From positions 1 to 64,000 of the forward strand of contig JBDRRP010000045.1 in assembly GCA_043825735.1 (NCBI GenBank): DNA of 64,000 bases. Direction: 5' to 3'. Every line of letters starts with the position of its first letter. The first letter of the stretch is position 1. Shown piece after piece: positions 1 through 64,000 of the stretch. The translations under genes were made by a program, and so were the position numbers. The notes under the pieces are model-generated. The model was not told the DNA's origin, ran no database searches, and saw only the letters and a program-made list of their open reading frames with translations. The DNA comes from Pseudomonadota bacterium. GTDB taxonomy: Bacteria > Desulfobacterota > Desulfobacteria > Desulfobacterales > JBDRRP01.

Positions 1-2762
1 TTGAAATATGCCAGGCCGAATGAGTCCGCCAGGCCCAGTACTTCGCCGGTGGAGCGCATTTCAGGGCCGAGGAGCGGGTCGACTTCCGGAAACATGTTGA
101 AGGGAAACACCGCCTCTTTTACCCCGAAATGCGGTATGGGACTGTGTGTTAACTTCAGATCAGTGAGCTTCTGGCCCAGCATGATGCGGGTCGCCAGATT
201 GGCCATGGGGATATTGCAGACCTTGGACACAATCGGCACGGTGCGTGACGCCCGGGGATTGGCCTCCAGGATGTAGACCGTATCGTTGGCAATGGCATAC
301 TGGATATTCATCAAACCGACGACGTTGAGTTCAATGGCAATTTTGCGGGTATATTCCTGAATGGTTTCAATATGCTTCCGGGGAATGCTGACCGGCGGAA
401 TCACACAGGCGGAGTCGCCGGAGTGAACCCCCGCCAGCTCGATGTGTTCCATCACAGCCGGGACAAAGGCGTCGGTTCCGTCGGCAATTGCGTCGGCTTC
501 GGCCTCGATTGCGTTTTCAAGGAACTTGTCGATTAAAATCGGCCGCTGGGGCGATACATTGACGGCGGCGTCCATATAACGGGACAGCATGTCTTCGTCC
601 AGCACCACTTCCATAGCGCGTCCGCCCAGGACATAGGAGGGGCGGACCATCAAGGGATAGCCGATCCTTTTCGCTATCTCCAGGGCCTCTGTTAAATTAG
701 CAGCCATGCCGGATTCGGGCTGGGGGATGCCCAGCTTGCGCATGACCTTGCGAAAACGGTCGCGGTCTTCAGCAAGGTCGATGGTTTCCGGAGTCGTACC
801 GATGATGCGGACACCGGCTTCAGCCAGTTCAGCGGCGATATTCAGCGGCGTCTGCCCGCCGAATTGAACAATGACGCCTTCGGGATTTTCCTTCTGGTAG
901 ATGCTCAGAACGTCTTCAACCGTCAGCGGTTCGAAATAGAGTTTGTCGGAGGTGTCGTAGTCGGTTGAAACGGTTTCAGGATTGCAGTTGACCATGATGG
1001 ATTCATAACCGGCATCACGGATGGCAAGGGCCGCGTGGACACAGCAATAATCAAATTCAATTCCCTGGCCGATACGGTTGGGGCCGCCGCCCAGCACCAT
1101 GATCTTTTTCCGTCCGCTTACCGGGACACTGTCGGGGGCATTGTAGGTGGAATAGTAATAGGCGGCATTTTCGACACCGCTGACGGGGACCGCTTCCCAT
1201 GATTCGGTGACCCCCAGGGAGATTCGCCGGGCGCGGATATCTTTTTCAGGAATCTCCAGGCGTTCGGCCAGATAACGGTCGGCAAAACCGTCTTTTTTGG
1301 CCCGGATGAAAAGATCGTCCGGAAGCGTTTTTGCTTTATACGCGAGGATGGCCTCTTCAAGTTCGACCAGTTCCTTCATCTGCTGAATAAACCAGGGTTT
1401 AATGTGGGTTTTTTCATAAAGGGTCTCAATATCAACCCCTTTGCGCAGTGCTTCATACATCATGAACTGGCGTTCACTGGTGGGTGTTCCCAGCATCTGC
1501 AACAACTCTTCGGCCGATTTTTTGTTGAAATCCTTGGCGAACCCCAAACCATAGCGGTTCGTTTCCAGAGACCGGATGGCTTTTTGGAGCGCTTCTTTAT
1601 AGTTTTTACCGATGCTCATGACTTCGCCCACCGCCCGCATCTGGGTGCCGAGCTTGTCTTCGATGCCTTTGAATTTTTCAAAGGCCCAGCGAGCAAATTT
1701 AACCACGACATAATCCCCCGAGGGTGTGTATTTTTCCAGGGTACCATCCCGCCAGTAGGGTATTTCATCCATGGTCAGTCCGCCGGCCAGAAGCGATGAG
1801 ACCAATGCAATGGGAAATCCGGTGGCTTTTGAAGCCAGCGCGGATGATCGCGAGGTGCGCGGGTTGATCTCAATGACGACAACCCGTCCGGTTTTGGGGT
1901 CATGGGCAAACTGGATATTGGTGCCGCCGATGACTTCGATGGCTTCGACGATCGAGTAGGAATACTGCTGCAGGCGCTGCTGAAGTTCTTTGGCAATGGT
2001 CAGCATCGGCGCCGTACAGTACGAGTCGCCGGTGTGAATTCCCATGGCATCGACATTTTCAATAAAGCAGACGGTGATCATCTGGTTTTTGGCGTCGCGC
2101 ACCACTTCCAGCTCCAGTTCTTCCCAGCCAAGGACCGATTCCTCCACCAGCACCTGGTGAACCATGCTCGCCGCCAGTCCCCGTGCAACCACCGTCCGCA
2201 ACTCCTCCAGATTGTAAACCAGTCCGCCGCCCGTCCCCCCCATGGTGTAGGCCGGGCGGATCACCAGTGGAAACCCCAGCGACTCGGCCGCGGCTTCGGC
2301 CTCGGCCACGGTATCCGCTATTTGGCTGCAAGGCATGTCGATGCCCAGTCTTGTCATGGTTTCTTTAAACGCCAGCCGGTCTTCACCGCGCTCGATAGCA
2401 TCCACATTGACACCAATAATTTTAACGCCGTATTCGTCCAGCACGCCCAGACGATAAAGCTCCGATGACAGGTTCAGACCCTGCTGCCCACCGAGGTTCG
2501 GCAGCAGTGCGTCCGGGCGCTCTTTGGCGATGATTTCGGTGAGCACCTTGGCGTTGAGCGGTTCGATATAGGTGACATCCGCCGTGCCCGGGTCGGTCAT
2601 GATGGTGGCCGGATTGGAGTTGACCAGCACGATCTTGTAACCGAGAGAACGCAGGGCCTTGCAGGCCTGGGTGCCGGAGTAATCGAATTCGCAGGCCTGT
2701 CCGATGATGATGGGACCTGAACCGATAATTAATACTTTGTGGATGTCCTCGCGTCTGGGCAT
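1..2762 (-). CDS. carB: Carbamoyl-phosphate synthase large subunit (partial, runs off left edge)
   Basis: Read manually; absent from the ORF track because there is no stop in the window. ATG at 2762 with GGAG RBS. Translates MPRREDIHKVLIIGSGPIIIGQACEFDYSGTQACKAL...NSNPATIMTD, later LGGGPNRIGQGIEFDYCCVH and LEANPRASRTVP. Confidence 0.97.
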   Translation of the reverse strand, partial: MPRREDIHKVLIIGSGPIIIGQACEFDYSGTQACKALRSLGYKIVLVNSNPATIMTDPGTADVTYIEPLNAKVLTEIIAKERPDALLPNLGGQQGLNLSSELYRLGVLDEYGVKIIGVNVDAIERGEDRLAFKETMTRLGIDMPCSQIADTVAEAEAAAESLGFPLVIRPAYTMGGTGGGLVYNLEELRTVVARGLAASMVHQVLVEESVLGWEELELEVVRDAKNQMITVCFIENVDAMGIHTGDSYCTAPMLTIAKELQQRLQQYSYSIVEAIEVIGGTNIQFAHDPKTGRVVVIEINPRTSRSSALASKATGFPIALVSSLLAGGLTMDEIPYWRDGTLEKYTPSGDYVVVKFARWAFEKFKGIEDKLGTQMRAVGEVMSIGKNYKEALQKAIRSLETNRYGLGFAKDFNKKSAEELLQMLGTPTSERQFMMYEALRKGVDIETLYEKTHIKPWFIQQMKELVELEEAILAYKAKTLPDDLFIRAKKDGFADRYLAERLEIPEKDIRARRISLGVTESWEAVPVSGVENAAYYYSTYNAPDSVPVSGRKKIMVLGGGPNRIGQGIEFDYCCVHAALAIRDAGYESIMVNCNPETVSTDYDTSDKLYFEPLTVEDVLSIYQKENPEGVIVQFGGQTPLNIAAELAEAGVRIIGTTPETIDLAEDRDRFRKVMRKLGIPQPESGMAANLTEALEIAKRIGYPLMVRPSYVLGGRAMEVVLDEDMLSRYMDAAVNVSPQRPILIDKFLENAIEAEADAIADGTDAFVPAVMEHIELAGVHSGDSACVIPPVSIPRKHIETIQEYTRKIAIELNVVGLMNIQYAIANDTVYILEANPRASRTVPIVSKVCNIPMANLATRIMLGQKLTDLKLTHSPIPHFGVKEAVFPFNMFPEVDPLLGPEMRSTGEVLGLADSFGLAYF

Positions 2763-3017
2763 GGGGGCTCCTTTTCTCAGTAGACTGATGAATGGGGATA
2801 GGGGCTTCTCGAAATCAGACCCACTTAATATTCAACCGAGGTCAAAGTAAAGTGCTTTGTGCCAGGTGTCGCCTTAACTTATTGCCGATATTGACATGAC
2901 GATGCGCACCTGTTTGAATGGGTGCCCTTGACGGCTGCCACTGGGAAAACTGTCATTAGCACCACTGATTCTTCACGGCCCCCATACCTACGGGCCACAC
3001 CACGCGAGGAGTGCAAC

Positions 3018-4430
3018 ATGGGCGGATTGTTCGGTACGGTTTCCAGAGAAGACTGCGTGCGGGATCTGTTCTACGGCGTCGACTATCACTTTCATCTGGG
3101 AACCAAGCGGGGGGGGATGGCCGTCTGGAACGGCAAGCGTTTCATCCGCACCATTCACAGTATCGAAAGCGACTATTTCCGCAGCAAATTCGAACCCGAC
3201 CTCAACAAATTCGACGGCCGCATGGGCATCGGCGTCATCAGCGACAACGATTCCCAGCCGCTGATCATCGCCAGCCACCTGGGCACCTTCGCCATCGCCA
3301 CCGTGGGCCGCATTACGAATATGGAGGCCCTGACAGCGACCGCCTGCCAGCGAAGGGAGCACTTTTCCGAGTCCGCCAGCGGGGTCACCAACCCCACGGA
3401 GCTGGTGGCCTCACTGATCTGCAGCGCCGATAGCCTTCTGGACGGAATCCGCTTTGCTCAGGAGCAGATCCAGGGATCCTGCAGCCTTCTGCTGCTGACC
3501 GACGATGGGCTCTGGGCAGCCAGAGACCGCCTGGGACGCACGCCGCTGATTGTGGGAAAGAAAACCGCAGGATACGCGGTCGCTTCAGAGAGCTGCGCGT
3601 TTCCCAACCTTGAATTCGAGCAGGTAAAGGACCTTGGCCCCGGCGAGATCGTCTTTCTCAACCCCGATGGCATGCAGCAGCGCCGCCCCCCCGGTGATGA
3701 GATGCAAGTATGCTCCTTTCTGTGGGTCTACTACGGCTACCCTGCCTCCGACTACGAGGGGATCAATGTTGAAGCGGTGAGATACCGCTGCGGGTGCGCG
3801 CTCGCGGCAGAGGATCCGGTCAGCCCGGATTGTGTCGCCGGCATACCGGATTCGGGCATCGGGCATGCCCTGGGATATGCGCACTGCCGCCAGGTCCCCT
3901 ATATGCGACCCTACGTCAAGTACACCCCCACCTGGCCCCGCAGTTTCATGCCCCAAAACCAACGCATGCGCGATCTGGTGGCCAGCATGAAACTGATCCC
4001 CGTCAAAAGCCTCATCCGGGGAAAGCGCATTCTCTTCTGCGACGACAGCATCGTCAGGGGAACCCAGCTCAAAGACAATGTCCAGGCCCTGTTCGAGGCC
4101 GGCGCGGCGGAAGTCCACATGCGCATCGCCTGCCCCACCCTGATTTTTCCCTGCGATTTTTTAAACTTCTCCACGTCCCGCTCAACGCTGGATCTGGCCG
4201 GCCGCCTGGCCATCACCGAGCTCGAAGGCGTGGCCGAACCGGACCCCGCGGTCCTTGCCGATTACGCGAACGCGGGCACCGACCGGCACCGGGCCATGGT
4301 GGAAAGCATCCGCGAGCGCCTGCACCTGACAACATTGAAGTACCAGACCATGAACGATCTGGTGCTGGCCATCGGGCTTCCCAAGGAAAAGCTCTGCACC
4401 CATTGCTGGGACGGCAGCAGCCGATTTTAA
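3018..4430 (+). CDS. purF: Amidophosphoribosyltransferase-like protein (PurF family, N-terminal Cys replaced by Gly)
   Basis: ATG 3018 after GAGGAG. Starts MGGLFG. Has ARDRLGRTPL, ASESCAF, PDSG, the PRPP loop DDSIVRGT and Fe-S-type cysteines (CSFLWVY, CP..FPC, CTHC). Confidence 0.88.
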   Translation: MGGLFGTVSREDCVRDLFYGVDYHFHLGTKRGGMAVWNGKRFIRTIHSIESDYFRSKFEPDLNKFDGRMGIGVISDNDSQPLIIASHLGTFAIATVGRITNMEALTATACQRREHFSESASGVTNPTELVASLICSADSLLDGIRFAQEQIQGSCSLLLLTDDGLWAARDRLGRTPLIVGKKTAGYAVASESCAFPNLEFEQVKDLGPGEIVFLNPDGMQQRRPPGDEMQVCSFLWVYYGYPASDYEGINVEAVRYRCGCALAAEDPVSPDCVAGIPDSGIGHALGYAHCRQVPYMRPYVKYTPTWPRSFMPQNQRMRDLVASMKLIPVKSLIRGKRILFCDDSIVRGTQLKDNVQALFEAGAAEVHMRIACPTLIFPCDFLNFSTSRSTLDLAGRLAITELEGVAEPDPAVLADYANAGTDRHRAMVESIRERLHLTTLKYQTMNDLVLAIGLPKEKLCTHCWDGSSRF

Positions 4431-4507
4431 CCGGCTGCCGATTTATTTGATCTGTTTACCCTCTCAGTCATCTCCGCCCATACGCATTTGACATCATCGA
4501 CCCGTCT

Positions 4508-6394
4508 TTGTACTGGTGGATTCGATTTCCCATTGTTTTCCCAGGCATCCGTTTTCCCGAAACCAGGAGGCAGGGTTACGCGTTGAGAGACCCCCAAAAG
4601 CAGCAACCAACGGTTTTAAAAACAGAATTAGAGATCTTCGCCCACAACTACATCATCAAGGTGATCCTGTATGTGATCATGCCGATACTGATCACCTTGG
4701 CAGGCTATTTCGCTTTCAAAAAAAACACGATCAGCCTGCTGATGATATTGTGGATTCTCTTAATAGACATCGTTGTTATCGTTGTAGATCGCAGGCGAAT
4801 CGCGCAGGCCCAAAAAGCCAAAACCATCGGCGCACTCTACCAGCTCCAGGTCATATCCTGCGGGCTGTTGCTCTTTTATGGGATTTGCATCCTGGGAAGA
4901 TGGGAGCTGATTCCATGGACGTTTGCGTTCTATTATCTTGCCATTATCGTTTCGGGCATAAAGGGCGGTTCAATGATTGCCGGCACGCTCATTGTTTCGG
5001 TGTGTCTGGCCTACCCGTTTTCTGCACCGCCGGCATCCGTATCCGTTTATGATTTGATGATCCGTTTTATTCCATCGTCGATCCTGTGCATCGTATTTAT
5101 GGCAAGCACGGAGCACGTCAGAAATACCTATCGACGCCGTCTGGTCTCAACCAACGCCGGATTGGCGGAATCAGAGGAAAAATATCGATCGCTATACAAT
5201 CAGCTCACAATTGAAATCGGTGAGCGAAAAAAGATGGAAAACCGCCTTCTCCATACCCAGAAAATGGAATCAATCGGTACGCTGGCCGCTGGAATCGCTC
5301 ACGATTTCAACAATCTTCTGTTTCCCATTGTCGGCATGGCGGAATTATTGTTGTTGGAACTTCCTTCGGGCAGCCCTGAGCACCAGAATGCGCATGAAAT
5401 TTTAGAGGCCGGAAACAAAGCCTCGGATCTGGTAACGCAAATCCTGTCCTTCGCCCGTAAAACCGATCGCAAAAAAATACCGGTGAGTCTGCCTCAGATA
5501 CTCAGACAGGTTTTAAAGTTTATCCATTCTCTGATTCCTTCCTATATCGAGATTGACCAAGACATTCAAAAAGACTGCGGAATGGTGGCCGGTGAACCGA
5601 CTAAAATTCACCAGGTCATCATGAACCTGATCACCAATGCATTTCACGCGGTTGAATCTGCCAAGGGCAAGATCTTTATTCAATTGAAGGAAGTCGTGAT
5701 TGAAGATCAGGATGGGTTTGACAGCCCGCTCACACCGGGTCCTTATGTTCTTTTGTCAGTCTGCGACACCGGGCACGGCATGGACATTGCCACCTTGGAA
5801 AAAATTTTTGATCCGTATTTCACCACGAAAGATCTCGACAAAGGGACCGGACTCGGACTCGCTGTTGTTTACGGCATCGTCAGTGAGCTCGAGGGAAGTA
5901 TCGAAGTCTATAGTGAAATCGACAGAGGTTCGACATTCGATATTTACCTGCCCATCATCGATCACCCGGTAGAAAAAGCGCCGGAAAAAACGGCGGTCAT
6001 ACAAGCAACAGGCGACGAGCGGATCCTCCTTGTTGATGATGATACGCAGGTTTTGACGGTTCAACAGCGACTGCTCAAAAAGCTCGGTTACCAGGTTAGC
6101 GCTGAAAGCAATGCCGCGGACGCATTGAGGGCGTTCAAGGCAGATCCCCAGGCCTATGATTTGGTATTGACGGATATGGCGATGCCGGGGCTGTCTGGAG
6201 ACCGGCTCGCCAAGGCGTTAATGTCCATTCGGCCGGATATCCCCATCATTATCTGCACCGGGTTCAGCGAAAGCATAACCCCGGAACAAGCGATGGCGAT
6301 CGGCATCCGCGGTTTTTTGATGAAACCGATCCAAATGGCCGATCTGGCTCAAATGGTCAGAAAGTTACTGGATGGCTGCGACGGCAGTAATTGA
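4508..6394 (+). CDS. Membrane-bound hybrid sensor histidine kinase/response regulator
   Basis: Several N-terminal hydrophobic segments, H-box [11 protein letters not shown]-box NLITNA, G boxes (DTGHGM, FTTK, GTGLGL) and a C-terminal REC (LVDDD, TDMAMP, KP). Start uncertain. Confidence 0.92.
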   Translation: MYWWIRFPIVFPGIRFPETRRQGYALRDPQKQQPTVLKTELEIFAHNYIIKVILYVIMPILITLAGYFAFKKNTISLLMILWILLIDIVVIVVDRRRIAQAQKAKTIGALYQLQVISCGLLLFYGICILGRWELIPWTFAFYYLAIIVSGIKGGSMIAGTLIVSVCLAYPFSAPPASVSVYDLMIRFIPSSILCIVFMASTEHVRNTYRRRLVSTNAGLAESEEKYRSLYNQLTIEIGERKKMENRLLHTQKMESIGTLAAGIAHDFNNLLFPIVGMAELLLLELPSGSPEHQNAHEILEAGNKASDLVTQILSFARKTDRKKIPVSLPQILRQVLKFIHSLIPSYIEIDQDIQKDCGMVAGEPTKIHQVIMNLITNAFHAVESAKGKIFIQLKEVVIEDQDGFDSPLTPGPYVLLSVCDTGHGMDIATLEKIFDPYFTTKDLDKGTGLGLAVVYGIVSELEGSIEVYSEIDRGSTFDIYLPIIDHPVEKAPEKTAVIQATGDERILLVDDDTQVLTVQQRLLKKLGYQVSAESNAADALRAFKADPQAYDLVLTDMAMPGLSGDRLAKALMSIRPDIPIIICTGFSESITPEQAMAIGIRGFLMKPIQMADLAQMVRKLLDGCDGSN

Positions 6395-6397
6395 GGC

Positions 6398-7069
6398 TCA
6401 GCGGACGGGCGCGGCGCCCACCCGCCGGACCAGGGTTTCCATGGAAAGATTGATTTCCCGGGTCAGTGACGGCGGCACGTCGTTGTCGAAGTGATAGGTC
6501 GCCCGGGGCCAGCGCAATGCTTCCATCAGCGCTTCTTCACCATACAGACTCATCATCTGGGCATCCATGAGAACCCCGTTCTGAATATATATGCGGCAAT
6601 TGGGTCGCGCGTCAGCGGAAACGATGATGGTGCCGGTGCCGTGCTGCGAGCTTACGATATCGAGAAACTGGAGAAGGGAGATGCCCTGTTCGTCCGACGG
6701 AGGCGGTATGATTTCAAGTGCCGTCAGGACCGCGGCCGCCAGGTCTTCGACATCGAAGGGTTTCTGGTAGAACTTTAAAAGATCAGAAGGCATCTTGGCC
6801 TTCAGGCGGGCGGTTCCGTAAGCGGTCATAACGATGCAGGGCACATGGGGCATGAAGGCGTTCAGATAGGCCAGAACGATGAACCCCTTGGCGCGCGGCA
6901 TGTGGATGTCGGTGATCACCAGATCGAACGGCTGCGATTCGAGGGCTTTTACGGCCGCATGGCCGTCTTCCACCTCGATGATGGCAAAATGCTCGCCGTT
7001 CTTGAGCAGGGCGCGGTTCAAGATTTTTCGCTGGATGGGATCGTCTTCTGCGATGAGAATCTGCTTCAC
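6398..7069 (-). CDS. Response regulator with REC and a DUF4388/PATAN-like C-terminal domain
   Basis: ILIAEDD, ITDIHMP, MTAYG, KPF. C-terminal 'SLLQFLD..S....TGTI.V...CRIYIQNG.L.DA...L.GEEAL' pattern. Confidence 0.85.
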   Translation of the reverse strand: MKQILIAEDDPIQRKILNRALLKNGEHFAIIEVEDGHAAVKALESQPFDLVITDIHMPRAKGFIVLAYLNAFMPHVPCIVMTAYGTARLKAKMPSDLLKFYQKPFDVEDLAAAVLTALEIIPPPSDEQGISLLQFLDIVSSQHGTGTIIVSADARPNCRIYIQNGVLMDAQMMSLYGEEALMEALRWPRATYHFDNDVPPSLTREINLSMETLVRRVGAAPVR

Positions 7070-7384
7070 GGCTTGCTCCTTAGTGCTTCGACGCGCAATC
7101 GATTGGACGAATCCACAGACTCGGCACTAAGTCCTGAGTGAGTGAATGCGCCCTCGAATTTACGAATCGATGGAAGTAGCGTTTCTGCGGCATGTCGGTC
7201 GCACCACGCCTTGCCGGCAATCGCATTCCCACGTGTCTTTATCCGTTTTGAAAGCATCTGAAAAACCGAGTTAGAGATAGTTCCTATTAACCTCACTCTT
7301 TTCCCGGGTCAATGGCCATCACGACACGGCGCTCATTTCCACGGCACGGTGCCGCCTTCAAATGCCGCCAGGCTGTCTCCTTTT

Positions 7385-8233
7385 TTACTTCACGGGCGCC
7401 ATACACCCAAAAATGTCATCCAGAACGCGCTCAGCCCGACACAGTTCCGCAGTGGATGCGAAAACGGATTCCAACTCTCGAAAAATGTCATCATAGCCAG
7501 ACGGCGCAATACCGGCGTCCCTACGGTTCACTGGTGCCCTGGGATATTCGCCATTTTCGAAAAAATAGTTGCTGGGCCCCGGCGCATCCGGCCGTCGGTA
7601 GGGCCAGTGGCGCTGCAACGCTGAAAACTCCCGCAGCAGCGCGGCGATGGCCGAGGACGGGAACGCATCGGCCTCCGCAAGCGGTCGCCCCAGGAGACGT
7701 TCCACCCTCTCGAACACCGCGGCAAGCAGTCGCCGCTCGGTGACCATGAGTCCGTAATCATACCAGGAATCGAAGGCTTGCCTGACAATCAAGAGGTGGG
7801 CCGCAGGAAGCTGCCGGGTCGACGGGCAAAAATAGGTGGCACAGGCCAGTCCCCCATAATAGCTCAGGCCTCGCCAATCGATGCCCGCGTTTCCCGCGGC
7901 CAAAGGATGGAGCAGGCAGCCCGCGCGGCGCTCCCCGTCAATGAGCCCCACGAAGGGACAGTGATGAAACCCCGGAAACGGTCGATCCGGGGGGCTGAAC
8001 CCCACGGCGCGCTCTGCAAAAGCATCGATGCCGGCAACCGTTCGGGGCACCTGGACAAAGGCCGCCGTGCGCTCCCGAAGCATGTCGGTGAGCGTTTCCC
8101 GGCTGAGACCGGCCACGTTGTAAAGTCCGCAGCATGCACCGCACGATAACGTGGCGCTGACCTGGCACATGTACACCCGCGGCGCATCCGGCGTCGAAGC
8201 TGCAACGGGTTCCGCGTGAACAGTGGATGGCAT
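7385..8233 (-). CDS. Cysteine-cluster protein (YkgJ-like, putative Fe-S/Zn binding), function unknown
   Basis: Motifs C..S..SCGACC, CPFVG, GCLLHP, C..YFCPS. Alternative upstream start at 8302. Confidence 0.6.
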   Translation of the reverse strand: MPSTVHAEPVAASTPDAPRVYMCQVSATLSCGACCGLYNVAGLSRETLTDMLRERTAAFVQVPRTVAGIDAFAERAVGFSPPDRPFPGFHHCPFVGLIDGERRAGCLLHPLAAGNAGIDWRGLSYYGGLACATYFCPSTRQLPAAHLLIVRQAFDSWYDYGLMVTERRLLAAVFERVERLLGRPLAEADAFPSSAIAALLREFSALQRHWPYRRPDAPGPSNYFFENGEYPRAPVNRRDAGIAPSGYDDIFRELESVFASTAELCRAERVLDDIFGCMAPVK

Positions 8234-8482
8234 AAAACGATCCGGGTCTATCTCTCTTGGGTTTCCGGCGCCATGCTTCCCGGTGATGGCACCGCAGGGC
8301 ATGCACTCGCTGAACTGGTTCAGATTATTGCCAAAAAGTCAATGCAGTCGTGATATATACTGATGGGGGGCATGGCCGTGGCGGGACCAGCACTGCGGTG
8401 CCGGCGGCGCCCCGCGGGAAGCACCGCCCGGCGCCCCGATCGGACCGGTTGCCGTCAACACCGTCGGAGTATATATTCCGCC

Positions 8483-9262
8483 ATGGAAACAGACCCACGG
8501 ACCGGTAAAGATACGAACACGGGGGCCATCATTGCCGCGGTGACGGCCCGCTTTCGATCCCCGGACATTGCCACGCATCTGGCGGCGCTGGCCGCGCGCC
8601 TGCCGTCCGCGGCCAGCCTGCTGGTGGTGGGCGGCGCCATTCGAAACGTCATCATGGACTGCGTCCACGGCGCCTGTCCGCCGACCCGGGACATCGATGT
8701 CTTCATCGACGGGCTGGACGCCGGTTTTTCTCTGACAGCGGCGCTGGCCGGAGAGACCACGACAGCCGCCGATCTCGGCGGTATCCGCTGGCAGCCCGCA
8801 CACGCCGCGCATGCCTGGGATCTGTGCCTTCTGCCGGCATTCGTCATCATCCGCCAATACGGACTCCCGCCCAACCGGCAAACCCTTCTGGCAAACATCG
8901 ACTTCAACGTCAACGCGGTCATTTATGAACCGAGCGCCCAACGGTTTGAGGAAAGCGGCTGCATCGCAGCCATCCGCCGTTGCGAGCTCGACTTCAACAG
9001 CCCGCGCTGGGTGGATCCCCTGCTGAGTCTCTACCGTATCCTGCTCATCGGTCACAAGACAGGGTTCGTCCTTTCCAGGCGGCTGTATACCTTCCTCCGC
9101 CGCAGCGCCGACATGGAAACGTTGCTGCGGCTGCGCCGGGTACTGGCGGCCAAGCAGGGCAAGGCCATGGCCGAGGCCATCATGGCCGATTACAACCGGA
9201 TAGCCGCCACCGCCGACTACGCCATGTACCGGAGACATTTTCAGTGCGCACCCGCCGTCTGA
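8483..9262 (+). CDS. Divergent class II nucleotidyltransferase (CCA-adding/poly(A) polymerase head domain)
   Basis: VVGGAIRN...RDIDVF (motif A with DxD), IDFNVNA (motif B-like), VDPLLSLYR (motif D-like). ATG 8483 preferred over 8363. Confidence 0.72.
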   Translation: METDPRTGKDTNTGAIIAAVTARFRSPDIATHLAALAARLPSAASLLVVGGAIRNVIMDCVHGACPPTRDIDVFIDGLDAGFSLTAALAGETTTAADLGGIRWQPAHAAHAWDLCLLPAFVIIRQYGLPPNRQTLLANIDFNVNAVIYEPSAQRFEESGCIAAIRRCELDFNSPRWVDPLLSLYRILLIGHKTGFVLSRRLYTFLRRSADMETLLRLRRVLAAKQGKAMAEAIMADYNRIAATADYAMYRRHFQCAPAV

Positions 9263-9510
9263 CAGCGGGCTTTACACCCAGACAAGACCGCTGACATTTT
9301 CAGGCGTTGCACCGAGGCCCCTGGAGCAGGACGCGTGACGGCGTCATGCACGAGGCAAGTTCCGCCGGCCGGCCGTTCCCTCTCACTGGCGGACCCGGCC
9401 GGCCAAACGACCGATCTGGTATACTGTTTGCTGTCGAATGCTTAATACGGTCCGGCCGATGGCGGCACCAACGCGTATCGCGAGATGACTGAGAACAGGG
9501 ATTCCCTGAA

Positions 9511-11106
9511 ATGGCGAAAGACGATATGAAACCATGGCTCCAGGACCGCGTATTTGATGCCATGGGGCGTCCGGAGACCTACCCGGACCCGCCCCGGTCA
9601 GTGTCCTCACGGGAAACCCATATCTCCAAAGTGTTCATTGCCGGCCAGCGGGTCTACAAGATAAAAAAGGCGCTGGATCTGGGTTTTCTCGATTATACCA
9701 CCCTCGATCGCCGGCAGCATTTCTGCCAAGAGGAGGTCCGCCTCAACCGGCGTCTCAGCCAAGGCGTCTACCTGGGCGTGGTGCCCATCACAGACGACGG
9801 GGGCCGGCTTGCCATCGACGGCACCGGCACGCCCGTTGAGGCCGCCGTTTGCATGCGGCGACTGCCTGAATCCCGGTGTTTTCTGCGGATGCTGCATGCC
9901 GGCCGCATCACCGAGGCGCATATCCGTGAGCTTACCCGTGTCCTGTGCGGGTTTTTCAGTGGCGCCGCCACCGATTCGTGCATATCGACCTCCGGTTCTC
10001 CGGATCGGATCCGGCGCAACTGTGAAGAAAATTTCGAACAGCTCGCTCCCTTTGCCGGCCCCTTTCTTGATGCCGCCGACCTCTCCCGTATTCGTGAGTC
10101 AACGCTGGTCCATCTGTCGCGCCGGCAGCCGCTGTTCAACCATCGAATGGCATCGGGACGCATCCGCGAGGGCCACGGAGACCTGCGCACCGGGCACATC
10201 TACTTCGATGAGGGAATCCAGATCATCGACTGCATCGAGTTCGATGCGCGCTACCGCTGTGCCGACGTGGCCGCCGATGTTGCATTTATTGCCATGGATC
10301 TCGATGCCGAGGGATTTTCCACCTTCGGCAAAAGTATTGTCGCCGCGGTGGCTGAAGGAATCGATGACCCCGGCATGCTGGCGCTCATGCCGTTTTACCA
10401 GTGCTACCGGGCAATGGTGAGAATCAAGGTCTCCTGTCTCCAGCGTGTCCAAGTCGGCCGGCATGGGAACGCCGAGGCTCGCCTCAGCCGCGCAATCGCG
10501 CGGCTCATGACGCTGGCGGCCGGGTACGCCGCACGGATGATGCCGCCGGAGCTCTGGGTCGTCTGCGGATTGCCCGGATCGGGAAAGAGCACGGTGGCCG
10601 ATGCGCTCGGGCGCGCGCTCGCCTTGCCCGTTTTGAAATCCGACGCCATCCGAAAAGAAATCGCAGGCATCGCGCCGCAAGCCTCGGCGGTGGCCCCGTT
10701 TGCTGCGGGCATCTACTCCCCTGAAATGACCGCCGGCACCTACGACCAACTGGTTCTTCGGGCCGAAAACACCCTCCAATCGTCAGGCGGTGTAATCCTG
10801 GACGCGACCTTTGGCTCAGCCGCTCAGCGAGAACGGGTGATGCACATGGCCGCCGCACGGTCCGCCGCCCTGTGCTTTATTCACTGCACCGCCCCGGCAG
10901 CGATTCTTACCGACCGGCTGGCATCCCGACACGATGGGCCGTCGCTCTCCGATGCCCGGCCGCGTCACCTGCCCCGATTCATGGAGCGGTTTGAGCCGCT
11001 TGGCCCCGATGCCAGGGCCGGATATACGTGCATCGACACCACCCGGCCGGTTTCAGGCAATCTGGTGCGCGTCCTGTCGGAGTGGTTCCTGCCGACCGGG
11101 ATATGA
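9511..11106 (+). CDS. Aminoglycoside-phosphotransferase-like/AAA_33 P-loop kinase fusion (Rv2004c-like)
   Basis: ETHISKVF, YKIKK.LDLGFLDYTTL, EE.RLNRRL, HGDL, IIDCIEF. C-terminal Walker A GLPGSGKST, SD.IRK, ILDATF. Confidence 0.9.
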   Translation: MAKDDMKPWLQDRVFDAMGRPETYPDPPRSVSSRETHISKVFIAGQRVYKIKKALDLGFLDYTTLDRRQHFCQEEVRLNRRLSQGVYLGVVPITDDGGRLAIDGTGTPVEAAVCMRRLPESRCFLRMLHAGRITEAHIRELTRVLCGFFSGAATDSCISTSGSPDRIRRNCEENFEQLAPFAGPFLDAADLSRIRESTLVHLSRRQPLFNHRMASGRIREGHGDLRTGHIYFDEGIQIIDCIEFDARYRCADVAADVAFIAMDLDAEGFSTFGKSIVAAVAEGIDDPGMLALMPFYQCYRAMVRIKVSCLQRVQVGRHGNAEARLSRAIARLMTLAAGYAARMMPPELWVVCGLPGSGKSTVADALGRALALPVLKSDAIRKEIAGIAPQASAVAPFAAGIYSPEMTAGTYDQLVLRAENTLQSSGGVILDATFGSAAQRERVMHMAAARSAALCFIHCTAPAAILTDRLASRHDGPSLSDARPRHLPRFMERFEPLGPDARAGYTCIDTTRPVSGNLVRVLSEWFLPTGI

Positions 11107-11292
11107 ATCGGTCTTAAAGAAACGCGGATGTCCAGAAAGGCCAGTGTGGATCGGCTCGCAGAAGCACACCATCCAAATCGAAATCGGAAAGGCGTCCGGC
11201 CGCGACACGAAAACCTCACAAATGCGCCGGAATCGATACCGATAGCGATTTCGAATACCGACACGAGCGCCAAGGCGCATTTGTAGTGGCTT

Positions 11293-12651
11293 CTATCCAA
11301 ATTTTTTCAGCAGCACCAGCGCGATCTGAAAGTACATCCCGATACCGACCGCGTCGATAATGGTGGCGATAAACGGTCCGGCAGTGAGGGCCGGGTCCAG
11401 ACGCAGCCGCTTCAATGCCAGCGGAATCAGCGCGCCGGCCAGATTGGCCGTGAGCAGCGTCCCCAGCAGCGCGCTGCCGACGATGAGGCCCAGGATGATG
11501 TTTCGATCCTGGAGATAGACTCGAAACCAGGCCATCAGCCCTAAAGAGCACCCCAGCGCCAGCCCCATGAGCAGCTCCCGGCGGAACACCATTAGAAAGT
11601 CTTTCGGAGACACTTCCCCAAGGGCCAGTGCGCGCACCACCATGGTGGCAACTTGGGTGCCGGCATTGCCGCAGGTACCTGTCACCATGGGTATAAAAAA
11701 GGCAAGGGCCACCATCTGGCCTAGCACCGCCGCGTTAGCCTCCATAATGGTGGTGGACAAAAGCGAGGTGAACAGCAAGATCGCCAGCCAGCAGAACCGG
11801 CTCCAGAAGAGCCGCGGCAGGGAGCGCTTGAAATATTCCTCCTCGAAGGGAAGTACCGCAGAAATCCGATGAAAGTCCTCGGTGCTTTCGGCCTCGATGG
11901 TATCGATGATGTCATCGACCGTGACGATCCCCACCAGGCGTCCGTCCCCGGCAACAACAGGCAGCGCGATGAAGTCGTACTTGGATATGACCGAAGCCAC
12001 CTCCTCGACGGGCATGTCATGGGTAATGGAGATGAGGTTGGTGTTCATGACGGCGGAGATCAGCGTGTTGGCTCTGGCCACGATGAGCTCCCGCAGGCTT
12101 ACCGTTCCCAGCAGATGTCGCTCGGCGTCGATAATGTAGACGTAGTAGATGGTCTCTTTGTTGGTCGCCTGGAGCCGCAGCCGTTCCAGGGCCTCCCTGG
12201 CGGTGATGTCGACGGGCAGGTGGGCGTACTCGGTGGTCATGAGGGCCCCGGCCGTTCCTTCCGCATAGTCCCAGAGGCGCCGGATGTCGTTTCGCTCGGC
12301 CTGACTGATCAGCGGCATCATCACTTCGCGGATTTCAGGATCCACCACTTTGAGCAAGTCCACCCGGTCGTCAGGCTCCATGTTTTCAACAAACTGGAGC
12401 ATGATCCGGGTATTGCCGGTCTCAAGGCACTGGCGCTGGGTCTCTACGGGCAACTGCTGAAACGCTTCGACCGCTTTTCCGTTGCCCACGGTCAACAGCA
12501 TCTCGATAATTTGCTGGGGCGTTCGGTCCGAGGCTTCGAGCACTTCGGCGATGTCTGAAGGGTGGCACTCCTTGAGCAGAGCCTCGTCATCGCGGGCATC
12601 AGTACAAAGGGCCGCCGTCTGCGGCGGCGTTATGTCATCGCTGGTCTGCAT
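11293..12651 (-). CDS. mgtE: Magnesium transporter MgtE
   Basis: HPSDIAE N-domain, paired CBS domains (TAGALMT; LPVV..GRLVGIVTVDD), membrane domain with GNAGTQ and DPALTAGPFIATIIDAVG. Confidence 0.95.
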   Translation of the reverse strand: MQTSDDITPPQTAALCTDARDDEALLKECHPSDIAEVLEASDRTPQQIIEMLLTVGNGKAVEAFQQLPVETQRQCLETGNTRIMLQFVENMEPDDRVDLLKVVDPEIREVMMPLISQAERNDIRRLWDYAEGTAGALMTTEYAHLPVDITAREALERLRLQATNKETIYYVYIIDAERHLLGTVSLRELIVARANTLISAVMNTNLISITHDMPVEEVASVISKYDFIALPVVAGDGRLVGIVTVDDIIDTIEAESTEDFHRISAVLPFEEEYFKRSLPRLFWSRFCWLAILLFTSLLSTTIMEANAAVLGQMVALAFFIPMVTGTCGNAGTQVATMVVRALALGEVSPKDFLMVFRRELLMGLALGCSLGLMAWFRVYLQDRNIILGLIVGSALLGTLLTANLAGALIPLALKRLRLDPALTAGPFIATIIDAVGIGMYFQIALVLLKKFG

Positions 12652-12997
12652 GGGCGTCCTCCTATCCGTCGGTTCCGAATGGCACCCGGATACGGCGGCA
12701 GGGACGCGTCAGGCCTGAGAACTCGGCGGGCTCGGGCGTTCCTGGAGGGGTTCCGGGATACCGGCGGTCTTTGGGATGCGGGATAAACAGTCGAATTGCG
12801 CACGGCAATTCAAAGGCCGACTGCCAGGGTCTCCGTCTTTCATGGTTTCCTGTCTTTTCGAGTGTCTTGACCCGCCGGCAACGCCCTGCGGATCTCCATG
12901 ATAACACCGGCAACCGATCACCCAGGCACAGGCGATCCTGCCAGCGGCTAAATTATCCTTGCACTCCGGCAAAGGCAAGCAAAAACGCGGCGGATTG

Positions 12998-13372
12998 TCA
13001 CGCGTATCCCAGATCCGCCAGCTGATCCTCGTCAAATCCCAGAAAATGCGCCACCTCGTGAACCACGGTGATTCCGATCTCCTCCTCCAGCTCTGCCACA
13101 CTCCGGCAGCAACGCTCCAGGGGTTCCCTGAAGATGAGGATTTCATCGGGGTAGAGCGGGGGTTCCGTGACCGAGCGCTCCGGCAGCGGCAACCCGGTGT
13201 AGAGTCCAAAGAGGGTCTCCCCCTCGGGAACGCCCAATTCGGCCAGCAGCGCCCGCGGCGGCCGCTTTTCCACGATGATGGCCAGATTGTGAAGGTGACA
13301 GCGGATTTCTTCCGGAATGCGTGCGATGGCCCGCTCGACAGCCTGGTCGAACTGATCGGCGGTCAGTTTCAT
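12998..13372 (-). CDS. Minimal zincin metallopeptidase (Zincin_1 family)
   Basis: LFGLY.G.PL..R, PD.I.IFR.PL, TVVHEVAHFLG (HExxH). Its ATG overlaps the upstream SDR stop (ATGA). Confidence 0.9.
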   Translation of the reverse strand: MKLTADQFDQAVERAIARIPEEIRCHLHNLAIIVEKRPPRALLAELGVPEGETLFGLYTGLPLPERSVTEPPLYPDEILIFREPLERCCRSVAELEEEIGITVVHEVAHFLGFDEDQLADLGYA

Positions 13373-14199
13373 GGCACCTCACGATTGTGCGGTCGCACGG
13401 CACGTCTGGCATCGGCATCCATGATGCGGAACACCAGCGCCGGCAAAACACGGGAAACCCAGTAGGTGAGCGTGCCGTCCACGCCGGGAACGATAACGAA
13501 GCGCCCGGCCTGAATGCCCTTCAAGGCGCATTTTGCCACGGTATCAGCTGTCAGCAATCCACCGCGGCCGCTGACCGCCCTGGTTTCCAGCGGCTTGGTC
13601 CGGTTTTCCAGGTGAAAGCCCGGGGTGTCGGTATCCGGGGGGCACAACACCGAAACACCCATTCCCCGGGGTCGAAGTTCCGCACGCAGGGCCTCTGAAA
13701 AACCCATAACCCCGAATTTGGCAGCACAGTAGGCGCTGAACCCGAAAACACCGAGAAACCCCGCTACGGAGGAAACATTGAGAATGTGAGCGCCGCGTTT
13801 CAAAACGGGCAGGTGGGCCATCACAGTGTGCCGGGTGCCGAATAGATTGAGCCGGATCATGTGATCGAAGGCAGCCTCGTCAATGTCGTCGATATGGGCG
13901 GCCATTCCCTGACCGGCCGAATTAACCAGAATATCCGGCGGACCGAAAGTGCTGTGGGCCTCGGCGGCAGCCGAGGACACCGAACCGGCATCGGTGACGT
14001 CCACACTGAGGCTTTCACACCCCCGTCCGGGGGCGCGTGAATGCGCAGCGACGCGCTTGCAGGCGGCGGACAGGCGTGCGGTGTCCCGGGCCAGAAGCAC
14101 CACGCGGGCACCGGCAGCGGCCAGTCGCTCGGCAATGGCCAGACCGATGCCGCTGGAGCCGCCGTAAACATACGCGGTTTTCGCGTTGAATGCTTTCAT
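13369..14199 (-). CDS. SDR oxidoreductase, 3-ketodihydrosphingosine reductase (KDSR)-like
   Basis: ATG 14199 after GGAG. GGSSGIG, NSAG, SS, catalytic YCAAK, then PPDTDTPGF..ENRTKPLET. Confidence 0.88.
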   Translation of the reverse strand: MKAFNAKTAYVYGGSSGIGLAIAERLAAAGARVVLLARDTARLSAACKRVAAHSRAPGRGCESLSVDVTDAGSVSSAAAEAHSTFGPPDILVNSAGQGMAAHIDDIDEAAFDHMIRLNLFGTRHTVMAHLPVLKRGAHILNVSSVAGFLGVFGFSAYCAAKFGVMGFSEALRAELRPRGMGVSVLCPPDTDTPGFHLENRTKPLETRAVSGRGGLLTADTVAKCALKGIQAGRFVIVPGVDGTLTYWVSRVLPALVFRIMDADARRAVRPHNREVP

Positions 14200-14370
14200 G
14201 ATCGCTCCGATGGTCGACTGAAAGAAAATGGGCTGGAAAAGATTCGATAGTAGCTTCTGCCTAAGTCCGTAAGCAACAAAAAAGCGGTTGCACCCGCCGT
14301 CTGTTTGCCCCAATATCCTCCATGGTGCCGCTGTTACCCAACGGAACCATTTTTGAAAGGGAGCCCGCTT

Positions 14371-15195
14371 ATGGAAATCATCCGGTTGGAGCGCAGCGGC
14401 CATGTGGCCCACCTCATCTTGAACCGCCCGGAGCGTAAAAACGCCTTCAACGCAGCCATGTGGACCGCACTGGAGCAGCGCACCGCTGAAATTCGCGCCG
14501 ACCTTCCCCGGGTCCTGGTGGTATCCGGCAATCCCCTGGGCGGATTTTCCTCAGGCTTCGACGTCAATCCGGACAACCCCATGGTCGTACAGTTCATGCA
14601 GGCCCTGGAACAAAGCGACCGGCACCCGGCGGAAGCGCTCATTGCTCGGATGCGCACCGCCATCGACACCCTTACGCGCCTGCCCATACCGGTAATCGCG
14701 GCAATTACCGGTGATGCTTTCGGCGGCGGCGCCGAGCTGGCCATCCGGTGCGATATGCGGATCATGTCGGCCGATGCCCGGATCTGCTTTTCCGAAGTGA
14801 CATTGGGCCTGATGCCCGACTGGGGCGGTGGTGTGGCGCTGGCCCGCCTGGCTGGACGCGCCCGAGCCGCGGAGCTGATCCTCTCGGCAGAACCGGTGAC
14901 GGCCACGGCGGCGGCGGCCATGGGGCTGGCCAATAGATTGTGCCCGCCCGACGACGTCGTTTCCCAGGCCATGTCATTGGCCAGCCGGATTGCAGCCAAT
15001 GGACCGGGGGCTGTGCGCCGCGCCCTGTCGATTATCCGCGACACCCCGGACCTGCCCCAGCAAGCGGCCCTGGATCTTGAATCCGCGCGCGCCGTGGACC
15101 TGATCATGACCGGAGAGTGCGTTCACGGCATCACGGCATTTCTTTCCGATAAAAAGGCCGAATTCCCCGAACCTGAAAAGAACCGAACGTCATGA
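14371..15195 (+). CDS. Enoyl-CoA hydratase/isomerase family protein
   Basis: LNRPERKNAF, FSSGFD, PVIAAITGDAFGGGAELAIRCDMR, SEVTLGLMPDWGG. ATG 14371 with GGGAG RBS. Confidence 0.92.
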   Translation: MEIIRLERSGHVAHLILNRPERKNAFNAAMWTALEQRTAEIRADLPRVLVVSGNPLGGFSSGFDVNPDNPMVVQFMQALEQSDRHPAEALIARMRTAIDTLTRLPIPVIAAITGDAFGGGAELAIRCDMRIMSADARICFSEVTLGLMPDWGGGVALARLAGRARAAELILSAEPVTATAAAAMGLANRLCPPDDVVSQAMSLASRIAANGPGAVRRALSIIRDTPDLPQQAALDLESARAVDLIMTGECVHGITAFLSDKKAEFPEPEKNRTS

Positions 15196-16346
15196 CCCGA
15201 CGATTCTTCAAATGGATGATGGTGATCATCGTCCTGGCGGCGGCTGGGGTCTGGGTCTGGCACCTCACGCGGCCCAAGCCGATCGAGGTATCCGTGAAAA
15301 CCGTCAGCCGCGGCACGGTCGAGCGCACCGTGGCAAACACCCGGGCCGGCACCGTGAAGGCCTGCCGACGCGCCAAGCTGTCTCCCAGCATCGGCGGGCA
15401 GATTGCCCGGCTGCCCATCGCGGAGGGCGATGCGGTCAAAAAAGGCGATCTGCTGCTGGAACTGTGGAATGAGGATCTGGCCGCCCAGGCCCTGCTGGCC
15501 GAAGGCCAGGTGACCGCGGCGCGTGCCCGTGCCCGTGCGGTCTGCCTCAAGGCGGATGTGGCCCAGCGCAATGCCGACCGGCTGGTGGCGCTGCGCCGCA
15601 GCGATGTGGTCTCCGAGGAGCAGGCGGACAATGTCGTCGCGGTCGCCGCCGCCGCGCGCGCCGAATGCGTGGCAGCCCGCACCGAAGGCCTTGTCCGGGA
15701 GGCACAACTGACCGTCGCCCGCGCCAACCTGGCGCGCACACGGCTGACGGCGCCCTTCGATGGCGTGGTCGCCGAGATCCACGGCGAACTGTTCGAGGTC
15801 GTCACCCCCTCGCCCGTGGGCATCCCCACCCCGCCGGCCGTGGATCTCATCGACAGCACCTGTTTCTACATCTCGGCGCCCATCGACGAAGTGGACGCCG
15901 CCGGCATCCGGGTCGGCATGCCGGTGCGTATCAGCCTGGACGCCTTCGGCGACCGGCGTTTCGAAGGACAGGTACGTCGCATCGCCGACTACGTTTTGGA
16001 CGTGGAAAAGCAGGCCCGCACCGTGGATGTGGAGGTTTCCCTGGACGCCCCGGATGACCAGAAAACGCTCCTGGCAGGGTACAGCGCGGATATCGAGGTG
16101 ATCCTCGAAACCCGCAAAGACGTGGTGCGTGCGCCCACTGAGGCGATCCTGGAAGGCCGCCGCGTGTTCGTGTTCGACCCGGCGACATCGCGCGTCGCCG
16201 CCCGGGCGATCGGCACGGGTATCGCCAACTGGCAGTTCACCGAAGTGACGACGGGGCTGGCGCCGGACGATCAAGTGGTGGTCAACGTCGATCACCCGGA
16301 TCTCGCAGACGGGGCCCCGGCGCACCTCATGGAAAAAACCCGGTGA
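15192..16346 (+). CDS. Efflux periplasmic adaptor (MacA/HlyD-like membrane fusion protein)
   Basis: N-terminal TM, lipoyl-like EGDAVKKGDLL, helical hairpin, APFDGVV, IDEVD...I..G. Overlaps neighbours operon-style. Confidence 0.92.
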   Translation: MTRRFFKWMMVIIVLAAAGVWVWHLTRPKPIEVSVKTVSRGTVERTVANTRAGTVKACRRAKLSPSIGGQIARLPIAEGDAVKKGDLLLELWNEDLAAQALLAEGQVTAARARARAVCLKADVAQRNADRLVALRRSDVVSEEQADNVVAVAAAARAECVAARTEGLVREAQLTVARANLARTRLTAPFDGVVAEIHGELFEVVTPSPVGIPTPPAVDLIDSTCFYISAPIDEVDAAGIRVGMPVRISLDAFGDRRFEGQVRRIADYVLDVEKQARTVDVEVSLDAPDDQKTLLAGYSADIEVILETRKDVVRAPTEAILEGRRVFVFDPATSRVAARAIGTGIANWQFTEVTTGLAPDDQVVVNVDHPDLADGAPAHLMEKTR

Positions 16347-17023
16347 TCACACTGCACGGCATACGGCGCGTATTCCAGGTCGGCGACGAGACGGTATTTG
16401 GGCTGCGCAGCGTAAATCTCGCCATCGGCCCCGGTGAGTATCTCTCCATCATGGGGCCTTCCGGTTCGGGCAAGTCGACCCTGCTCAACATCATCGGCCT
16501 GCTGGACCGCCCGGATGCGGGAACCTACACGCTCGATTCCATGGACACCACGGCCCTCAGCGACCGTGAACAGGCAGCGGTGCGTCAGCACAAAATCGGG
16601 TTCATTTTCCAGTTCTTTCACCTGATCCCGAGACTGACGGCCGCAGAAAATGTGGAACTGCCCATGGTGCTCACCGGCGTCGACCCGGCGCAGCGAAAAG
16701 AGCGCGTGGCCGCCGCCCTGGCGCAACTCGGCCTTACCGACAGGGCCAGACACCGACCCGAGCAGCTCTCCGGCGGTCAGCGCCAGCGGGTGGCCATCGC
16801 CCGGGCGACCATCATGCGCCCGGCGCTCATCCTGGCCGACGAGCCCACCGGAAACCTGGACCGCGCCTCCGGAAGCGAGGTGATTCGCACCATCGAGACC
16901 CTGAACGAACAAGGAATGGCCATCGTCATGGTCACCCACGATCCTGAGCTGGGGTGCCGGGCCGCGCGGCAGGTCCACATGGCCGACGGCGATATCGTCT
17001 CCGACAGCGGAGTGGCCGTATGA
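16343..17023 (+). CDS. ABC transporter ATP-binding protein (MacB/LolD family)
   Basis: GPSGSGKST, IGFIFQ.FHL, LSGGQRQRVAIARA, ILADEPTGNLD, VTHD. Confidence 0.96.
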   Translation: MITLHGIRRVFQVGDETVFGLRSVNLAIGPGEYLSIMGPSGSGKSTLLNIIGLLDRPDAGTYTLDSMDTTALSDREQAAVRQHKIGFIFQFFHLIPRLTAAENVELPMVLTGVDPAQRKERVAAALAQLGLTDRARHRPEQLSGGQRQRVAIARATIMRPALILADEPTGNLDRASGSEVIRTIETLNEQGMAIVMVTHDPELGCRAARQVHMADGDIVSDSGVAV

Positions 17024-18225
17024 AACCCCTGGATATCCTGCGCTTCGGCGGACGCTCACTTAGCGGTTACCCCATGCGCACCGGCCTGATGCTTCTGGCC
17101 ATGGGCATTGGCGTCGCCTCGGTGGTCGTCCTCACCGCCCTGGGGGAAGGGGCGCGCCGCTACGTATCGGAAAAGTTCGTTTCCCTGGGAACGCATCTGC
17201 TCATCGTGCTGCCGGGGCGATCCGAAACAGTGGGCGGCCCACCCCCGCTCATTGGTGAAACGCCGCGCGATCTCACCATCGAAGACGCCCTGGCACTCAC
17301 GCGCAGCAGCGCGGTCCGCAGGGTGGCGCCGATCATCGTAGGCTCGGCCCCGGTGGCGCAGGGGCGCCTGACGCGCGAAACCCTGATCGTGGGCGCCACG
17401 GCCGACTGGTTTGCGGTGCGCGATCTTGTCATGGCCCAGGGGCGCATCCTTCCGGCCGGGGACGTGACCCGCGGCGATGCCGTGTGCGTCATCGGCCAGA
17501 AGCTCAAGACCGAGCTGTTCGGCAACGCGGCTGCACTGGGACGATTCGTGCGCATCGGCGAGCGGCGGTTCCGGGTCATCGGCATCATGAGCCGGACCGG
17601 CCAGTCTCTGGGGGTCGATATCAGCGATGTGGCCATCATTCCCGTGGCCTCGGCCAAGGCTGTTTTCAACCGCTCTTCGCTGTTTCGCATCCTGGTGCAG
17701 GCCCGAAGCCGGGAGGCCATACCACGGGCCAAGCAGGCCATCCTCGACACGATCCGGGACCGTCATGACGGGGAAGACGATGTCACCGTCATCACTCAGG
17801 ACGCCGTGCTCGCCACCTTCGACCGGATCATCACTGCACTGACCCTGGCGGTCGCCGGTATCGCCGCCATCAGCCTGGCGGTTGCCGGCATCCTGATCAT
17901 GAACGTCATGCTCATCGCCGTTTCCCAGCGCACGGCCGAAATCGGGCTGCTCAAGGCGCTGGGCGCGCCTTCCGGACAGATTCTTCGGCTGTTTCTTTCC
18001 GAGTCGGCCATGCTGTCCCTGACCGGCGCGGCGGGGGGCCTTTTGCTGGCCGCGGCAGGGGTCGCCGCCATGGGAAAAATATTTCCCGATTTTCCGATGA
18101 CCGTCCCGACCTGGGCCCCGGCGGCAGCCGTGGGCGTGGCCCTGGCATCGGGACTCGTCTTCGGTGTCCTGCCGGCGCGCCGGGCGGCGCGGCTGGATCC
18201 CGTCACGTCGCTCTCACGGCGGTAG
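17020..18225 (+). CDS. ABC transporter permease (MacB/FtsX family)
   Basis: ATG 17020 overlaps the upstream stop. LLAMGIGVASV, periplasmic domain, IAAISL.VAGILIMNVM..V.QRTAEIGLLKALGA, PARRAARLDPV. Confidence 0.93.
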   Translation: MKPLDILRFGGRSLSGYPMRTGLMLLAMGIGVASVVVLTALGEGARRYVSEKFVSLGTHLLIVLPGRSETVGGPPPLIGETPRDLTIEDALALTRSSAVRRVAPIIVGSAPVAQGRLTRETLIVGATADWFAVRDLVMAQGRILPAGDVTRGDAVCVIGQKLKTELFGNAAALGRFVRIGERRFRVIGIMSRTGQSLGVDISDVAIIPVASAKAVFNRSSLFRILVQARSREAIPRAKQAILDTIRDRHDGEDDVTVITQDAVLATFDRIITALTLAVAGIAAISLAVAGILIMNVMLIAVSQRTAEIGLLKALGAPSGQILRLFLSESAMLSLTGAAGGLLLAAAGVAAMGKIFPDFPMTVPTWAPAAAVGVALASGLVFGVLPARRAARLDPVTSLSRR

Positions 18226-18428
18226 ACGCTGGAAAAGCAGGGATTGATGATTTCCAATACTCTGCGTCTTTGTGCCCCTGCGCGAGAATGTTGTTTGGCT
18301 TTATTTTCGAGATTTTCTTGGTTCACATTCAGTGCTGCGAATGAGGTAGACTTGGGAAGTTTGCAGCCGCAGGATCTGAAATACACGACCTCCGGCGCAG
18401 CAACCGGTTTCGACAGGAACGTTCCATC

Positions 18429-19628
18429 ATGCATACCCGCGACATCATCCGCCTGGTGCTCCATGCCCTGATCAGCCACCGGCTGCGCAGCGCCCTCACC
18501 GGCCTGGGCATCGCCGTCGGCATCGCGGCCGTCGTGCTGCTCACCTCTCTGGGAGAAGGCATTCACCGGTTCGTTCTTTCCGAGTTCACGCAGTTCGGAA
18601 CCAACCTCATCGGCATCACTCCGGGCAAAGCTGCCACCACGGGAATCTCCGGCGCCGTGATCAGCAACGTCCGGCCCCTGAGTCTCGCCGATGCCGTGGC
18701 CCTGGCCCGCCTGCCGCGCGTCGTCGCCACGGTTCCCGTAATTCAGGGCAACGCCGCCGTGGAACACGACCGGCGCAGCCGTCGGAGCGCGGTGTTCGGC
18801 GTCGGCACCGCCGTGCCGGTTGTCTGGCAGATGCGTGTGGCGCAGGGTCGGTTTCTGCCGGATGACGACCCGCGCGCGCCCCGTGCCTTTGTTGTCCTGG
18901 GCACTACGGTCAAAACCGAGCTTTTCGGCGACGCAAACGCCCTAGGTCAGCGGATCCGCGTCGGGGGCGAGCGCTACCGGGTCGTGGGCGTCATGGAATC
19001 CAAGGGGGAGATGCTGGGATTCAACCTCGACGATGCGGTTTACATCCCTGCCGCACGGGCCATGGCACTGTTCAACCGGGAGAGCCTCATGGAAATCGAT
19101 CTGCTCTATGCCGCCGGCAGTCCTTCGCAAGACGTATCGCGTCGGGCGAGGGAACTGCTCATGGCGCGTCACGGGGAAGAGGACTTCACCATCGTCACAC
19201 AGGATCAGATGCTCGATGTCCTGGGCAGTGTGCTCAATGTTCTCACCATGGCGGTGGGGGCACTGGGAGGCATTTCACTCCTGGTGGGCGGGGTAGGAAT
19301 CCTGACCATCATGACCATCGCCGTCCAGGAGCGAACAGCTGAAATCGGGCTGCTGCGTGCGCTGGGAGCCGACCGGCGGCAGGTTCTGATCCTGTTTCTG
19401 GGAGAAGCCGTTGTGCTCGCCGGCCTGGGCGGCGCGGGCGGTCTGCTGCTGGGGGCCGGCGGTGCCTGGCTTCTGGGAAAAATCGTTCCCGCCCTGCCGA
19501 CCCATACACCGTGGCGCTACGCCCTCATGGCCGAACTGCTGTCGCTTGCCATCGGACTGGCCGCCGGAGTGCTGCCCGCCCGCCATGCCGCGCGCCTGGA
19601 CCCCATCGAGGCATTGCGGGCGGAATAG
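18429..19628 (+). CDS. ABC transporter permease (MacB/FtsX family), second paralogue
   Basis: RSALTGLGIAVG, ISLLVGGVGILTIM..V.ERTAEIGLLRALGA, PARHAARLDPIEALRAE. Confidence 0.93.
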   Translation: MHTRDIIRLVLHALISHRLRSALTGLGIAVGIAAVVLLTSLGEGIHRFVLSEFTQFGTNLIGITPGKAATTGISGAVISNVRPLSLADAVALARLPRVVATVPVIQGNAAVEHDRRSRRSAVFGVGTAVPVVWQMRVAQGRFLPDDDPRAPRAFVVLGTTVKTELFGDANALGQRIRVGGERYRVVGVMESKGEMLGFNLDDAVYIPAARAMALFNRESLMEIDLLYAAGSPSQDVSRRARELLMARHGEEDFTIVTQDQMLDVLGSVLNVLTMAVGALGGISLLVGGVGILTIMTIAVQERTAEIGLLRALGADRRQVLILFLGEAVVLAGLGGAGGLLLGAGGAWLLGKIVPALPTHTPWRYALMAELLSLAIGLAAGVLPARHAARLDPIEALRAE

Positions 19629-19638
19629 TGTTTTCCGC

Positions 19639-20103
19639 TTACTTCTTGTCCCGAAGCAGCAGCAGCGGGATCGGGCAGCGACGAAACATTTTATGCGCAC
19701 ATGAGCCGACGATGGCGTCTGCCAGATTCGACCGACCCTTGGCGGCCATGACCAGAAGATCAGGGTTCTTTTCGGTGATGGCCCTGAGCAGTTCCTCGTA
19801 GGGCACCCCGACGCGCACCATGGTCTCCACCGTCCCCTTTATGCCTCGGGCGCCGGTGCTGTCCAGGATCTGATTGAGATGGTCGCGCCGCTCACGGAGT
19901 GTTTCCTCCAGGTGGTGCTCGACGGAAAACCCCGGTGCGGCCGCAGCCACTTTTTCCATCATCAGCACGTCCCGCTGGTTGAACACGTTGACCAGGAACA
20001 GATCCGCCGCCACCTCTTTTGCCAACTGCGCGGCGTATCGCACCGCGGGCACGGAATAGTCCGAAAAATCCACCGCCACCATGATTTTGCCGATTGTCTT
20101 CAT
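19639..20103 (-). CDS. Universal stress protein
   Basis: KIMVAVDFS, GVPYEEL, DLLVMAAKGRS..L...IVGS.A. ATG 20103 with AAGGA RBS. Confidence 0.92.
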   Translation of the reverse strand: MKTIGKIMVAVDFSDYSVPAVRYAAQLAKEVAADLFLVNVFNQRDVLMMEKVAAAAPGFSVEHHLEETLRERRDHLNQILDSTGARGIKGTVETMVRVGVPYEELLRAITEKNPDLLVMAAKGRSNLADAIVGSCAHKMFRRCPIPLLLLRDKK

Positions 20104-20203
20104 ACCGTTTTCCTTTTCAGTAGGGCGCGTCTGTAGCGACACCGGAATCTGCGGCGCCGCCATTGACCAATGAACCGACGGCCGGCCGCCGGCCTATACC
20201 CAA

Positions 20204-20219
20204 AGCAACTCCCGCGCCA
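20204..20219 (-). promoter_or_regulatory. Sigma54 -24/-12 promoter for the USP gene
   Basis: Minus strand TGGCGCGGGAGTTGCT (GG-N10-GC), about 100 bp upstream of ATG 20103. Confidence 0.6.
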
Positions 20220-20454
20220 GGATGACGGCAGCGCCCGACGATCCGGATGGCCACCCGCGCATTGCGCGCTAATCCAGCCGATACGGCGCACCGGACAGGC
20301 GCTCCGGTGCGCGTCTGGCCGCCGCGGATTGCCGATGCATCTGTCAGGCTTTTTTACACCCCGTAAACAGGCGCAGGAGTCCTGTTCTCCCAACGCCATC
20401 GACGGGAACACCGGGCAGACCCGTTTCCGGTGGCCGGGAAAGCCTGTCGCATGT

Positions 20455-20470
20455 TGGCATGAGGGTTGCT
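20455..20470 (+). promoter_or_regulatory. Sigma54 -24/-12 promoter for the kinase-USP genes
   Basis: TGGCATGAGGGTTGCT (GG-N10-GC), 80 bp upstream of ATG 20550. Confidence 0.65.
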
Positions 20471-20549
20471 CGGTGATTGGAAGAGCGCGCCGGCCGGCAC
20501 CGGCCGGGCGCATCCCCTCGCCGACCCGGAGATGGAGGCAAACGCCGCC

Positions 20550-21533
20550 ATGCCAAACGATGCGTTCCGAAAGCGCGTTTTTGAACTGGCCAGTCGCTGG
20601 CTGCCGTCCCTGAGGGATGCGGCGCATCTGCGCATCCACACTGACACCACCGACTTTTTTGACATCCAATACGGGGATGTCGTCATTCTGGAGGGGGTGC
20701 CGTATCTGATCCGTCAAAATGCAAAGGAAGGTCGTTTCGGCCTGGATGACGAGGAAAAGTTCTGGGTTAAACGGGCCATCAACCTCGAAGACAGCACCCG
20801 CAAAATCATCAAGCTCGTCTTTCATGAACGCTTCACGGCGACCATCGGCAATCTTCAATATGAATGCTTTCGAAGTCCCCGGAAGGAAGCGCGAATCCTG
20901 TCAATCGTCGCCGACCACCCGCATTTCATGCACGGACTTTCAACCATCGACAGCCAAGGCAACATCGTGCGCATCCTCGACCACATTTACGGCCATACCC
21001 TCGCCGACCATGTGGAACGGCTCCAAATCGATCATGAGCGCTATTTTCAAGAGGTGTTTCCCAGCATCCTGGAGCGCTACATGGAAAGTATCCGCGCCAT
21101 CGGCACCCTGCACCGACACGGTGAAAAACACGGTGACGTCCGGCGCGACCACATCATCATCGACGGGGAAACCGGCTGCTACCGGTGGATCGATTTCGAT
21201 TACAACTACCGTCACCGGGAAAACATTTTCGGCTACGACCTTTTCGGTCTCGGCAACATCCTGATGTTTCTGGTGGGCAAGGGCGACGTCATTGTCAGCG
21301 AGGGGCACCGGGACGCGCGAAATCCAGTCAGCGGCATACAAGACGGCGACGTCAACATCGTTTTCAACAACCGCTTGGCCAATCTGAAGAAACGCTACCC
21401 CTACATCCCCGATGCCCTGAACCGGATACTGCTTCATTTTTCCCGGGGAAGCCGGTACTTCTACGAGCAAACCGAGCAGCTTCTGGAAGATCTCGAGTCG
21501 TATCGGGCCAACCGAAACCTGTCCGCAGGATAA
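20550..21533 (+). CDS. Atypical Ser/Thr protein kinase-like protein
   Basis: IIK (ATP-binding Lys), KEARIL (alphaC Glu), HGDVRRDH catalytic loop, WIDFD, DLFGLG. GGAGG upstream of ATG 20550. Confidence 0.8.
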   Translation: MPNDAFRKRVFELASRWLPSLRDAAHLRIHTDTTDFFDIQYGDVVILEGVPYLIRQNAKEGRFGLDDEEKFWVKRAINLEDSTRKIIKLVFHERFTATIGNLQYECFRSPRKEARILSIVADHPHFMHGLSTIDSQGNIVRILDHIYGHTLADHVERLQIDHERYFQEVFPSILERYMESIRAIGTLHRHGEKHGDVRRDHIIIDGETGCYRWIDFDYNYRHRENIFGYDLFGLGNILMFLVGKGDVIVSEGHRDARNPVSGIQDGDVNIVFNNRLANLKKRYPYIPDALNRILLHFSRGSRYFYEQTEQLLEDLESYRANRNLSAG

Positions 21534-21542
21534 GTGACCGGT

Positions 21543-22010
21543 ATGCGTGACGCAAAAGGATTCAATCGCAATATTCTGGTGGCCGTCGACGACTCGGAAT
21601 ACGCTGTCCGTGCGGTCGGGTACGTCGGGTTTTTGCTCGGAAGTGACAAGAATACCCGCGTTCTGCTGCTGCATGTCCTCCCACGCGCGGAGGACGATTT
21701 CTTCTCTTCGGAAAGCGAAAAATCACACTGGGTGGTCACCCACACCGAAAAGATGACGCAGCGCCTCGAAGCACTGCGCGTTGAACTGATCCGTTTTGGA
21801 TTTACCGAGTCGTTTGTTTTCTCCCGCCTGATTCCGACCACCGAGGCATCTATCGCTGCCGCGATTCTGTCCGAGGCCCAAAAAGGCGACTACCGAACCA
21901 TCGTCGTCGGCCGCCACGGGTTGTCCCGGCAGGAACAGTTTCTCTTCGGGAGCGTTTCCAACGCGCTCGTCAACCACGCCCGCCACTGCACGGTGTGGGT
22001 CGTCGAGTGA
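21543..22010 (+). CDS. Universal stress protein
   Basis: NILVAVDDS, LLHV, TIVVGRHGLS....LFGSVS..LV, CTVWVVE. Confidence 0.92.
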   Translation: MRDAKGFNRNILVAVDDSEYAVRAVGYVGFLLGSDKNTRVLLLHVLPRAEDDFFSSESEKSHWVVTHTEKMTQRLEALRVELIRFGFTESFVFSRLIPTTEASIAAAILSEAQKGDYRTIVVGRHGLSRQEQFLFGSVSNALVNHARHCTVWVVE

Positions 22011-22238
22011 TCACACCGGCGCCGGTCCATTTGTGCCATATGTCCACGGCAGCCCGCCCGGGAGCCCTCTTTATGGGTTGTGGAAGGTAAATTCCGTCCC
22101 AAAAGCGGCATCGCGCCGGTTGCAGTGCCCGTTGGCTCGGAGTATGGTTAAGCCATCTTGCCAAAAATACTGAAACAGTAACCGCGACGCACGGGGCGTC
22201 GCCATTTCGGATTGGCGCAAATGGTGCTATGGAGAGAC

Positions 22239-23672
22239 ATGCGGCTTACCCCCACCACCATCCGCGGCCAGATCGTCATGGCCTTTATGGTGTGCTTCGT
22301 GCTGATGGGCACCATGATCGTCGTCAACTACAGCAGCTTCCGCCGGCTGTCACGCTCGATGCAGTTTTTCGACCTGGCCGAAGAGTTCAACAGCACCATC
22401 CTCGAGATGCGCCGCTACGAAAAAAACTATTTTCTCTACCGCCAGGCCTTCAGCTACGAAGAAAACATCACCTACACCAACAAGCTGCAGCTGATGCTGC
22501 ACCGGGAGAGCGAGAGCCTCATCGAGGCCATCGGCCAGGACAACTACCAGCATTTTCTTTCATACGTGAAGGAATATGCAGCCCTGATGACGGACCTTCA
22601 GCAAAGAATCTGCACGGCCAATGCCTGCTCCGAGCTGGAAGCGCGCATCCGCGGCGTCGGCCAGAATCTGCTGACCCTCGCCGACCAATTGGTTTCGACC
22701 GAACGGCGCACCATCTCACGCCTGTTGCAGCAGATGGTGCCGCTGCCGCTGATCAGTCTGCTGGCCCTCGTGGTGCTGCTGGGGTTTGTCGTTATTTTCG
22801 TCGGAGAAAAGGTGGTTCGCCCACTGGCACGGATCACGCGTGAATCGGAAGCCGTGGCACAGGGCGCATTCAAGCGCATCACGCCTTACGGCGGCAACAA
22901 GAACGAAATTCACCACCTCGTGTCTGCCGTCAATCGAATGATGGAAGAGCTGGAAAAACGGCAGGACCAACTGGTGCAGTCGCGCAAGATCGCCTCCATC
23001 GGTACCCTCACCGCCGGCATCGCCCACGAGATCAACAACCCCATCAACAACCTCTCCCTGATCCTGGAATCGTTGATCGAAGAAGGCCAGGACATGGATT
23101 CCGCCGAGCGCGCCAAACTGTACCAGGAGGCCATGGATCAGGCCGACCGGACCAGTGAAATCGTCAAAAACCTGCTGGAATTCTCGCGCGCCAGCCACCC
23201 GCGGGTGGAGATGGTCGACATCGAAGCCCTCGTCGACAAGACCGCGCGCCTGATCGGCAACGAAATGAACCTGAAGGGAATTTCATTCGTCAAACAAGTG
23301 GCCGACAACATCCCGATGGTGCGTCTCGACCAGGGGGGCCTGCAGCAGGTACTGCTCAATTTGTTTCTCAATGCGATCCAGGCCATGGGCAATGGCGGCG
23401 AGCTGAAAATCGTCATCGGCGCCAGCGACGCCGAAGGCGACATCCGCATCGATGTCATGGACAACGGCCCCGGCATCGCGCCGGAACACATCGGGCAGGT
23501 CTTCGATCCCTTTTTCACGACCAAAAAGGAAGGGGTCGGTACGGGACTCGGACTTTCGGTCAGCTACAACATCATCAAGAAAAACGGCGGCCGCATGGAA
23601 GTCAGGAGCACCCCGGGACGGGGCGCCTGTTTTTCCATCTTCCTGCCGTTTCGCGAACCGACGGGGGCCTGA
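22239..23672 (+). CDS. Sensor histidine kinase (2 TM, HAMP, HisKA, HATPase)
   Basis: Two TMs, HAMP (RPL..IT...EI..L..AVN.M), AGIAHEINNP, NLFLNA, DNGPGI, FFTTK, GTGLGL. Confidence 0.94.
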   Translation: MRLTPTTIRGQIVMAFMVCFVLMGTMIVVNYSSFRRLSRSMQFFDLAEEFNSTILEMRRYEKNYFLYRQAFSYEENITYTNKLQLMLHRESESLIEAIGQDNYQHFLSYVKEYAALMTDLQQRICTANACSELEARIRGVGQNLLTLADQLVSTERRTISRLLQQMVPLPLISLLALVVLLGFVVIFVGEKVVRPLARITRESEAVAQGAFKRITPYGGNKNEIHHLVSAVNRMMEELEKRQDQLVQSRKIASIGTLTAGIAHEINNPINNLSLILESLIEEGQDMDSAERAKLYQEAMDQADRTSEIVKNLLEFSRASHPRVEMVDIEALVDKTARLIGNEMNLKGISFVKQVADNIPMVRLDQGGLQQVLLNLFLNAIQAMGNGGELKIVIGASDAEGDIRIDVMDNGPGIAPEHIGQVFDPFFTTKKEGVGTGLGLSVSYNIIKKNGGRMEVRSTPGRGACFSIFLPFREPTGA

Positions 23673-23675
23673 GTC

Positions 23676-25022
23676 ATGGACCACTTCCGCATCGCCGTCA
23701 TCGACGACGAGCCCATTGTCGGACGGGAGATCAAACGGGGCCTGTCCCGCGCGGGGTATACCGTCGAAGCCTTCCTGGACGCCGAGACCGCACTGGCCCG
23801 GTTCCCGCAGCAACCCGCGGATCTGATTCTGTGTGACCTGCGCCTGCCCGGCCTGGGCGGCCTCGACGTGCTGAGCCATGTCCGCCAGCGCTATCCGTCC
23901 AGTGAAGTCATCATCATCACGGCGCACAGCACGGTAGACTCGGCCATCGAGGCCATCCAGGCGGGCGCGTTTCACTATATTCTCAAACCCATCAAAATGG
24001 CCGAACTGCGGGTGCTGGTCCGCCGCGCCCTGGACAAGGTCCGGCTGGTGCGCGAAACCGAAGCCCTCAAGGACGCCCTGTTCTCCCAGTGCCGACCTGC
24101 CGACATGATCGGCAGCAGCAGGGCCATGCGCGATATCTTTGCGATGATCGAAAAAGTGGCCCCGCTCGATTGCAACGTCATCATTCAGGGCGAAAGCGGG
24201 ACCGGCAAGGAAATGGTGGCGCGGGCACTGCACCAGCGCAGCCACCGCCGGGAGCAGCCGTTCGTCTCTTTCAACTGCGGCGGCTTCACCGAAGAGCTGA
24301 TCGCCAACGAGCTGTTCGGTCACGAAAAAGGGGCGTTCACCGGTGCCGCCGAAACCAAGATCGGCCTGTTGGAAGCGGCGCACCAGGGCACGGTGTTTCT
24401 CGACGAGATCGGACAGATGCCCCCCAGCATGCAGGTCAAGCTGCTGCGGTTTGCCGAAGAGCGCACCGTGCTGAGGGTTGGCGGCGTTTCGCCCCGGGCC
24501 GTGGACGTCCGGTTGATCGCCGCCGGCAATCAGGACCTCAAGGACCTGGTCAAGGCCCAGAGTTTTCGCGAAGATCTCTACTACCGGCTCAATGTGGTGC
24601 GTATCGCGCTGCCGCCACTGAGAGAGCGCACGGACGACATTGCCCTGTTCATCCGGCATTTTCTTGAGAAATACGGCCGCGCTTTCGGGAAAACCGTCGC
24701 CGGCATCTCCGAAGACGTACTCGAAATCCTCAGCGGGTATCCTTTCCCGGGCAACGTGCGCGAGCTGGAAAACATCATCGAGCGCGCCGTGGCGCTGTGC
24801 GACGGCGATGAAATCACGGTGCGCGATCTGCCCTCCGATCTCAGAGAACTGTCCATGAGCCACCTGCAGCCGATGAGCCTGCAGACCCTGGAAGAGATGG
24901 AAAAGAAACACATCCGTGAAGTACTGGTCAAAGCCGGCCATAAGAAACAACTGGCCGCCGACATCCTCGCCATCCCAAGAACCACCCTCTGGCGCAAAAT
25001 GAAGCGCTACGGCCTCGACTGA
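23676..25022 (+). CDS. Sigma54-dependent response regulator (NtrC family)
   Basis: [50 protein letters not shown], Fis-type HTH. Confidence 0.97.
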
Positions 25023-25040
25023 CCCCCGCGGCACCGCCAA

Positions 25041-25219
25041 TCGTTCCACTCTGAAACGAACGCTTTAACATACTTATATAATTATAGTTTCTCACCTGTT
25101 GGCACCGCTGCTCCATCGCGGCCATTTCAATATGAAACAGCCGCCACCGCTCACCATCCCCACAGAATCGATAACCGCTTGTAATTATACAACATATATT
25201 CATCGGCACGGTTCTTGAG
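25041..25219 (+). promoter_or_regulatory. Putative sigma54 promoter with two upstream palindromic activator sites
   Basis: TCGTTCCA-N3-TGAAACGA (25041-25059) and TTTCA-N3-TGAAA (about 25125-25137), an AT-rich spacer, then CGGCACGGTTCTTGA (25204-25218; GG-N10-GA variant). Confidence 0.55.
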
Positions 25220-25266
25220 TTAATGCCTGGGATAGACGGGCACCTCATGACCGGAGATTGGCGTCG

Positions 25267-25686
25267 ATGTCTGAAAAACGCATCCTTGTTCCCCTGGAGG
25301 CTTCCGAAAAGAGCCTCAAAAGCATTCACTACGCGCTGGCGCTGGCAGAGCGTCTTAAAGCGCATGTGTATATCCTTCAGCACCATATCGGTACCACCCG
25401 CCCCATGTCACACGCATCCTGGATGGACGCGGCGCTCTCGGATCTCATCGACAGCGCACGTCGGGCCGGGCTCAACATATCGCATCACGTCGGCACCGGC
25501 GAATGGAAGGAAGACATCGTCGGACTGGTGGCGGCGGAGGGCATTGACCTGGTGGTGTTCGGCGGTGAAGACGACGGTTGGGAGGGTCTTCTCGTTCAGC
25601 TCAAACCGCTGATCCCGCCCCACATCATTCATGTCAAGCCGAAACACCACAACAGCTATCGTGCAGAGGAGGACGACTTTCGATGA
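25267..25686 (+). CDS. Universal stress protein-like
   Basis: KRILVPLEAS..S..SIHYAL.LA, G.W.EDIV..V..EGIDLVV.G. Confidence 0.8.
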   Translation: MSEKRILVPLEASEKSLKSIHYALALAERLKAHVYILQHHIGTTRPMSHASWMDAALSDLIDSARRAGLNISHHVGTGEWKEDIVGLVAAEGIDLVVFGGEDDGWEGLLVQLKPLIPPHIIHVKPKHHNSYRAEEDDFR

Positions 25687-27200
25687 CCATCGTAATGATT
25701 TCCAGTCTCTACCAGAGTGGCAGTGAGGAATTGGCGCAGGCCCTGGCCCGCAAGACCCAATGGCCGGTGCTCGACCGCAAAACGATCCTGGATAAGGCGC
25801 GAAACATGGGGATCCGGATCGGCCGGCTGGAAACGGCCGTCGTCAAATCGCCGGGGCTCCCTGAAAAACTGTCCCGGGACAGGGACCTCTACCTGGCCCT
25901 GGTCACCGAGACCCTGTGTGAAAAAGCCCTCGAGGGCCACCTCATCTATCACGGGCTGGCCGGCCACCTCATGCTGCCGGGCATCACCCACCGGTTGCGG
26001 GTGGGTCTGACGGCGCCGTTCGTTGTGCGTCTCAACCGTGCGGCGGCGGCACTCAATGTCACACCGGAGCGGGCGGTCGCGTATCTTAAAAGCCTGGACG
26101 AAGACGTCGCCCACTGGATGAAGTTCATTCACCGCATCGACGGAAGCACGCCGAATCATTTCGACGCTGTTTTCAATCTTGAAACCATGGGACTGGCCAA
26201 TGCCGCCGATATCCTGTGCAGCATGAAGGACCTGCCTGAATTCGCGCCGACGCAGGCCTCGAAACGCCTGCTGAAAGACACCTACCTCACGTCCCGCGCG
26301 AAGTTGCGACTGGCCATGGACGAAAAGACCGCGCATGCCGACCTTCAGATCCAGGCCGACAACGGCGCGCTCACCGTCACCTACCCGCCCCAGCAGGAAG
26401 GGGTTCGTGAGCACATCCCCGGCATCCTGGAAACCCTGGAAGGATGCCGTGAAATCCGGTGCACCATGGCCGAAACCAACATCCTGTGGGTCCAGGAACG
26501 CTTCGAACCCGAGTCGGACAACTTCCGTCGGATCATTCAACTGGCCCAGCGGTGGGGGGCTGCCGTTGAGATGCTCCGTTTGATGCCCCCCGGGGAGCAA
26601 ACCGACAACGCGCTTCAGGCCCGCAGCGCGAGCAATGCATTTGCCAGACCGGTCTGTGCCATGGCCGATAACGGCGGCGTGGAAGACGATGATCCGGAAA
26701 GTCCGCGCGACGACGGCGGCCTGGACCGGACCCAGGAGGCGCTGGTGGCGCTCGGGCGCTCGGGTGGGCGCCATACGGTCTGCGGCGGCTATGAACGGAT
26801 TCTGGAAACCGCCCGCGGCGACGGTCGTTACGCGCTGGTGGTCATCGGCAACATGTTCCTCTCCAAGGGACATTCCACCCGGACGCGGTGCACGCGGGAG
26901 CTGGCCATGAGCATCCGGGACCGGCTCAAGGCCCCCGTGATCACCGAAGACGAGCTCAAAACGCGGTTCTTGTTCGGAAAACGCCAGGCCTTCACGCTGG
27001 CTGGATTTCTGGCGGCAGTGTTGATTGTCTACGGCCTTGTCTTCACCCATCAGGACGCGGTGCTGGCCTTCCTGAGCGGACCGCTTCACCAGCGGGTCAA
27101 ATGGCTGGCCCCGCTGGTGGTGGCCATTTTCGTCCCGGTACTGGCCTATATTTACGGGGAAGTTGCAGGGCTTGCGCTCAAGATTATCAACATAGACTGA
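25683..27200 (+). CDS. Cytidylate-kinase-like (Cytidylate_kin2) multidomain protein with two C-terminal TM helices
   Basis: IVMISSLYQSGSEELAQALA, IYHGLAGH.ML, LRV.L.AP...R, FDAVFN. Hydrophobic C-terminal hairpin. ATG overlaps the upstream stop. Confidence 0.78.
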   Translation: MTIVMISSLYQSGSEELAQALARKTQWPVLDRKTILDKARNMGIRIGRLETAVVKSPGLPEKLSRDRDLYLALVTETLCEKALEGHLIYHGLAGHLMLPGITHRLRVGLTAPFVVRLNRAAAALNVTPERAVAYLKSLDEDVAHWMKFIHRIDGSTPNHFDAVFNLETMGLANAADILCSMKDLPEFAPTQASKRLLKDTYLTSRAKLRLAMDEKTAHADLQIQADNGALTVTYPPQQEGVREHIPGILETLEGCREIRCTMAETNILWVQERFEPESDNFRRIIQLAQRWGAAVEMLRLMPPGEQTDNALQARSASNAFARPVCAMADNGGVEDDDPESPRDDGGLDRTQEALVALGRSGGRHTVCGGYERILETARGDGRYALVVIGNMFLSKGHSTRTRCTRELAMSIRDRLKAPVITEDELKTRFLFGKRQAFTLAGFLAAVLIVYGLVFTHQDAVLAFLSGPLHQRVKWLAPLVVAIFVPVLAYIYGEVAGLALKIINID

Positions 27201-27229
27201 TTTCCCAACTTAAAAGCCTGGAGGAACGC

Positions 27230-28354
27230 ATGCACGAACTCATGACCATGCAATATATCGACATCAATCTGGCGACCGCCCTGCAGGTCGTATTGCTCGG
27301 TTTTATCGGCGGTGTGCTCAGCGGATTTATCGGCAGCGGCGGGGCGTTTTTCATGACCCCCGGGATGATGAATCTGGGCGTCAACGGCGTTATGGCCGTT
27401 GCCAGCAACATCACTCACAAATTCGGAAAGGCCCTGGTCGGGTCGAAAAAACACGCCGCCGCCGGCAACGTGGACAAAAAACTGGCAGCCTACATGCTCG
27501 CGACCGCCATCATCGGCATCCAGATCGCCGTGGCCATCAACAGCTTTCTCTTTAAAAGCGGGGGCGGTCACGGTGCCGGCGACAGCCCGGGCGCCAACCT
27601 CTACATCAGCCTGGTGTTCGCCTTCATTCTGTCTGCGGTGGCCATCTCCATGCTCAGAGACACCATCAAATCCAGGGGCGCGGACGGTGAGGACAGCGGT
27701 CCGTCCATGAAAATCGCCGAGGCCCTGGCCCGGTTGAAGCTGCCCCCTGTCATCACCTTCGGTGTTGCCGACACAAAGGTGAGCCTGTGGGTGCTCATGG
27801 CCGTGGGCATCGCCACCGGCTATCTTGCCGGCACCATCGGCGTCGGCGGTTTCATCGGCGTGCCGGCCATGATTTACGTGTTCGGCGTCCCTACCGCAGT
27901 GGCCACCGGCACGGAGCTGTTTCTGGCCGTCTTCATGGGCGCTTTCGGACTTCTCAGCTATGCCTACCAGGGTTTTGTCGATCTGCGCCTGACTATGCTG
28001 CTGTATGTCGGCTCGCTGGTGGGCATTCACCTCGGCGTATACGGGGTCAAGGTGGTCAAGGAGAAATACATCCGCATGGCCACCAGTCTGATCATCCTGC
28101 TGTGCGTCTTCAGCCGCATCATCGCCATCCCCGTCTACCTGCGGCAGCTGGGCCTCGTCAGCTACCCGGCCGGTCTGGATGTTTACCTCAAGGGTGGCAG
28201 CAAATTCTTTCTCTTTGCCAGCGGCATTTCCGGCGTCCTGTTCATCCTTGCGCAGGTCGTCAAGGCATATCGGCAGCGAAGAAAAATCCAGAAAACTTTG
28301 CTCGTGGTAAGGGCTCCCGAATGGGAGGCGGCGCAATCGGTCAAGGCGGCGTGA
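27230..28354 (+). CDS. Sulfite exporter TauE/SafE family membrane protein
   Basis: GFIGGVLSGFIGSGGAFFMTP, AVAS, GNVD, second repeat GYLAGTIGVGGFIGVPAMIY.FG.PT.VATGT. ATG 27230 after GGAGGA. Confidence 0.9.
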   Translation: MHELMTMQYIDINLATALQVVLLGFIGGVLSGFIGSGGAFFMTPGMMNLGVNGVMAVASNITHKFGKALVGSKKHAAAGNVDKKLAAYMLATAIIGIQIAVAINSFLFKSGGGHGAGDSPGANLYISLVFAFILSAVAISMLRDTIKSRGADGEDSGPSMKIAEALARLKLPPVITFGVADTKVSLWVLMAVGIATGYLAGTIGVGGFIGVPAMIYVFGVPTAVATGTELFLAVFMGAFGLLSYAYQGFVDLRLTMLLYVGSLVGIHLGVYGVKVVKEKYIRMATSLIILLCVFSRIIAIPVYLRQLGLVSYPAGLDVYLKGGSKFFLFASGISGVLFILAQVVKAYRQRRKIQKTLLVVRAPEWEAAQSVKAA

Positions 28355-28412
28355 TGCGGGTACTCGGAACCGGATCCGCAGTGAAAACTCATCCGAGGTC
28401 AAGGAGAGAACT

Positions 28413-28829
28413 ATGAACGAACGTTGCGAGATACTCATCGTCGACGACGAACCCATCGTGGGTGACCGGCTGAAGAGCTTTCTCACCCGGGACGGCCATC
28501 AGGTGGAATCTTTCACCGACCCGGGTGCCGCCCTGGCGCGCCTGGATGATAAAAATTTCGACATTCTCATCAGCGATATCCGTATGGGAGACATCGACGG
28601 GATCCAGATCATGGAACAGGTGCTTGAAAAACGCCTGCCCATCAAGGTGATCATGATCACGGGCTATGCCACCATGGAACTGGCCCGCGAATCGATGACC
28701 AAGGGCGCCTTCGATTTCATCGCCAAGCCGTTCAAATTGAAAGAGATTCGCCATACGATCCAACAGGCCGTTTCGTCTCTGGCAAAGGAACGCCGGCCGG
28801 CGGCGGCAACAGCGGCAGCATCGTCGTAA
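28413..28829 (+). CDS. Single-domain response regulator
   Basis: ILIVDDE, ISDIRM, MITGY, FIAKPF. AGGAG RBS. Confidence 0.93.
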   Translation: MNERCEILIVDDEPIVGDRLKSFLTRDGHQVESFTDPGAALARLDDKNFDILISDIRMGDIDGIQIMEQVLEKRLPIKVIMITGYATMELARESMTKGAFDFIAKPFKLKEIRHTIQQAVSSLAKERRPAAATAAASS

Positions 28830-28917
28830 ACAGTTATCGCCGGCTGCGCACGCAGTGATGCAGAAGACGTTGCTGCGGACAGCCCGGCGGACAGCTCATA
28901 GAGACAGGAGGGCGATT

Positions 28918-29082
28918 ATGGTGATTTACCGAAGCCCGATGGAAAAAATACTCGACCAGAATGAAAACGATACCGTCATCACCAACCCCAGCGAACCCGG
29001 CAGAACGTTCTGGCGAAAGCTGAAATACCGTTTCGCCTTCTGGAAAAGCCAGTGGCAAAAAATGATGGGACGCGCCGAGTAG
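28918..29082 (+). CDS. Small hypothetical protein (54 aa)
   Basis: ATG 28918 preceded by AGGAGG. Co-directional with and at the end of the TauE operon. Basic/aromatic C-terminus. Confidence 0.55.
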   Translation: MVIYRSPMEKILDQNENDTVITNPSEPGRTFWRKLKYRFAFWKSQWQKMMGRAE

Positions 29083-29111
29083 ACCCCCCCCGGGCAACGC
29101 CGGTTTTCGGC

Positions 29112-29140
29112 TGGAGCCCTGCGCGGTGCGCAGGGTTCCA
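29112..29140. repeat. Palindromic repeat TGGAGCCCTGCGC-N3-GCGCAGGGTTCCA
   Basis: Hairpin between convergent genes. A similar copy lies at about 31657-31685. Confidence 0.6.
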
Positions 29141-29276
29141 AAGACGATAGCCGGCACGTAACGATATCGCGTGTCCATTCAGGAAAGCGGTTCTCGCGCA
29201 GAGGCGCGGAGATATTTGGTGTTGCCCGTGTGCGGCGTTGCCGCCATCATCCCCGGTGATCTAAAATTCAAGTGCG

Positions 29277-30266
29277 CTAATTTGGGATAAACGACGGCTC
29301 CCGGGCCTCCGCCATGGTGATGGCCCCGTCGGGGCACCCCACCGCGCACTGGCCGCAACCCAGACAGTGCGCCGCATCCACCGTGGCCATGGCTGTGGCG
29401 GCGTCCATAGTCATGGCATCGAACCAGCAGCGATCCACACAGGCACCGCAGCCGGTACACGCACCGGCATCCACCACCGGCGCAAACCGGCTGGGATCGC
29501 ACAAGGCAAGGCTCTGTGAGCGCAGCATCGAAAAACTCTGGCAGCAGCATCCGCAGCAGTTGCAGATAAAATGACCGGCATCGGCCTTGTTCATGGTCAC
29601 ATGCACCAGACCGGCCGACTCGGCCTGTTTGATGATATCCAGCGCCTGGTCCCGGGTCAGCTCCCGTCCGGATCCCCGCTCGATGGTATAGTCAGCCCCG
29701 CGCCCCACCTGGATGCAAACCTCCACGGGGGCATCGCATTTTTTCATGGACAAGCGACAGGTGCAGGGGGCCACTGCCAGGCGCGAGGCTGACATGATAA
29801 TCTCCCGGATGCTGTCGGGGGCCAGCACCTGGGCCCGGGCCTCTCCGAGGGATTTGTTCACCGGCACCACCCGGGTGAAGGGCTTTGGAAGCATGGCGCT
29901 GAGCCCCTTGGCCAGGGTCGGCCACTCCTCTTCCATGTATTTTCGCCAGAATCCGTAGAATTCTTCCGTCGCCTCCGGCCAGACCAGTGTGGCGTCGTGA
30001 AACTGGATCAGGTGGGCCGGCGCCCGCCACAGGGTGGCCCCGTTTTTGACCTTTTTGAAAGCCAGCCCTTTTCTGAACATGTCCGCCAACTCGGCGGTCA
30101 CATCAGCCTCAGGCCGCGACAGTTTTGCCGCCAGGTCAGCCGCGGCACCCGGCATGGCCACCAGCAGATCGGCCTGGGCGTCGGTGATCATGGATTTCAG
30201 AATTTCCGGAATCCAGCGCGAATCCGGATGCATCATGTTGGCGGCGAAGGTTTCATATGGGGTCAT
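29277..30266 (-). CDS. 4Fe-4S dicluster protein with an N-terminal HTH-like region and a Cys-rich middle domain
   Basis: PCTCR, ICNCCGCCC, CTGCGACVDRC, CLGCGQCAVGCP. Confidence 0.88.
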   Translation of the reverse strand: MTPYETFAANMMHPDSRWIPEILKSMITDAQADLLVAMPGAAADLAAKLSRPEADVTAELADMFRKGLAFKKVKNGATLWRAPAHLIQFHDATLVWPEATEEFYGFWRKYMEEEWPTLAKGLSAMLPKPFTRVVPVNKSLGEARAQVLAPDSIREIIMSASRLAVAPCTCRLSMKKCDAPVEVCIQVGRGADYTIERGSGRELTRDQALDIIKQAESAGLVHVTMNKADAGHFICNCCGCCCQSFSMLRSQSLALCDPSRFAPVVDAGACTGCGACVDRCWFDAMTMDAATAMATVDAAHCLGCGQCAVGCPDGAITMAEAREPSFIPN

Positions 30267-30346
30267 TCGCTTTTTCTCCTGTGTGCTTGATCGGCAATGT
30301 GGCGCCTGGGATCGATAATGGAACGGATAGTCTATCTCATAAAAAA

Positions 30347-30569
30347 GGGTTCTAGGGGTCGAGGGTTCAAGGGGTCAAGTGAAAAACCAAAACCCCGCAG
30401 GCCGTCGTTTATCTTCACCAGCGGGATTTTTCAATCACCTGGACCGAAATACCGGAAAAATCCAAACACTGCGCGCAACAGGCATTATGCAGTTCCCTTG
30501 AACCCTTGGACCCTCGAACCCTTGGACCCTGCCCTTTTGCTCCCTTGGCCCCTCGAATCCTCGAACCCT
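30347..30569. repeat. Inverted 8-bp tandem repeat arms (GGTTCAAG-type vs CTTGAACC-type)
   Basis: Left arm 30347-30381; right arms 30495-30530 and 30542-30569. Confidence 0.75.
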
Positions 30570-30573
30570 GCCG

Positions 30574-31428
30574 TTATATTACCCCTCTGTAAAAGGCGTA
30601 TTTTCTTGCAAACGGCTCAAACAGGATCTCCAGTTGATCGGCATGGGCGCGGCTCAGCGGCTTAAACGGACGCGCGGTCTGGGCCAGCGCGGCCACCTCC
30701 GCCGCGCCGCCACAGCCGACGATGGCCACGGTGACCCCTCGGGACAGCGCGTAGCGGATCAGCAGATCCGCCGTCACGCCGGCCCGGGACTGCACATAGT
30801 GCCCCGCCCCGAGGATTTTCATGCCGATGACGGCAAGCCCTTTTTTCTGGGCCGCCGGCAGGGTGCCGTTCAGAAAACCACCCAGCACCCCTTCTACCGG
30901 ATTGACCGGCATCATTACGGCATCCACCGGCCACTGCTCGACCGCCCGGGTGAGAATGCCCGGGTCATGGTGCCCGGTAACGCCGATATGGCGCACCAAT
31001 CCCGAACCCTTCGCCTCGACAAATGCCGACAGGGCACCACCGGGACCTTCAATTGCGGCGAGATCGGTCTCGGTGCGCACATCGTGGATCTGCCACAGGT
31101 CCAGGCGGTCGGTGTGCAGGCGGGAAAGCGTCTCTTCCAGGTCTCTCATGGCGCCGTCCCGATCCCGGCTGGCTGACTTGCTGGCCTGAAACACCGCCCG
31201 GCGACGTTCGGGCTGCGCCTCCCAGACGCTTCCCAGGTAAATCTCACTGTCGGCATAGACCCGGGCCGAGTCGAAATAGGCGATACCCTCATCCAGGGCG
31301 GCCTGCACCATTTCTCCGGCCTTGTCCGCACGGCCGCTGGTGCGCAAAATGCCTTCCCCGCCCAGACCCACCCGGGTGACCCGGATGTCCGATTTTCCGA
31401 ATGCAACAGTATCGATTCCGTTACTCAT
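30574..31428 (-). CDS. Aldo/keto reductase
   Basis: VGLGG, YFDSARVY..SE, K, LEETL.RL.TDRLDLWQIH, RHIGVTGH, IGMK. Confidence 0.92.
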   Translation of the reverse strand: MSNGIDTVAFGKSDIRVTRVGLGGEGILRTSGRADKAGEMVQAALDEGIAYFDSARVYADSEIYLGSVWEAQPERRRAVFQASKSASRDRDGAMRDLEETLSRLHTDRLDLWQIHDVRTETDLAAIEGPGGALSAFVEAKGSGLVRHIGVTGHHDPGILTRAVEQWPVDAVMMPVNPVEGVLGGFLNGTLPAAQKKGLAVIGMKILGAGHYVQSRAGVTADLLIRYALSRGVTVAIVGCGGAAEVAALAQTARPFKPLSRAHADQLEILFEPFARKYAFYRGVI

Positions 31429-31525
31429 GAGCGTCCTCCTGACAATTGAAATATCGCCACACCGTCGAACCGCAGGGCATCCTAATTTACCCCGATTCGG
31501 CCAATGGTCTGCCGATCCCGGAACC

Positions 31526-31604
31526 GTAGGGGCAGGCCCCCGTGCCTGCCCCCCTATCTACCGCCGCTGTCCACCGGGGGGCAACCACAGGGGGTTGCCC
31601 CTAC
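31526..31604. repeat. GTAG-type REP doublet (REPIN-like)
   Basis: GTAGGGGCAGGCCCCCGTGCCTGCCC ... GGGCAACCACAGGGGGTTGCCCCTAC: two inverted GTAG-footed hairpins. Confidence 0.8.
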
Positions 31605-31708
31605 GGCGCATACGGGTCCGGGGTGTAAGGGAAGCCAGGGGCCATGTTTTTCCGCCTGGAGCCCTGCGCGCAGCGCAGAGTTTCTAAGGCAAAGACGCCG
31701 CGAAATCC

Positions 31709-31853
31709 CTTGTCCAGCCAGAAACGGTAGATTTTGGTTCCTGGCAAGGCCCGAGCACTTTTGAAACCGGAGGAATAGCCTGCTATTTTGAGGATTTCAA
31801 AAGATGCGAGAACGCCGCCAGGGGCCAAAAGATGCCGTTTATGGCTGGACAAG
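31709..31853. mobile_element. ~145-bp MITE-like element, copy 1
   Basis: About 37-bp imperfect terminal inverted repeats (CTTGTCCAGCCA(G/T)AAACGG...). Homologous over its full length to 63694-63842 in the opposite orientation. Confidence 0.8.
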
Positions 31854-32903
31854 CCGCACGGCTTCGAACAGCTTCAGATTGGCCTTATGAAACGGATAGC
31901 GATCCAGCTCGGCTATCGTCACCCAGGCATGCGCGGCCGGCCCGCTGCGCCGCACCCGGCCGCCAAGCCAACGGCAGACAAAGACCTGCATGTGAATGCG
32001 AAAATGGGTGTAGGTGTGCCGCGCCTCGGTCAGGGTTTTGGGCCGGCCCACACGTATGCCGGTCTTCGTTGCAATGTGACGCACGCAGGCCTCGGCGGCG
32101 CTTTCCCCGCCACCGACCCGCCCGCCGGGAAACTCCCACAACCCACCGAGCAGCGCCTCACCGGGCCGCTGGACGATGAGGACCTTGCCGGCCTTGAACA
32201 CCACCCCCACGGCAACGGCGATCTTTGGCGTGGGCTGTTTGGCCTGCCGTCTGGGGAAATCGGCGGTAGTGCCGTTTCTGAATGCGCCGCAGCGGCCGCT
32301 CACCGGGCACTGGCCGCAGAACGGCTTGCGCGGCTGACACACCAGTGCCCCCAGCTCCATGATGGCCTGATTGAAGGTGGCCGGATCCCACCGGTCGAGC
32401 AGTGCCGTGGCCCGCGCCTTGAACACCGGATGGGCGTCGCTGCGGTTCACCGGATGGTCGATCTCAAAAAGACGCGCCAGCACCCGTTTGACGTTGCCGT
32501 CCACTACGGCGTGCGGCTGGCCGTAGACAATGCTCACCACCGCCGAGGCGATGTAGTCGCCCACCCCGGGCAGGGCGCGCACATCGTCGATGCTTTCAGG
32601 AAAGCGCCCGCCGTGCACCGACATGATGCGCGCTGCGGCCTTGTGAAGATTTCGCGCGCGGGAATAGTATCCGAGGCCTTCCCACAATTTCAGCACCTGC
32701 TGCTGGTCCGCAGCGGCCAGCGCCGCCACGTTGGGAAACGTCGCCATGAATCTCAGGTAGTAGGGCACTACCGTGGCCACCTGGGTCTGCTGAAGCATTA
32801 CTTCAGAAACCCAAATGGCATAGGGATCGGCGGTCTCGCGCCAGGGCAGATTGCGCCGGTTGCGCCGGTACCAGCGCATCAAGGCAGCGGTGACGGCGTT
32901 CAC
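31839..32903 (-). CDS. mutY: A/G-specific adenine glycosylase MutY
   Basis: LPWR..DPY.IWVSEVMLQQT, GLGYYSRARNL, LPGVGDY, VDGNV, 4Fe-4S CxxxxxxCxxCxxxxxC, NUDIX-like GGLWEFPGG. GTG start at 32903 inferred. Confidence 0.95.
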   Translation of the reverse strand: MNAVTAALMRWYRRNRRNLPWRETADPYAIWVSEVMLQQTQVATVVPYYLRFMATFPNVAALAAADQQQVLKLWEGLGYYSRARNLHKAAARIMSVHGGRFPESIDDVRALPGVGDYIASAVVSIVYGQPHAVVDGNVKRVLARLFEIDHPVNRSDAHPVFKARATALLDRWDPATFNQAIMELGALVCQPRKPFCGQCPVSGRCGAFRNGTTADFPRRQAKQPTPKIAVAVGVVFKAGKVLIVQRPGEALLGGLWEFPGGRVGGGESAAEACVRHIATKTGIRVGRPKTLTEARHTYTHFRIHMQVFVCRWLGGRVRRSGPAAHAWVTIAELDRYPFHKANLKLFEAVRLVQP

Positions 32904-32910
32904 GGCCGGC

Positions 32911-33906
32911 TTATACCCGACCGGCCAGAATGCCGGATTCGGTGGGTCCCGTGAAGGCAAGCCGCTGGATGTCGATCACCCCGGCGGCGGTCAGCATGTC
33001 GACGAGTTCGGCCTGCGTGTACGAGCGGCCGCCGTCGGTGCCAACCAGCATGTTCAGGGAGAAAAGGGTCGGAAACAGCGGGCCGTCGCCGCTGTCCTCC
33101 AGGATGAACTCATGGATAAAAATGCGCCCTCCGCCGGTGAGGGTTCCCACGGCCTTGCGGATCATTTCCTGGCAGGTGGCCGGATCTTCGCCGTGCAGAA
33201 TATGGCTCATCCAGACCGCATCGAAAGCGCCGTCCAGTTCCTCGGATGTATAGTCGCCGGGGATGAATCGGATCCGGTCTTCCAGTCCGAACTTTTTGAC
33301 GGTCTTCTGGGCAAAGGGGCGCGTGGTGCCCAGATCGTAGATGGCCGCTGTCAGCTCCGGATGTTTCTTGCAAAAGTGAATGGCAAACGTCCCGGGACCG
33401 CCACCCAGATCAAGGAGTCGGCGGCACCCGCCCAGATCGATAATCTCCGCCACTTTTGGAGCGATGAGGGAGGCATTGTTGAACATCCCCATGAGAAACG
33501 CCTCCCGCCGGTCATCATCGCCGTCGATGGCCCGCTCGCGCACCGGGAGTCCCGATCGGACCGCTTCGGTCAGTCGGTTCCACGAGGGCATGAGGTAGTG
33601 GTGGTGCATGATCATGTAGCCCAGGTAGGCATCTGAGGAGCGCACCAGAAAACGCCGCGCTGTCTCGGTGTTGGTGAAACGCCCGCCGGCTTTTTCGAGC
33701 AGCCCCATGGCGGTCAGGGCGTTCATCAACCGCTCGACCCCGTCCGGATTGAGACCCGCCGACTCGGCGATGTCCACGACACCCGCGGCGGCGTCTCCGA
33801 TGGTGGTAAACAGATCCAGCTTCACGGCCGCATGAAGCGTGCAGGTCTTCCAGTAACTGCCCGATATTTCCATGAGCTGTCCGGGATTGAGCGGCGGTGC
33901 GGTCAT
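32911..33906 (-). CDS. SAM-dependent O-methyltransferase (Methyltransf_2 with dimerisation domain)
   Basis: LHAAVKLDLF, LLDLGGGPG, GDY, SHILH. ATG 33906 with AAGGAG RBS. Confidence 0.92.
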   Translation of the reverse strand: MTAPPLNPGQLMEISGSYWKTCTLHAAVKLDLFTTIGDAAAGVVDIAESAGLNPDGVERLMNALTAMGLLEKAGGRFTNTETARRFLVRSSDAYLGYMIMHHHYLMPSWNRLTEAVRSGLPVRERAIDGDDDRREAFLMGMFNNASLIAPKVAEIIDLGGCRRLLDLGGGPGTFAIHFCKKHPELTAAIYDLGTTRPFAQKTVKKFGLEDRIRFIPGDYTSEELDGAFDAVWMSHILHGEDPATCQEMIRKAVGTLTGGGRIFIHEFILEDSGDGPLFPTLFSLNMLVGTDGGRSYTQAELVDMLTAAGVIDIQRLAFTGPTESGILAGRV

Positions 33907-34167
33907 TTGTATTCTCCTTTCGAAACCTCGGTGGGCAAACACCTATGTGAAACTCTAATTCCGCTATTTTTATTTTCAGTGTCAATCCAAAAATATCACC
34001 CGTGACGCGCTCTGCGTCGTTGAGATAAACATCCAATCAGCAGAAAAACAGGTTGCCGGGATCACGGATTCCCATTTTCAACCCCGCGCCTTCGGCAAAC
34101 CGTTCCTTGAGAATGGCGGCCGGCCGCGACATCTTTTCCCCAGCGTTAGTCGGGGCGCCCGCCGGCG

Positions 34168-36414
34168 TCAGCTCTCGATGACCTCGCGGATCTTGACCGC
34201 GATGTCATGGATGGAAAACGGCTTCTGAAGAAAATTAACCCCAGGATCCAGGACCCCGTGGTGAGCGATGACGTTTGCCGTGTAGCCTGAAATGTAGAGG
34301 CACTTGAGGCCGGGCGTCATTTCTTCAATCCGCCGGACCAGCTCCCGGCCGTCCATCTGCGGCATGACGACGTCGGTGATCAGCAGATCGATCCCGCCGC
34401 CATGGACCCTGGCCAATTCAATGGCCTGCTCCGGCGTACCCGCCGTGAGCACGGTATAGCCCAGCTGTTCGAGAATGGCCTGGCCCAGCTCCAGAATCGC
34501 AGCGTCGTCCTCGACCATCAGCACGGTTCCCGTGCCGCCGGAGGCCTCAAACGCCCTGCCCGCATCGGGCAGCTCTTTGGGCGCATCGACCACGGGCAGG
34601 TAGAGCCTGAAGGTGGTCCCCTCTCCCGGCTCGCTGTAGACATTGATGAACCCGTCGTTTTGTTTGGCGATCCCGTAGACCGTGGCCAATCCCAGTCCCG
34701 TGCCCTTGCCGAGGGCCTTGGTCGTGAAAAACGGGTCGAAAATTTTGGCCACCGTCTTTGAATCCATGCCGCAGCCGCTATCGCTGACAGCCAGCGCCAC
34801 GTATCGGCCCGGAAGGAAACCGGGATGACCGCTGCAATAGGCCTCATCGAGCATCTCGTCGCGGGTCTCGATGGTGATTTTGCCCACGCCGGCAATGGCA
34901 TCACGGGCATTGACCATCAGGTTGGCCAGGATCTGATCGATCTGGGAAGGATCGATCCTGACGCGACTGAGGTGCTCGCCTGGCGCCCACGACAGGTCGA
35001 TGTCCTCACCAATGAGCCGGCGCAGCATGGCGAGCATTCCCGAAATCGTGTCATTGATGTCGAGTACCCTGGGGCTGATCGTCTGCTTACGGGCAAAGGC
35101 CAGCAGTTTGCGCACCAGATCGGCCGAGCGCAGGGCCGCGTCGTGAATGGTTCTGAGGCGGCCGTGAAGGGGATCGTCCGGATCGATTTTGAGCAGGGCC
35201 ATTTCCGTGTGGCCGATGACCACCGACAGCATATTGTTGAAGTCGTGGGCGATGCCACCGGCCAGATGCCCTACGGCCTCCATTTTCTGTGCCTGAAGCA
35301 GCTGGGCGTTGAGTTTTTCTTTTTCAGCCTCGGCCCGCTTGCGCTCGGTGATGTCCTGAAGCGAAGCGACGACAAATTTTACGCTCCGGTCCGGATGGCG
35401 ATGGCAGGAGATGGTCAGATGCGTGTCCAACACGCTGCCGTCCTTCCGGAAGAAGCGTTTGTCCATCTCGTAGCCCTCACTGCCGCCCGCCATCATCCGG
35501 TTGAAGCGCTCCAGGTCTTGGGCGAGATCGTCGGGATGGGTCATTTCGGCCCAGTTCTTTTGCAAGAGCTCCGGTTCCGCATAGCCGAGCATTTCACACA
35601 ACCGGGCATTGGCCCGTAGCCATCCCTTTTCGGGGGAAGTAATGGCGATGCCTATGTTTCCCAGCTCAAACTGCAAGCGGAAGAGGGCTTCACTCTCGCT
35701 CAAGGCCGCCTGCGCCTGCCTGAGCGCGACGATGTGTCCGGCCAGCTGGCGTCGACGCAGATAACCCATGCCGACACCCATGAGAATTATGATCAGGCAG
35801 GTAACCATCACCGGCATCATCGAGCGCCGCAAAATCTCGTCCCGCCAGTCCTTGACATCCACATCCATGCCGAAAACGGCCAACAGCGCCCCGCTTTGAG
35901 AATCGCAAACGGGAATCAGCGCGCTGACCCACGTGCCCCAACGATCCGTGAACGGCGGACTGATGGCGGGGCTGCGCGTGGCGAATACCTGGTTGAGCGT
36001 CGGGGAGTCTTCGAAGTAAACCTGCCCCGGCGGCGAGTAATCCGCGGAGCCCTCGGCGGCGGTGCCCATAAAAAAGAACGGCGGCTGACCGTCTCGCCGG
36101 CCGAAGAAATACAGATAACGGTACTTGGAATTGGTGTTTCGAATGCGAATCAGCTGGTTGCGCAGGTAGTGATAGTCGGGTGAGGCCAGATCCGCGGCTG
36201 TGCCGCTGAGTGCAGCAATTTTGTTGACGTCAAACGCGGCGGTCAGCATGAGCGCCTGGGCAAGCATGGTATCGTGCATCACCGCCCGGGCCGCGCGCCT
36301 TTCAAGCCATGTGAAAAAGACTCCCGAAGCCAGAACAAGGGCGCCCAGGGTGATGACGACCCAGCGGTTGAACGGCTTGGCTGGACTGGCGTCGGGATCA
36401 AAACGATCGTTCAC
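34168..36414 (-). CDS. PAS-domain hybrid sensor histidine kinase/response regulator
   Basis: Two TMs flanking a periplasmic Cache-like region, PAS (THPDD, RKDGS), [27 protein letters not shown] start at 36414 inferred. Confidence 0.93.
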
Positions 36415-36787
36415 CGTTGCCGCCTTTCCTGATGTTTTCCAATCGCTCCAGCATGGCCGGCGGCAATGCCCCAAGTCATCGCCACCGGCGGTATTCTTTC
36501 CGACTCGCGCAGTATACAATATCGGGGCATCAAACGCAACATACTGAAAAAACGTCAAATTACAGAATTTACCGTTTTATCACCCGCCGCCACGAGGCGC
36601 TTCGATAACGGTTGCTCCCCGATTTTTGCATTCACTGACGGCTGCCCGACGCCTCCCCTCAGGCCGCCTCCTGTCTTGACAGCGTGCTCAAGGACTTGGA
36701 TGATGAAGTGCCGGTCATGAAAACGCCCAGCTGAACGCAGCGGGGCATCAGCGGTACCCGGCATAATCAGTAACAACGGAGAGCGAC

Positions 36788-38659
36788 ATGACAACCACCG
36801 GCTACTGGGCCGACGACTACGTTAAAAAGACACGCCCGCTGATCGAGGCCATGAGCCGCATCCGGTCGGGCCAGCGGGTCTTCATCGGTTCCTATTGCGG
36901 CGAGCCGCAGCATCTGGTCAAGGGATTGGCCGACAGGGCGCCGCAGGTGAGCGACATCGAAATCATCCGTTTGATGTCCCTGGAGACGACGCCCCTGATG
37001 CAGCTTGCCGATCGTACCGGCGACCAGAACATCAGCATCCGCTCCATCTATCTGGGGTCGGCCAAAAGCGCCCCGCTGGCCGGCAACATGCGGTTTTACA
37101 CCCCGGTGAACATGGCCGAGGTGCCCCGCCTCTTTGCCCGGCGGCGCATCCCCATCGACGTTGCCCTGATCCAGGTCTCGCCGCCGGACGACTTCGGCTG
37201 GATGAGCTTCGGTGTGTCGGTGGACGTCAACCAGGCGGCGGCCCTCGCCGCCGATCTGGTCATCGCTCAGATCAACGCCAATATGCCCATGGTGCTGGGC
37301 CAAAGTTTCATTCACGTCAACGATGTGGATGTGTTCGTGGAGCATGACGAAGCGCTGCTGACCATCTCTCCGGCGCCAAAAAGCGAGCAGGCACTGATGA
37401 TCGGCCAGAACATCGCGCGGCTCGTCGACGACGGCGCCACGCTGCAGATCGGCCTGGACGCGGCCTCCCAGGCGACCAGTCTGGCTCTGGCCGAAAAAAA
37501 CGACCTCGGCATCCACTCCATGTTCTTCACCGACGACATCATGCATCTCTACGCCCGGGGCGTGGTCACCAACCGCCGCAAGGGCTTCAACAACGGCAAA
37601 CTGGTGGCCAGCTGCGCCGTGGGCACAAAGGCCCTGTACGAGTTTTTGCACCTCAATCCGGCCGTGGAGTTTCACCCTTCCGATTACGTCAATGACGTGG
37701 AGATCATCGCGCGCCACCACAAGATGGTCTCCATGAACGTGGCCCGGCGCATCGACCTGGCCGGCCAGGTCTCCTCGGACGCGGTAGCCTCAACCCTGTT
37801 TGCCGGGGTGTCAGGCATCCCGGATTTCGTGCGCGGCTCCAACCGCTCGGCCGGCGGGCGCTCGATCATCATGCTCACCGCCACGGCCGACGAAGGCCGC
37901 ACCAGTTGCATCGTGCCGCTGCTCACCAACACCATCGTTACCATCCCCAGAGAAGATGTGCGCTGGGTGGTCACGGAGTTTGGCGCGGTCAACTTGTTCG
38001 GCAAAAGCACCCAGGAGCGCGCCATGGCCATGATCAGCATCGCCCACCCGGATTTTCGCGACGAACTGCTGGAACAGGCCAAGGAACTGGGAATGATCGG
38101 CCGCGGTCGCCGCCTGGGCGACACCGTGCGCGGCATTTATCCGGTGCGCCTTGAAGAAACGCTTGTCATGAACGGGCAGACCGTCACGGTGCGCCCCACC
38201 AAGCCGGTGGATGAGCGCCGCATCCAGGAGCACTTCTACCAGTTGGACAAAAAGGACGTCCTCTCGCGATTCTTTCATGAGAAAACCCGCTTTGCCCGCG
38301 GCGACGTTGAATCCATGAGCCAGATCGACTACGTGCGCAACCTGACCATCATCGCCGTGGTGGGCGAGTTCGGCTTCGACCGGGTGGTGGGCATCGGCGA
38401 GTACTACCTTGAGCCGACAAAGAACATGGCCGAAGTGGCCTTTTCGGTAAGCCGGGATTTCCAGGGCAAAGGCATGGGCCGCATCCTGATGCGCAAACTG
38501 GCCAAGGCCGCCCGGGAAAACGGCATTTTAGGGCTCTATGCCATCACCTCACCGGGCAATAAGGGCATGATCAGTCTGTTCAAAACACTGCCCTACAAGG
38601 TCCAATCGGTTCTGGAGGATGAACTGCTGCTGAGCTGCCGCTTCGACGACCCGGCCTGA
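36788..38659 (+). CDS. Acetyl-CoA hydrolase/CoA-transferase-like domain fused to a Pat-type GNAT acetyltransferase
   Basis: DVALIQVSPPD..G.MSFGVSVD, TLQIG, DLGIHS, VVTEFG, ISIAHPDFR. C-terminal VRP...DE, IDY, AEVAF.V..DFQGKGMG. Confidence 0.9.
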   Translation: MTTTGYWADDYVKKTRPLIEAMSRIRSGQRVFIGSYCGEPQHLVKGLADRAPQVSDIEIIRLMSLETTPLMQLADRTGDQNISIRSIYLGSAKSAPLAGNMRFYTPVNMAEVPRLFARRRIPIDVALIQVSPPDDFGWMSFGVSVDVNQAAALAADLVIAQINANMPMVLGQSFIHVNDVDVFVEHDEALLTISPAPKSEQALMIGQNIARLVDDGATLQIGLDAASQATSLALAEKNDLGIHSMFFTDDIMHLYARGVVTNRRKGFNNGKLVASCAVGTKALYEFLHLNPAVEFHPSDYVNDVEIIARHHKMVSMNVARRIDLAGQVSSDAVASTLFAGVSGIPDFVRGSNRSAGGRSIIMLTATADEGRTSCIVPLLTNTIVTIPREDVRWVVTEFGAVNLFGKSTQERAMAMISIAHPDFRDELLEQAKELGMIGRGRRLGDTVRGIYPVRLEETLVMNGQTVTVRPTKPVDERRIQEHFYQLDKKDVLSRFFHEKTRFARGDVESMSQIDYVRNLTIIAVVGEFGFDRVVGIGEYYLEPTKNMAEVAFSVSRDFQGKGMGRILMRKLAKAARENGILGLYAITSPGNKGMISLFKTLPYKVQSVLEDELLLSCRFDDPA

Positions 38660-38740
38660 TGCTGACGGAATTGTATAAGCGGGCATGCGCAGTACGCAGG
38701 TGACATTGCCGCCGCGTCTTTGCGCCATGATTGGTTGATC

Positions 38741-38832
38741 ACCACGAAGTTCACGAAGGACACGAAGATTCTATAACCACACAATTTTTATAATGATAAC
38801 GCTTTCTTCGTGCACTTCGTGTTCTTCGTGGT
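38741..38832. repeat. Inverted 9-bp tandem repeat arms (CACGAAG-NN x3)
   Basis: ACCACGAAGTTCACGAAGGACACGAAGA ... TCTTCGTGCACTTCGTGTTCTTCGTGGT around an AT-rich spacer, between convergent genes. Confidence 0.8.
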
Positions 38833-38885
38833 TCTCATTCAATGCTGCGAGTCAGGGCCAAAAGATGCCGTTTCTGAATGGGCGC

Positions 38886-40208
38886 TCACGGCAACCAGAA
38901 CAGACTGAGGGCCGGCACGTAGGTGATGAACATCAGAAAGATCAGCCGCAAAATGAGGAAGGGAACCGAGGCCCGGTAAAGCAGGGTCACCGGCTTTTGG
39001 AACTTCATGCTGGCGATGAACAGGTTGATTCCCACCGGCGGTGTGGAATAGCCGATCTCCAGATTCACCAGGAAGATGATGCACAGGTGGATGGGGTCGA
39101 TGCCGTACTGCAGGGCCACCGGCACCATGATGGGCACCACGATGACGACGGCCGAAAAGATGTCCATCATGCATCCCACGACCAATAGAAACAGGTTGAG
39201 CCCGGCGAGAAACGTGTAGCGGTTGTCGGTGAGGGCGGTGAGGGTTTCCATGATTTTGTCAGGTACCTGGGCGTCCACCAGGTAGCCCGTGAGGGCCAGC
39301 GACATCGCCAGGATAATGATGATGGCTCCGGAAAGGATGGTGCTCTCCACGATGATCTTGGGAAGCTGGCGGGTAAAGGAGATCTCCTTGAGGATGAAGC
39401 ACTCCACCACCAGCACGTAACCCACCACCAGGGCCGACACCTCGGCAATGGTCACAAATCCGCCGTATACCCCCACCAGGATGATGACGATGATGGGCCA
39501 GTCCCACTTTCCTTCCCAAAATGCCCGTTTCAATTCACCGGCCGGCTTATCGGCACGGGGCTGGGAAAGGCCGCCCGAGCGGGGCGCGCTGCCGGTGGCC
39601 CCGCTGCGCAGGAGATGCCACTGGCGCAGGCCGGCGTAGACGGAAAGTACGGCCACCAGCAAAATCCCCGGCACCAGCGCCGCCTTGAAGACCTGGCCGA
39701 TATCCACCTGGGCCACGACGCCGTAAAGGATGATGGGCAGGCTCGGCGGGAAAAGCAGCCCCAGGCTGCCGCCCGCGGTGAGCAGCCCCAGGGTGAAGCG
39801 CTCGTCGTAGTGCTGCTGGCGAAGTATGGGGTAGAGCACGCTGCCCAGGGCCACGATGGTGACCCCGCTGGCGCCGGTAAGGGCCGTGAAAAACGCGCAG
39901 GCCCCCAAGGCGGCGATGGCCAGTCCGCCGGGAAGCCAGCCCGCCGCGGCGTTCATGAAATTCATGATCCGCCGGGGCGCGCCCGATTCGGTGAGCAGCA
40001 TTCCCACGAAGGTAAACGGCGGCAGGGCCATGAGCACCGGCATCGATGCCAGCCGGTTCATCTCGATGATCACCACCTGCAGCGACTGGGGGTCCGTATC
40101 GGCCGCATACAGGCAGACCATGGCCAGACCGCCGATGACGCTGAATAGCGGCGCCTCCAGCAGGGCGAACAGCAGTACCGCGGCAATGGCGAGGCTGAGC
40201 GGACTCAT
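38886..40208 (-). CDS. dctM: TRAP transporter large permease
   Basis: GWLPGGL, FTALTGASG, GSLGLLFPPSLP.ILYG, GIDPIH, IGY.TPPVG.NLF. Confidence 0.93.
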   Translation of the reverse strand: MSPLSLAIAAVLLFALLEAPLFSVIGGLAMVCLYAADTDPQSLQVVIIEMNRLASMPVLMALPPFTFVGMLLTESGAPRRIMNFMNAAAGWLPGGLAIAALGACAFFTALTGASGVTIVALGSVLYPILRQQHYDERFTLGLLTAGGSLGLLFPPSLPIILYGVVAQVDIGQVFKAALVPGILLVAVLSVYAGLRQWHLLRSGATGSAPRSGGLSQPRADKPAGELKRAFWEGKWDWPIIVIILVGVYGGFVTIAEVSALVVGYVLVVECFILKEISFTRQLPKIIVESTILSGAIIIILAMSLALTGYLVDAQVPDKIMETLTALTDNRYTFLAGLNLFLLVVGCMMDIFSAVVIVVPIMVPVALQYGIDPIHLCIIFLVNLEIGYSTPPVGINLFIASMKFQKPVTLLYRASVPFLILRLIFLMFITYVPALSLFWLP

Positions 40209-40214
40209 TGTCGG

Positions 40215-40730
40215 TTATCCTCGCGCGACATCGTCCGGAGGATTGTCGAACGCGGCCCCCGGGCTATCGGTCTCCCGCCGCTCGGGCGGTGTGATCAGAT
40301 TGATTAAAAACCGAAACCACGCCAGAAAAAAGAAAATGGGGAACACCACTGCCGTCCATCCACCGGCACCAAAAATGGCCACCTCGTTTTTGACAAAGGA
40401 AAACGAGGCCACGGCCAGAAACCCCATGACGGCCATGCCAAAGAGGGCGCTGGCCCGTTCGGCCAGACGTCGGACGCCGGGAGAAGCGAACCGGAGCATC
40501 AGCTCGAGACGGATGTGGCGGTTGCCCCGGAGACCCAAAGTGGTCCCTATGAGGGCCAGCCAGAGCACCAGTGACGGCGCGTACTCGAGCAGCGTCTGGA
40601 AGGAGCGGTGAAAGATGTTTCGAGAAAGGACGTTGATTCCGATGGACGCCACCAGCGCGGTGAAGAGCATGATGACCACGGCGCGCTCCACCACCGACAG
40701 CGCATGGTCTATTTTTCGCAGGAGAACCAC
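40215..40730 (-). CDS. dctQ: TRAP transporter small permease
   Basis: Four TMs, VLSRN, LWLALIG...G....HIR. Lies between dctP and dctM. Confidence 0.88.
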   Translation of the reverse strand: MVLLRKIDHALSVVERAVVIMLFTALVASIGINVLSRNIFHRSFQTLLEYAPSLVLWLALIGTTLGLRGNRHIRLELMLRFASPGVRRLAERASALFGMAVMGFLAVASFSFVKNEVAIFGAGGWTAVVFPIFFFLAWFRFLINLITPPERRETDSPGAAFDNPPDDVARG

Positions 40731-40793
40731 GTCAGCAAGACTCCTTTTCCCGTTGGGACCGGCATCCCGGCACGAACACGATCGGGCAGCGGC

Positions 40794-41813
40794 TCACGGG
40801 GAGGTCGCCTTGGCATGAGTCGATCTGTAGGTGCCCAGGATCCCCTGGACACGGTCGAATAGGCCTTGGGAGTAAAGCTCGGGAATGTTTTGCTGGTAGG
40901 TTTTTTGCGCATTGACCTTGAACAGGGTGATCTGCTCGGCACTGGGCGGTACCGGCTGAACGCCCGAGGTGGCAAGCTCGCCCAAGGCCGTTGCGTTCTC
41001 TTTCCGGGTGATCTCCACCAGGCGGCGGGCGTACTGCTTCACGGTGGACCGCAAAATCTGCTGCTGATCGGCCCCGAGGCGCATAAACTCCTGCCGGTTC
41101 ATGAGCACTGCCCCGGTGGAGTTCACCATGGGATAGTCCAGCATGTACTTGACCCGGGTGTGCCACTGGAAGGCGATGGCCGCCAGGGGGGGAGAGTAGA
41201 AACTGTCGATCATCCCCGTCTCCAGGCCGGTGTTCACGTCGGCCAGGTGCAGCGGATAAGTGGTGATGCCGAAGGTTTTCAAAAAGGCCTCGGCCACCGG
41301 ATCCCCCTTCCAGGTCCACATCTTCACCGAGCGCAGGGCACTCGGCTGATCGAGAGGCTGACTGGAGAAAAAGTAAACGAAACCGGCCTCGGCAAATCCC
41401 AGCAGGACAAAACCCTTTTTTTCAAAATCTGCGCTGAACTCATCGAAAAGGGCATCCTTGACGGTGTCGACTTCCTGGTAGCTGTTGAACAGCAGCGGCG
41501 CCTCCAGGATGCGCACCTCCGGCAGCACCACCCCCAGCCCCACGCCGGAAAACCCGGCGGCGTGAATCCGGTTGGCCCGCATTTTCCGGAGCACATCGAG
41601 CTCATCGCCGCTGACCCCGCCGGCGTAAATCTTGAAATCGACCTGGCCGTCGGTCTGCTTCTTCACATCCCGGGCCATCTCCCGCATCGTTTCGGTCCAG
41701 GTACTGCCATCGGGGGTCACCAGCGCGACTTTGATGATGGTGGCGCCGGCCCACGCCCCCGCGACCGGGAATAGACAAGTCAAAAATACCAGCAGGCAAA
41801 ACACGCTTCTCAT
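40794..41813 (-). CDS. dctP: TRAP substrate-binding protein (DctP family, TatP-type)
   Basis: Signal peptide, KVALVTPDGSTW, TDGQV.FKIY.GG..GDE, GLETGMID. Confidence 0.92.
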   Translation of the reverse strand: MRSVFCLLVFLTCLFPVAGAWAGATIIKVALVTPDGSTWTETMREMARDVKKQTDGQVDFKIYAGGVSGDELDVLRKMRANRIHAAGFSGVGLGVVLPEVRILEAPLLFNSYQEVDTVKDALFDEFSADFEKKGFVLLGFAEAGFVYFFSSQPLDQPSALRSVKMWTWKGDPVAEAFLKTFGITTYPLHLADVNTGLETGMIDSFYSPPLAAIAFQWHTRVKYMLDYPMVNSTGAVLMNRQEFMRLGADQQQILRSTVKQYARRLVEITRKENATALGELATSGVQPVPPSAEQITLFKVNAQKTYQQNIPELYSQGLFDRVQGILGTYRSTHAKATSP

Positions 41814-42769
41814 GAGGGATCCTCTTCGGTGAACAGGTCATCCATGGCGCGCAGGTAGATGCGCGCCCGAACGGCGGCAATGGCATTGTATAAACGGTAT
41901 CGGTCGGTCTGCGGCGCCCGGGTCACCTGATCCATGATGGCGGCAAACCCCTTGCGGTCCTGCTTGGGCTGGAGGACATAGCGGGCGTAATACACCGCCC
42001 CCAGCCAGAAATCATCACCGGCGATGCCAACCAGCGCGGTGTAATGGCCGGCCGCCACCGCCGGATCGCCGCCCATCATGGGCGGCCGGGAGCCGTAGTA
42101 GGCGAGTAAAAACAGGTGGGCCCCGCCGTTCTGATAGCCCGGGTCCAGGGCTGCCACAGTGATCATGGCGGTTTCCACCAGGTGGGCTTTGGCCAGCAGG
42201 GCGACCGATGAACGCTCCAGGTTGATGCGGGCGCCAAGGTTGAAGGCCCACCAGAAGAGCGCCGGGACATCGCGCCTGGAGAGTTTTTGGAAAAAGGCCG
42301 CCTGGCCGTCCTGGGTTTTCAGCAGTTCCGGCGCTCCCGGGTATCGCCCGGTCAGAACCGCCAGTGCGTAGCGCTCACCCTTTTCATAGCACCCCAGGGC
42401 CCGCGCCCGTATCCGCTCCGGGTCCTGGCCGGCATCGGCCGGAATCTGAAACGCGGCAACGTCGAGGCCGAAATAATCTATTTCCAGGGACGGCTCCAGA
42501 AAAGCGAAGGCGTAACTGGCATAGAGCCGGGCCAGCATGACGTTCAGATCGGCATTGGCCGGATCACTGGCCAGCAGCGCTTCCACCAGCTTGATATTGG
42601 CCGGAAACGCCCGTGCCAGCATCTCCAGGTCGTCGTCATTTTCAAAGGCCGTCATGCCGGTGTCGAGGATGCCGGCCATCTCCCGCACAGCCATCTGGCG
42701 CGTGCTGCAGCCTGCGGCCAGCGGCATCAGCATGGCAATCAGAAGAATCACTCGAACCACAAGGTGCAT
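41810..42769 (-). CDS. TRAP transporter TatT component (TPR-like lipoprotein)
   Basis: Lipobox LAAGC, D..L...AFPANIKL.EALL..DP.N, YA.AF, RPPMMGGD, N.IA..RA. First gene of the T-P-Q-M operon. Confidence 0.82.
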   Translation of the reverse strand: MHLVVRVILLIAMLMPLAAGCSTRQMAVREMAGILDTGMTAFENDDDLEMLARAFPANIKLVEALLASDPANADLNVMLARLYASYAFAFLEPSLEIDYFGLDVAAFQIPADAGQDPERIRARALGCYEKGERYALAVLTGRYPGAPELLKTQDGQAAFFQKLSRRDVPALFWWAFNLGARINLERSSVALLAKAHLVETAMITVAALDPGYQNGGAHLFLLAYYGSRPPMMGGDPAVAAGHYTALVGIAGDDFWLGAVYYARYVLQPKQDRKGFAAIMDQVTRAPQTDRYRLYNAIAAVRARIYLRAMDDLFTEEDPS

Positions 42770-42988
42770 TGCCAGTGTCCATTTCGATACGGGATAATGA
42801 AACGACCGCCTGAAAAACCGGCGGTTGTCGGATGGCGGCAAAGATTGCGTCTCATCCCCACGCGATGGGCAGGGTTTGAAAAAACAATCACGGCGCATGC
42901 TGATTTTGGTTCAGTGCGCCGCAAATGTCAATTCCGGCGCAGCCGTATACTGCAAAAAGTGCGGTGTTCCCGATAAGAATGTGATCGG

Positions 42989-43146
42989 CACAGCGTCACG
43001 GAAGGCACGGAGATTTTTTAATTCATATCTCGCGCAGAGGCGCAGAGACGCAGGGAAAGGCACTCGCGCAATTCCATTTTACGCAGTCCTCCACGCCTCT
43101 GCGCGAGAACATCTTTTTGGGTTAAAAAAAATCCGTGTGCTCCGTG
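42989..43146. repeat. Nested inverted short tandem repeats
   Basis: Outer CACGGAAGGCACGGA / TCCGTGTGCTCCGTG arms enclose inner TCTCGCGCAGAGGCG (43028) / CGCCTCTGCGCGAGA (43094-43108) arms. Confidence 0.75.
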
Positions 43147-43448
43147 AAGGCCGCAGTGATGTGATTTTTCCCTATTCCAATGGCTCCCGGCTGTAGCTTG
43201 GAGATTCCTGGAAAAGCGGTTTGGGTAAAGACCACCTGGCGCTTTCTGCTTGAGCGTATAAAAAATTACCTGTTCGTGTCCGGCCTGCGGTGTTGGACGG
43301 GCCAGAAATGACAGCGTTGAAATTTCCGGCACCCCTAACTGACAATTCGGTACGGCATCATCGCCCGGCCGCCGGCACAAAAAAACACCGACCATGGCAA
43401 CGCCTTGCAATCTAATGATAATTTTAAAAATCGAACCGCCGCTGCGCA

Positions 43449-43464
43449 CGGCACCCCGCTTGCA
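43449..43464 (+). promoter_or_regulatory. Sigma54 -24/-12 promoter for the nucleoside ABC/deaminase operon
   Basis: CGGCACCCCGCTTGCA (GG-N10-GC), about 145 bp upstream of ATG 43608. Confidence 0.6.
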
Positions 43465-43607
43465 CTGACAGAATCTCTTTTCAGAAGGGCCAAAACCTTT
43501 TATAGCTGTTCGGCGACGATATGCCGACGCAGTCAACCATCGGTGCCGATGGCCGGCACCGGAGACAACCATGTGACCGGGGGTGTCACGCAGAAAGGAG
43601 CTTTCAG

Positions 43608-44627
43608 ATGAGAGGGATTGTGCGGATGTGCGGTGTTCGGTGGGCAGTGGCGGTGGCGCTGTGGGGGGCCGTTGCGATGATGGCGATGGGCGGCGTTCAA
43701 ACGGCCGCCGCGGCCGCGGCCGGGCTGAAAGTGGCGGCGGTATTCGAGACGCCCATCGAAGAGCCCTGGGTCAACCAGATTCACGTGGCGCTGCTCAAGG
43801 CCAAAAAGGAACTGGGCATCGAGTACGTGTGGAGCGAGAGCGTCAAGAGCGCCGATTTCGCCCGCGTCATGAGAGAGTATGCCGAAAAGGGCTACCAGCT
43901 CGTGATGGGTGATGCCTTCGGCGCCGAGCGGATCGCCCGCCGGGTGGCCCGCGACTATCCCAAAGTGGCCTTCGTGTTCGGCTCAGGCATCGGGCCGGCC
44001 GAGCCCAACTTCGGTGTCTTTGACAACTGGATTCACGAACCGGCCTATCTTTCCGGCATGATTGCCGGCAAAATGACCAAGACCAACGTGATCGGCGTAG
44101 TGGCCGCCATGCCCATCCCGGAAGTCAACCGCCTGTCCAACGCCTTTTATGCCGGCGCCAAGGAAGTGAATAAAAACGTCACCTGCAAATTCTCCTTCAT
44201 CGGCTCCTTTTTCGATCCGCCCAAGGCCAAGGAAGCGGCCCTGGCCCAGATCGAGGCCGGCGTGGACGTGATCTTCGCAGAGCGCTTCGGTGTCGTCGAA
44301 GCGGCAGCGGAAAAAGGCGTTCTGGCCATCAGCAACATGAGCGACCAGTCGAGCCTGGGCCCGGATACGGTCATCACCGGCCCGGTCTGGGACATGTGGC
44401 CCACGGTGAAGCACGTGGTCAACCTGGTCTCGGCCGGCGTTTACACCGCGCAGGATTTCGGCGGGTTCTCGTTCATGGGCAAGGGCGGCGCCTACCTGGC
44501 GCCCTATCACAAATGGGACGCCAAACTGCCCGCCGCTGTGAAAGATATGGTGACGCAGCGTACCAAGGAAATTCTGGACGGCACCTTCCGGGTCGACATC
44601 GATGAGTCCATCCCCAAATCCAACTGA
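43608..44627 (+). CDS. BMP/PnrA family ABC substrate-binding protein (nucleoside/nucleobase)
   Basis: Signal peptide, EPAYLSGMIAG.MTKT..IG.V, GSFFDP.K.KEAA.AQI..GVDVIF. AAGGAG RBS. Confidence 0.92.
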   Translation: MRGIVRMCGVRWAVAVALWGAVAMMAMGGVQTAAAAAAGLKVAAVFETPIEEPWVNQIHVALLKAKKELGIEYVWSESVKSADFARVMREYAEKGYQLVMGDAFGAERIARRVARDYPKVAFVFGSGIGPAEPNFGVFDNWIHEPAYLSGMIAGKMTKTNVIGVVAAMPIPEVNRLSNAFYAGAKEVNKNVTCKFSFIGSFFDPPKAKEAALAQIEAGVDVIFAERFGVVEAAAEKGVLAISNMSDQSSLGPDTVITGPVWDMWPTVKHVVNLVSAGVYTAQDFGGFSFMGKGGAYLAPYHKWDAKLPAAVKDMVTQRTKEILDGTFRVDIDESIPKSN

Positions 44628-46194
44628 TACCGGCAGCAGCGGGGGGCTCACCGAGCCCCCCGATCACTGCACGCCGCCACCCGTCGGCAGCGCGCTGCTG
44701 GAAATGCGCGGCATTTCCAAGCGCTTTGGCGACGTGTTGGCCAACGATGCGGTGGATCTGACCCTCAACGCCGGAGACATCCTGGGCCTTCTGGGTGAAA
44801 ACGGGGCGGGAAAAACCACCCTCATGAACATCCTCTTTGGCGCTTACGATGCGGACGCCGGGAGCATCCGCATCGACGGCCGCGCGGCGACCATCAGAAA
44901 CAGCGCCGACGCGCTGGCCTGCGGGGTGGGCATGGTTCACCAGCATTACCACCTCGTGGGGCGGCACAACGTGATTGAAAACCTCATGGTAGGGCAATCG
45001 GCGCCCCGCTGGTGGCTGGACCGCACCGGCGTGCGCCGCCGTATGGTCGAGATCCGGGACCGCTACGGGTTGTGGCTGGATCCGTCCGCCATGGCCGGAG
45101 AGCTCACCGTGGGCGAGCAGCAGCGGCTGGAGATCATCAAGGCCCTAATTCGGGGCGCGCGCATTCTCATCCTCGACGAACCCACGGCGGCGCTGACCCC
45201 TCAGGAAACCGAGGGGCTGTTCAAGGCCTTAAGGGCCATGGCCGGCAATCGCATGGGGGTGATCTTCATCAGCCACAAGCTCAATGAGATCTGCGCGCTC
45301 ACATCCCATATCGTGATCCTGCGCCAGGGCCGGGTCACCACGACCCTGGTCAACGATGCCTGCACCAACAAACAGCAATTGGCCGCGCTCATGTGCGGCC
45401 GGGAGATCACGCCCCCGGAAAAGCCGGCCGTCACCACCGGTGCGCCGCTGCTGGTACTGAAAGGCGTCACCACGGCGGGGGCCCGCCGACGGCGTTTGAA
45501 AGATGTCTCCATCACGGTACATGCCGGAGAAATTCTCGGCATCGCCGGCGTTTCCGGAAACGGCCAGAAAGCCCTGGCCGATGTCATCGCCGGGGTGACG
45601 GTCCCTGCCGAGGGAACGCTCACCGTCGGCGGGGCCCCGGTTCTGCGGGCCTCTCCCCGCGACATGCAGGCCCGCCGCGTGGGGCGCATCCCCGAAGACC
45701 GCATGGGCACCGGTCTCATCACCACTTTGCCCCTGTCCAGCAGCATGGTGCTCTCGCGGATCCGAGAGCGTGCCTTCAGCCGCCTCGGCATCCTCAAACC
45801 CGCTGCCATCCGCCGGTTCGCGACCCGCCAGATCCGCGACTTCGGCATCACGGCCGCCGGCGCCGCGGTCAGGACCGGAACGCTTTCCGGGGGAAATCTG
45901 CAAAAAGCGCTGCTGGCCCGGGAGCTGGCGTGGGACCCGCTGGTGCTGCTGGCGGCCCAGCCCACCCGGGGACTCGACGTGTCGGCCGCGCAATTCGTCC
46001 ACCGCCAGTTTCTCGATTTGCGCTCACGGGGCCGGGCCGTGGTGCTCATCAGCGAAGACCTGGAGGAACTGTTTCTTCTCTCGGACCGCATCGCCGTCAT
46101 GTACGAAGGCCGCATTATGGATACGCTGCCCATCGCCGAGGCCACCGTGGGCGCCGTCGGCCTGCTCATGGCCGGCGTCCGGGAGGCGGCATGA
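44602..46194 (+). CDS. ABC ATP-binding protein, tandem NBD (nucleoside CUT2 type)
   Basis: GENGAGKTT, GMVHQH, ILDEPT, ISHKL. Second NBD GVSGNGQ, LSGGNLQK, QPTRGLD. Confidence 0.95.
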   Translation: MSPSPNPTDTGSSGGLTEPPDHCTPPPVGSALLEMRGISKRFGDVLANDAVDLTLNAGDILGLLGENGAGKTTLMNILFGAYDADAGSIRIDGRAATIRNSADALACGVGMVHQHYHLVGRHNVIENLMVGQSAPRWWLDRTGVRRRMVEIRDRYGLWLDPSAMAGELTVGEQQRLEIIKALIRGARILILDEPTAALTPQETEGLFKALRAMAGNRMGVIFISHKLNEICALTSHIVILRQGRVTTTLVNDACTNKQQLAALMCGREITPPEKPAVTTGAPLLVLKGVTTAGARRRRLKDVSITVHAGEILGIAGVSGNGQKALADVIAGVTVPAEGTLTVGGAPVLRASPRDMQARRVGRIPEDRMGTGLITTLPLSSSMVLSRIRERAFSRLGILKPAAIRRFATRQIRDFGITAAGAAVRTGTLSGGNLQKALLARELAWDPLVLLAAQPTRGLDVSAAQFVHRQFLDLRSRGRAVVLISEDLEELFLLSDRIAVMYEGRIMDTLPIAEATVGAVGLLMAGVREAA

Positions 46195-47258
46195 TCCGGC
46201 TGCGCCTGGAACAGCGCGATCACCCGCCGCTGTGGCTGAATCTGGCCCTGCCCGTGGTAGCGGTCCTGGCCGCTCTGGCCGCGTGCAGCGGCCTCATCCT
46301 CATGGCCGGGGCCAATGTCTTCACCGCCTACGCCCACCTGTTTACCAGCGCGCTGTCCACCCGGTTCAACCTGGTGGAGACCGCGGTAAAGGCCACCCCC
46401 ATGATCTTTACCGGACTTGCCGTGACGGTGGCCTTCCGCGCCAAGTTCTGGAACATCGGCGCCGAAGGGCAGCTATTGATGGGCGCCATGGCGGCGGCCT
46501 TCATCGGCGCCAGCGAGTCTTTGCCCGCGTGGTCCCTGGTGCCGGGGATGATCCTGGCCGGAGCCGCGGCCGGGGCGCTGTGGGCCGTCATACCGGCGAT
46601 TCTCAAATCCCGGTTCAAAGTGGACGACGTGGTGACGACCCTGCTTTTGAACTTCATCATCTTCTACGCCATGATGGCCCTTTTGGACGGCCCGTGGAAA
46701 GACCCCTTGAGCGGCTATCCGGACTCACCCGACATCCGCATGGACGCCGAATTTCCCATCCTGCTGAGCGCCACCCGGCTGCACCTAGGGGTATTGCTGG
46801 CAGTGGCGGCCGCGGTGGGCACCTGGTTTCTCCTGGAACGCACCACCCTCGGGTTCGCTATCACCGCGATCGGTGAAAACGCCACTGCCGCCGGCTACGC
46901 GGGAATCCGCGTCAGCCGCGTTTTCATCGGCTGCGCGGCCGTGTCGGGCGCTCTGGCCGGACTGGCCGGGGTGGGAGAGGTGGGGGGGATTCACTTCCAG
47001 GTGATGGCGGGGCTCTCGCCCGGCTACGGCTACACCGGTATCGTCATCGCCATGCTGGCCCGCCTGAATCCCCTGGGAGTCATTCCGGCAGCCTTTTTTT
47101 TCGCCGTCATCACCACCGGCGCCGAGGCCATGAGCCGGGCCACCGGGGTTCCGGTTTATCTGGCCGACGTCATCCAGGGCGCGTCTCTGGTGACCATGCT
47201 CGTGGCCTTGATGTTCACCCGCTACCGCATCCGCATCAGGCATTTTGGCCATGCATGA
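46191..47258 (+). CDS. ABC permease (nucleoside type)
   Basis: TP.IFTGLA..VAFRA..WNIGAEGQ, GEN..AA.YAGI, GYGYTGIVIAMLA.LNP.G. Confidence 0.93.
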   Translation: MIRLRLEQRDHPPLWLNLALPVVAVLAALAACSGLILMAGANVFTAYAHLFTSALSTRFNLVETAVKATPMIFTGLAVTVAFRAKFWNIGAEGQLLMGAMAAAFIGASESLPAWSLVPGMILAGAAAGALWAVIPAILKSRFKVDDVVTTLLLNFIIFYAMMALLDGPWKDPLSGYPDSPDIRMDAEFPILLSATRLHLGVLLAVAAAVGTWFLLERTTLGFAITAIGENATAAGYAGIRVSRVFIGCAAVSGALAGLAGVGEVGGIHFQVMAGLSPGYGYTGIVIAMLARLNPLGVIPAAFFFAVITTGAEAMSRATGVPVYLADVIQGASLVTMLVALMFTRYRIRIRHFGHA

Positions 47259-48195
47259 ACTGCTTTCACAGGTCTTCCAGATCGGTTTTTTCGCGGCCAT
47301 GATCCGCATCGCCACGCCGCTGGTCTTCGCCACGATCGGAGAGCTCTTTGCCGAGCGCGCCGGCATCCTGAACCTGGGCATCGAAGGCATCATGATGCTG
47401 GCCGCCATGACCGGATTCACCACGGCCTACTTCACCGGCAGCCTCTGGCTGGGCATTGCCGCCGCCATGGCCACGGGAATGATCGCCGGGCTTCTGATGG
47501 GGGTTCTCACCGTCAGTCTGGGCCTGAGCCAGCACGTTTCGGGCATCGGCGTCACCATGCTCTGCTCCGGGCTCTCCTTCTTTTTCTACCGGCTCATCTT
47601 CGGCCAGCCCTCGTCCATACCCAAAATCGTCGCCTTCGAAACCGTGCCCGTGCCCGCGCTCTCGGCCATACCCGTTATCGGGCAGGTCTTTTTCAACCAG
47701 TTCGTCCTGGTCTATCTGGCCATGGCCCTGGTGCCGGTGGCCGCCTGGGTGCTGCTGCACACCCCGTGGGGACTGAACCTGCGCACCGTGGGCGAAAACC
47801 CCAACGCCGCCTACGCCGCCGGGGTGAACGTTGCAGCCGTGCGCTACCAGGCCCTGGTGCTCTCGGGCGCCCTCATGGGCGTGGCCGGCGCGTTTCTCTC
47901 CATGGCACAGTACAACGCCTACACCTTCGGCGTTATCTCCGGCCGGGGCTGGGTGTGCATCGCCCTGGTGGTCTTCGGACAATGGAGCCCGTGGAAGAGC
48001 GCCGCCGGAGCGATTCTTTTCGCTTTCATCGACGCCCTTCAACTCCGTCTTCAGGCCACCAGCGGCATCGATCTGCCCTACCAGGTCTTTCTCATGATGC
48101 CCTTTGTCCTCACCATCGTGGGCATGGCCCTGGTCTCCAGAAGCGCACAGGCGCCGGCGGCGCTGCTGACCCCGTTTCGAAAGGAGGAACGCTGA
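47251..48195 (+). CDS. ABC permease (nucleoside type)
   Basis: ERAGILNLGIEG.M, GLNLRTVGENP.AA..AGV, GRGWVCIALVVFG.W.P. Confidence 0.93.
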   Translation: MHELLSQVFQIGFFAAMIRIATPLVFATIGELFAERAGILNLGIEGIMMLAAMTGFTTAYFTGSLWLGIAAAMATGMIAGLLMGVLTVSLGLSQHVSGIGVTMLCSGLSFFFYRLIFGQPSSIPKIVAFETVPVPALSAIPVIGQVFFNQFVLVYLAMALVPVAAWVLLHTPWGLNLRTVGENPNAAYAAGVNVAAVRYQALVLSGALMGVAGAFLSMAQYNAYTFGVISGRGWVCIALVVFGQWSPWKSAAGAILFAFIDALQLRLQATSGIDLPYQVFLMMPFVLTIVGMALVSRSAQAPAALLTPFRKEER

Positions 48196-49538
48196 TGGTC
48201 GATCTCATCATCCGCCATGCAACCCTGCCCGACGGGCGCACCGACATGGATATCGCGGTTTCGGGAGAAAAGATCGCCGCGTTGGCGCCGGCCATTGCCG
48301 GTGCGGCCGCCCGCGAGATCGACGCCGGCGGATGCCTGGTCACGGCGCCCTTTGTGGACAGCCACTTTCACATGGACGCGGCCTTAAGCTATGGGCTGCC
48401 GCGTGTCAATCGATCGGGCACACTCCTCGAGGGCATCGCCCTGTGGGGGGAGCTCAAACCGACACTCAGCGTGGAGGCCATTACCAAGCGCGCCACCGAG
48501 TTGTGCCACTGGGCCATCGCCCGTGGCACGCTGGCCATCCGCACCCACGTGGACATCTGTGACGACCGCCTTTTGGCCGTCCAGGCGCTGCTGGAGGTTC
48601 GGAAAACGTTTCGCCCCTATCTGGACATCCAACTGGTGGCTTTTCCCCAGGACGGGTACCTGCGCGCGCCGTCGGCGCCGGAAAATCTTATAAGGGCGCT
48701 GGATATGGGCGTTGATGTGGTGGGCGGCATCCCGCATTTCGAGCGCACCATGGATCAGGGCGCCGAGAGCGTGCGCCGGCTGTGCGAGGTGGCAGCCGAA
48801 AAAGGGCTACCGGTCGACATGCACTGCGACGAAAGCGACGATCCCCTGTCGCGCCACATCGAGACCCTCGCCTATCACACCCGGCGCCTGGGGCTGGCCG
48901 GCCGGGTCACCGGCTCGCATCTCACCAGCATGCACAGCATGGACAACTACTACGTGGCCAAACTCATTCCCCTCATGGCCGAGGCCGGGGTCGCCGCCGT
49001 GGCCAATCCGCTCATCAACATCACCCTCCAGGGCCGCCACGACACCTATCCCAAGCGGCGGGGCATGACTCGGGTGAAGGAACTGATGGCCGCCGGCATC
49101 ACGGTGGCCTTCGGGCACGACTGCGTGATGGACCCCTGGTACAGCTTCGGCTCCCACGACATGCTGGAGGTGGCCCACATGGGCCTTCACGTGGCCCAGA
49201 TGACCGGCACCGACGAGATCCGGCAGATATTCGATGCGGTGACGGTCAATGGCGCCCGCGTGCTGGGGCTCGAGGGCTACGGCATCTCGGAGGGCTGCCA
49301 CGCGGACATGGTCATCCTGCAGGCCGGCGACGTGCACGAGGCCATCCGGCTCCGGCCGGCGCGGCTGGCGGTCATCCGCCGGGGCCGCGTCATCGCCGAA
49401 ACCCCGCCGGTGGTCAGCCGCCTGTCGCTGGAGAGCGGACCGGTGGCGGTGGATTTCAGGCGCCCTGTGCCAGCGCGGGCAGGACACGGACACACGGACG
49501 AACACGGACGAACACGGACGCGCACGGACAACAGCTGA
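48195..49538 (+). CDS. codA: Cytosine deaminase family amidohydrolase (5-methylcytosine deaminase-type residue)
   Basis: PFVDSHFHMD, NRSGTLLEGI..W, IRTHVD, VAFPQDG, GGIPHFE, DMHCDE, SH, ANP, LQGR.D.YP.RRG, FGHDCVMDPWY. Confidence 0.92.
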   Translation: MVDLIIRHATLPDGRTDMDIAVSGEKIAALAPAIAGAAAREIDAGGCLVTAPFVDSHFHMDAALSYGLPRVNRSGTLLEGIALWGELKPTLSVEAITKRATELCHWAIARGTLAIRTHVDICDDRLLAVQALLEVRKTFRPYLDIQLVAFPQDGYLRAPSAPENLIRALDMGVDVVGGIPHFERTMDQGAESVRRLCEVAAEKGLPVDMHCDESDDPLSRHIETLAYHTRRLGLAGRVTGSHLTSMHSMDNYYVAKLIPLMAEAGVAAVANPLINITLQGRHDTYPKRRGMTRVKELMAAGITVAFGHDCVMDPWYSFGSHDMLEVAHMGLHVAQMTGTDEIRQIFDAVTVNGARVLGLEGYGISEGCHADMVILQAGDVHEAIRLRPARLAVIRRGRVIAETPPVVSRLSLESGPVAVDFRRPVPARAGHGHTDEHGRTRTRTDNS

Positions 49539-49730
49539 TCATCAGATGACCGGCCGTTCGAATTTAGTCCGTGCCAGTCCGTGCCAGTCCGTGTCAGTCC
49601 GTGCCAGTCCGTGTCAGTCCGTGTCAGTCCGTGCCAGTCCGTGCCAGTCCGTGTCAGTCCGTGCCAGTCCGTGTCAGTCCGTGCCAGTCCGTGTGTCCGT
49701 GCCAGTCCGTGTTCGTCCGTGTGTCCGTGT
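49484..49730. repeat. Tandem 10-bp array (AGTCCGTGYC x12 plus degenerate units) inside 26-bp perfect inverted repeats
   Basis: Twelve units at 49566-49685. ACACGGACACACGGACGAACACGGAC (49484-49509) is the exact reverse complement of 49705-49730. Confidence 0.92.
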
Positions 49731-49794
49731 TTACCCACGCAGCTGATATTGCCCCCATGACACATAGAGGCGCCTCGTATTCGCCCGCACCGTT

Positions 49795-50730
49795 TCACCC
49801 CCGCGACCACCGAGCAATCTCCCGAATGTCGGCCGGCGTCGTCCGGCAGCAACCACCGATGATCTGCGCGCCGAGCCGATGCCACCTTTGCGCCATCTGA
49901 GCAAAAACAGTCGCTGACGGATCGCCCTTCCAGGTGCGGATCGCCACATCATAGGTCTCGCCGGAGTTGGGATAGACGATGATCGGTTTTTCCGTCTGCT
50001 TCTGAATTTCGCCGATCAGATCCGGGATAAACTGCGGCGCAGTGCAGTTCACCCCCACGGCGGCCACCTGGGGATGCCCGTCGAGAATCGCGGCGCAGTC
50101 GGCCAATCGCTCACCGTGGTGGGTGCGGGCCCCGTCTTTCGCGCTGAAACTGAACCAGGCAAAGTTTTCGGGAAACTCCCCCAGGAGCCGGACCAGCGCC
50201 CGGGCCTCCACAAGGCAGGGGATCGTCTCGCAGGCGAGGATGTCTGCCCCGGCAGCCACCACTGCCGCCATGCGGGGCCGGTGGAAATCCATGAGCTGCG
50301 TTTCACTCAGCCCGTAATCTCCCCGGTATTCGGACCCATCAGCGAGGTAGGCGCCATAGGGACCGATCGAGGCCGCGACAAAAGGCCGCGGCCGGCCTCG
50401 CCGGTTTACTTGCGCCGCCCAGAACGCGTCACGGGCGTCGCTGGCCAGCTTCACCGCCGCCCCCATCGCGGCCAGGGCCGCCGCCGCGTCCAGGCCCCGC
50501 CGCATCAACCCGTCCACCGAGGCTTGATAGGTGGCGGTAATCACCCCGTCTGCACCGGCGGCAAAATAGTCGGTATGCACCGCGGCGATGCGCGCCGGAT
50601 CCTCCAGCAGCACCTTGGCCGACCACAGCGGGTCGTTCAGATCACACCCCCGGCGCTCCAGTTCGGTGGCCAGGGCCCCGTCCAGAATCACCAGGGGATA
50701 GTCGTTTAAGATATCGGCAATCGGATTCAT
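49795..50730 (-). CDS. mmuM: Homocysteine S-methyltransferase
   Basis: LDGALATELE, LWSA, ATYQAS, SIGPYGAYLADGSEY.G.Y, ACETIP, GVNC, YPNSGE.Y, IGGCCRTTP. True start ATG 50730. Confidence 0.95.
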   Translation of the reverse strand: MNPIADILNDYPLVILDGALATELERRGCDLNDPLWSAKVLLEDPARIAAVHTDYFAAGADGVITATYQASVDGLMRRGLDAAAALAAMGAAVKLASDARDAFWAAQVNRRGRPRPFVAASIGPYGAYLADGSEYRGDYGLSETQLMDFHRPRMAAVVAAGADILACETIPCLVEARALVRLLGEFPENFAWFSFSAKDGARTHHGERLADCAAILDGHPQVAAVGVNCTAPQFIPDLIGEIQKQTEKPIIVYPNSGETYDVAIRTWKGDPSATVFAQMAQRWHRLGAQIIGGCCRTTPADIREIARWSRG

Positions 50731-50886
50731 GATGGCTTTCGCAAGGGTTGGATTTAAAGGTGAAAATATCATAAAAGAAAAACAGGCGCTCTGTCGAGGA
50801 AGACATGCGGTGGTGGCGAAAGCCGCATTGAATACCGGCTTTCTTCGTATCCTCTGTGATCTCTGTGGTGAAATATCCGTGCGCTT

Positions 50887-53397
50887 ATGACTAATACCAT
50901 TCCTCCGCTGCCGGTCATGGATGCGGTCGGCGACGTGCGCCGGGCGCTCGCCGAGCGCGGCCGCGCCGTGCTCCAGGCCCCGCCGGGCGCCGGGAAAACC
51001 ACGGGCATCCCTCCGGCCCTGCTGGACGAGCCCTGGCTGGCCGGGCGGCGGATCATCGTACTGGCCCCCCGGCGCCTGGCCGCACGGGCCGCCGCCGCAC
51101 GCATGGCCCACATGATGGGAGAATCCGTGGGTGCCACCGTGGGCTACCGCGTGCGCATGGACACGAAGGTCAGCGCCGCCACTCGCATCGAAGTGGTCAC
51201 CGAGGGCGTTCTCACCCGGCGGCTCCAGCACGATCCGGCTCTGGAAGGCGTGGGCCTGGTGGTCTTCGACGAGTTCCACGAGCGCAGCCTCGACGCGGAC
51301 CTGGGCCTTGCCTTGTGCCTGGACATCCAGGGGGTGCTCAACGCCGATTTGCGCCTGCTGGTCATGTCGGCCACGCTGGAAACCGCGCCGGTGGCCGCGC
51401 TCCTTGGCGAAGCACCGGTGATCTCCTGCCCGGGAAAGGCCTATCCCGTGGAAACCCGCTTCGTGGGCCGGCACACCCCGGATCCGGCCATGGCCGGAAT
51501 CACCGAGGTCATCCTAACCGCCGCTCGGGAAGAAGACGGCAGCCTCCTGGTGTTTCTCCCCGGCGCCGGCGAGATCCGCCGGGTGGCAGCGCTGCTTGAC
51601 GTGGCCCGCCTGGGCAGCGAATGGATCATTGCCCCGCTCTACGGCAACCTTACCAGAACCCAGCAGGATCTGGCCATCTCACCCGCACCCCCGGACCGCC
51701 GTAAGATCGTACTGGCCACGTCCATCGCCGAAACCAGCCTCACCATCGAGGGCATCCGTGTGGTGGTGGACAGCGGGCTGCAGCGCACTGCCCGGTTCGA
51801 TCCGGGCACCGGACTCACCCGGCTGGTCACCATTCCGGTGTCCAGAGCCGCAGCGGATCAGCGCCGGGGCCGGGCCGGCCGGACCGCCCCCGGAATTTGC
51901 CTGCGCCTGTGGTCCGAGAGCATGCACCACGCGCTGCCCAGCGCCCACCGGCCCGAAATCCTGGAGGCCGATCTCGCCGGCCTGGCCCTGGAGCTGGCCC
52001 TTTGGGGGGTGGCCGACCCGACGCGGCTCAAGTGGTTGGATCCGCCCCCGCAGCCGGCCACTGCCGCGGCCACCGAACTGCTCCGGTCCCTGGGCGCACT
52101 GGATGACAGCGGCGCGATTACCGCTCACGGCCGAAAGATGGCGGCCCTGCCCGCCCACCCGCGGCTGGCCCACATGATGGTGGCCGCAGACGCGGAGGGC
52201 GCTGCGGCCGCCGCCTGCCACCTGGCCGCCCTTCTTGGTGAGCGGGACGTAGTGCGCTGGGATCGCGGTCAGGCAGATGTGGATATGGCTGTCCGCTTGA
52301 GCCTGGTGACGGCTGCCGAAATCAGGGGATTTTCGGGCGGCACCGTCGATCCGTCTGCACTGAAGCGGGTCCGGCAGGTGGCCGCTCAGTTTCGCCATCA
52401 CCTGAAAAGCCGGGAAGACAGGAAACCGGCCGCCGCCATCGGCCGGCTGCTGGCATGGGCCTATCCGGACCGCATCGCCCAGGCCCGCCCGGGCCAGCGG
52501 GGACGATATCTGCTCTCCAGCGGCCGGGGCGCGTTTTTGTACCCCGACGACCCCATGGCCGCCGAACCGTACCTGGTGGCGGTGGAACTGGACGGGGACC
52601 GTAATGAGACGCGCATCTTCCGGGCGGCCGCCTACCCCAAGGAAACATTGCAGGCGCAATTTGCCAGCGCGATCCGCTGGAAGACCACCGTCGCCTGGGA
52701 CGCCGACCGGCAGGCGGTGTCCGCCCGAAGGCAGGCCTTTCTGGGCGCCCTGTCGCTCCAGAGTGAATCCTTGGCCGATCCCGACCCGGCGCTCGTGTCG
52801 GCCGCGCTGATGGAAGGCATCCGCCGCGCCGGCATCGACTGCCTGCCATGGACCAAACGGCTGCGGGCCTGGCAGCGCCGGGTGATGTTTATGCATCGCA
52901 GCGCTCCGGAAGACTGGCCGGACCTTTCCGACGATCATCTCACGGCATCCCTGGAATCCTGGCTGGGTCCGGTTGCCGCCGGCATGGTCCGGCTCAAGGA
53001 GCTGGCCCGGGTGGACCTGACCGGGGCATTGACATCCCTGGTGCCCCGTCACCTGCAGCGGCGCCTGGACGATCTTGTCCCCACCCACTTTGTGGTTCCC
53101 AGCGGCTCACGCATCCCGATCGACTACGCGGGAGAAGCGCCGGTGCTGGCCGTGCGCCTCCAGGAGATGTTCGGCCTCACCGACACCCCCACCGTGGCCG
53201 GCGGCCGGGTGCCGATCGTGATTCATCTTCTCTCCCCCGCGAGCCGGCCGGTTCAGATCACCCGGGACCTGGCCAGTTTCTGGCGCACCGGCTACCCGGA
53301 AGTGAAAAAGGACCTGAAAGGCCGCTACCCCAAGCATCATTGGCCGGACGACCCCCTGACGGCCATGCCGACGGCCCGGGTCAAGCCTCGGGGGTAG
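50887..53397 (+). CDS. hrpB: ATP-dependent helicase HrpB
   Basis: APPGAGKTT, PRRLAAR, DEFHERS, MSAT, TSIAETSLTI.G, QRRGRAGR, and the HrpB C-terminus LLSPA.RPVQIT.DL..FW..GY..V.K.LKGRYPKH.WP. Confidence 0.96.
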   Translation: MTNTIPPLPVMDAVGDVRRALAERGRAVLQAPPGAGKTTGIPPALLDEPWLAGRRIIVLAPRRLAARAAAARMAHMMGESVGATVGYRVRMDTKVSAATRIEVVTEGVLTRRLQHDPALEGVGLVVFDEFHERSLDADLGLALCLDIQGVLNADLRLLVMSATLETAPVAALLGEAPVISCPGKAYPVETRFVGRHTPDPAMAGITEVILTAAREEDGSLLVFLPGAGEIRRVAALLDVARLGSEWIIAPLYGNLTRTQQDLAISPAPPDRRKIVLATSIAETSLTIEGIRVVVDSGLQRTARFDPGTGLTRLVTIPVSRAAADQRRGRAGRTAPGICLRLWSESMHHALPSAHRPEILEADLAGLALELALWGVADPTRLKWLDPPPQPATAAATELLRSLGALDDSGAITAHGRKMAALPAHPRLAHMMVAADAEGAAAAACHLAALLGERDVVRWDRGQADVDMAVRLSLVTAAEIRGFSGGTVDPSALKRVRQVAAQFRHHLKSREDRKPAAAIGRLLAWAYPDRIAQARPGQRGRYLLSSGRGAFLYPDDPMAAEPYLVAVELDGDRNETRIFRAAAYPKETLQAQFASAIRWKTTVAWDADRQAVSARRQAFLGALSLQSESLADPDPALVSAALMEGIRRAGIDCLPWTKRLRAWQRRVMFMHRSAPEDWPDLSDDHLTASLESWLGPVAAGMVRLKELARVDLTGALTSLVPRHLQRRLDDLVPTHFVVPSGSRIPIDYAGEAPVLAVRLQEMFGLTDTPTVAGGRVPIVIHLLSPASRPVQITRDLASFWRTGYPEVKKDLKGRYPKHHWPDDPLTAMPTARVKPRG

Positions 53398-53596
53398 AAA
53401 ACCGAATTGCGCCTTAACGGCTTAAAAGCGGCAGGGATTCAGGGATTGCGAATTGGCGGCCTTCGGCCGGAGGGCATATCCCCCGGTTTTCTCTGCGTCT
53501 CGGCGTCTCAGCGCGAGAATGGCTTTTTTGCTGGCGGATAAGTTGTGCGGATGAAAGGGTGGCCTCATCCTGGAAGATGCCGTTGATGGATGGGCA

Positions 53597-54445
53597 CTAT
53601 TTAGCGTTCAACGGGCGCACAGCCACGATCCACGGCTCCAGCCGGCTGCCGTAGGCCAATGTCACCTCGTAACGCGACGCGTCCGGATTTTCCCGCCGAG
53701 AAGTGTTTCCGCCCGCAATGGTCTCGAATGTCTTGCGAAAATCCAGCGGCACGAAAATATTTCCCACACTGAGCCTTGAGATATGCCCGAGCAAGGTCTT
53801 TCTGGCTTTGTCATAGGAGTAATCGGGTTCCACCAGGCCCCTGACAATAACGAACCGCGTCCGGTCTTCATATTTCTCGCGCAGAATCTGCGGGTTCAGC
53901 CCGGCATCGATCGCAAACAGCCGTGACTCACTCTCCCGTTCTTTCTTCAACCGATTTTCAGCTCTTTCGAACTGGTCGGCGACGGCCTTGTCACCATCTT
54001 TCTGTTTCAATAGATCCGCGACGCTTTCAAATGACTTTTCCGCTCTTTCAACAGCTTCACGGTATGAGGCGCCGTCGTATTCGAGCACGATGAACACTTC
54101 CTTTGAAATGGGTCGTTTGCGGGATGCCGCGCGCGTCTTCGCATCGATAGCGAATCCCAATGCCGTCAATTTTTCGGAATCGAGCCATAAGGGTGACGTC
54201 CATCCGGAATATCTGTTGTAATCTTCCTCCATGCCCAGGACCCGCCAATTAAGACGCAGTGACAGGCCGCTGTTTTCTTTTTTAAGCCGGTATGGCAGCG
54301 GCAACTCCCTTTCGGTGAGCGTGATCTGCGATTCGGGCTCACCCGATCGATTCGAAGCCACCCCGGTGAGGACGATGATGTTGGTCGCTGCGAGGATGAT
54401 AACCCCCAGCAAAAACAGCCCGCGGGAAGATGAGAGCCATGTCAT
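53597..54445 (-). CDS. DUF4824-like protein (N-terminal TM, periplasmic)
   Basis: N.IVL.GVA.NRSGEPES...LTEREL, ENSGLSL.L.WR, SRLFAIDAG, GSRLEPWI. Translationally coupled to the upstream membrane gene. Confidence 0.7.
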   Translation of the reverse strand: MTWLSSSRGLFLLGVIILAATNIIVLTGVASNRSGEPESQITLTERELPLPYRLKKENSGLSLRLNWRVLGMEEDYNRYSGWTSPLWLDSEKLTALGFAIDAKTRAASRKRPISKEVFIVLEYDGASYREAVERAEKSFESVADLLKQKDGDKAVADQFERAENRLKKERESESRLFAIDAGLNPQILREKYEDRTRFVIVRGLVEPDYSYDKARKTLLGHISRLSVGNIFVPLDFRKTFETIAGGNTSRRENPDASRYEVTLAYGSRLEPWIVAVRPLNAK

Positions 54446-55518
54446 GCGCACACCTCCTTTACTTTCCCGGTCAATGAGCTGCGGAGCCGTTTGAATACCA
54501 GCAATATCAATATCGCCGTGAGGCCGACGATCAGAAAGAAAAGATATTTTGGCATCCAGTCCCACCACCAGTCGTAAAATTTCGTATACAGAAAAATCGT
54601 GAAAAAGACGTTGCCGGTATTGACCACCTCCGGCCAGCCCTTCCGTATGCCAAGCCAGATGGCCCCGGCACTGAAAACAAAGCCCGCGCTCTGATAGACA
54701 TTCTCCACAGACGCGTTGCTCCAGTGAAGATAACTGCCCATGCCCCAGTTGGATAAAATCAGTACCGGTATAAAAAACAACAGCATCGCAAAAACGCGAT
54801 AAATGACGGCGAACCCGGAAAACCTGTGGTGAGGGATCACCGGTACGAAAAACAATATCAGTGCCGCCGGAAAGAAATTTTCAGGCCGCTCCCCGAAACT
54901 GATCCAGTAGCACCCGCTCCATGTCCCGGTCTTGGCCGACAGAAAGCAGGCAAAACTGATAATGCCCGCGGCCAGGAGCAGGCGTGCATCAATGCCGTAG
55001 GCAAGGATGAATGCAAAAACGGCCCACACCAGAAACGCGTTCGGGGACGGGGTGATGTTAAAGATCTGGCCCAGCATCGAGAGGTTCAGCACAAAGCAGG
55101 CAATGCTCACCATGCCCATCAGTTTGGAGAAATAACCTGTTTTTTCGCGGCGGGAGACGACCATGGTACCGGCAAGCGCGATAACAGGGGCGGCGATGAG
55201 AATGAAGACCTGAACGGTCGTCGAGAACCTTCCCCAAAATTGATAGAAGAGAAAAAACACGCTCGCCGCCAGTGCGACCGCGCCCAGAAAGGAAGCGATT
55301 TTCATCCCCAGGCTGAGTTGTTTTTCACCCTTGCTTGAATCGACATCAAAGGCTGACGACAGATGCGCAATCAAATCCTTATGGTAGTCAAAGATGGCAG
55401 AATGCTGGTTTTCACTGAGGGATACGATGTTTTCCTGTGCGATGATCTCCAACTCGGCACGGAAACTTCCGATCTGGTCAACTCTTCGCTGAGCATCGGC
55501 TTTCGATGTGACCGGCAT
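54442..55518 (-). CDS. DUF2157-like integral membrane protein
   Basis: About nine TM segments; GQIFNI..SP.AFL.W, KFYDWWW.WMPK.LFFL..G. Confidence 0.75.
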   Translation of the reverse strand: MPVTSKADAQRRVDQIGSFRAELEIIAQENIVSLSENQHSAIFDYHKDLIAHLSSAFDVDSSKGEKQLSLGMKIASFLGAVALAASVFFLFYQFWGRFSTTVQVFILIAAPVIALAGTMVVSRREKTGYFSKLMGMVSIACFVLNLSMLGQIFNITPSPNAFLVWAVFAFILAYGIDARLLLAAGIISFACFLSAKTGTWSGCYWISFGERPENFFPAALILFFVPVIPHHRFSGFAVIYRVFAMLLFFIPVLILSNWGMGSYLHWSNASVENVYQSAGFVFSAGAIWLGIRKGWPEVVNTGNVFFTIFLYTKFYDWWWDWMPKYLFFLIVGLTAILILLVFKRLRSSLTGKVKEVCA

Positions 55519-55545
55519 TGATCCACCCTTCCGAAATTGATTTTA

Positions 55546-56334
55546 TCATGAAATATTCATCTGCCGCAGCCACGCGATGATTCGGTCGGCGACCTTCTGC
55601 CAGTGTCCCTCCAGCATCATATCGTGGGCCATCCCGGGGAAGATTTCCGCCGTCGTGCCATAAGCTTCGGCGGTGGCCACCACTTCGTCCGGGGTGAAAA
55701 TGGTGTCGCCCGCCGCCCCCAGTACCAATACGTCGGTGTTGACGTTATACGGTTTCGGCAAACTGAACAGCATGTCCAGAAAGGCAAAATAGGATTCATC
55801 CTGCATGTGGTGGAAATATCCCTCGAGTTTTTCGGGTGAGATGTCGCTGGAGAAAAACGCTTCGCGGGTCAGCGCGGGGCTGCCGATGATGGGATAAAGG
55901 CTCAGCAGCAGGTTCGCCTTGATGAACGCCAGCGGATGGCGCCCTGCGATGCGCAGCGTCGTTCCGAGGGCGCCCCCCACGGGCACCGATGCCAGCAGTA
56001 CGGCCGCCGGGGCGTCGTTTTTTTCCAGGTATTTCTGGACCACCAGGCCGCCCATGGAGTGCCCGACCAGCACGGGCGCGGCGGATAGCTGCGCAAACAC
56101 CTGGTCGACATCGCTCACGTAGTCGTCGATCCGTGTCGTAAACAACCGGGCCGGACGCTCACTGCTTCCGTGGCCACGAAGGCTCAGTGCGTGGGCAGCA
56201 TATCCGCGCCCTGCGAAATACGGCAGAAAGTACTCTTCCCAGCACCAGGCGCCGTGCCAGGCACCGTGAACGAACAGCACGGGGGTGTCATGCGTGGCGC
56301 GCTCTGGGGTGTGCGTGATGACGTCGAGATTCAT
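55546..56334 (-). CDS. Alpha/beta hydrolase
   Basis: FVHGAWHGAWCW, LRGHG.S, nucleophile GHSMGG, catalytic D and AHDMM. Confidence 0.93.
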   Translation of the reverse strand: MNLDVITHTPERATHDTPVLFVHGAWHGAWCWEEYFLPYFAGRGYAAHALSLRGHGSSERPARLFTTRIDDYVSDVDQVFAQLSAAPVLVGHSMGGLVVQKYLEKNDAPAAVLLASVPVGGALGTTLRIAGRHPLAFIKANLLLSLYPIIGSPALTREAFFSSDISPEKLEGYFHHMQDESYFAFLDMLFSLPKPYNVNTDVLVLGAAGDTIFTPDEVVATAEAYGTTAEIFPGMAHDMMLEGHWQKVADRIIAWLRQMNIS

Positions 56335-56448
56335 TAGAAGAGTCCTTCCTGAGAGGTATGGAGAAGCGGCGGAAACGGCTCACTCGTTACCAGTTCTTTG
56401 TCTGCCCGCGCCAACGGCTGATGGTAATAAATCCGTATCCCGAGGTCT

Positions 56449-58194
56449 TCACTTGTAGCTGGCCAGCACTTCGAGAATGCCGCGTCCCACGGCGGCGCAC
56501 TCGGCCTCGGAGATGTTGGCCAGGGCCACCCGAAGGGACCAGTCCGGACCGGCGAACCCCTTGCCGGGCAGGCAGACAATGGCCTGCGCTCTGGCCAGAC
56601 GGAACACGAAATCCATCGGCTCGCCCTGCATCATCTTTTCGGCAAAGTCCTTGCCGTGCTTGGCCTCGGCCAGACGTCCCAGATCGATGAGCGCGTAGTA
56701 TCGGGTGAGGTTGTCGCCGGCGGGCGCCGCCATCCCCAGCGCGTCGAACAATGCGGCCCAGCGCTTTTTGAGGATGCCCATGATGGACGCCTTGTAGACA
56801 TAGCGCCCGTCGAGCAGCTCGAAGAGGGCAAACAGGCACATGGCGGCCTGCTGGGGTCCGGAGAGGCCGCCGGTGTGTGCCAGAGCCACCTGCCGCGAAT
56901 CCATCTCGAGCCGCTCATAAAACGGTATGGTCTTCGGGTCGGTGGAAGTCAGGCGGTAGCGCAGGTCCAGCCGGGCCTGGTCGCGTGTGGGCAGGCGGGC
57001 GATGATCCGGTCCACCACGCAGTTTTCGTGGACCATGACGGCCCCGAGTCGCCACCCGGTGACGCCGAAATACTTGGAAAAGGAGTACACTCCCAGGATG
57101 TTCTCCGGCAGGTACTGGCCGAATGTGGTGAAAGTGTCCACGAAGCTGGCGTAAACTGTGTCGGAGATGATGACCATGTCCGGGTTGTACTTGCGGATCG
57201 TGTCGGACATGCGCTTGACCGTGTCCGCGTTGAGGGAGACCGAAGTGGGGTTGGTGGGGTTGACCATATAAAGCGCTTTCACCTGCTTGTCCCTGAGCTT
57301 GGCCACCTCGGTGTCGGGGATCTGCCAACCCATCGCCTCGTCGCCCCGGATGTAGACAGTCTTCAGTCCGTAGTCGGCCAGTAATGGCAGCTCCAGATAG
57401 GGCGAAAAAATGGGCGTGACGATGGCCACTGTATCGCCGGGCCTGAGGACCATATTCTCTCGCAGTGAATTGAAGATATAGATCATTGCCGCGGTGGCGC
57501 CCTCGGTGGCGAAAAGATGGAATTTGCCCTTGGGCGGCTTTCCAGAAAAAACCACCCGGTCCAGGTACCGGCTTACGACGGCCTCGGTGACCGGAAAGAT
57601 CCGCGGCGGGTCAGGGTAGAAGTCGCCCTGGATGCCGTCGGTGAGTTGGAAGACCACGTCGTCGGGGGCCATCCCGAGCCGGGTCCTGGCATAATTCATG
57701 GCCTCGCGCAAATACACCCCGCCGTGTGCGCCGACCTGTCTGATCATGAACGCATCGAATTTGTCCGACAGTCCCTTGGCGTCGAGCCGATAGCCCACGT
57801 CGTCGATTTCTGAACCGGCGCCGGCCTGCTCCGCGGCAAACAGGGTGAGCTGAGCCAGCGCCGCTCTGGCGGTGGTGTTGAGAAAATTGGGGTTGCCGCG
57901 CCCGGCGTTGATCCATTGGCCGCCCGATCCCTTGGCGGCGGCCTTTTTGGCGTCATCGATGAGCAGGTTCTTGATTTCGAAAGGGCTTTCCTTGCGCAGA
58001 TCCGCCCAGTCCGGCGCTGCCGGTGCACCCGCTGCGGCCACCTGGGCCGGGCTGAGCCCCATGAGTGCCCCTGCCGCTGAGATGGACACCCCCATCGTTG
58101 CAGCATACCGGAAAAAATCACGCCGGCTGATGCGTCCGGCGCTTGCCTCGTCTGCCAATTCGACGACATAAGGGTGGGGGGTGCTGTCTGGCAT
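56449..58194 (-). CDS. asdA: Aspartate 4-decarboxylase/aminotransferase (PLP) with an N-terminal twin-arginine signal
   Basis: SPFEIKN.LI, NAGRGNPNF, YP.P, FATEGATAAM.YIF, PIFSPYLE, VNPTNP, D.VY, PLP-Lys SFSKYFG.TGWRLG, HTGGLS.PQQ. N-terminus SRRDFF followed by a hydrophobic stretch. AGGAGG RBS. Confidence 0.9.
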   Translation of the reverse strand: MPDSTPHPYVVELADEASAGRISRRDFFRYAATMGVSISAAGALMGLSPAQVAAAGAPAAPDWADLRKESPFEIKNLLIDDAKKAAAKGSGGQWINAGRGNPNFLNTTARAALAQLTLFAAEQAGAGSEIDDVGYRLDAKGLSDKFDAFMIRQVGAHGGVYLREAMNYARTRLGMAPDDVVFQLTDGIQGDFYPDPPRIFPVTEAVVSRYLDRVVFSGKPPKGKFHLFATEGATAAMIYIFNSLRENMVLRPGDTVAIVTPIFSPYLELPLLADYGLKTVYIRGDEAMGWQIPDTEVAKLRDKQVKALYMVNPTNPTSVSLNADTVKRMSDTIRKYNPDMVIISDTVYASFVDTFTTFGQYLPENILGVYSFSKYFGVTGWRLGAVMVHENCVVDRIIARLPTRDQARLDLRYRLTSTDPKTIPFYERLEMDSRQVALAHTGGLSGPQQAAMCLFALFELLDGRYVYKASIMGILKKRWAALFDALGMAAPAGDNLTRYYALIDLGRLAEAKHGKDFAEKMMQGEPMDFVFRLARAQAIVCLPGKGFAGPDWSLRVALANISEAECAAVGRGILEVLASYK

Positions 58195-58441
58195 GACGCC
58201 TCCTTTTGGGTTCAGTGTTATCGGAGCGCCCCACGAGCGGGGAGGGCTGGGGCAAAGTGGGTGCGGACACCATAACACGAATGCGGTGTGACGAAAATGT
58301 TAGCTGCCGATGGCGGCTGACAGTAGCGGCAGGCTGTCGCACTCTTGACCAGAATAAAACCCGCCCTATTCTTGTACACGTTGCAGCCGCGCGTCGGTGT
58401 CTGTGCAAAATGATCCAGGTACCGAACAATGGAGGGGGATC

Positions 58442-59146
58442 ATGCATAAAGACCGGAAGATCTCCAGGCGCACCTTCCTTGCCGCAGCCGGCGGCACCAT
58501 CGTGAGCATCGGTTTGCCCGGCGTTTTCATAAAATGCTCGGACGCGGATCAGCGCGCTCTGGCAGCCGACACCAGACCCGACGGCAGGCGCCGCCTTCCA
58601 CCCGGTCAGCAGGCGGTCGAAAGGATCCCGAATATGGGCGGCACGCCTGGAACCGCTACTGCTGCAAACTGGCGCCTGCGTGTCCATGGGGAGGTGGAAA
58701 GACCGCTCGTTCTTTCCTACCGAGAGCTGCTCGCCCTGGACCAGGTGAATATCATCTGCGATATTCACTGTGTCACGGGCTGGACGCTTCTGGATTCCAA
58801 CTGGCGCGGCGTTCGCCTGGCAACGATCCTGGATATCGTCAGGCCCCGCAGAAGCGGCGGTTTTGTCATTTTTGAGGCGGCCGGAGGTTACACCAGCAAC
58901 GTTCCCATCAGTGAGGCCCGAAAGGAAAACGTGATTCTTGCGCACAGTTTCTTTGGTGAGAAACTGCCGCAGGCGCACGGCGCTCCGGTGCGTGCCCTGG
59001 TCCCTGATCGCTATTTCTACAAGAGCGCCAAGTGGATAGAGGCGGTCAAAGTCACCGTTGTCGATGAGCCCGGGTTTTGGGAAAGCCGGGGTTTCAGCAA
59101 CGCCGCCGATCCATGGAAGGAAGAACGTTTTCAAAAGAAGCAGTGA
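58442..59146 (+). CDS. Molybdopterin-dependent oxidoreductase (sulfite oxidase/MsrP-like family) with Tat signal
   Basis: SRRTFL, LPPGQ, WRL.V.GEVE.P, DIHCVTGW, W.GV, HGAPVR..VP..Y.YKSAKW, GFWE.RG. Confidence 0.9.
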   Translation: MHKDRKISRRTFLAAAGGTIVSIGLPGVFIKCSDADQRALAADTRPDGRRRLPPGQQAVERIPNMGGTPGTATAANWRLRVHGEVERPLVLSYRELLALDQVNIICDIHCVTGWTLLDSNWRGVRLATILDIVRPRRSGGFVIFEAAGGYTSNVPISEARKENVILAHSFFGEKLPQAHGAPVRALVPDRYFYKSAKWIEAVKVTVVDEPGFWESRGFSNAADPWKEERFQKKQ

Positions 59147-59198
59147 GGCAGATGGCTGACGGCTTTAATTGTATCAATATTGACATAACAAATATTGA

Positions 59199-59456
59199 AT
59201 GATAGCCAAAGAATGCTATGGCTGCCGCCGGCATGAGGAAACGCTCATCGAGCAATTATCTGAAAGCCAAAAATTGAAGCGCACCGCATCCGAAAAAGAC
59301 ATAAAAACCGTTCAGGATTTTCAACGGAAAATTCGCTTCGAAATCTGGGGAGAAGAGGTGATCCAAAAGCAGGTGAAAGCCAGCGCCAATAGCGGCCGCG
59401 TGTATCTGCCGCCCGGGTGGGTCGGCCATAAAGTGAAAATTGTCCGAATGGACTAG
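59199..59456 (+). CDS. DUF2080-like (putative transposon-associated) small protein
   Basis: C-terminal GEEVIQKQVKASANSGRVYLPPGWVGHKVKIVR pattern. Start uncertain. Confidence 0.7.
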   Translation: MIAKECYGCRRHEETLIEQLSESQKLKRTASEKDIKTVQDFQRKIRFEIWGEEVIQKQVKASANSGRVYLPPGWVGHKVKIVRMD

Positions 59457-59502
59457 TACTGTTAAAGCAGCATATCGATTCATGGGGTGCCGTTTTTTCT
59501 TT

Positions 59503-59815
59503 TTAGTTGAGCACGCGTGTGCCGAAGACTTCGAATCGCGAGGCGGGGTGGCGTTTGGCCAGTGATGAAGCGGCCCACTGGGTTTTCAGGCGATCGAGAA
59601 AGGATGACGGGTCCGCCAAATCCTGGCCGCAGGCCCGGCAAAATGCCGGATAGTCCATGGGCCGCACCTGAAGCAGGTTGGATGCCCTGCCGTAAAGCGG
59701 CGCCGAACGGTTGAAAAACAAATCGTTCATCATTCGGGTGCTGGATCCGGCCAGAATCAAGAGTGCCCCCGACGGCATCGAATGATCCAGCCATTTTTGC
59801 AGACGGGCACTTTGA
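59503..59815 (-). pseudogene. Remnant of an archaeal-type AAA ATPase (ATPase_2/DUF234-like)
   Basis: RLQKWLD...LILAGSS..MM.......APLYGRA...L.V.PM is a mid-protein segment of this family. Walker A/B and most of the C-terminal half are missing. Confidence 0.65.
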
Positions 59816-59829
59816 CTGTTGTTATTCAT

Positions 59830-60240
59830 GTGCACGAAGGGCGTGGCAAAAGCATCTGCCGCTCAGGCCGCGTGGATCGACTCGCCGGTGTCAATGCCGA
59901 CCCGGTGGGGCGTCTTTTCAACGGTGACCGGGTAGGCCCAGGTCACCGCCCCGGTGGGGTTTCGAAACAAAAAGGTCATGTGCCGCTGCAAGTCGTCGAG
60001 AATGGCGATCACGGTTTCCCGCGGCAGGTCAAGGGCGCCGGCGACATCGTCCGGCGTTACGGGCCGGCCGTAGCGCGGCAGTTCGCGCACCACGAAATGG
60101 TGGACCCGGCGATGGCCGGCCGTCATAAACCGCAAATTGCGCCCGATTTTCAGTTTGCCTTTTTCGCTCTGTTTTTCCCAAAGTATCGGCGGCACACCGA
60201 TCATGGACTTCCACAGCTCCGCCATCAGCTTGTTGGACAT
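59830..60240 (-). CDS. MerB (organomercurial lyase)-like protein, probable selenoprotein, apparently C-terminally truncated
   Basis: Strong RBS (AAGGAGG). wHTH-like region, WAYPVT...TPHRV, then IHAA-TGA(59865-59863)-AADAFATPFVH, aligning with MerB YAWC96ALD99. Confidence 0.7.
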
Positions 60241-60478
60241 TTCTCATCCTCCTTTCCAAGGTCAAATCGGTTTCCGGCGAAATGGCAATTACTTTTATGC
60301 TAATACAGAAAGCGCCAGTTGGTCTTTTCCCAAAGTGATGTTGAACCACGGAGCCATCGGGATAGGGTGTGAACCTGTACACGGGTCAAGCGATATTTAT
60401 TTTCCGTCCGCCCGTGGACGGATCGGTTTCATTCAATCGACCGTGCTCAGCGCCGCCATGATGCAGGTGCTCATATTC

Positions 60479-60613
60479 TGATGCATTCGTAAAAAGTCTG
60501 AAATCACCACAGAGGACGCAGAGAGCGCAGAGATAACTTTTTAATTATTCATAATATTCTCTGCGGTCCTCTGCGCTCTCTGTGGTTCAAAATCACTTTT
60601 TACGGTTACATCA
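60479..60613. mobile_element. Small MITE-like element with 19-bp TIRs enclosing inverted 9-bp repeat arms
   Basis: TGATGCATTCGTAAAAAGT ... ACTTTTTACGGTTACATCA. Inner ACCACAGAGGACGCAGAGAGCGCAGAGA / TCTCTGCGGTCCTCTGCGCTCTCTGTGGT. Confidence 0.7.
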
Positions 60614-60799
60614 CACATTGACATTTGTCGCATTGCTGATGAGTTATTCTTTCAATGTGTAGGTCTGACCCTATGTTTTTTCGCGCTCCCGGCGCCCCAT
60701 GGATCTTGCGGGATAGGCGAGCCGTATCATCGTCCTTCCCGGGTTTTCACTGTATTATTTACGTTGACATCGTAAATATTACAGGTTATTTGTGTTTCC

Positions 60800-62071
60800 A
60801 TGTCGAATTTTCCCCCATACCTGACGCGAAGCCTGACAGACCGCCTACCGCCGCCCGACACCCCGCGCATCGCCGTGCTTACCGGTGCCCGGCAAACCGG
60901 GAAAACAACCCTTGCCAGACGGGTTTACCCGGGCCTTCGCTACATCAATCTTGATGCGCCGGAAAACCGCGATGCTTTGCGGGAAACCAGCACCATCGGC
61001 TGGGGGCAAACAATCGGAAACGCCATTATCGACGAGGCCCATAAAGCGCCTGTCGTATTTGAAAAGGTGAAGTACGCCTTTGATGAAAAGGATATTTCTT
61101 TTACCGTGCTGACCGGTTCCAGCCAGATCCTCCTTTTGAAAAACATTTGCGAATCGCTGGCAGGCCGGGCTTTTTTTTATGAACTCTGGCCGATGATGCA
61201 ATGCGAGTTGTGCAGTCACCTGTCGTCCGGGGAAACCGGTCCACCGATGTTGCACCACCTGGCGGCAGCGCCTGACATCGGCGCATTCATGTCTTCGATG
61301 TCAAACATGGTGCTCGAAGCTGAGGATTTCCCGAGTAAAGCGATTGAAGCCCACCTGCTCGCGTGGGGCGGTATGCCCTCACTGCTTGAGCTTTCCGACG
61401 AGGACCGGTGGCAGTGGTTGAAAAACTATGGACACACCTACCTCGAGCGCGATTTGCGGGACCTTTCGCGCATGGATGATCTGGCACCTTTTCGCAAGTT
61501 TCAGAAACTATCCGCGCTACGCTCGGCGATGCTGCTGAATTATTCTGAACTGGCCAGAGATGCCGCAATCAGTGTGGACACCGCCCGCCGTTATCTTGAA
61601 TACCTGCGCATCTCCTACCAGATCGTGCTGCTGCAGCCCTACTACCGCAACCTGACCAGTTCGGCGGTCAAGACACCCAAGCTGTACTGGACCGATATCG
61701 GCATCTGGCGACAATTGACCGGCTTTCGCGGCGCGTCTTCCGGGCAACTGTACGAGAGCATGGTGGTTTCCGAAGTGATCAAGTGGGTGCGAACGGCTCA
61801 GGACGATCTTGATGTCTATTACTACAGGACGCGGTCGGGTCTGGAGGTGGACTTGCTTTTGGAAAATGCTCAGGGGGTGATCGGCATAGAAATCAAATCA
61901 CGCGAGACCATCTCCGGCCCTGACACCAGCGCACTCAAGGCCGTGGCCCTGGCCCTGGGGGACCGCTGGCGCGGAGGACTGGTCATTTACTCCGGGCGAC
62001 GGATCGAACGGATCGCAGACCCGAATATCTGGGCAATCCCCAGCCGGCGGCTGTTCCAACCGCTGCAATAA
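60800..62071 (+). CDS. AAA_14 ATPase with DUF4143 (COG1373-type)
   Basis: GARQTGKTT, IIDE, LTGSS, ESLAGR, GGMP, YLERD, KTPKLY..D.G, YES.V, YYRTRSGLEVD, IEIK. Confidence 0.92.
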   Translation: MSNFPPYLTRSLTDRLPPPDTPRIAVLTGARQTGKTTLARRVYPGLRYINLDAPENRDALRETSTIGWGQTIGNAIIDEAHKAPVVFEKVKYAFDEKDISFTVLTGSSQILLLKNICESLAGRAFFYELWPMMQCELCSHLSSGETGPPMLHHLAAAPDIGAFMSSMSNMVLEAEDFPSKAIEAHLLAWGGMPSLLELSDEDRWQWLKNYGHTYLERDLRDLSRMDDLAPFRKFQKLSALRSAMLLNYSELARDAAISVDTARRYLEYLRISYQIVLLQPYYRNLTSSAVKTPKLYWTDIGIWRQLTGFRGASSGQLYESMVVSEVIKWVRTAQDDLDVYYYRTRSGLEVDLLLENAQGVIGIEIKSRETISGPDTSALKAVALALGDRWRGGLVIYSGRRIERIADPNIWAIPSRRLFQPLQ

Positions 62072-62258
62072 GCCCGGCGCAGAGGATGCTTCGATCGCTG
62101 TACATATTTTATGTTCCATGATATCAGGCGCTTACAATGCTTAAATTTATATTCTAAGATGTCCCCAACTCCCACGCTTTTTATGGAACTATCGAAATTG
62201 ACGATTCACGACAAGTTTCTGCCGCCCAGGGGCACCAGACGCCGTTTATGGGTGGGGA

Positions 62259-63314
62259 CTAACTAGCTGCATTGGCGGTGGCTATCGCGCCGGCCGCGGC
62301 CACAATGGCCGCGGCCTCGTCCGGGCGTGGCGCGAGGGGATAGACGGACTGCCACCCGTCAAGCCCGATAACCACCGGCGCGGCGACCACGCCGTGAATA
62401 TCCAGCCATTCACCGGCCAGCGCGACCTGCGCTGGAATCACCCTGAGATCGCTGCCGACAAAGGCCCTGACCATCTCGAGCACGGCGTGGGCGGTTGCCA
62501 TTTCAGTGGTGTGACCCGTCGTGAAGTGGGTGAAAAAAGGCTTTACCACCGCGCGCAGATCCGCCGGCAACGCCTGGACATAGGCGTATGCCGCCTCGAT
62601 CTGTCCACTTTTGACAAGCTGCAGCATCCGGCCCTTGTGGGTGCGTGATTCATTGGGAAATTCGGCCATTGTCCGCCCCGCACGGGACTTGCCGCACAGG
62701 GCCTCGACCGCGGCCGCTGGGACGCCGCTCACCCGCAACTGGCTCCACAACGCAACGGCATGGTCACCATGCTGGCCCAGCATGAACGTGTTGACCCGGG
62801 GCCTTGCCACGCCCATATCAGCGGCGATCTCGGCGCGCAGCCTCAGCGTGTCCGAGAGCGCGCCCGCACCCAGGACCTGCCTCGGCCCCAGCCGCTCGGC
62901 GAAGATCTTCACGCCGAGTTCCACCGGGTTAGACTGGACGATGACCACGGGCGGCCGCCCCGGGCGCGCAGCCAGCGCATCGGCATAGTTCGCGAAAATC
63001 CGGCCATTGGTCTTGCCCAGGGCTGCGCGGTCGATAGGGGCATTGGGGTCGGTTGAAATGGTGACACCCGCCAGCATGACAACCAGATCGCCGTCCACCG
63101 CGTCAGGATCCAGTACGACTTCGATAGACGGCGCATGGTCTACAAACGCGTCCTCCAGATCGGCACGCAACCCCCACAGCTCGTGCTCACTGCTTCCGCC
63201 ATGGTGGCCGACCAATTGCACCCGGGCGCTGGGAGGCAGGAGGTTTTCGTCCAAAAGTTGCGCAGCCACTTGTCGACCGCAGTGCCCCGCGGCCCCGATG
63301 ATCGAAACGTTCAT
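62259..63314 (-). CDS. Lactate/malate dehydrogenase superfamily protein, atypical
   Basis: IIGAAGHCG, D.VVMLAG, R..L..N..I, SNPVE, DTLR, GQHGD. Confidence 0.85.
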   Translation of the reverse strand: MNVSIIGAAGHCGRQVAAQLLDENLLPPSARVQLVGHHGGSSEHELWGLRADLEDAFVDHAPSIEVVLDPDAVDGDLVVMLAGVTISTDPNAPIDRAALGKTNGRIFANYADALAARPGRPPVVIVQSNPVELGVKIFAERLGPRQVLGAGALSDTLRLRAEIAADMGVARPRVNTFMLGQHGDHAVALWSQLRVSGVPAAAVEALCGKSRAGRTMAEFPNESRTHKGRMLQLVKSGQIEAAYAYVQALPADLRAVVKPFFTHFTTGHTTEMATAHAVLEMVRAFVGSDLRVIPAQVALAGEWLDIHGVVAAPVVIGLDGWQSVYPLAPRPDEAAAIVAAAGAIATANAAS

Positions 63315-63693
63315 ACACTCCTCCGTTGCATGGCGTCAGTCCCCTGTTTTCGTCGTTTAGGGTAGATAAACCATGAATTGGCTAACGTTTGACATGCGTT
63401 TCCCATTTCAACTAAACTATCATCGATATTTGTAAAAAGTGAAGCATGAATATGCAGGCCCCATGAGAGTGGGCCTGTGCGTCGCTGACTATGTCTACTC
63501 AGCGATTTGAGCAGCAGATGGCACACCCTGAAGAGATACTTGTGCAGACTCTTTAGGTTATCGCTTACACAACACACCGTCCCCAACTCACCCCTTATCT
63601 CTCTGTTGCGCACGCGCCTCACGCCGGGGCTTTACCGCGTGTAAGAATTGTTGACACTCATCGATTTCCGAAGCTGGTGGCGATCGCCCCTTA

Positions 63694-63842
63694 CTATTGT
63701 CCATCCATAAACGGCATCTTTCGGCCCAGAGCTGCGTATTCACATTTTTTTAAACCACCGAAATAGAAGGCTATTCCGCTGGTTTCGAAAATGCTCAAGC
63801 CTTGCTCTGAACTAAAATCTACCATTTCTGGATAGACACTAA
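63694..63842. mobile_element. ~145-bp MITE-like element, copy 2
   Basis: Its reverse complement aligns along the whole length with 31709-31853 (CCAGAAA.GGTAGATTTT.GTTC...GCAAGGC..GAGCA.TTT.GAAACC...GGAATAGCCT.CTATTT...AAAGATGCCGTTTATGG.TGGACA). Confidence 0.8.
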
Positions 63843-63925
63843 CTATACCAAAAGCCAAGCGATTCCTGTTGTGATGATCTTGGTATGATATTTGCTGATT
63901 TCTCAAAAACAATGGAGGGGACGAT

Positions 63926-64000
63926 ATGGCTAAAAATTTCAGTGTACGCGCGAAAAAAAGCAGCGATCGCGCCCTGGCATTAATGTTGTCCGGCGATTTT
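63926..64000 (+). CDS. Hypothetical protein, N-terminus only (possibly STAS-like)
   Basis: GGAGG RBS then ATG 63926: MAKNFSVRAKKSSDRALALMLSGDF, open to the window edge. Confidence 0.6.
   Translation, partial: MAKNFSVRAKKSSDRALALMLSGDF

Follow-up and report, generated by a model that had tools for sequence, protein, structure and literature searches.

Aspartate 4-decarboxylase is a cytoplasmic enzyme that conserves energy only when it operates together with a precursor/product exchanger, and enzymes of the AsdA family also desulfinate cysteine sulfinate. The known AsdA/AspD enzymes (EC 4.1.1.12) used here for comparison are those of PDB entries 2ZY2-2ZY5, the Pseudomonas dacunhae enzyme (3FDD), and the AspD of Tetragenococcus halophilus, which is accompanied by AspT. 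AspT and AspD are described as an exchange/decarboxylation cycle that generates proton-motive force and conserves free energy (PMC13631041). Two PLP enzymes of Pseudomonas, PvdN and PtaA, are described as periplasmic, Tat-exported proteins of pyoverdine tailoring (PMC13673990).

The window analyzed here, a stretch of 64,000 nucleotides, encodes a relative of AsdA/AspD (Table 1). Two equivalog models recognize the protein well above their cut-offs, namely, NCBIfam NF006755 (630.3 bits, cut-off 321) and TIGR03801 (543.2 bits, cut-off 435.1), with both alignments starting at residues 63-70. Similarly, phmmer aligned residues 61-575 with residues 3-517 of the solved enzyme 2zy3_A (411 bits); this alignment begins only at residue 61, and therefore the protein carries about 60 extra N-terminal residues. 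The AlphaFold2 model (pLDDT 85.4) had 2zy3_F as its best Foldseek match (E 8e-42, TM (target) 0.87, 520 aligned columns), and solved AsdA enzymes matched it with TM of 0.87-0.89 and 38-41% identity. Residues K315, D286, N256, Y289, R323, R497, Y134, and R37 of 2zy3 correspond to K374, D345, N315, Y348, R382, R555, Y193, and R99 of the window protein, respectively; K315 is the PLP Schiff-base lysine, and R37 is the arginine of the NAGRGNPNF loop that is specific to AsdA vs ordinary aminotransferases. The equivalents of R37, Y134, N256, D286, Y289, S312, S314, K315, and R323 are kept in all 113 aligned relatives, and that of R497 in 112 of the 113. A further arginine of the solved enzyme, R487, the mutant of which is the subject of entry 2zy5 according to its title, is replaced by K545 in the window protein and is Arg in 5 of the 113 relatives only. 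The equivalog matches and the retention of all catalytic residues tested bear out the initial description, made from sequence alone, of an intact AsdA/AspD-type PLP enzyme: the protein belongs to the aspartate 4-decarboxylase family, and the corresponding catalysis is predicted.

Table 1 Coordinates of the AsdA-family gene, its predicted parts, and the flanking genes in the window
Feature	Coordinates	Strand	Basis or details
AsdA-family PLP enzyme precursor, complete CDS (581 aa + stop)	56449..58194	minus	ORF, translation, HMMs, fold match
Shine-Dalgarno (SD) AGGAGG	58199..58204	minus	direct sequence reading; 4-nt spacer to ATG at 58194
Predicted Tat signal peptide, residues 1-55	58030..58194	minus	n-region 1-22, S-R-R-D-F-F 23-28, h-region ~30-50, A-A-A 53-55
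Twin-arginine core S23-R24-R25-D26-F27-F28	58111..58128	minus	translation; motif also in homologues
Predicted mature enzyme, residues 56-581	56452..58029	minus	phmmer alignment to 2zy3_A; collinear with the solved cytoplasmic enzyme, starting at residue 3 of the latter
Lys374 codon, equivalent of K315 in 2zy3, motif SFSKYFG	57073..57075	minus	phmmer alignment and conservation
Small molybdopterin oxidoreductase (sulfite-oxidase/YedY fold), divergent, own RR leader ISRRTFLAAAGG	58442..59146	plus	PF00174 134 bits
Alpha/beta hydrolase without leader, 115 nt downstream	55546..56334	minus	PF12697 91 bits

The N-terminal extension has the layout of a twin-arginine leader: SRRDFFR (S23-R29) is followed by an uncharged stretch (residues 30-50) and by A53-A54-A55, after which we infer that the signal would be cleaved. 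The leader string quoted in the sequence-only reading corresponds to residues 7-55. A strict leader rule, [ST]RR.F[LFIVM] followed by at least 13 uncharged residues near a start, fits just 17 of the 7651 long ORF segments in the genome carrying the window, and these are mostly recognizable Tat substrates. Generic Tat-signal HMMs scored the leader below their cut-offs (TIGR01409, 9.3 vs 16.7 bits; PF10518, 11.5 vs 22.7 bits). However, the short Tat HMMs are insensitive here, because the clearer RR leader of the adjacent molybdoenzyme also falls short of both (15.3 and 18.3 bits, the latter for PF10518 with its cut-off of 22.7). In the AlphaFold2 model, the leader consists of helices with pLDDT of 65-83, and pLDDT drops below 50 at residues 56-59, just past the predicted cut. 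The longest ORF at this position starts with a GTG at 58278 that is devoid of an AGGAGG-like site; the strong ribosome-binding site noted earlier was recovered before the downstream ATG (Table 1), so that a Tat-type leader of about 60 residues, complete with twin-arginine motif, h-region, and AAA, would be translated from an SD-preceded ATG, as had been proposed. Among the relatives, 24 of 26 Tat-type loci have, 5′ of the RR codons, an ATG preceded by an SD-like motif, and in 23 of these the distance to RR is 22-28 codons. In the window gene itself, direct sequence reading revealed no SD-like context at the codons for Met34 and Met45. A start downstream of the RR motif, which would deprive the protein of its signal, is thus disfavored by both observations, although the start site, too, is predicted.

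The leader is not peculiar to this genome. Out of 116 full-length close homologues surveyed, 82 possess the same twin-arginine leader, 11 carry a Sec-type signal, 18 have none, and 2 are KR variants; the 82 sequences, which come from several phyla, share even the long segment preceding the motif (HPxVxExAxE..G..SRRDFF). Across 80 species genomes, we identified 26 Tat-type and 12 Sec-type loci (along with 36 leaderless ones); the whole family comprises about 208 representatives at E <= 1e-30. R24, R25, and F27 are invariant in the 26 aligned clade members. As judged by eye, most members of the clade display AxA-like sites such as AQA, AEA, and AAA. In a Desulfovibrio homologue (P0058/L020), the RR leader ends in a lipobox-like MSGC that replaces the AxA site, and in two relatives (P0060, P0062) KR replaces RR and the hydrophobic cores are weak. 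Just before the NAGRGNPNF loop, 47 of the 82 Tat forms, together with 9 of the 11 Sec forms, possess a pair of Cys residues that none of the 18 leaderless close relatives or the 38 leaderless representatives at 50% identity has; the pair is also missing from the window protein and from the five relatives nearest to it. All leaderless close relatives fall into a single clade of 31 rows, which also contains Sec-type forms, and therefore the contrasts in leader, carrier, and Cys content represent few independent events. By source name, carriers of the exported-type gene belong mostly to sulfur-cycling lineages (Desulfovibrionaceae, Desulfobulbales, Dethiosulfatarculus, Sulfurovum), and the cultured ones include Pseudodesulfovibrio, Desulfogranum, Sulfurovum sp. 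NBC37-1, and Allorhodopirellula solitaria. None of 40 other genomes of the same order contained a homologue at E <= 1e-30; thus, the window gene is sporadic in the order and was probably acquired.

This distribution bears on the origin of the leader. Because it is common to 82 of 116 homologues across phyla, the leader is old in the clade and was not recently captured in the genome at hand. When that genome was searched with a profile of 79 leaders, the best match was indeed a DctP-type binding protein (E 4.4e-5), in line with the likeness to Tat-exported solute-binding proteins observed initially, but the match spans the RR motif and hydrophobic core only, and other Tat substrates match as well: the next were a beta-carbonic anhydrase, the small subunit of a NiFe-hydrogenase, and a 4Fe-4S protein, and all four have RR leaders. 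At the level of sequence, the resemblance to the binding protein is a generic likeness among Tat leaders. The suggestion that the signal peptide was captured from such a protein is not supported, given the clade-wide leader and the generic nature of the profile matches.

The genomic context was examined using crude gene calls and BLAST clustering for 81 sources (80 loci and the window), complemented with a Pfam scan of the 82 proteins encoded within two genes of the Tat-type gene in either direction. Across the 26 Tat-type loci, no gene family was found repeatedly next to this gene, and a conserved operon partner was accordingly rejected. The divergent molybdoenzyme located ~250 nt from the AsdA gene scores best as YedY/MsrP-like, albeit below the MsrP cut-off (72.5 vs 207 bits) and below every sulfite dehydrogenase cut-off, and its best PDB match is 1xdq (50 bits). 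It was also dismissed as a conserved partner, being a singleton among the loci; just 6 of the 24 Tat-clade genomes encode relatives of it, in every case away from the AsdA gene. The downstream alpha/beta hydrolase gene is possibly co-transcribed with the AsdA gene; the gap between the two genes (56335-56448) contains no terminator-like site according to a simple scan, and the hydrolase is not conserved at other AsdA loci. An APC-family permease is encoded directly upstream of the gene in 13 of 36 leaderless loci, in contrast to 0 of 26 Tat and 0 of 12 Sec loci. Consistent with the earlier remark that no aspartate:alanine antiporter is adjacent, no AspT was found among the neighboring genes, and the search of the whole genome (100% complete, 3.69% contamination) with TIGR03802 produced no match at all. 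With neither an exchanger in the genome nor a carrier in the neighboring genes, the locus does not constitute an antiport module of the AspT/AspD type. Of 24 Tat-clade genomes, one has an AspT match above cut-off, encoded away from the AsdA locus. Furthermore, searches for three more carrier families, SDF/DAACS, Dcu, and AgcS, detected none of them in the genome of the window, and AspA was not found above cut-off. The same genome encodes DsrA, as befits a sulfite-reducing bacterium. Elsewhere in the survey, a Planctomycetales locus (L030) has a type II asparaginase with a Sec signal 41 nt downstream of the AsdA gene, and an AspA gene lies nearby in two other loci (L013 and L029).

On balance, and with modest confidence, we favor the view that the gene product is an aspartate beta-decarboxylase that carries a cleavable twin-arginine signal and is exported to the periplasm by Tat. 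The protein would fold and take up PLP in the cytoplasm, probably as a fold-type-I dimer, and the long leader would then direct the precursor to the TatABC translocase (three TatC matches to PF00902 exceed the cut-off in the genome, the best at 251.7 bits). Cleavage by signal peptidase after Ala53-Ala54-Ala55 would produce a mature enzyme starting a few residues before the known cytoplasmic N-termini. In the periplasm, L-aspartate would be converted to L-alanine and CO2 with consumption of one periplasmic proton; an aspartate:alanine exchanger would not be needed, since both substrate and product would be outside, and alanine could then be imported and oxidized via alanine dehydrogenase, for which a gene is present (523 bits, above cut-off). 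Such an exported form cannot build proton-motive force, and would be of use for converting the substrate or for consuming protons in the periplasm. We infer that the predicted export would be a topological alternative to the decarboxylase plus antiporter modules of leaderless relatives. The periplasmic enzyme envisaged from the start gains from the clade-wide leader, the Sec and lipobox variants, and the confinement of carriers to the leaderless forms, which all favor an extracytoplasmic site while leaving it a prediction; in particular, the apparent convergence of Tat, Sec, and lipobox-like signals on one enzyme speaks for export. Solved AsdA enzymes are dodecamers according to their PDB entry titles, and because a dodecamer is too large for Tat, either export would precede assembly or the clade would be non-dodecameric. 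Counting against the favored reading, periplasmic decarboxylation would waste the free energy that is kept by the AspT/AspD cycle (PMC13631041). Further points against it are the sub-threshold Tat HMM scores, the lack of a recurrent neighbor at the 26 Tat-type loci, the missing Cys pair in the window protein and its closest relatives, the few independent events behind the contrasts with the leaderless forms, and the Lys at the R487 position.

Two alternatives concern the location of the protein. It would be cytoplasmic if the leader were a non-functional relic or if the start of translation lay 3′ of the RR codons. The Tat HMM scores below cut-off could be read in this way, as could the KR relatives with weak cores, which indicate that leaders can decay; to our knowledge, every characterized member of the AsdA family is cytoplasmic. 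Nevertheless, we regard this as the least credible of the readings considered, given that RR and the Phe at +2 are invariant in the 26-sequence alignment, that the segment before RR is kept at the protein level across phyla, and that 23 of 26 loci preserve the spacing of SD and ATG from the RR codons, with no SD-like context at Met34/Met45 of the window protein. A cytoplasmic enzyme would, in addition, need a carrier, and all carrier families tested are absent from the genome. Alternatively, the exported enzyme might stay on the outer face of the cytoplasmic membrane via an uncleaved leader. The long h-region of ~20 uncharged residues and the helical leader of the model would suit such a tether, and the lipobox-like MSGC of one homologue implies membrane attachment there, but the AAA following the h-region in the window protein, the similar sites seen by eye in most clade members, and the low pLDDT immediately past the AAA site render tethering distinctly unlikely.

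The other two alternatives accept export and differ in chemistry. If the substrate were L-cysteine sulfinate or another beta-anionic alanine, the enzyme would act as a periplasmic desulfinase releasing alanine and sulfite. Sequence cannot tell aspartate and cysteine sulfinate apart, and the desulfinase activity of AsdA enzymes, the mostly sulfur-cycling carriers, the DsrA in the genome of the window, and the Tat-type molybdoenzyme of sulfite-oxidase fold next door all point in this direction. Yet we deem it unlikely: the molybdoenzyme does not accompany the gene at other loci and is YedY/MsrP-like, the hints from other neighborhoods (the asparaginase and AspA genes) favor asparagine/aspartate, and periplasmic sulfite would still need to be imported, because dissimilatory sulfite reduction is cytoplasmic. 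A transaminase or other PLP enzyme acting on a periplasmic metabolite, in the manner of PtaA and PvdN and without decarboxylase activity, would agree with the NCBI family name ([quoted passage not shown]), with the variability of the R487 equivalent in this branch, and with the Tat-exported PLP enzymes documented so far, which modify periplasmic secondary metabolites (PMC13673990). We find this very improbable, considering that all 113 relatives retain the AsdA-specific R37 equivalent and that the gene lies outside biosynthetic clusters at each of the 26 loci; a periplasmic keto-acid partner would also be required.

A full-text literature search, in which periplasm-related matches were judged by title and the start of the abstract, returned no description of an exported AsdA. 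The branch in which AsdA itself bears a predicted export signal is large and, as far as this search goes, undescribed. An exported branch operating without an exchanger would reverse the textbook layout of AsdA. Should export be confirmed, it would add a third type of PLP enzyme to the Tat substrates, and the first amino-acid decarboxylase of the AsdA family, would reveal that one and the same enzyme naturally occurs either coupled to a carrier or exported, and would suggest that sulfate reducers and bacteria of marine sediments convert amino acids in the periplasm. Several bacteria with the gene are cultured, and the idea of export is therefore directly testable. The Sec-type relatives pose the question of how a PLP enzyme exported unfolded gains its cofactor outside the cell. 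A broader and rather doubtful possibility is that AsdA-like enzymes with Tat, Sec, and lipoprotein signals make up an unrecognized extracytoplasmic class of beta-decarboxylases/desulfinases in sulfur-cycling anaerobes, Campylobacterota, and Planctomycetota, in which the layouts “carrier + cytoplasmic decarboxylase” and “export the decarboxylase” were switched repeatedly. If this were true, the members of the class might do what the classical module cannot, for example, liberate sulfite at the cell surface from cysteine sulfinate present in the environment, or use periplasmic protons and thereby buffer the pH of the envelope alongside GAD/HDC-type systems.

Compared with the known systems, the window protein shares with AsdA/AspD the family HMMs, the fold (TM 0.87-0.89), and all PLP and substrate residues tested, but differs from the solved enzymes in its twin-arginine leader of 55-60 residues and in the Lys at the position equivalent to R487. 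Unlike in the AspT/AspD system, the genome contains no AspT, and hence the window enzyme cannot run that proton-motive cycle. PvdN and PtaA provide a precedent for periplasmic delivery of PLP-loaded fold-type-I enzymes by Tat (PMC13673990), although they belong to other PLP families, perform other chemistry, and are embedded in a siderophore pathway. The closest leaderless relatives, those accompanied by an APC carrier, have the same catalytic residues; they lack the leader and the loop Cys pair, however, and the upstream APC gene of 13 of the 36 leaderless loci has no counterpart at any of the 38 loci encoding the predicted exported forms.

The sequence-only reading gave the right coordinates for the AsdA-family gene, which lies on the minus strand, and its description of the product as an intact AsdA-type enzyme was confirmed: the protein passes the cut-offs of both equivalog HMMs (NF006755, 630.3 bits versus 321; TIGR03801, 543.2 bits versus 435.1) and has the equivalents of the PLP and substrate residues tested. 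Because both matches start no earlier than residue 63-70 and residues 3-517 of the solved L-aspartate beta-decarboxylase 2zy3_A align with residues 61-575 of the window protein (411 bits), about 60 N-terminal residues are extra. An AlphaFold2 model built from a 26-sequence clade alignment (mean pLDDT 85.4) has 2zy3_F as its top Foldseek match (E 8e-42, TM 0.87). With residue equivalences taken from the 2zy3_A alignment, R37, the arginine of the catalytic NAGRGNPNF loop, as well as Y134, N256, D286, Y289, S312, S314, K315 and R323 are kept in the window protein and 113/113 aligned relatives, and R497 in 112/113. The solved enzyme differs at R487 (R487A mutant structure, 2zy5), which is Lys in the window protein and Arg in only five of the 113 relatives. 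Public annotation of these homologues is plain bifunctional AsdA.

In its residue pattern, the extension (MPDSTPHPYVVELADEASAGRI-SRRDFFR-YAATMGVSISAAGALMGLSPAQV-AAA-G) is built as a twin-arginine signal would be: its n-region is long, the motif S-R-R-x-F-F-R is near-consensus, an uncharged core of ~20 residues comes next and small residues form the predicted cut site. The clade alignment shows no variation at R24, R25 or F27, and model pLDDT falls below 50 exactly at residues 56-59. The ATG follows a Shine-Dalgarno AGGAGG with a 4-nt spacer. Similarly, an SD-like motif and ATG lie upstream of the RR in 24/26 Tat-type loci (22-28 codons upstream in 23), which argues against the translation start downstream of the RR that the sequence-only reading had considered. 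The leader scores under the cut-offs of the generic Tat HMMs TIGR01409 (9.3 versus 16.7 bits) and PF10518 (11.5 versus 22.7 bits), as does the textbook RR leader of the neighbouring molybdoenzyme. A strict rule ([ST]RR.F[LFIVM] near the start, then >=13 uncharged residues) selects 17/7651 long ORF segments of the window's genome, hydrogenase small subunit included; TatC has three matches there. When a profile of 79 clade leaders was searched against all 24,495 ORF segments of this genome, it recovered the window protein's own leader (84.7 bits), then a DctP-type binding protein (E 4.4e-5), followed by a beta-carbonic anhydrase, the NiFe-hydrogenase small subunit and a 4Fe-4S protein (E 0.06-0.09), and all four non-self matches have RR leaders. 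The proposed capture of the leader from a solute-binding protein is rejected, because the DctP match spans the RR motif and hydrophobic core alone and the leader is old within the clade.

The same leader recurs among homologues, as the survey suggested by the sequence-only reading revealed. From 8000 candidates scored, 2083 had E <= 0.001; the best 120 were taken, and four (P0087, P0092, P0105, P0110), fragments or lacking the SPFE anchor, were left out, three of them with RR leaders. By automatic labels corrected by hand, 82 of the 116 remaining best-matching homologues carry a twin-arginine leader of the same design, 11 a Sec-type leader and 18 none; three are N-terminally truncated gene calls. 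The other two, P0060 and P0062, have KR in place of RR (VNKRNFLKY, LSKRNFLKY), and the core that follows is only weakly hydrophobic; these leaders may be decaying or atypical. The segment before the RR is also conserved at the protein level (H-P-x-V-x-E-x-A-x-E...G..S-R-R-D-F-F-K/R-Y-A), by source name in Maridesulfovibrio, Pseudodesulfovibrio, Desulfogranum, Desulfoplanes, Sulfurovum sp. NBC37-1 and planctomycetes. A contig scan of one genome per species matched 245 stretches, yielding 178 relatives; the best 80 comprise 26 Tat-type, 12 Sec-type and 36 leaderless forms and six without the anchor motif. Sec-type loci come, by source name, from Syntrophales, Smithella, Elusimicrobia, Desulfovibrionaceae, Verrucomicrobiota, Sumerlaeota and others; one (L056) has a lipobox-like FISC. 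In one delta-proteobacterial MAG (L021) the AsdA frame opens, behind a stop codon, only ~19 codons upstream of the mature domain, and the leader seems lost or broken by pseudogenisation, frameshift or assembly error. In the whole family (208 representatives at 50% identity, E <= 1e-30), full-length representatives with a leader are outnumbered, ~5 to 31-38, by those lacking one.

Coordinates of the AsdA gene, its surroundings and related loci
Feature	Location	Strand	Remarks
AsdA-family ORF	56449..58194	-	581 codons; ORF and translation
Molybdoenzyme, sulfite-oxidase/YedY fold	58442..59146	+	234 aa, own RR leader; divergent neighbour of AsdA gene
Alpha/beta hydrolase	55546-56334		directly downstream of AsdA
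DUF4824 protein (251 bits) and DUF2157 membrane protein	53597-55518	-	overlapping ORFs just downstream of the hydrolase
DUF2080 'transposon-encoded', weak match	59199-59456		within low-G+C stretch 53000-64000
DUF4143 AAA ATPase	60800-62071		within low-G+C stretch 53000-64000
Asparaginase-domain match	G000:C89:3562-4004 (window's genome)		two open frames, 117 + 239 aa
AsdA frame, delta-proteobacterial MAG	L021:8001-9578
Porin-like gene, Tat-type AsdA, asparaginase	L030:5959-10890 (Planctomycetales MAG)		consecutive on one strand; porin upstream
Alpha/beta hydrolase, Sec-type Desulfovibrionaceae locus	L054:9924-11009		directly downstream of AsdA
Sec-type AsdA loci	L037, L039, L040, L044, L053, L054, L056, L058, L059, L060, L063, L065		gene start near 8000 in most

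Export signals on AsdA relatives differ, being Tat, Sec and at least one RR leader ending in a lipobox-like MSGC (P0058, locus L020, a Desulfovibrio genome); such variety on one enzyme is an independent sign of work outside the cytoplasm. For Sec-type forms, a PLP enzyme exported unfolded could take up its cofactor only once outside the cell. As a second sign of extracytoplasmic work, a Cys pair (C-x4-10-C) directly before the NAGRGNPNF loop, equivalent in the alignment to P0001 (window protein) residues 86-92, occurs in 47/82 Tat and 9/11 Sec forms, whereas it is found in 0/18 leaderless close relatives and 0/38 leaderless 50%-identity representatives, the latter count leaving out 16 without the anchor motif. 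It may be an export-specific disulfide adjoining the R37 loop; the window protein, like the five relatives closest to it, lacks the pair. C566 is Tat-clade-specific too (98%). As a third sign, an APC-family permease (AA_permease_2, ~470 aa) is the immediate upstream neighbour, in the same orientation, in 13/36 leaderless loci (anywhere in the locus in 17/36), and beside the gene in 0/26 Tat-type and 0/12 Sec-type loci. A FastTree phylogeny computed from the mature regions of all 116 homologues groups the 18 leaderless close relatives in a single clade (SH-like support 99), nested with Sec-type forms in a 31-row group (support 100); thus, the Cys-pair and carrier contrasts represent few independent events. 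A Tat clade of 71 rows (support 96) includes the window protein; another 14 Tat rows are placed only weakly.

The absence of AspT noted near the gene extends to the genome (100% complete, 3.69% contamination), which has no match to TIGR03802. Nor were DAACS (PF00375), DcuA/B or AgcS carriers found, in a survey restricted to these carrier families and AspT. Among 24 Tat-clade genomes, one has AspT above cut-off, away from the AsdA locus. The window's genome encodes alanine dehydrogenase (523 bits versus 392) and DsrA; nothing exceeds the aspartase cut-off, and the best match (487 bits versus 681) is likely a fumarase. A split asparaginase gene in this genome may be frameshifted.

No conserved partner gene was found among Tat-type loci. 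In Planctomycetales locus L030 a type II asparaginase with a Sec signal (TIGR00520, 440 bits) lies 41 nt downstream of AsdA, in a row that looks like a periplasmic Asn -> Asp -> Ala chain. Aspartate ammonia-lyase is encoded near AsdA in L013 and L029, glutamate decarboxylase adjoins it in L016, and histidine-decarboxylase-like genes stand beside it in L031 (Tat-type) and L060 (Sec-type). These scattered neighbours (3-5/38 loci) favour an enzyme that acts on aspartate and point to a theme of amino-acid decarboxylation. The divergent molybdoenzyme, with its Tat leader and sulfite-oxidase/YedY fold, makes a tie of the exported enzyme to sulfite suggestive. However, it adjoins AsdA at the window locus only, with relatives in 6/24 clade genomes; it scores under every NCBIfam cut-off (MsrP, 72.5 bits versus 207), and its immediate surroundings showed no MsrQ-like partner. 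An alpha/beta hydrolase lies downstream of AsdA in both the window and L054; the two are not clustered by BLAST and their shared position may be coincidence. Given the absence of AsdA from all 40 other same-order genomes searched and the lower, uneven G+C from 53 kb onward, after the HrpB helicase gene (0.52-0.64 versus 0.64-0.70 before), the gene was probably acquired; window 53000-64000 may be an accessory region.

Collectively, the data establish an intact AsdA-family enzyme with a conserved extension of Tat anatomy, in a genome with TatC and no exchanger. Judged from sequence, we consider export of the window AsdA likely and export with aspartate as substrate somewhat better than an even bet. 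The enzyme would fold and load PLP in the cytoplasm, be exported folded by Tat, lose its leader by cleavage after AAA(53-55) and convert periplasmic L-aspartate into L-alanine and CO2, the alanine then being taken up and oxidized. PvdN and PtaA are precedents for PLP-loaded enzymes exported by Tat (review, PMC13673990). The main difficulties are that solved AsdA enzymes are dodecamers and that periplasmic decarboxylation offers no clear energetic benefit. In the classical system, AspT brings in aspartate in exchange for internal alanine and AspD in the cytoplasm uses a proton, generating proton-motive force (PMC13631041), whereas a periplasmic enzyme cannot build this force. Our literature search found no paper linking AsdA to Tat, a signal peptide or the periplasm; both the enzyme family and the export route are known, and it is their combination, with its no-exchanger consequence, that appears undescribed.
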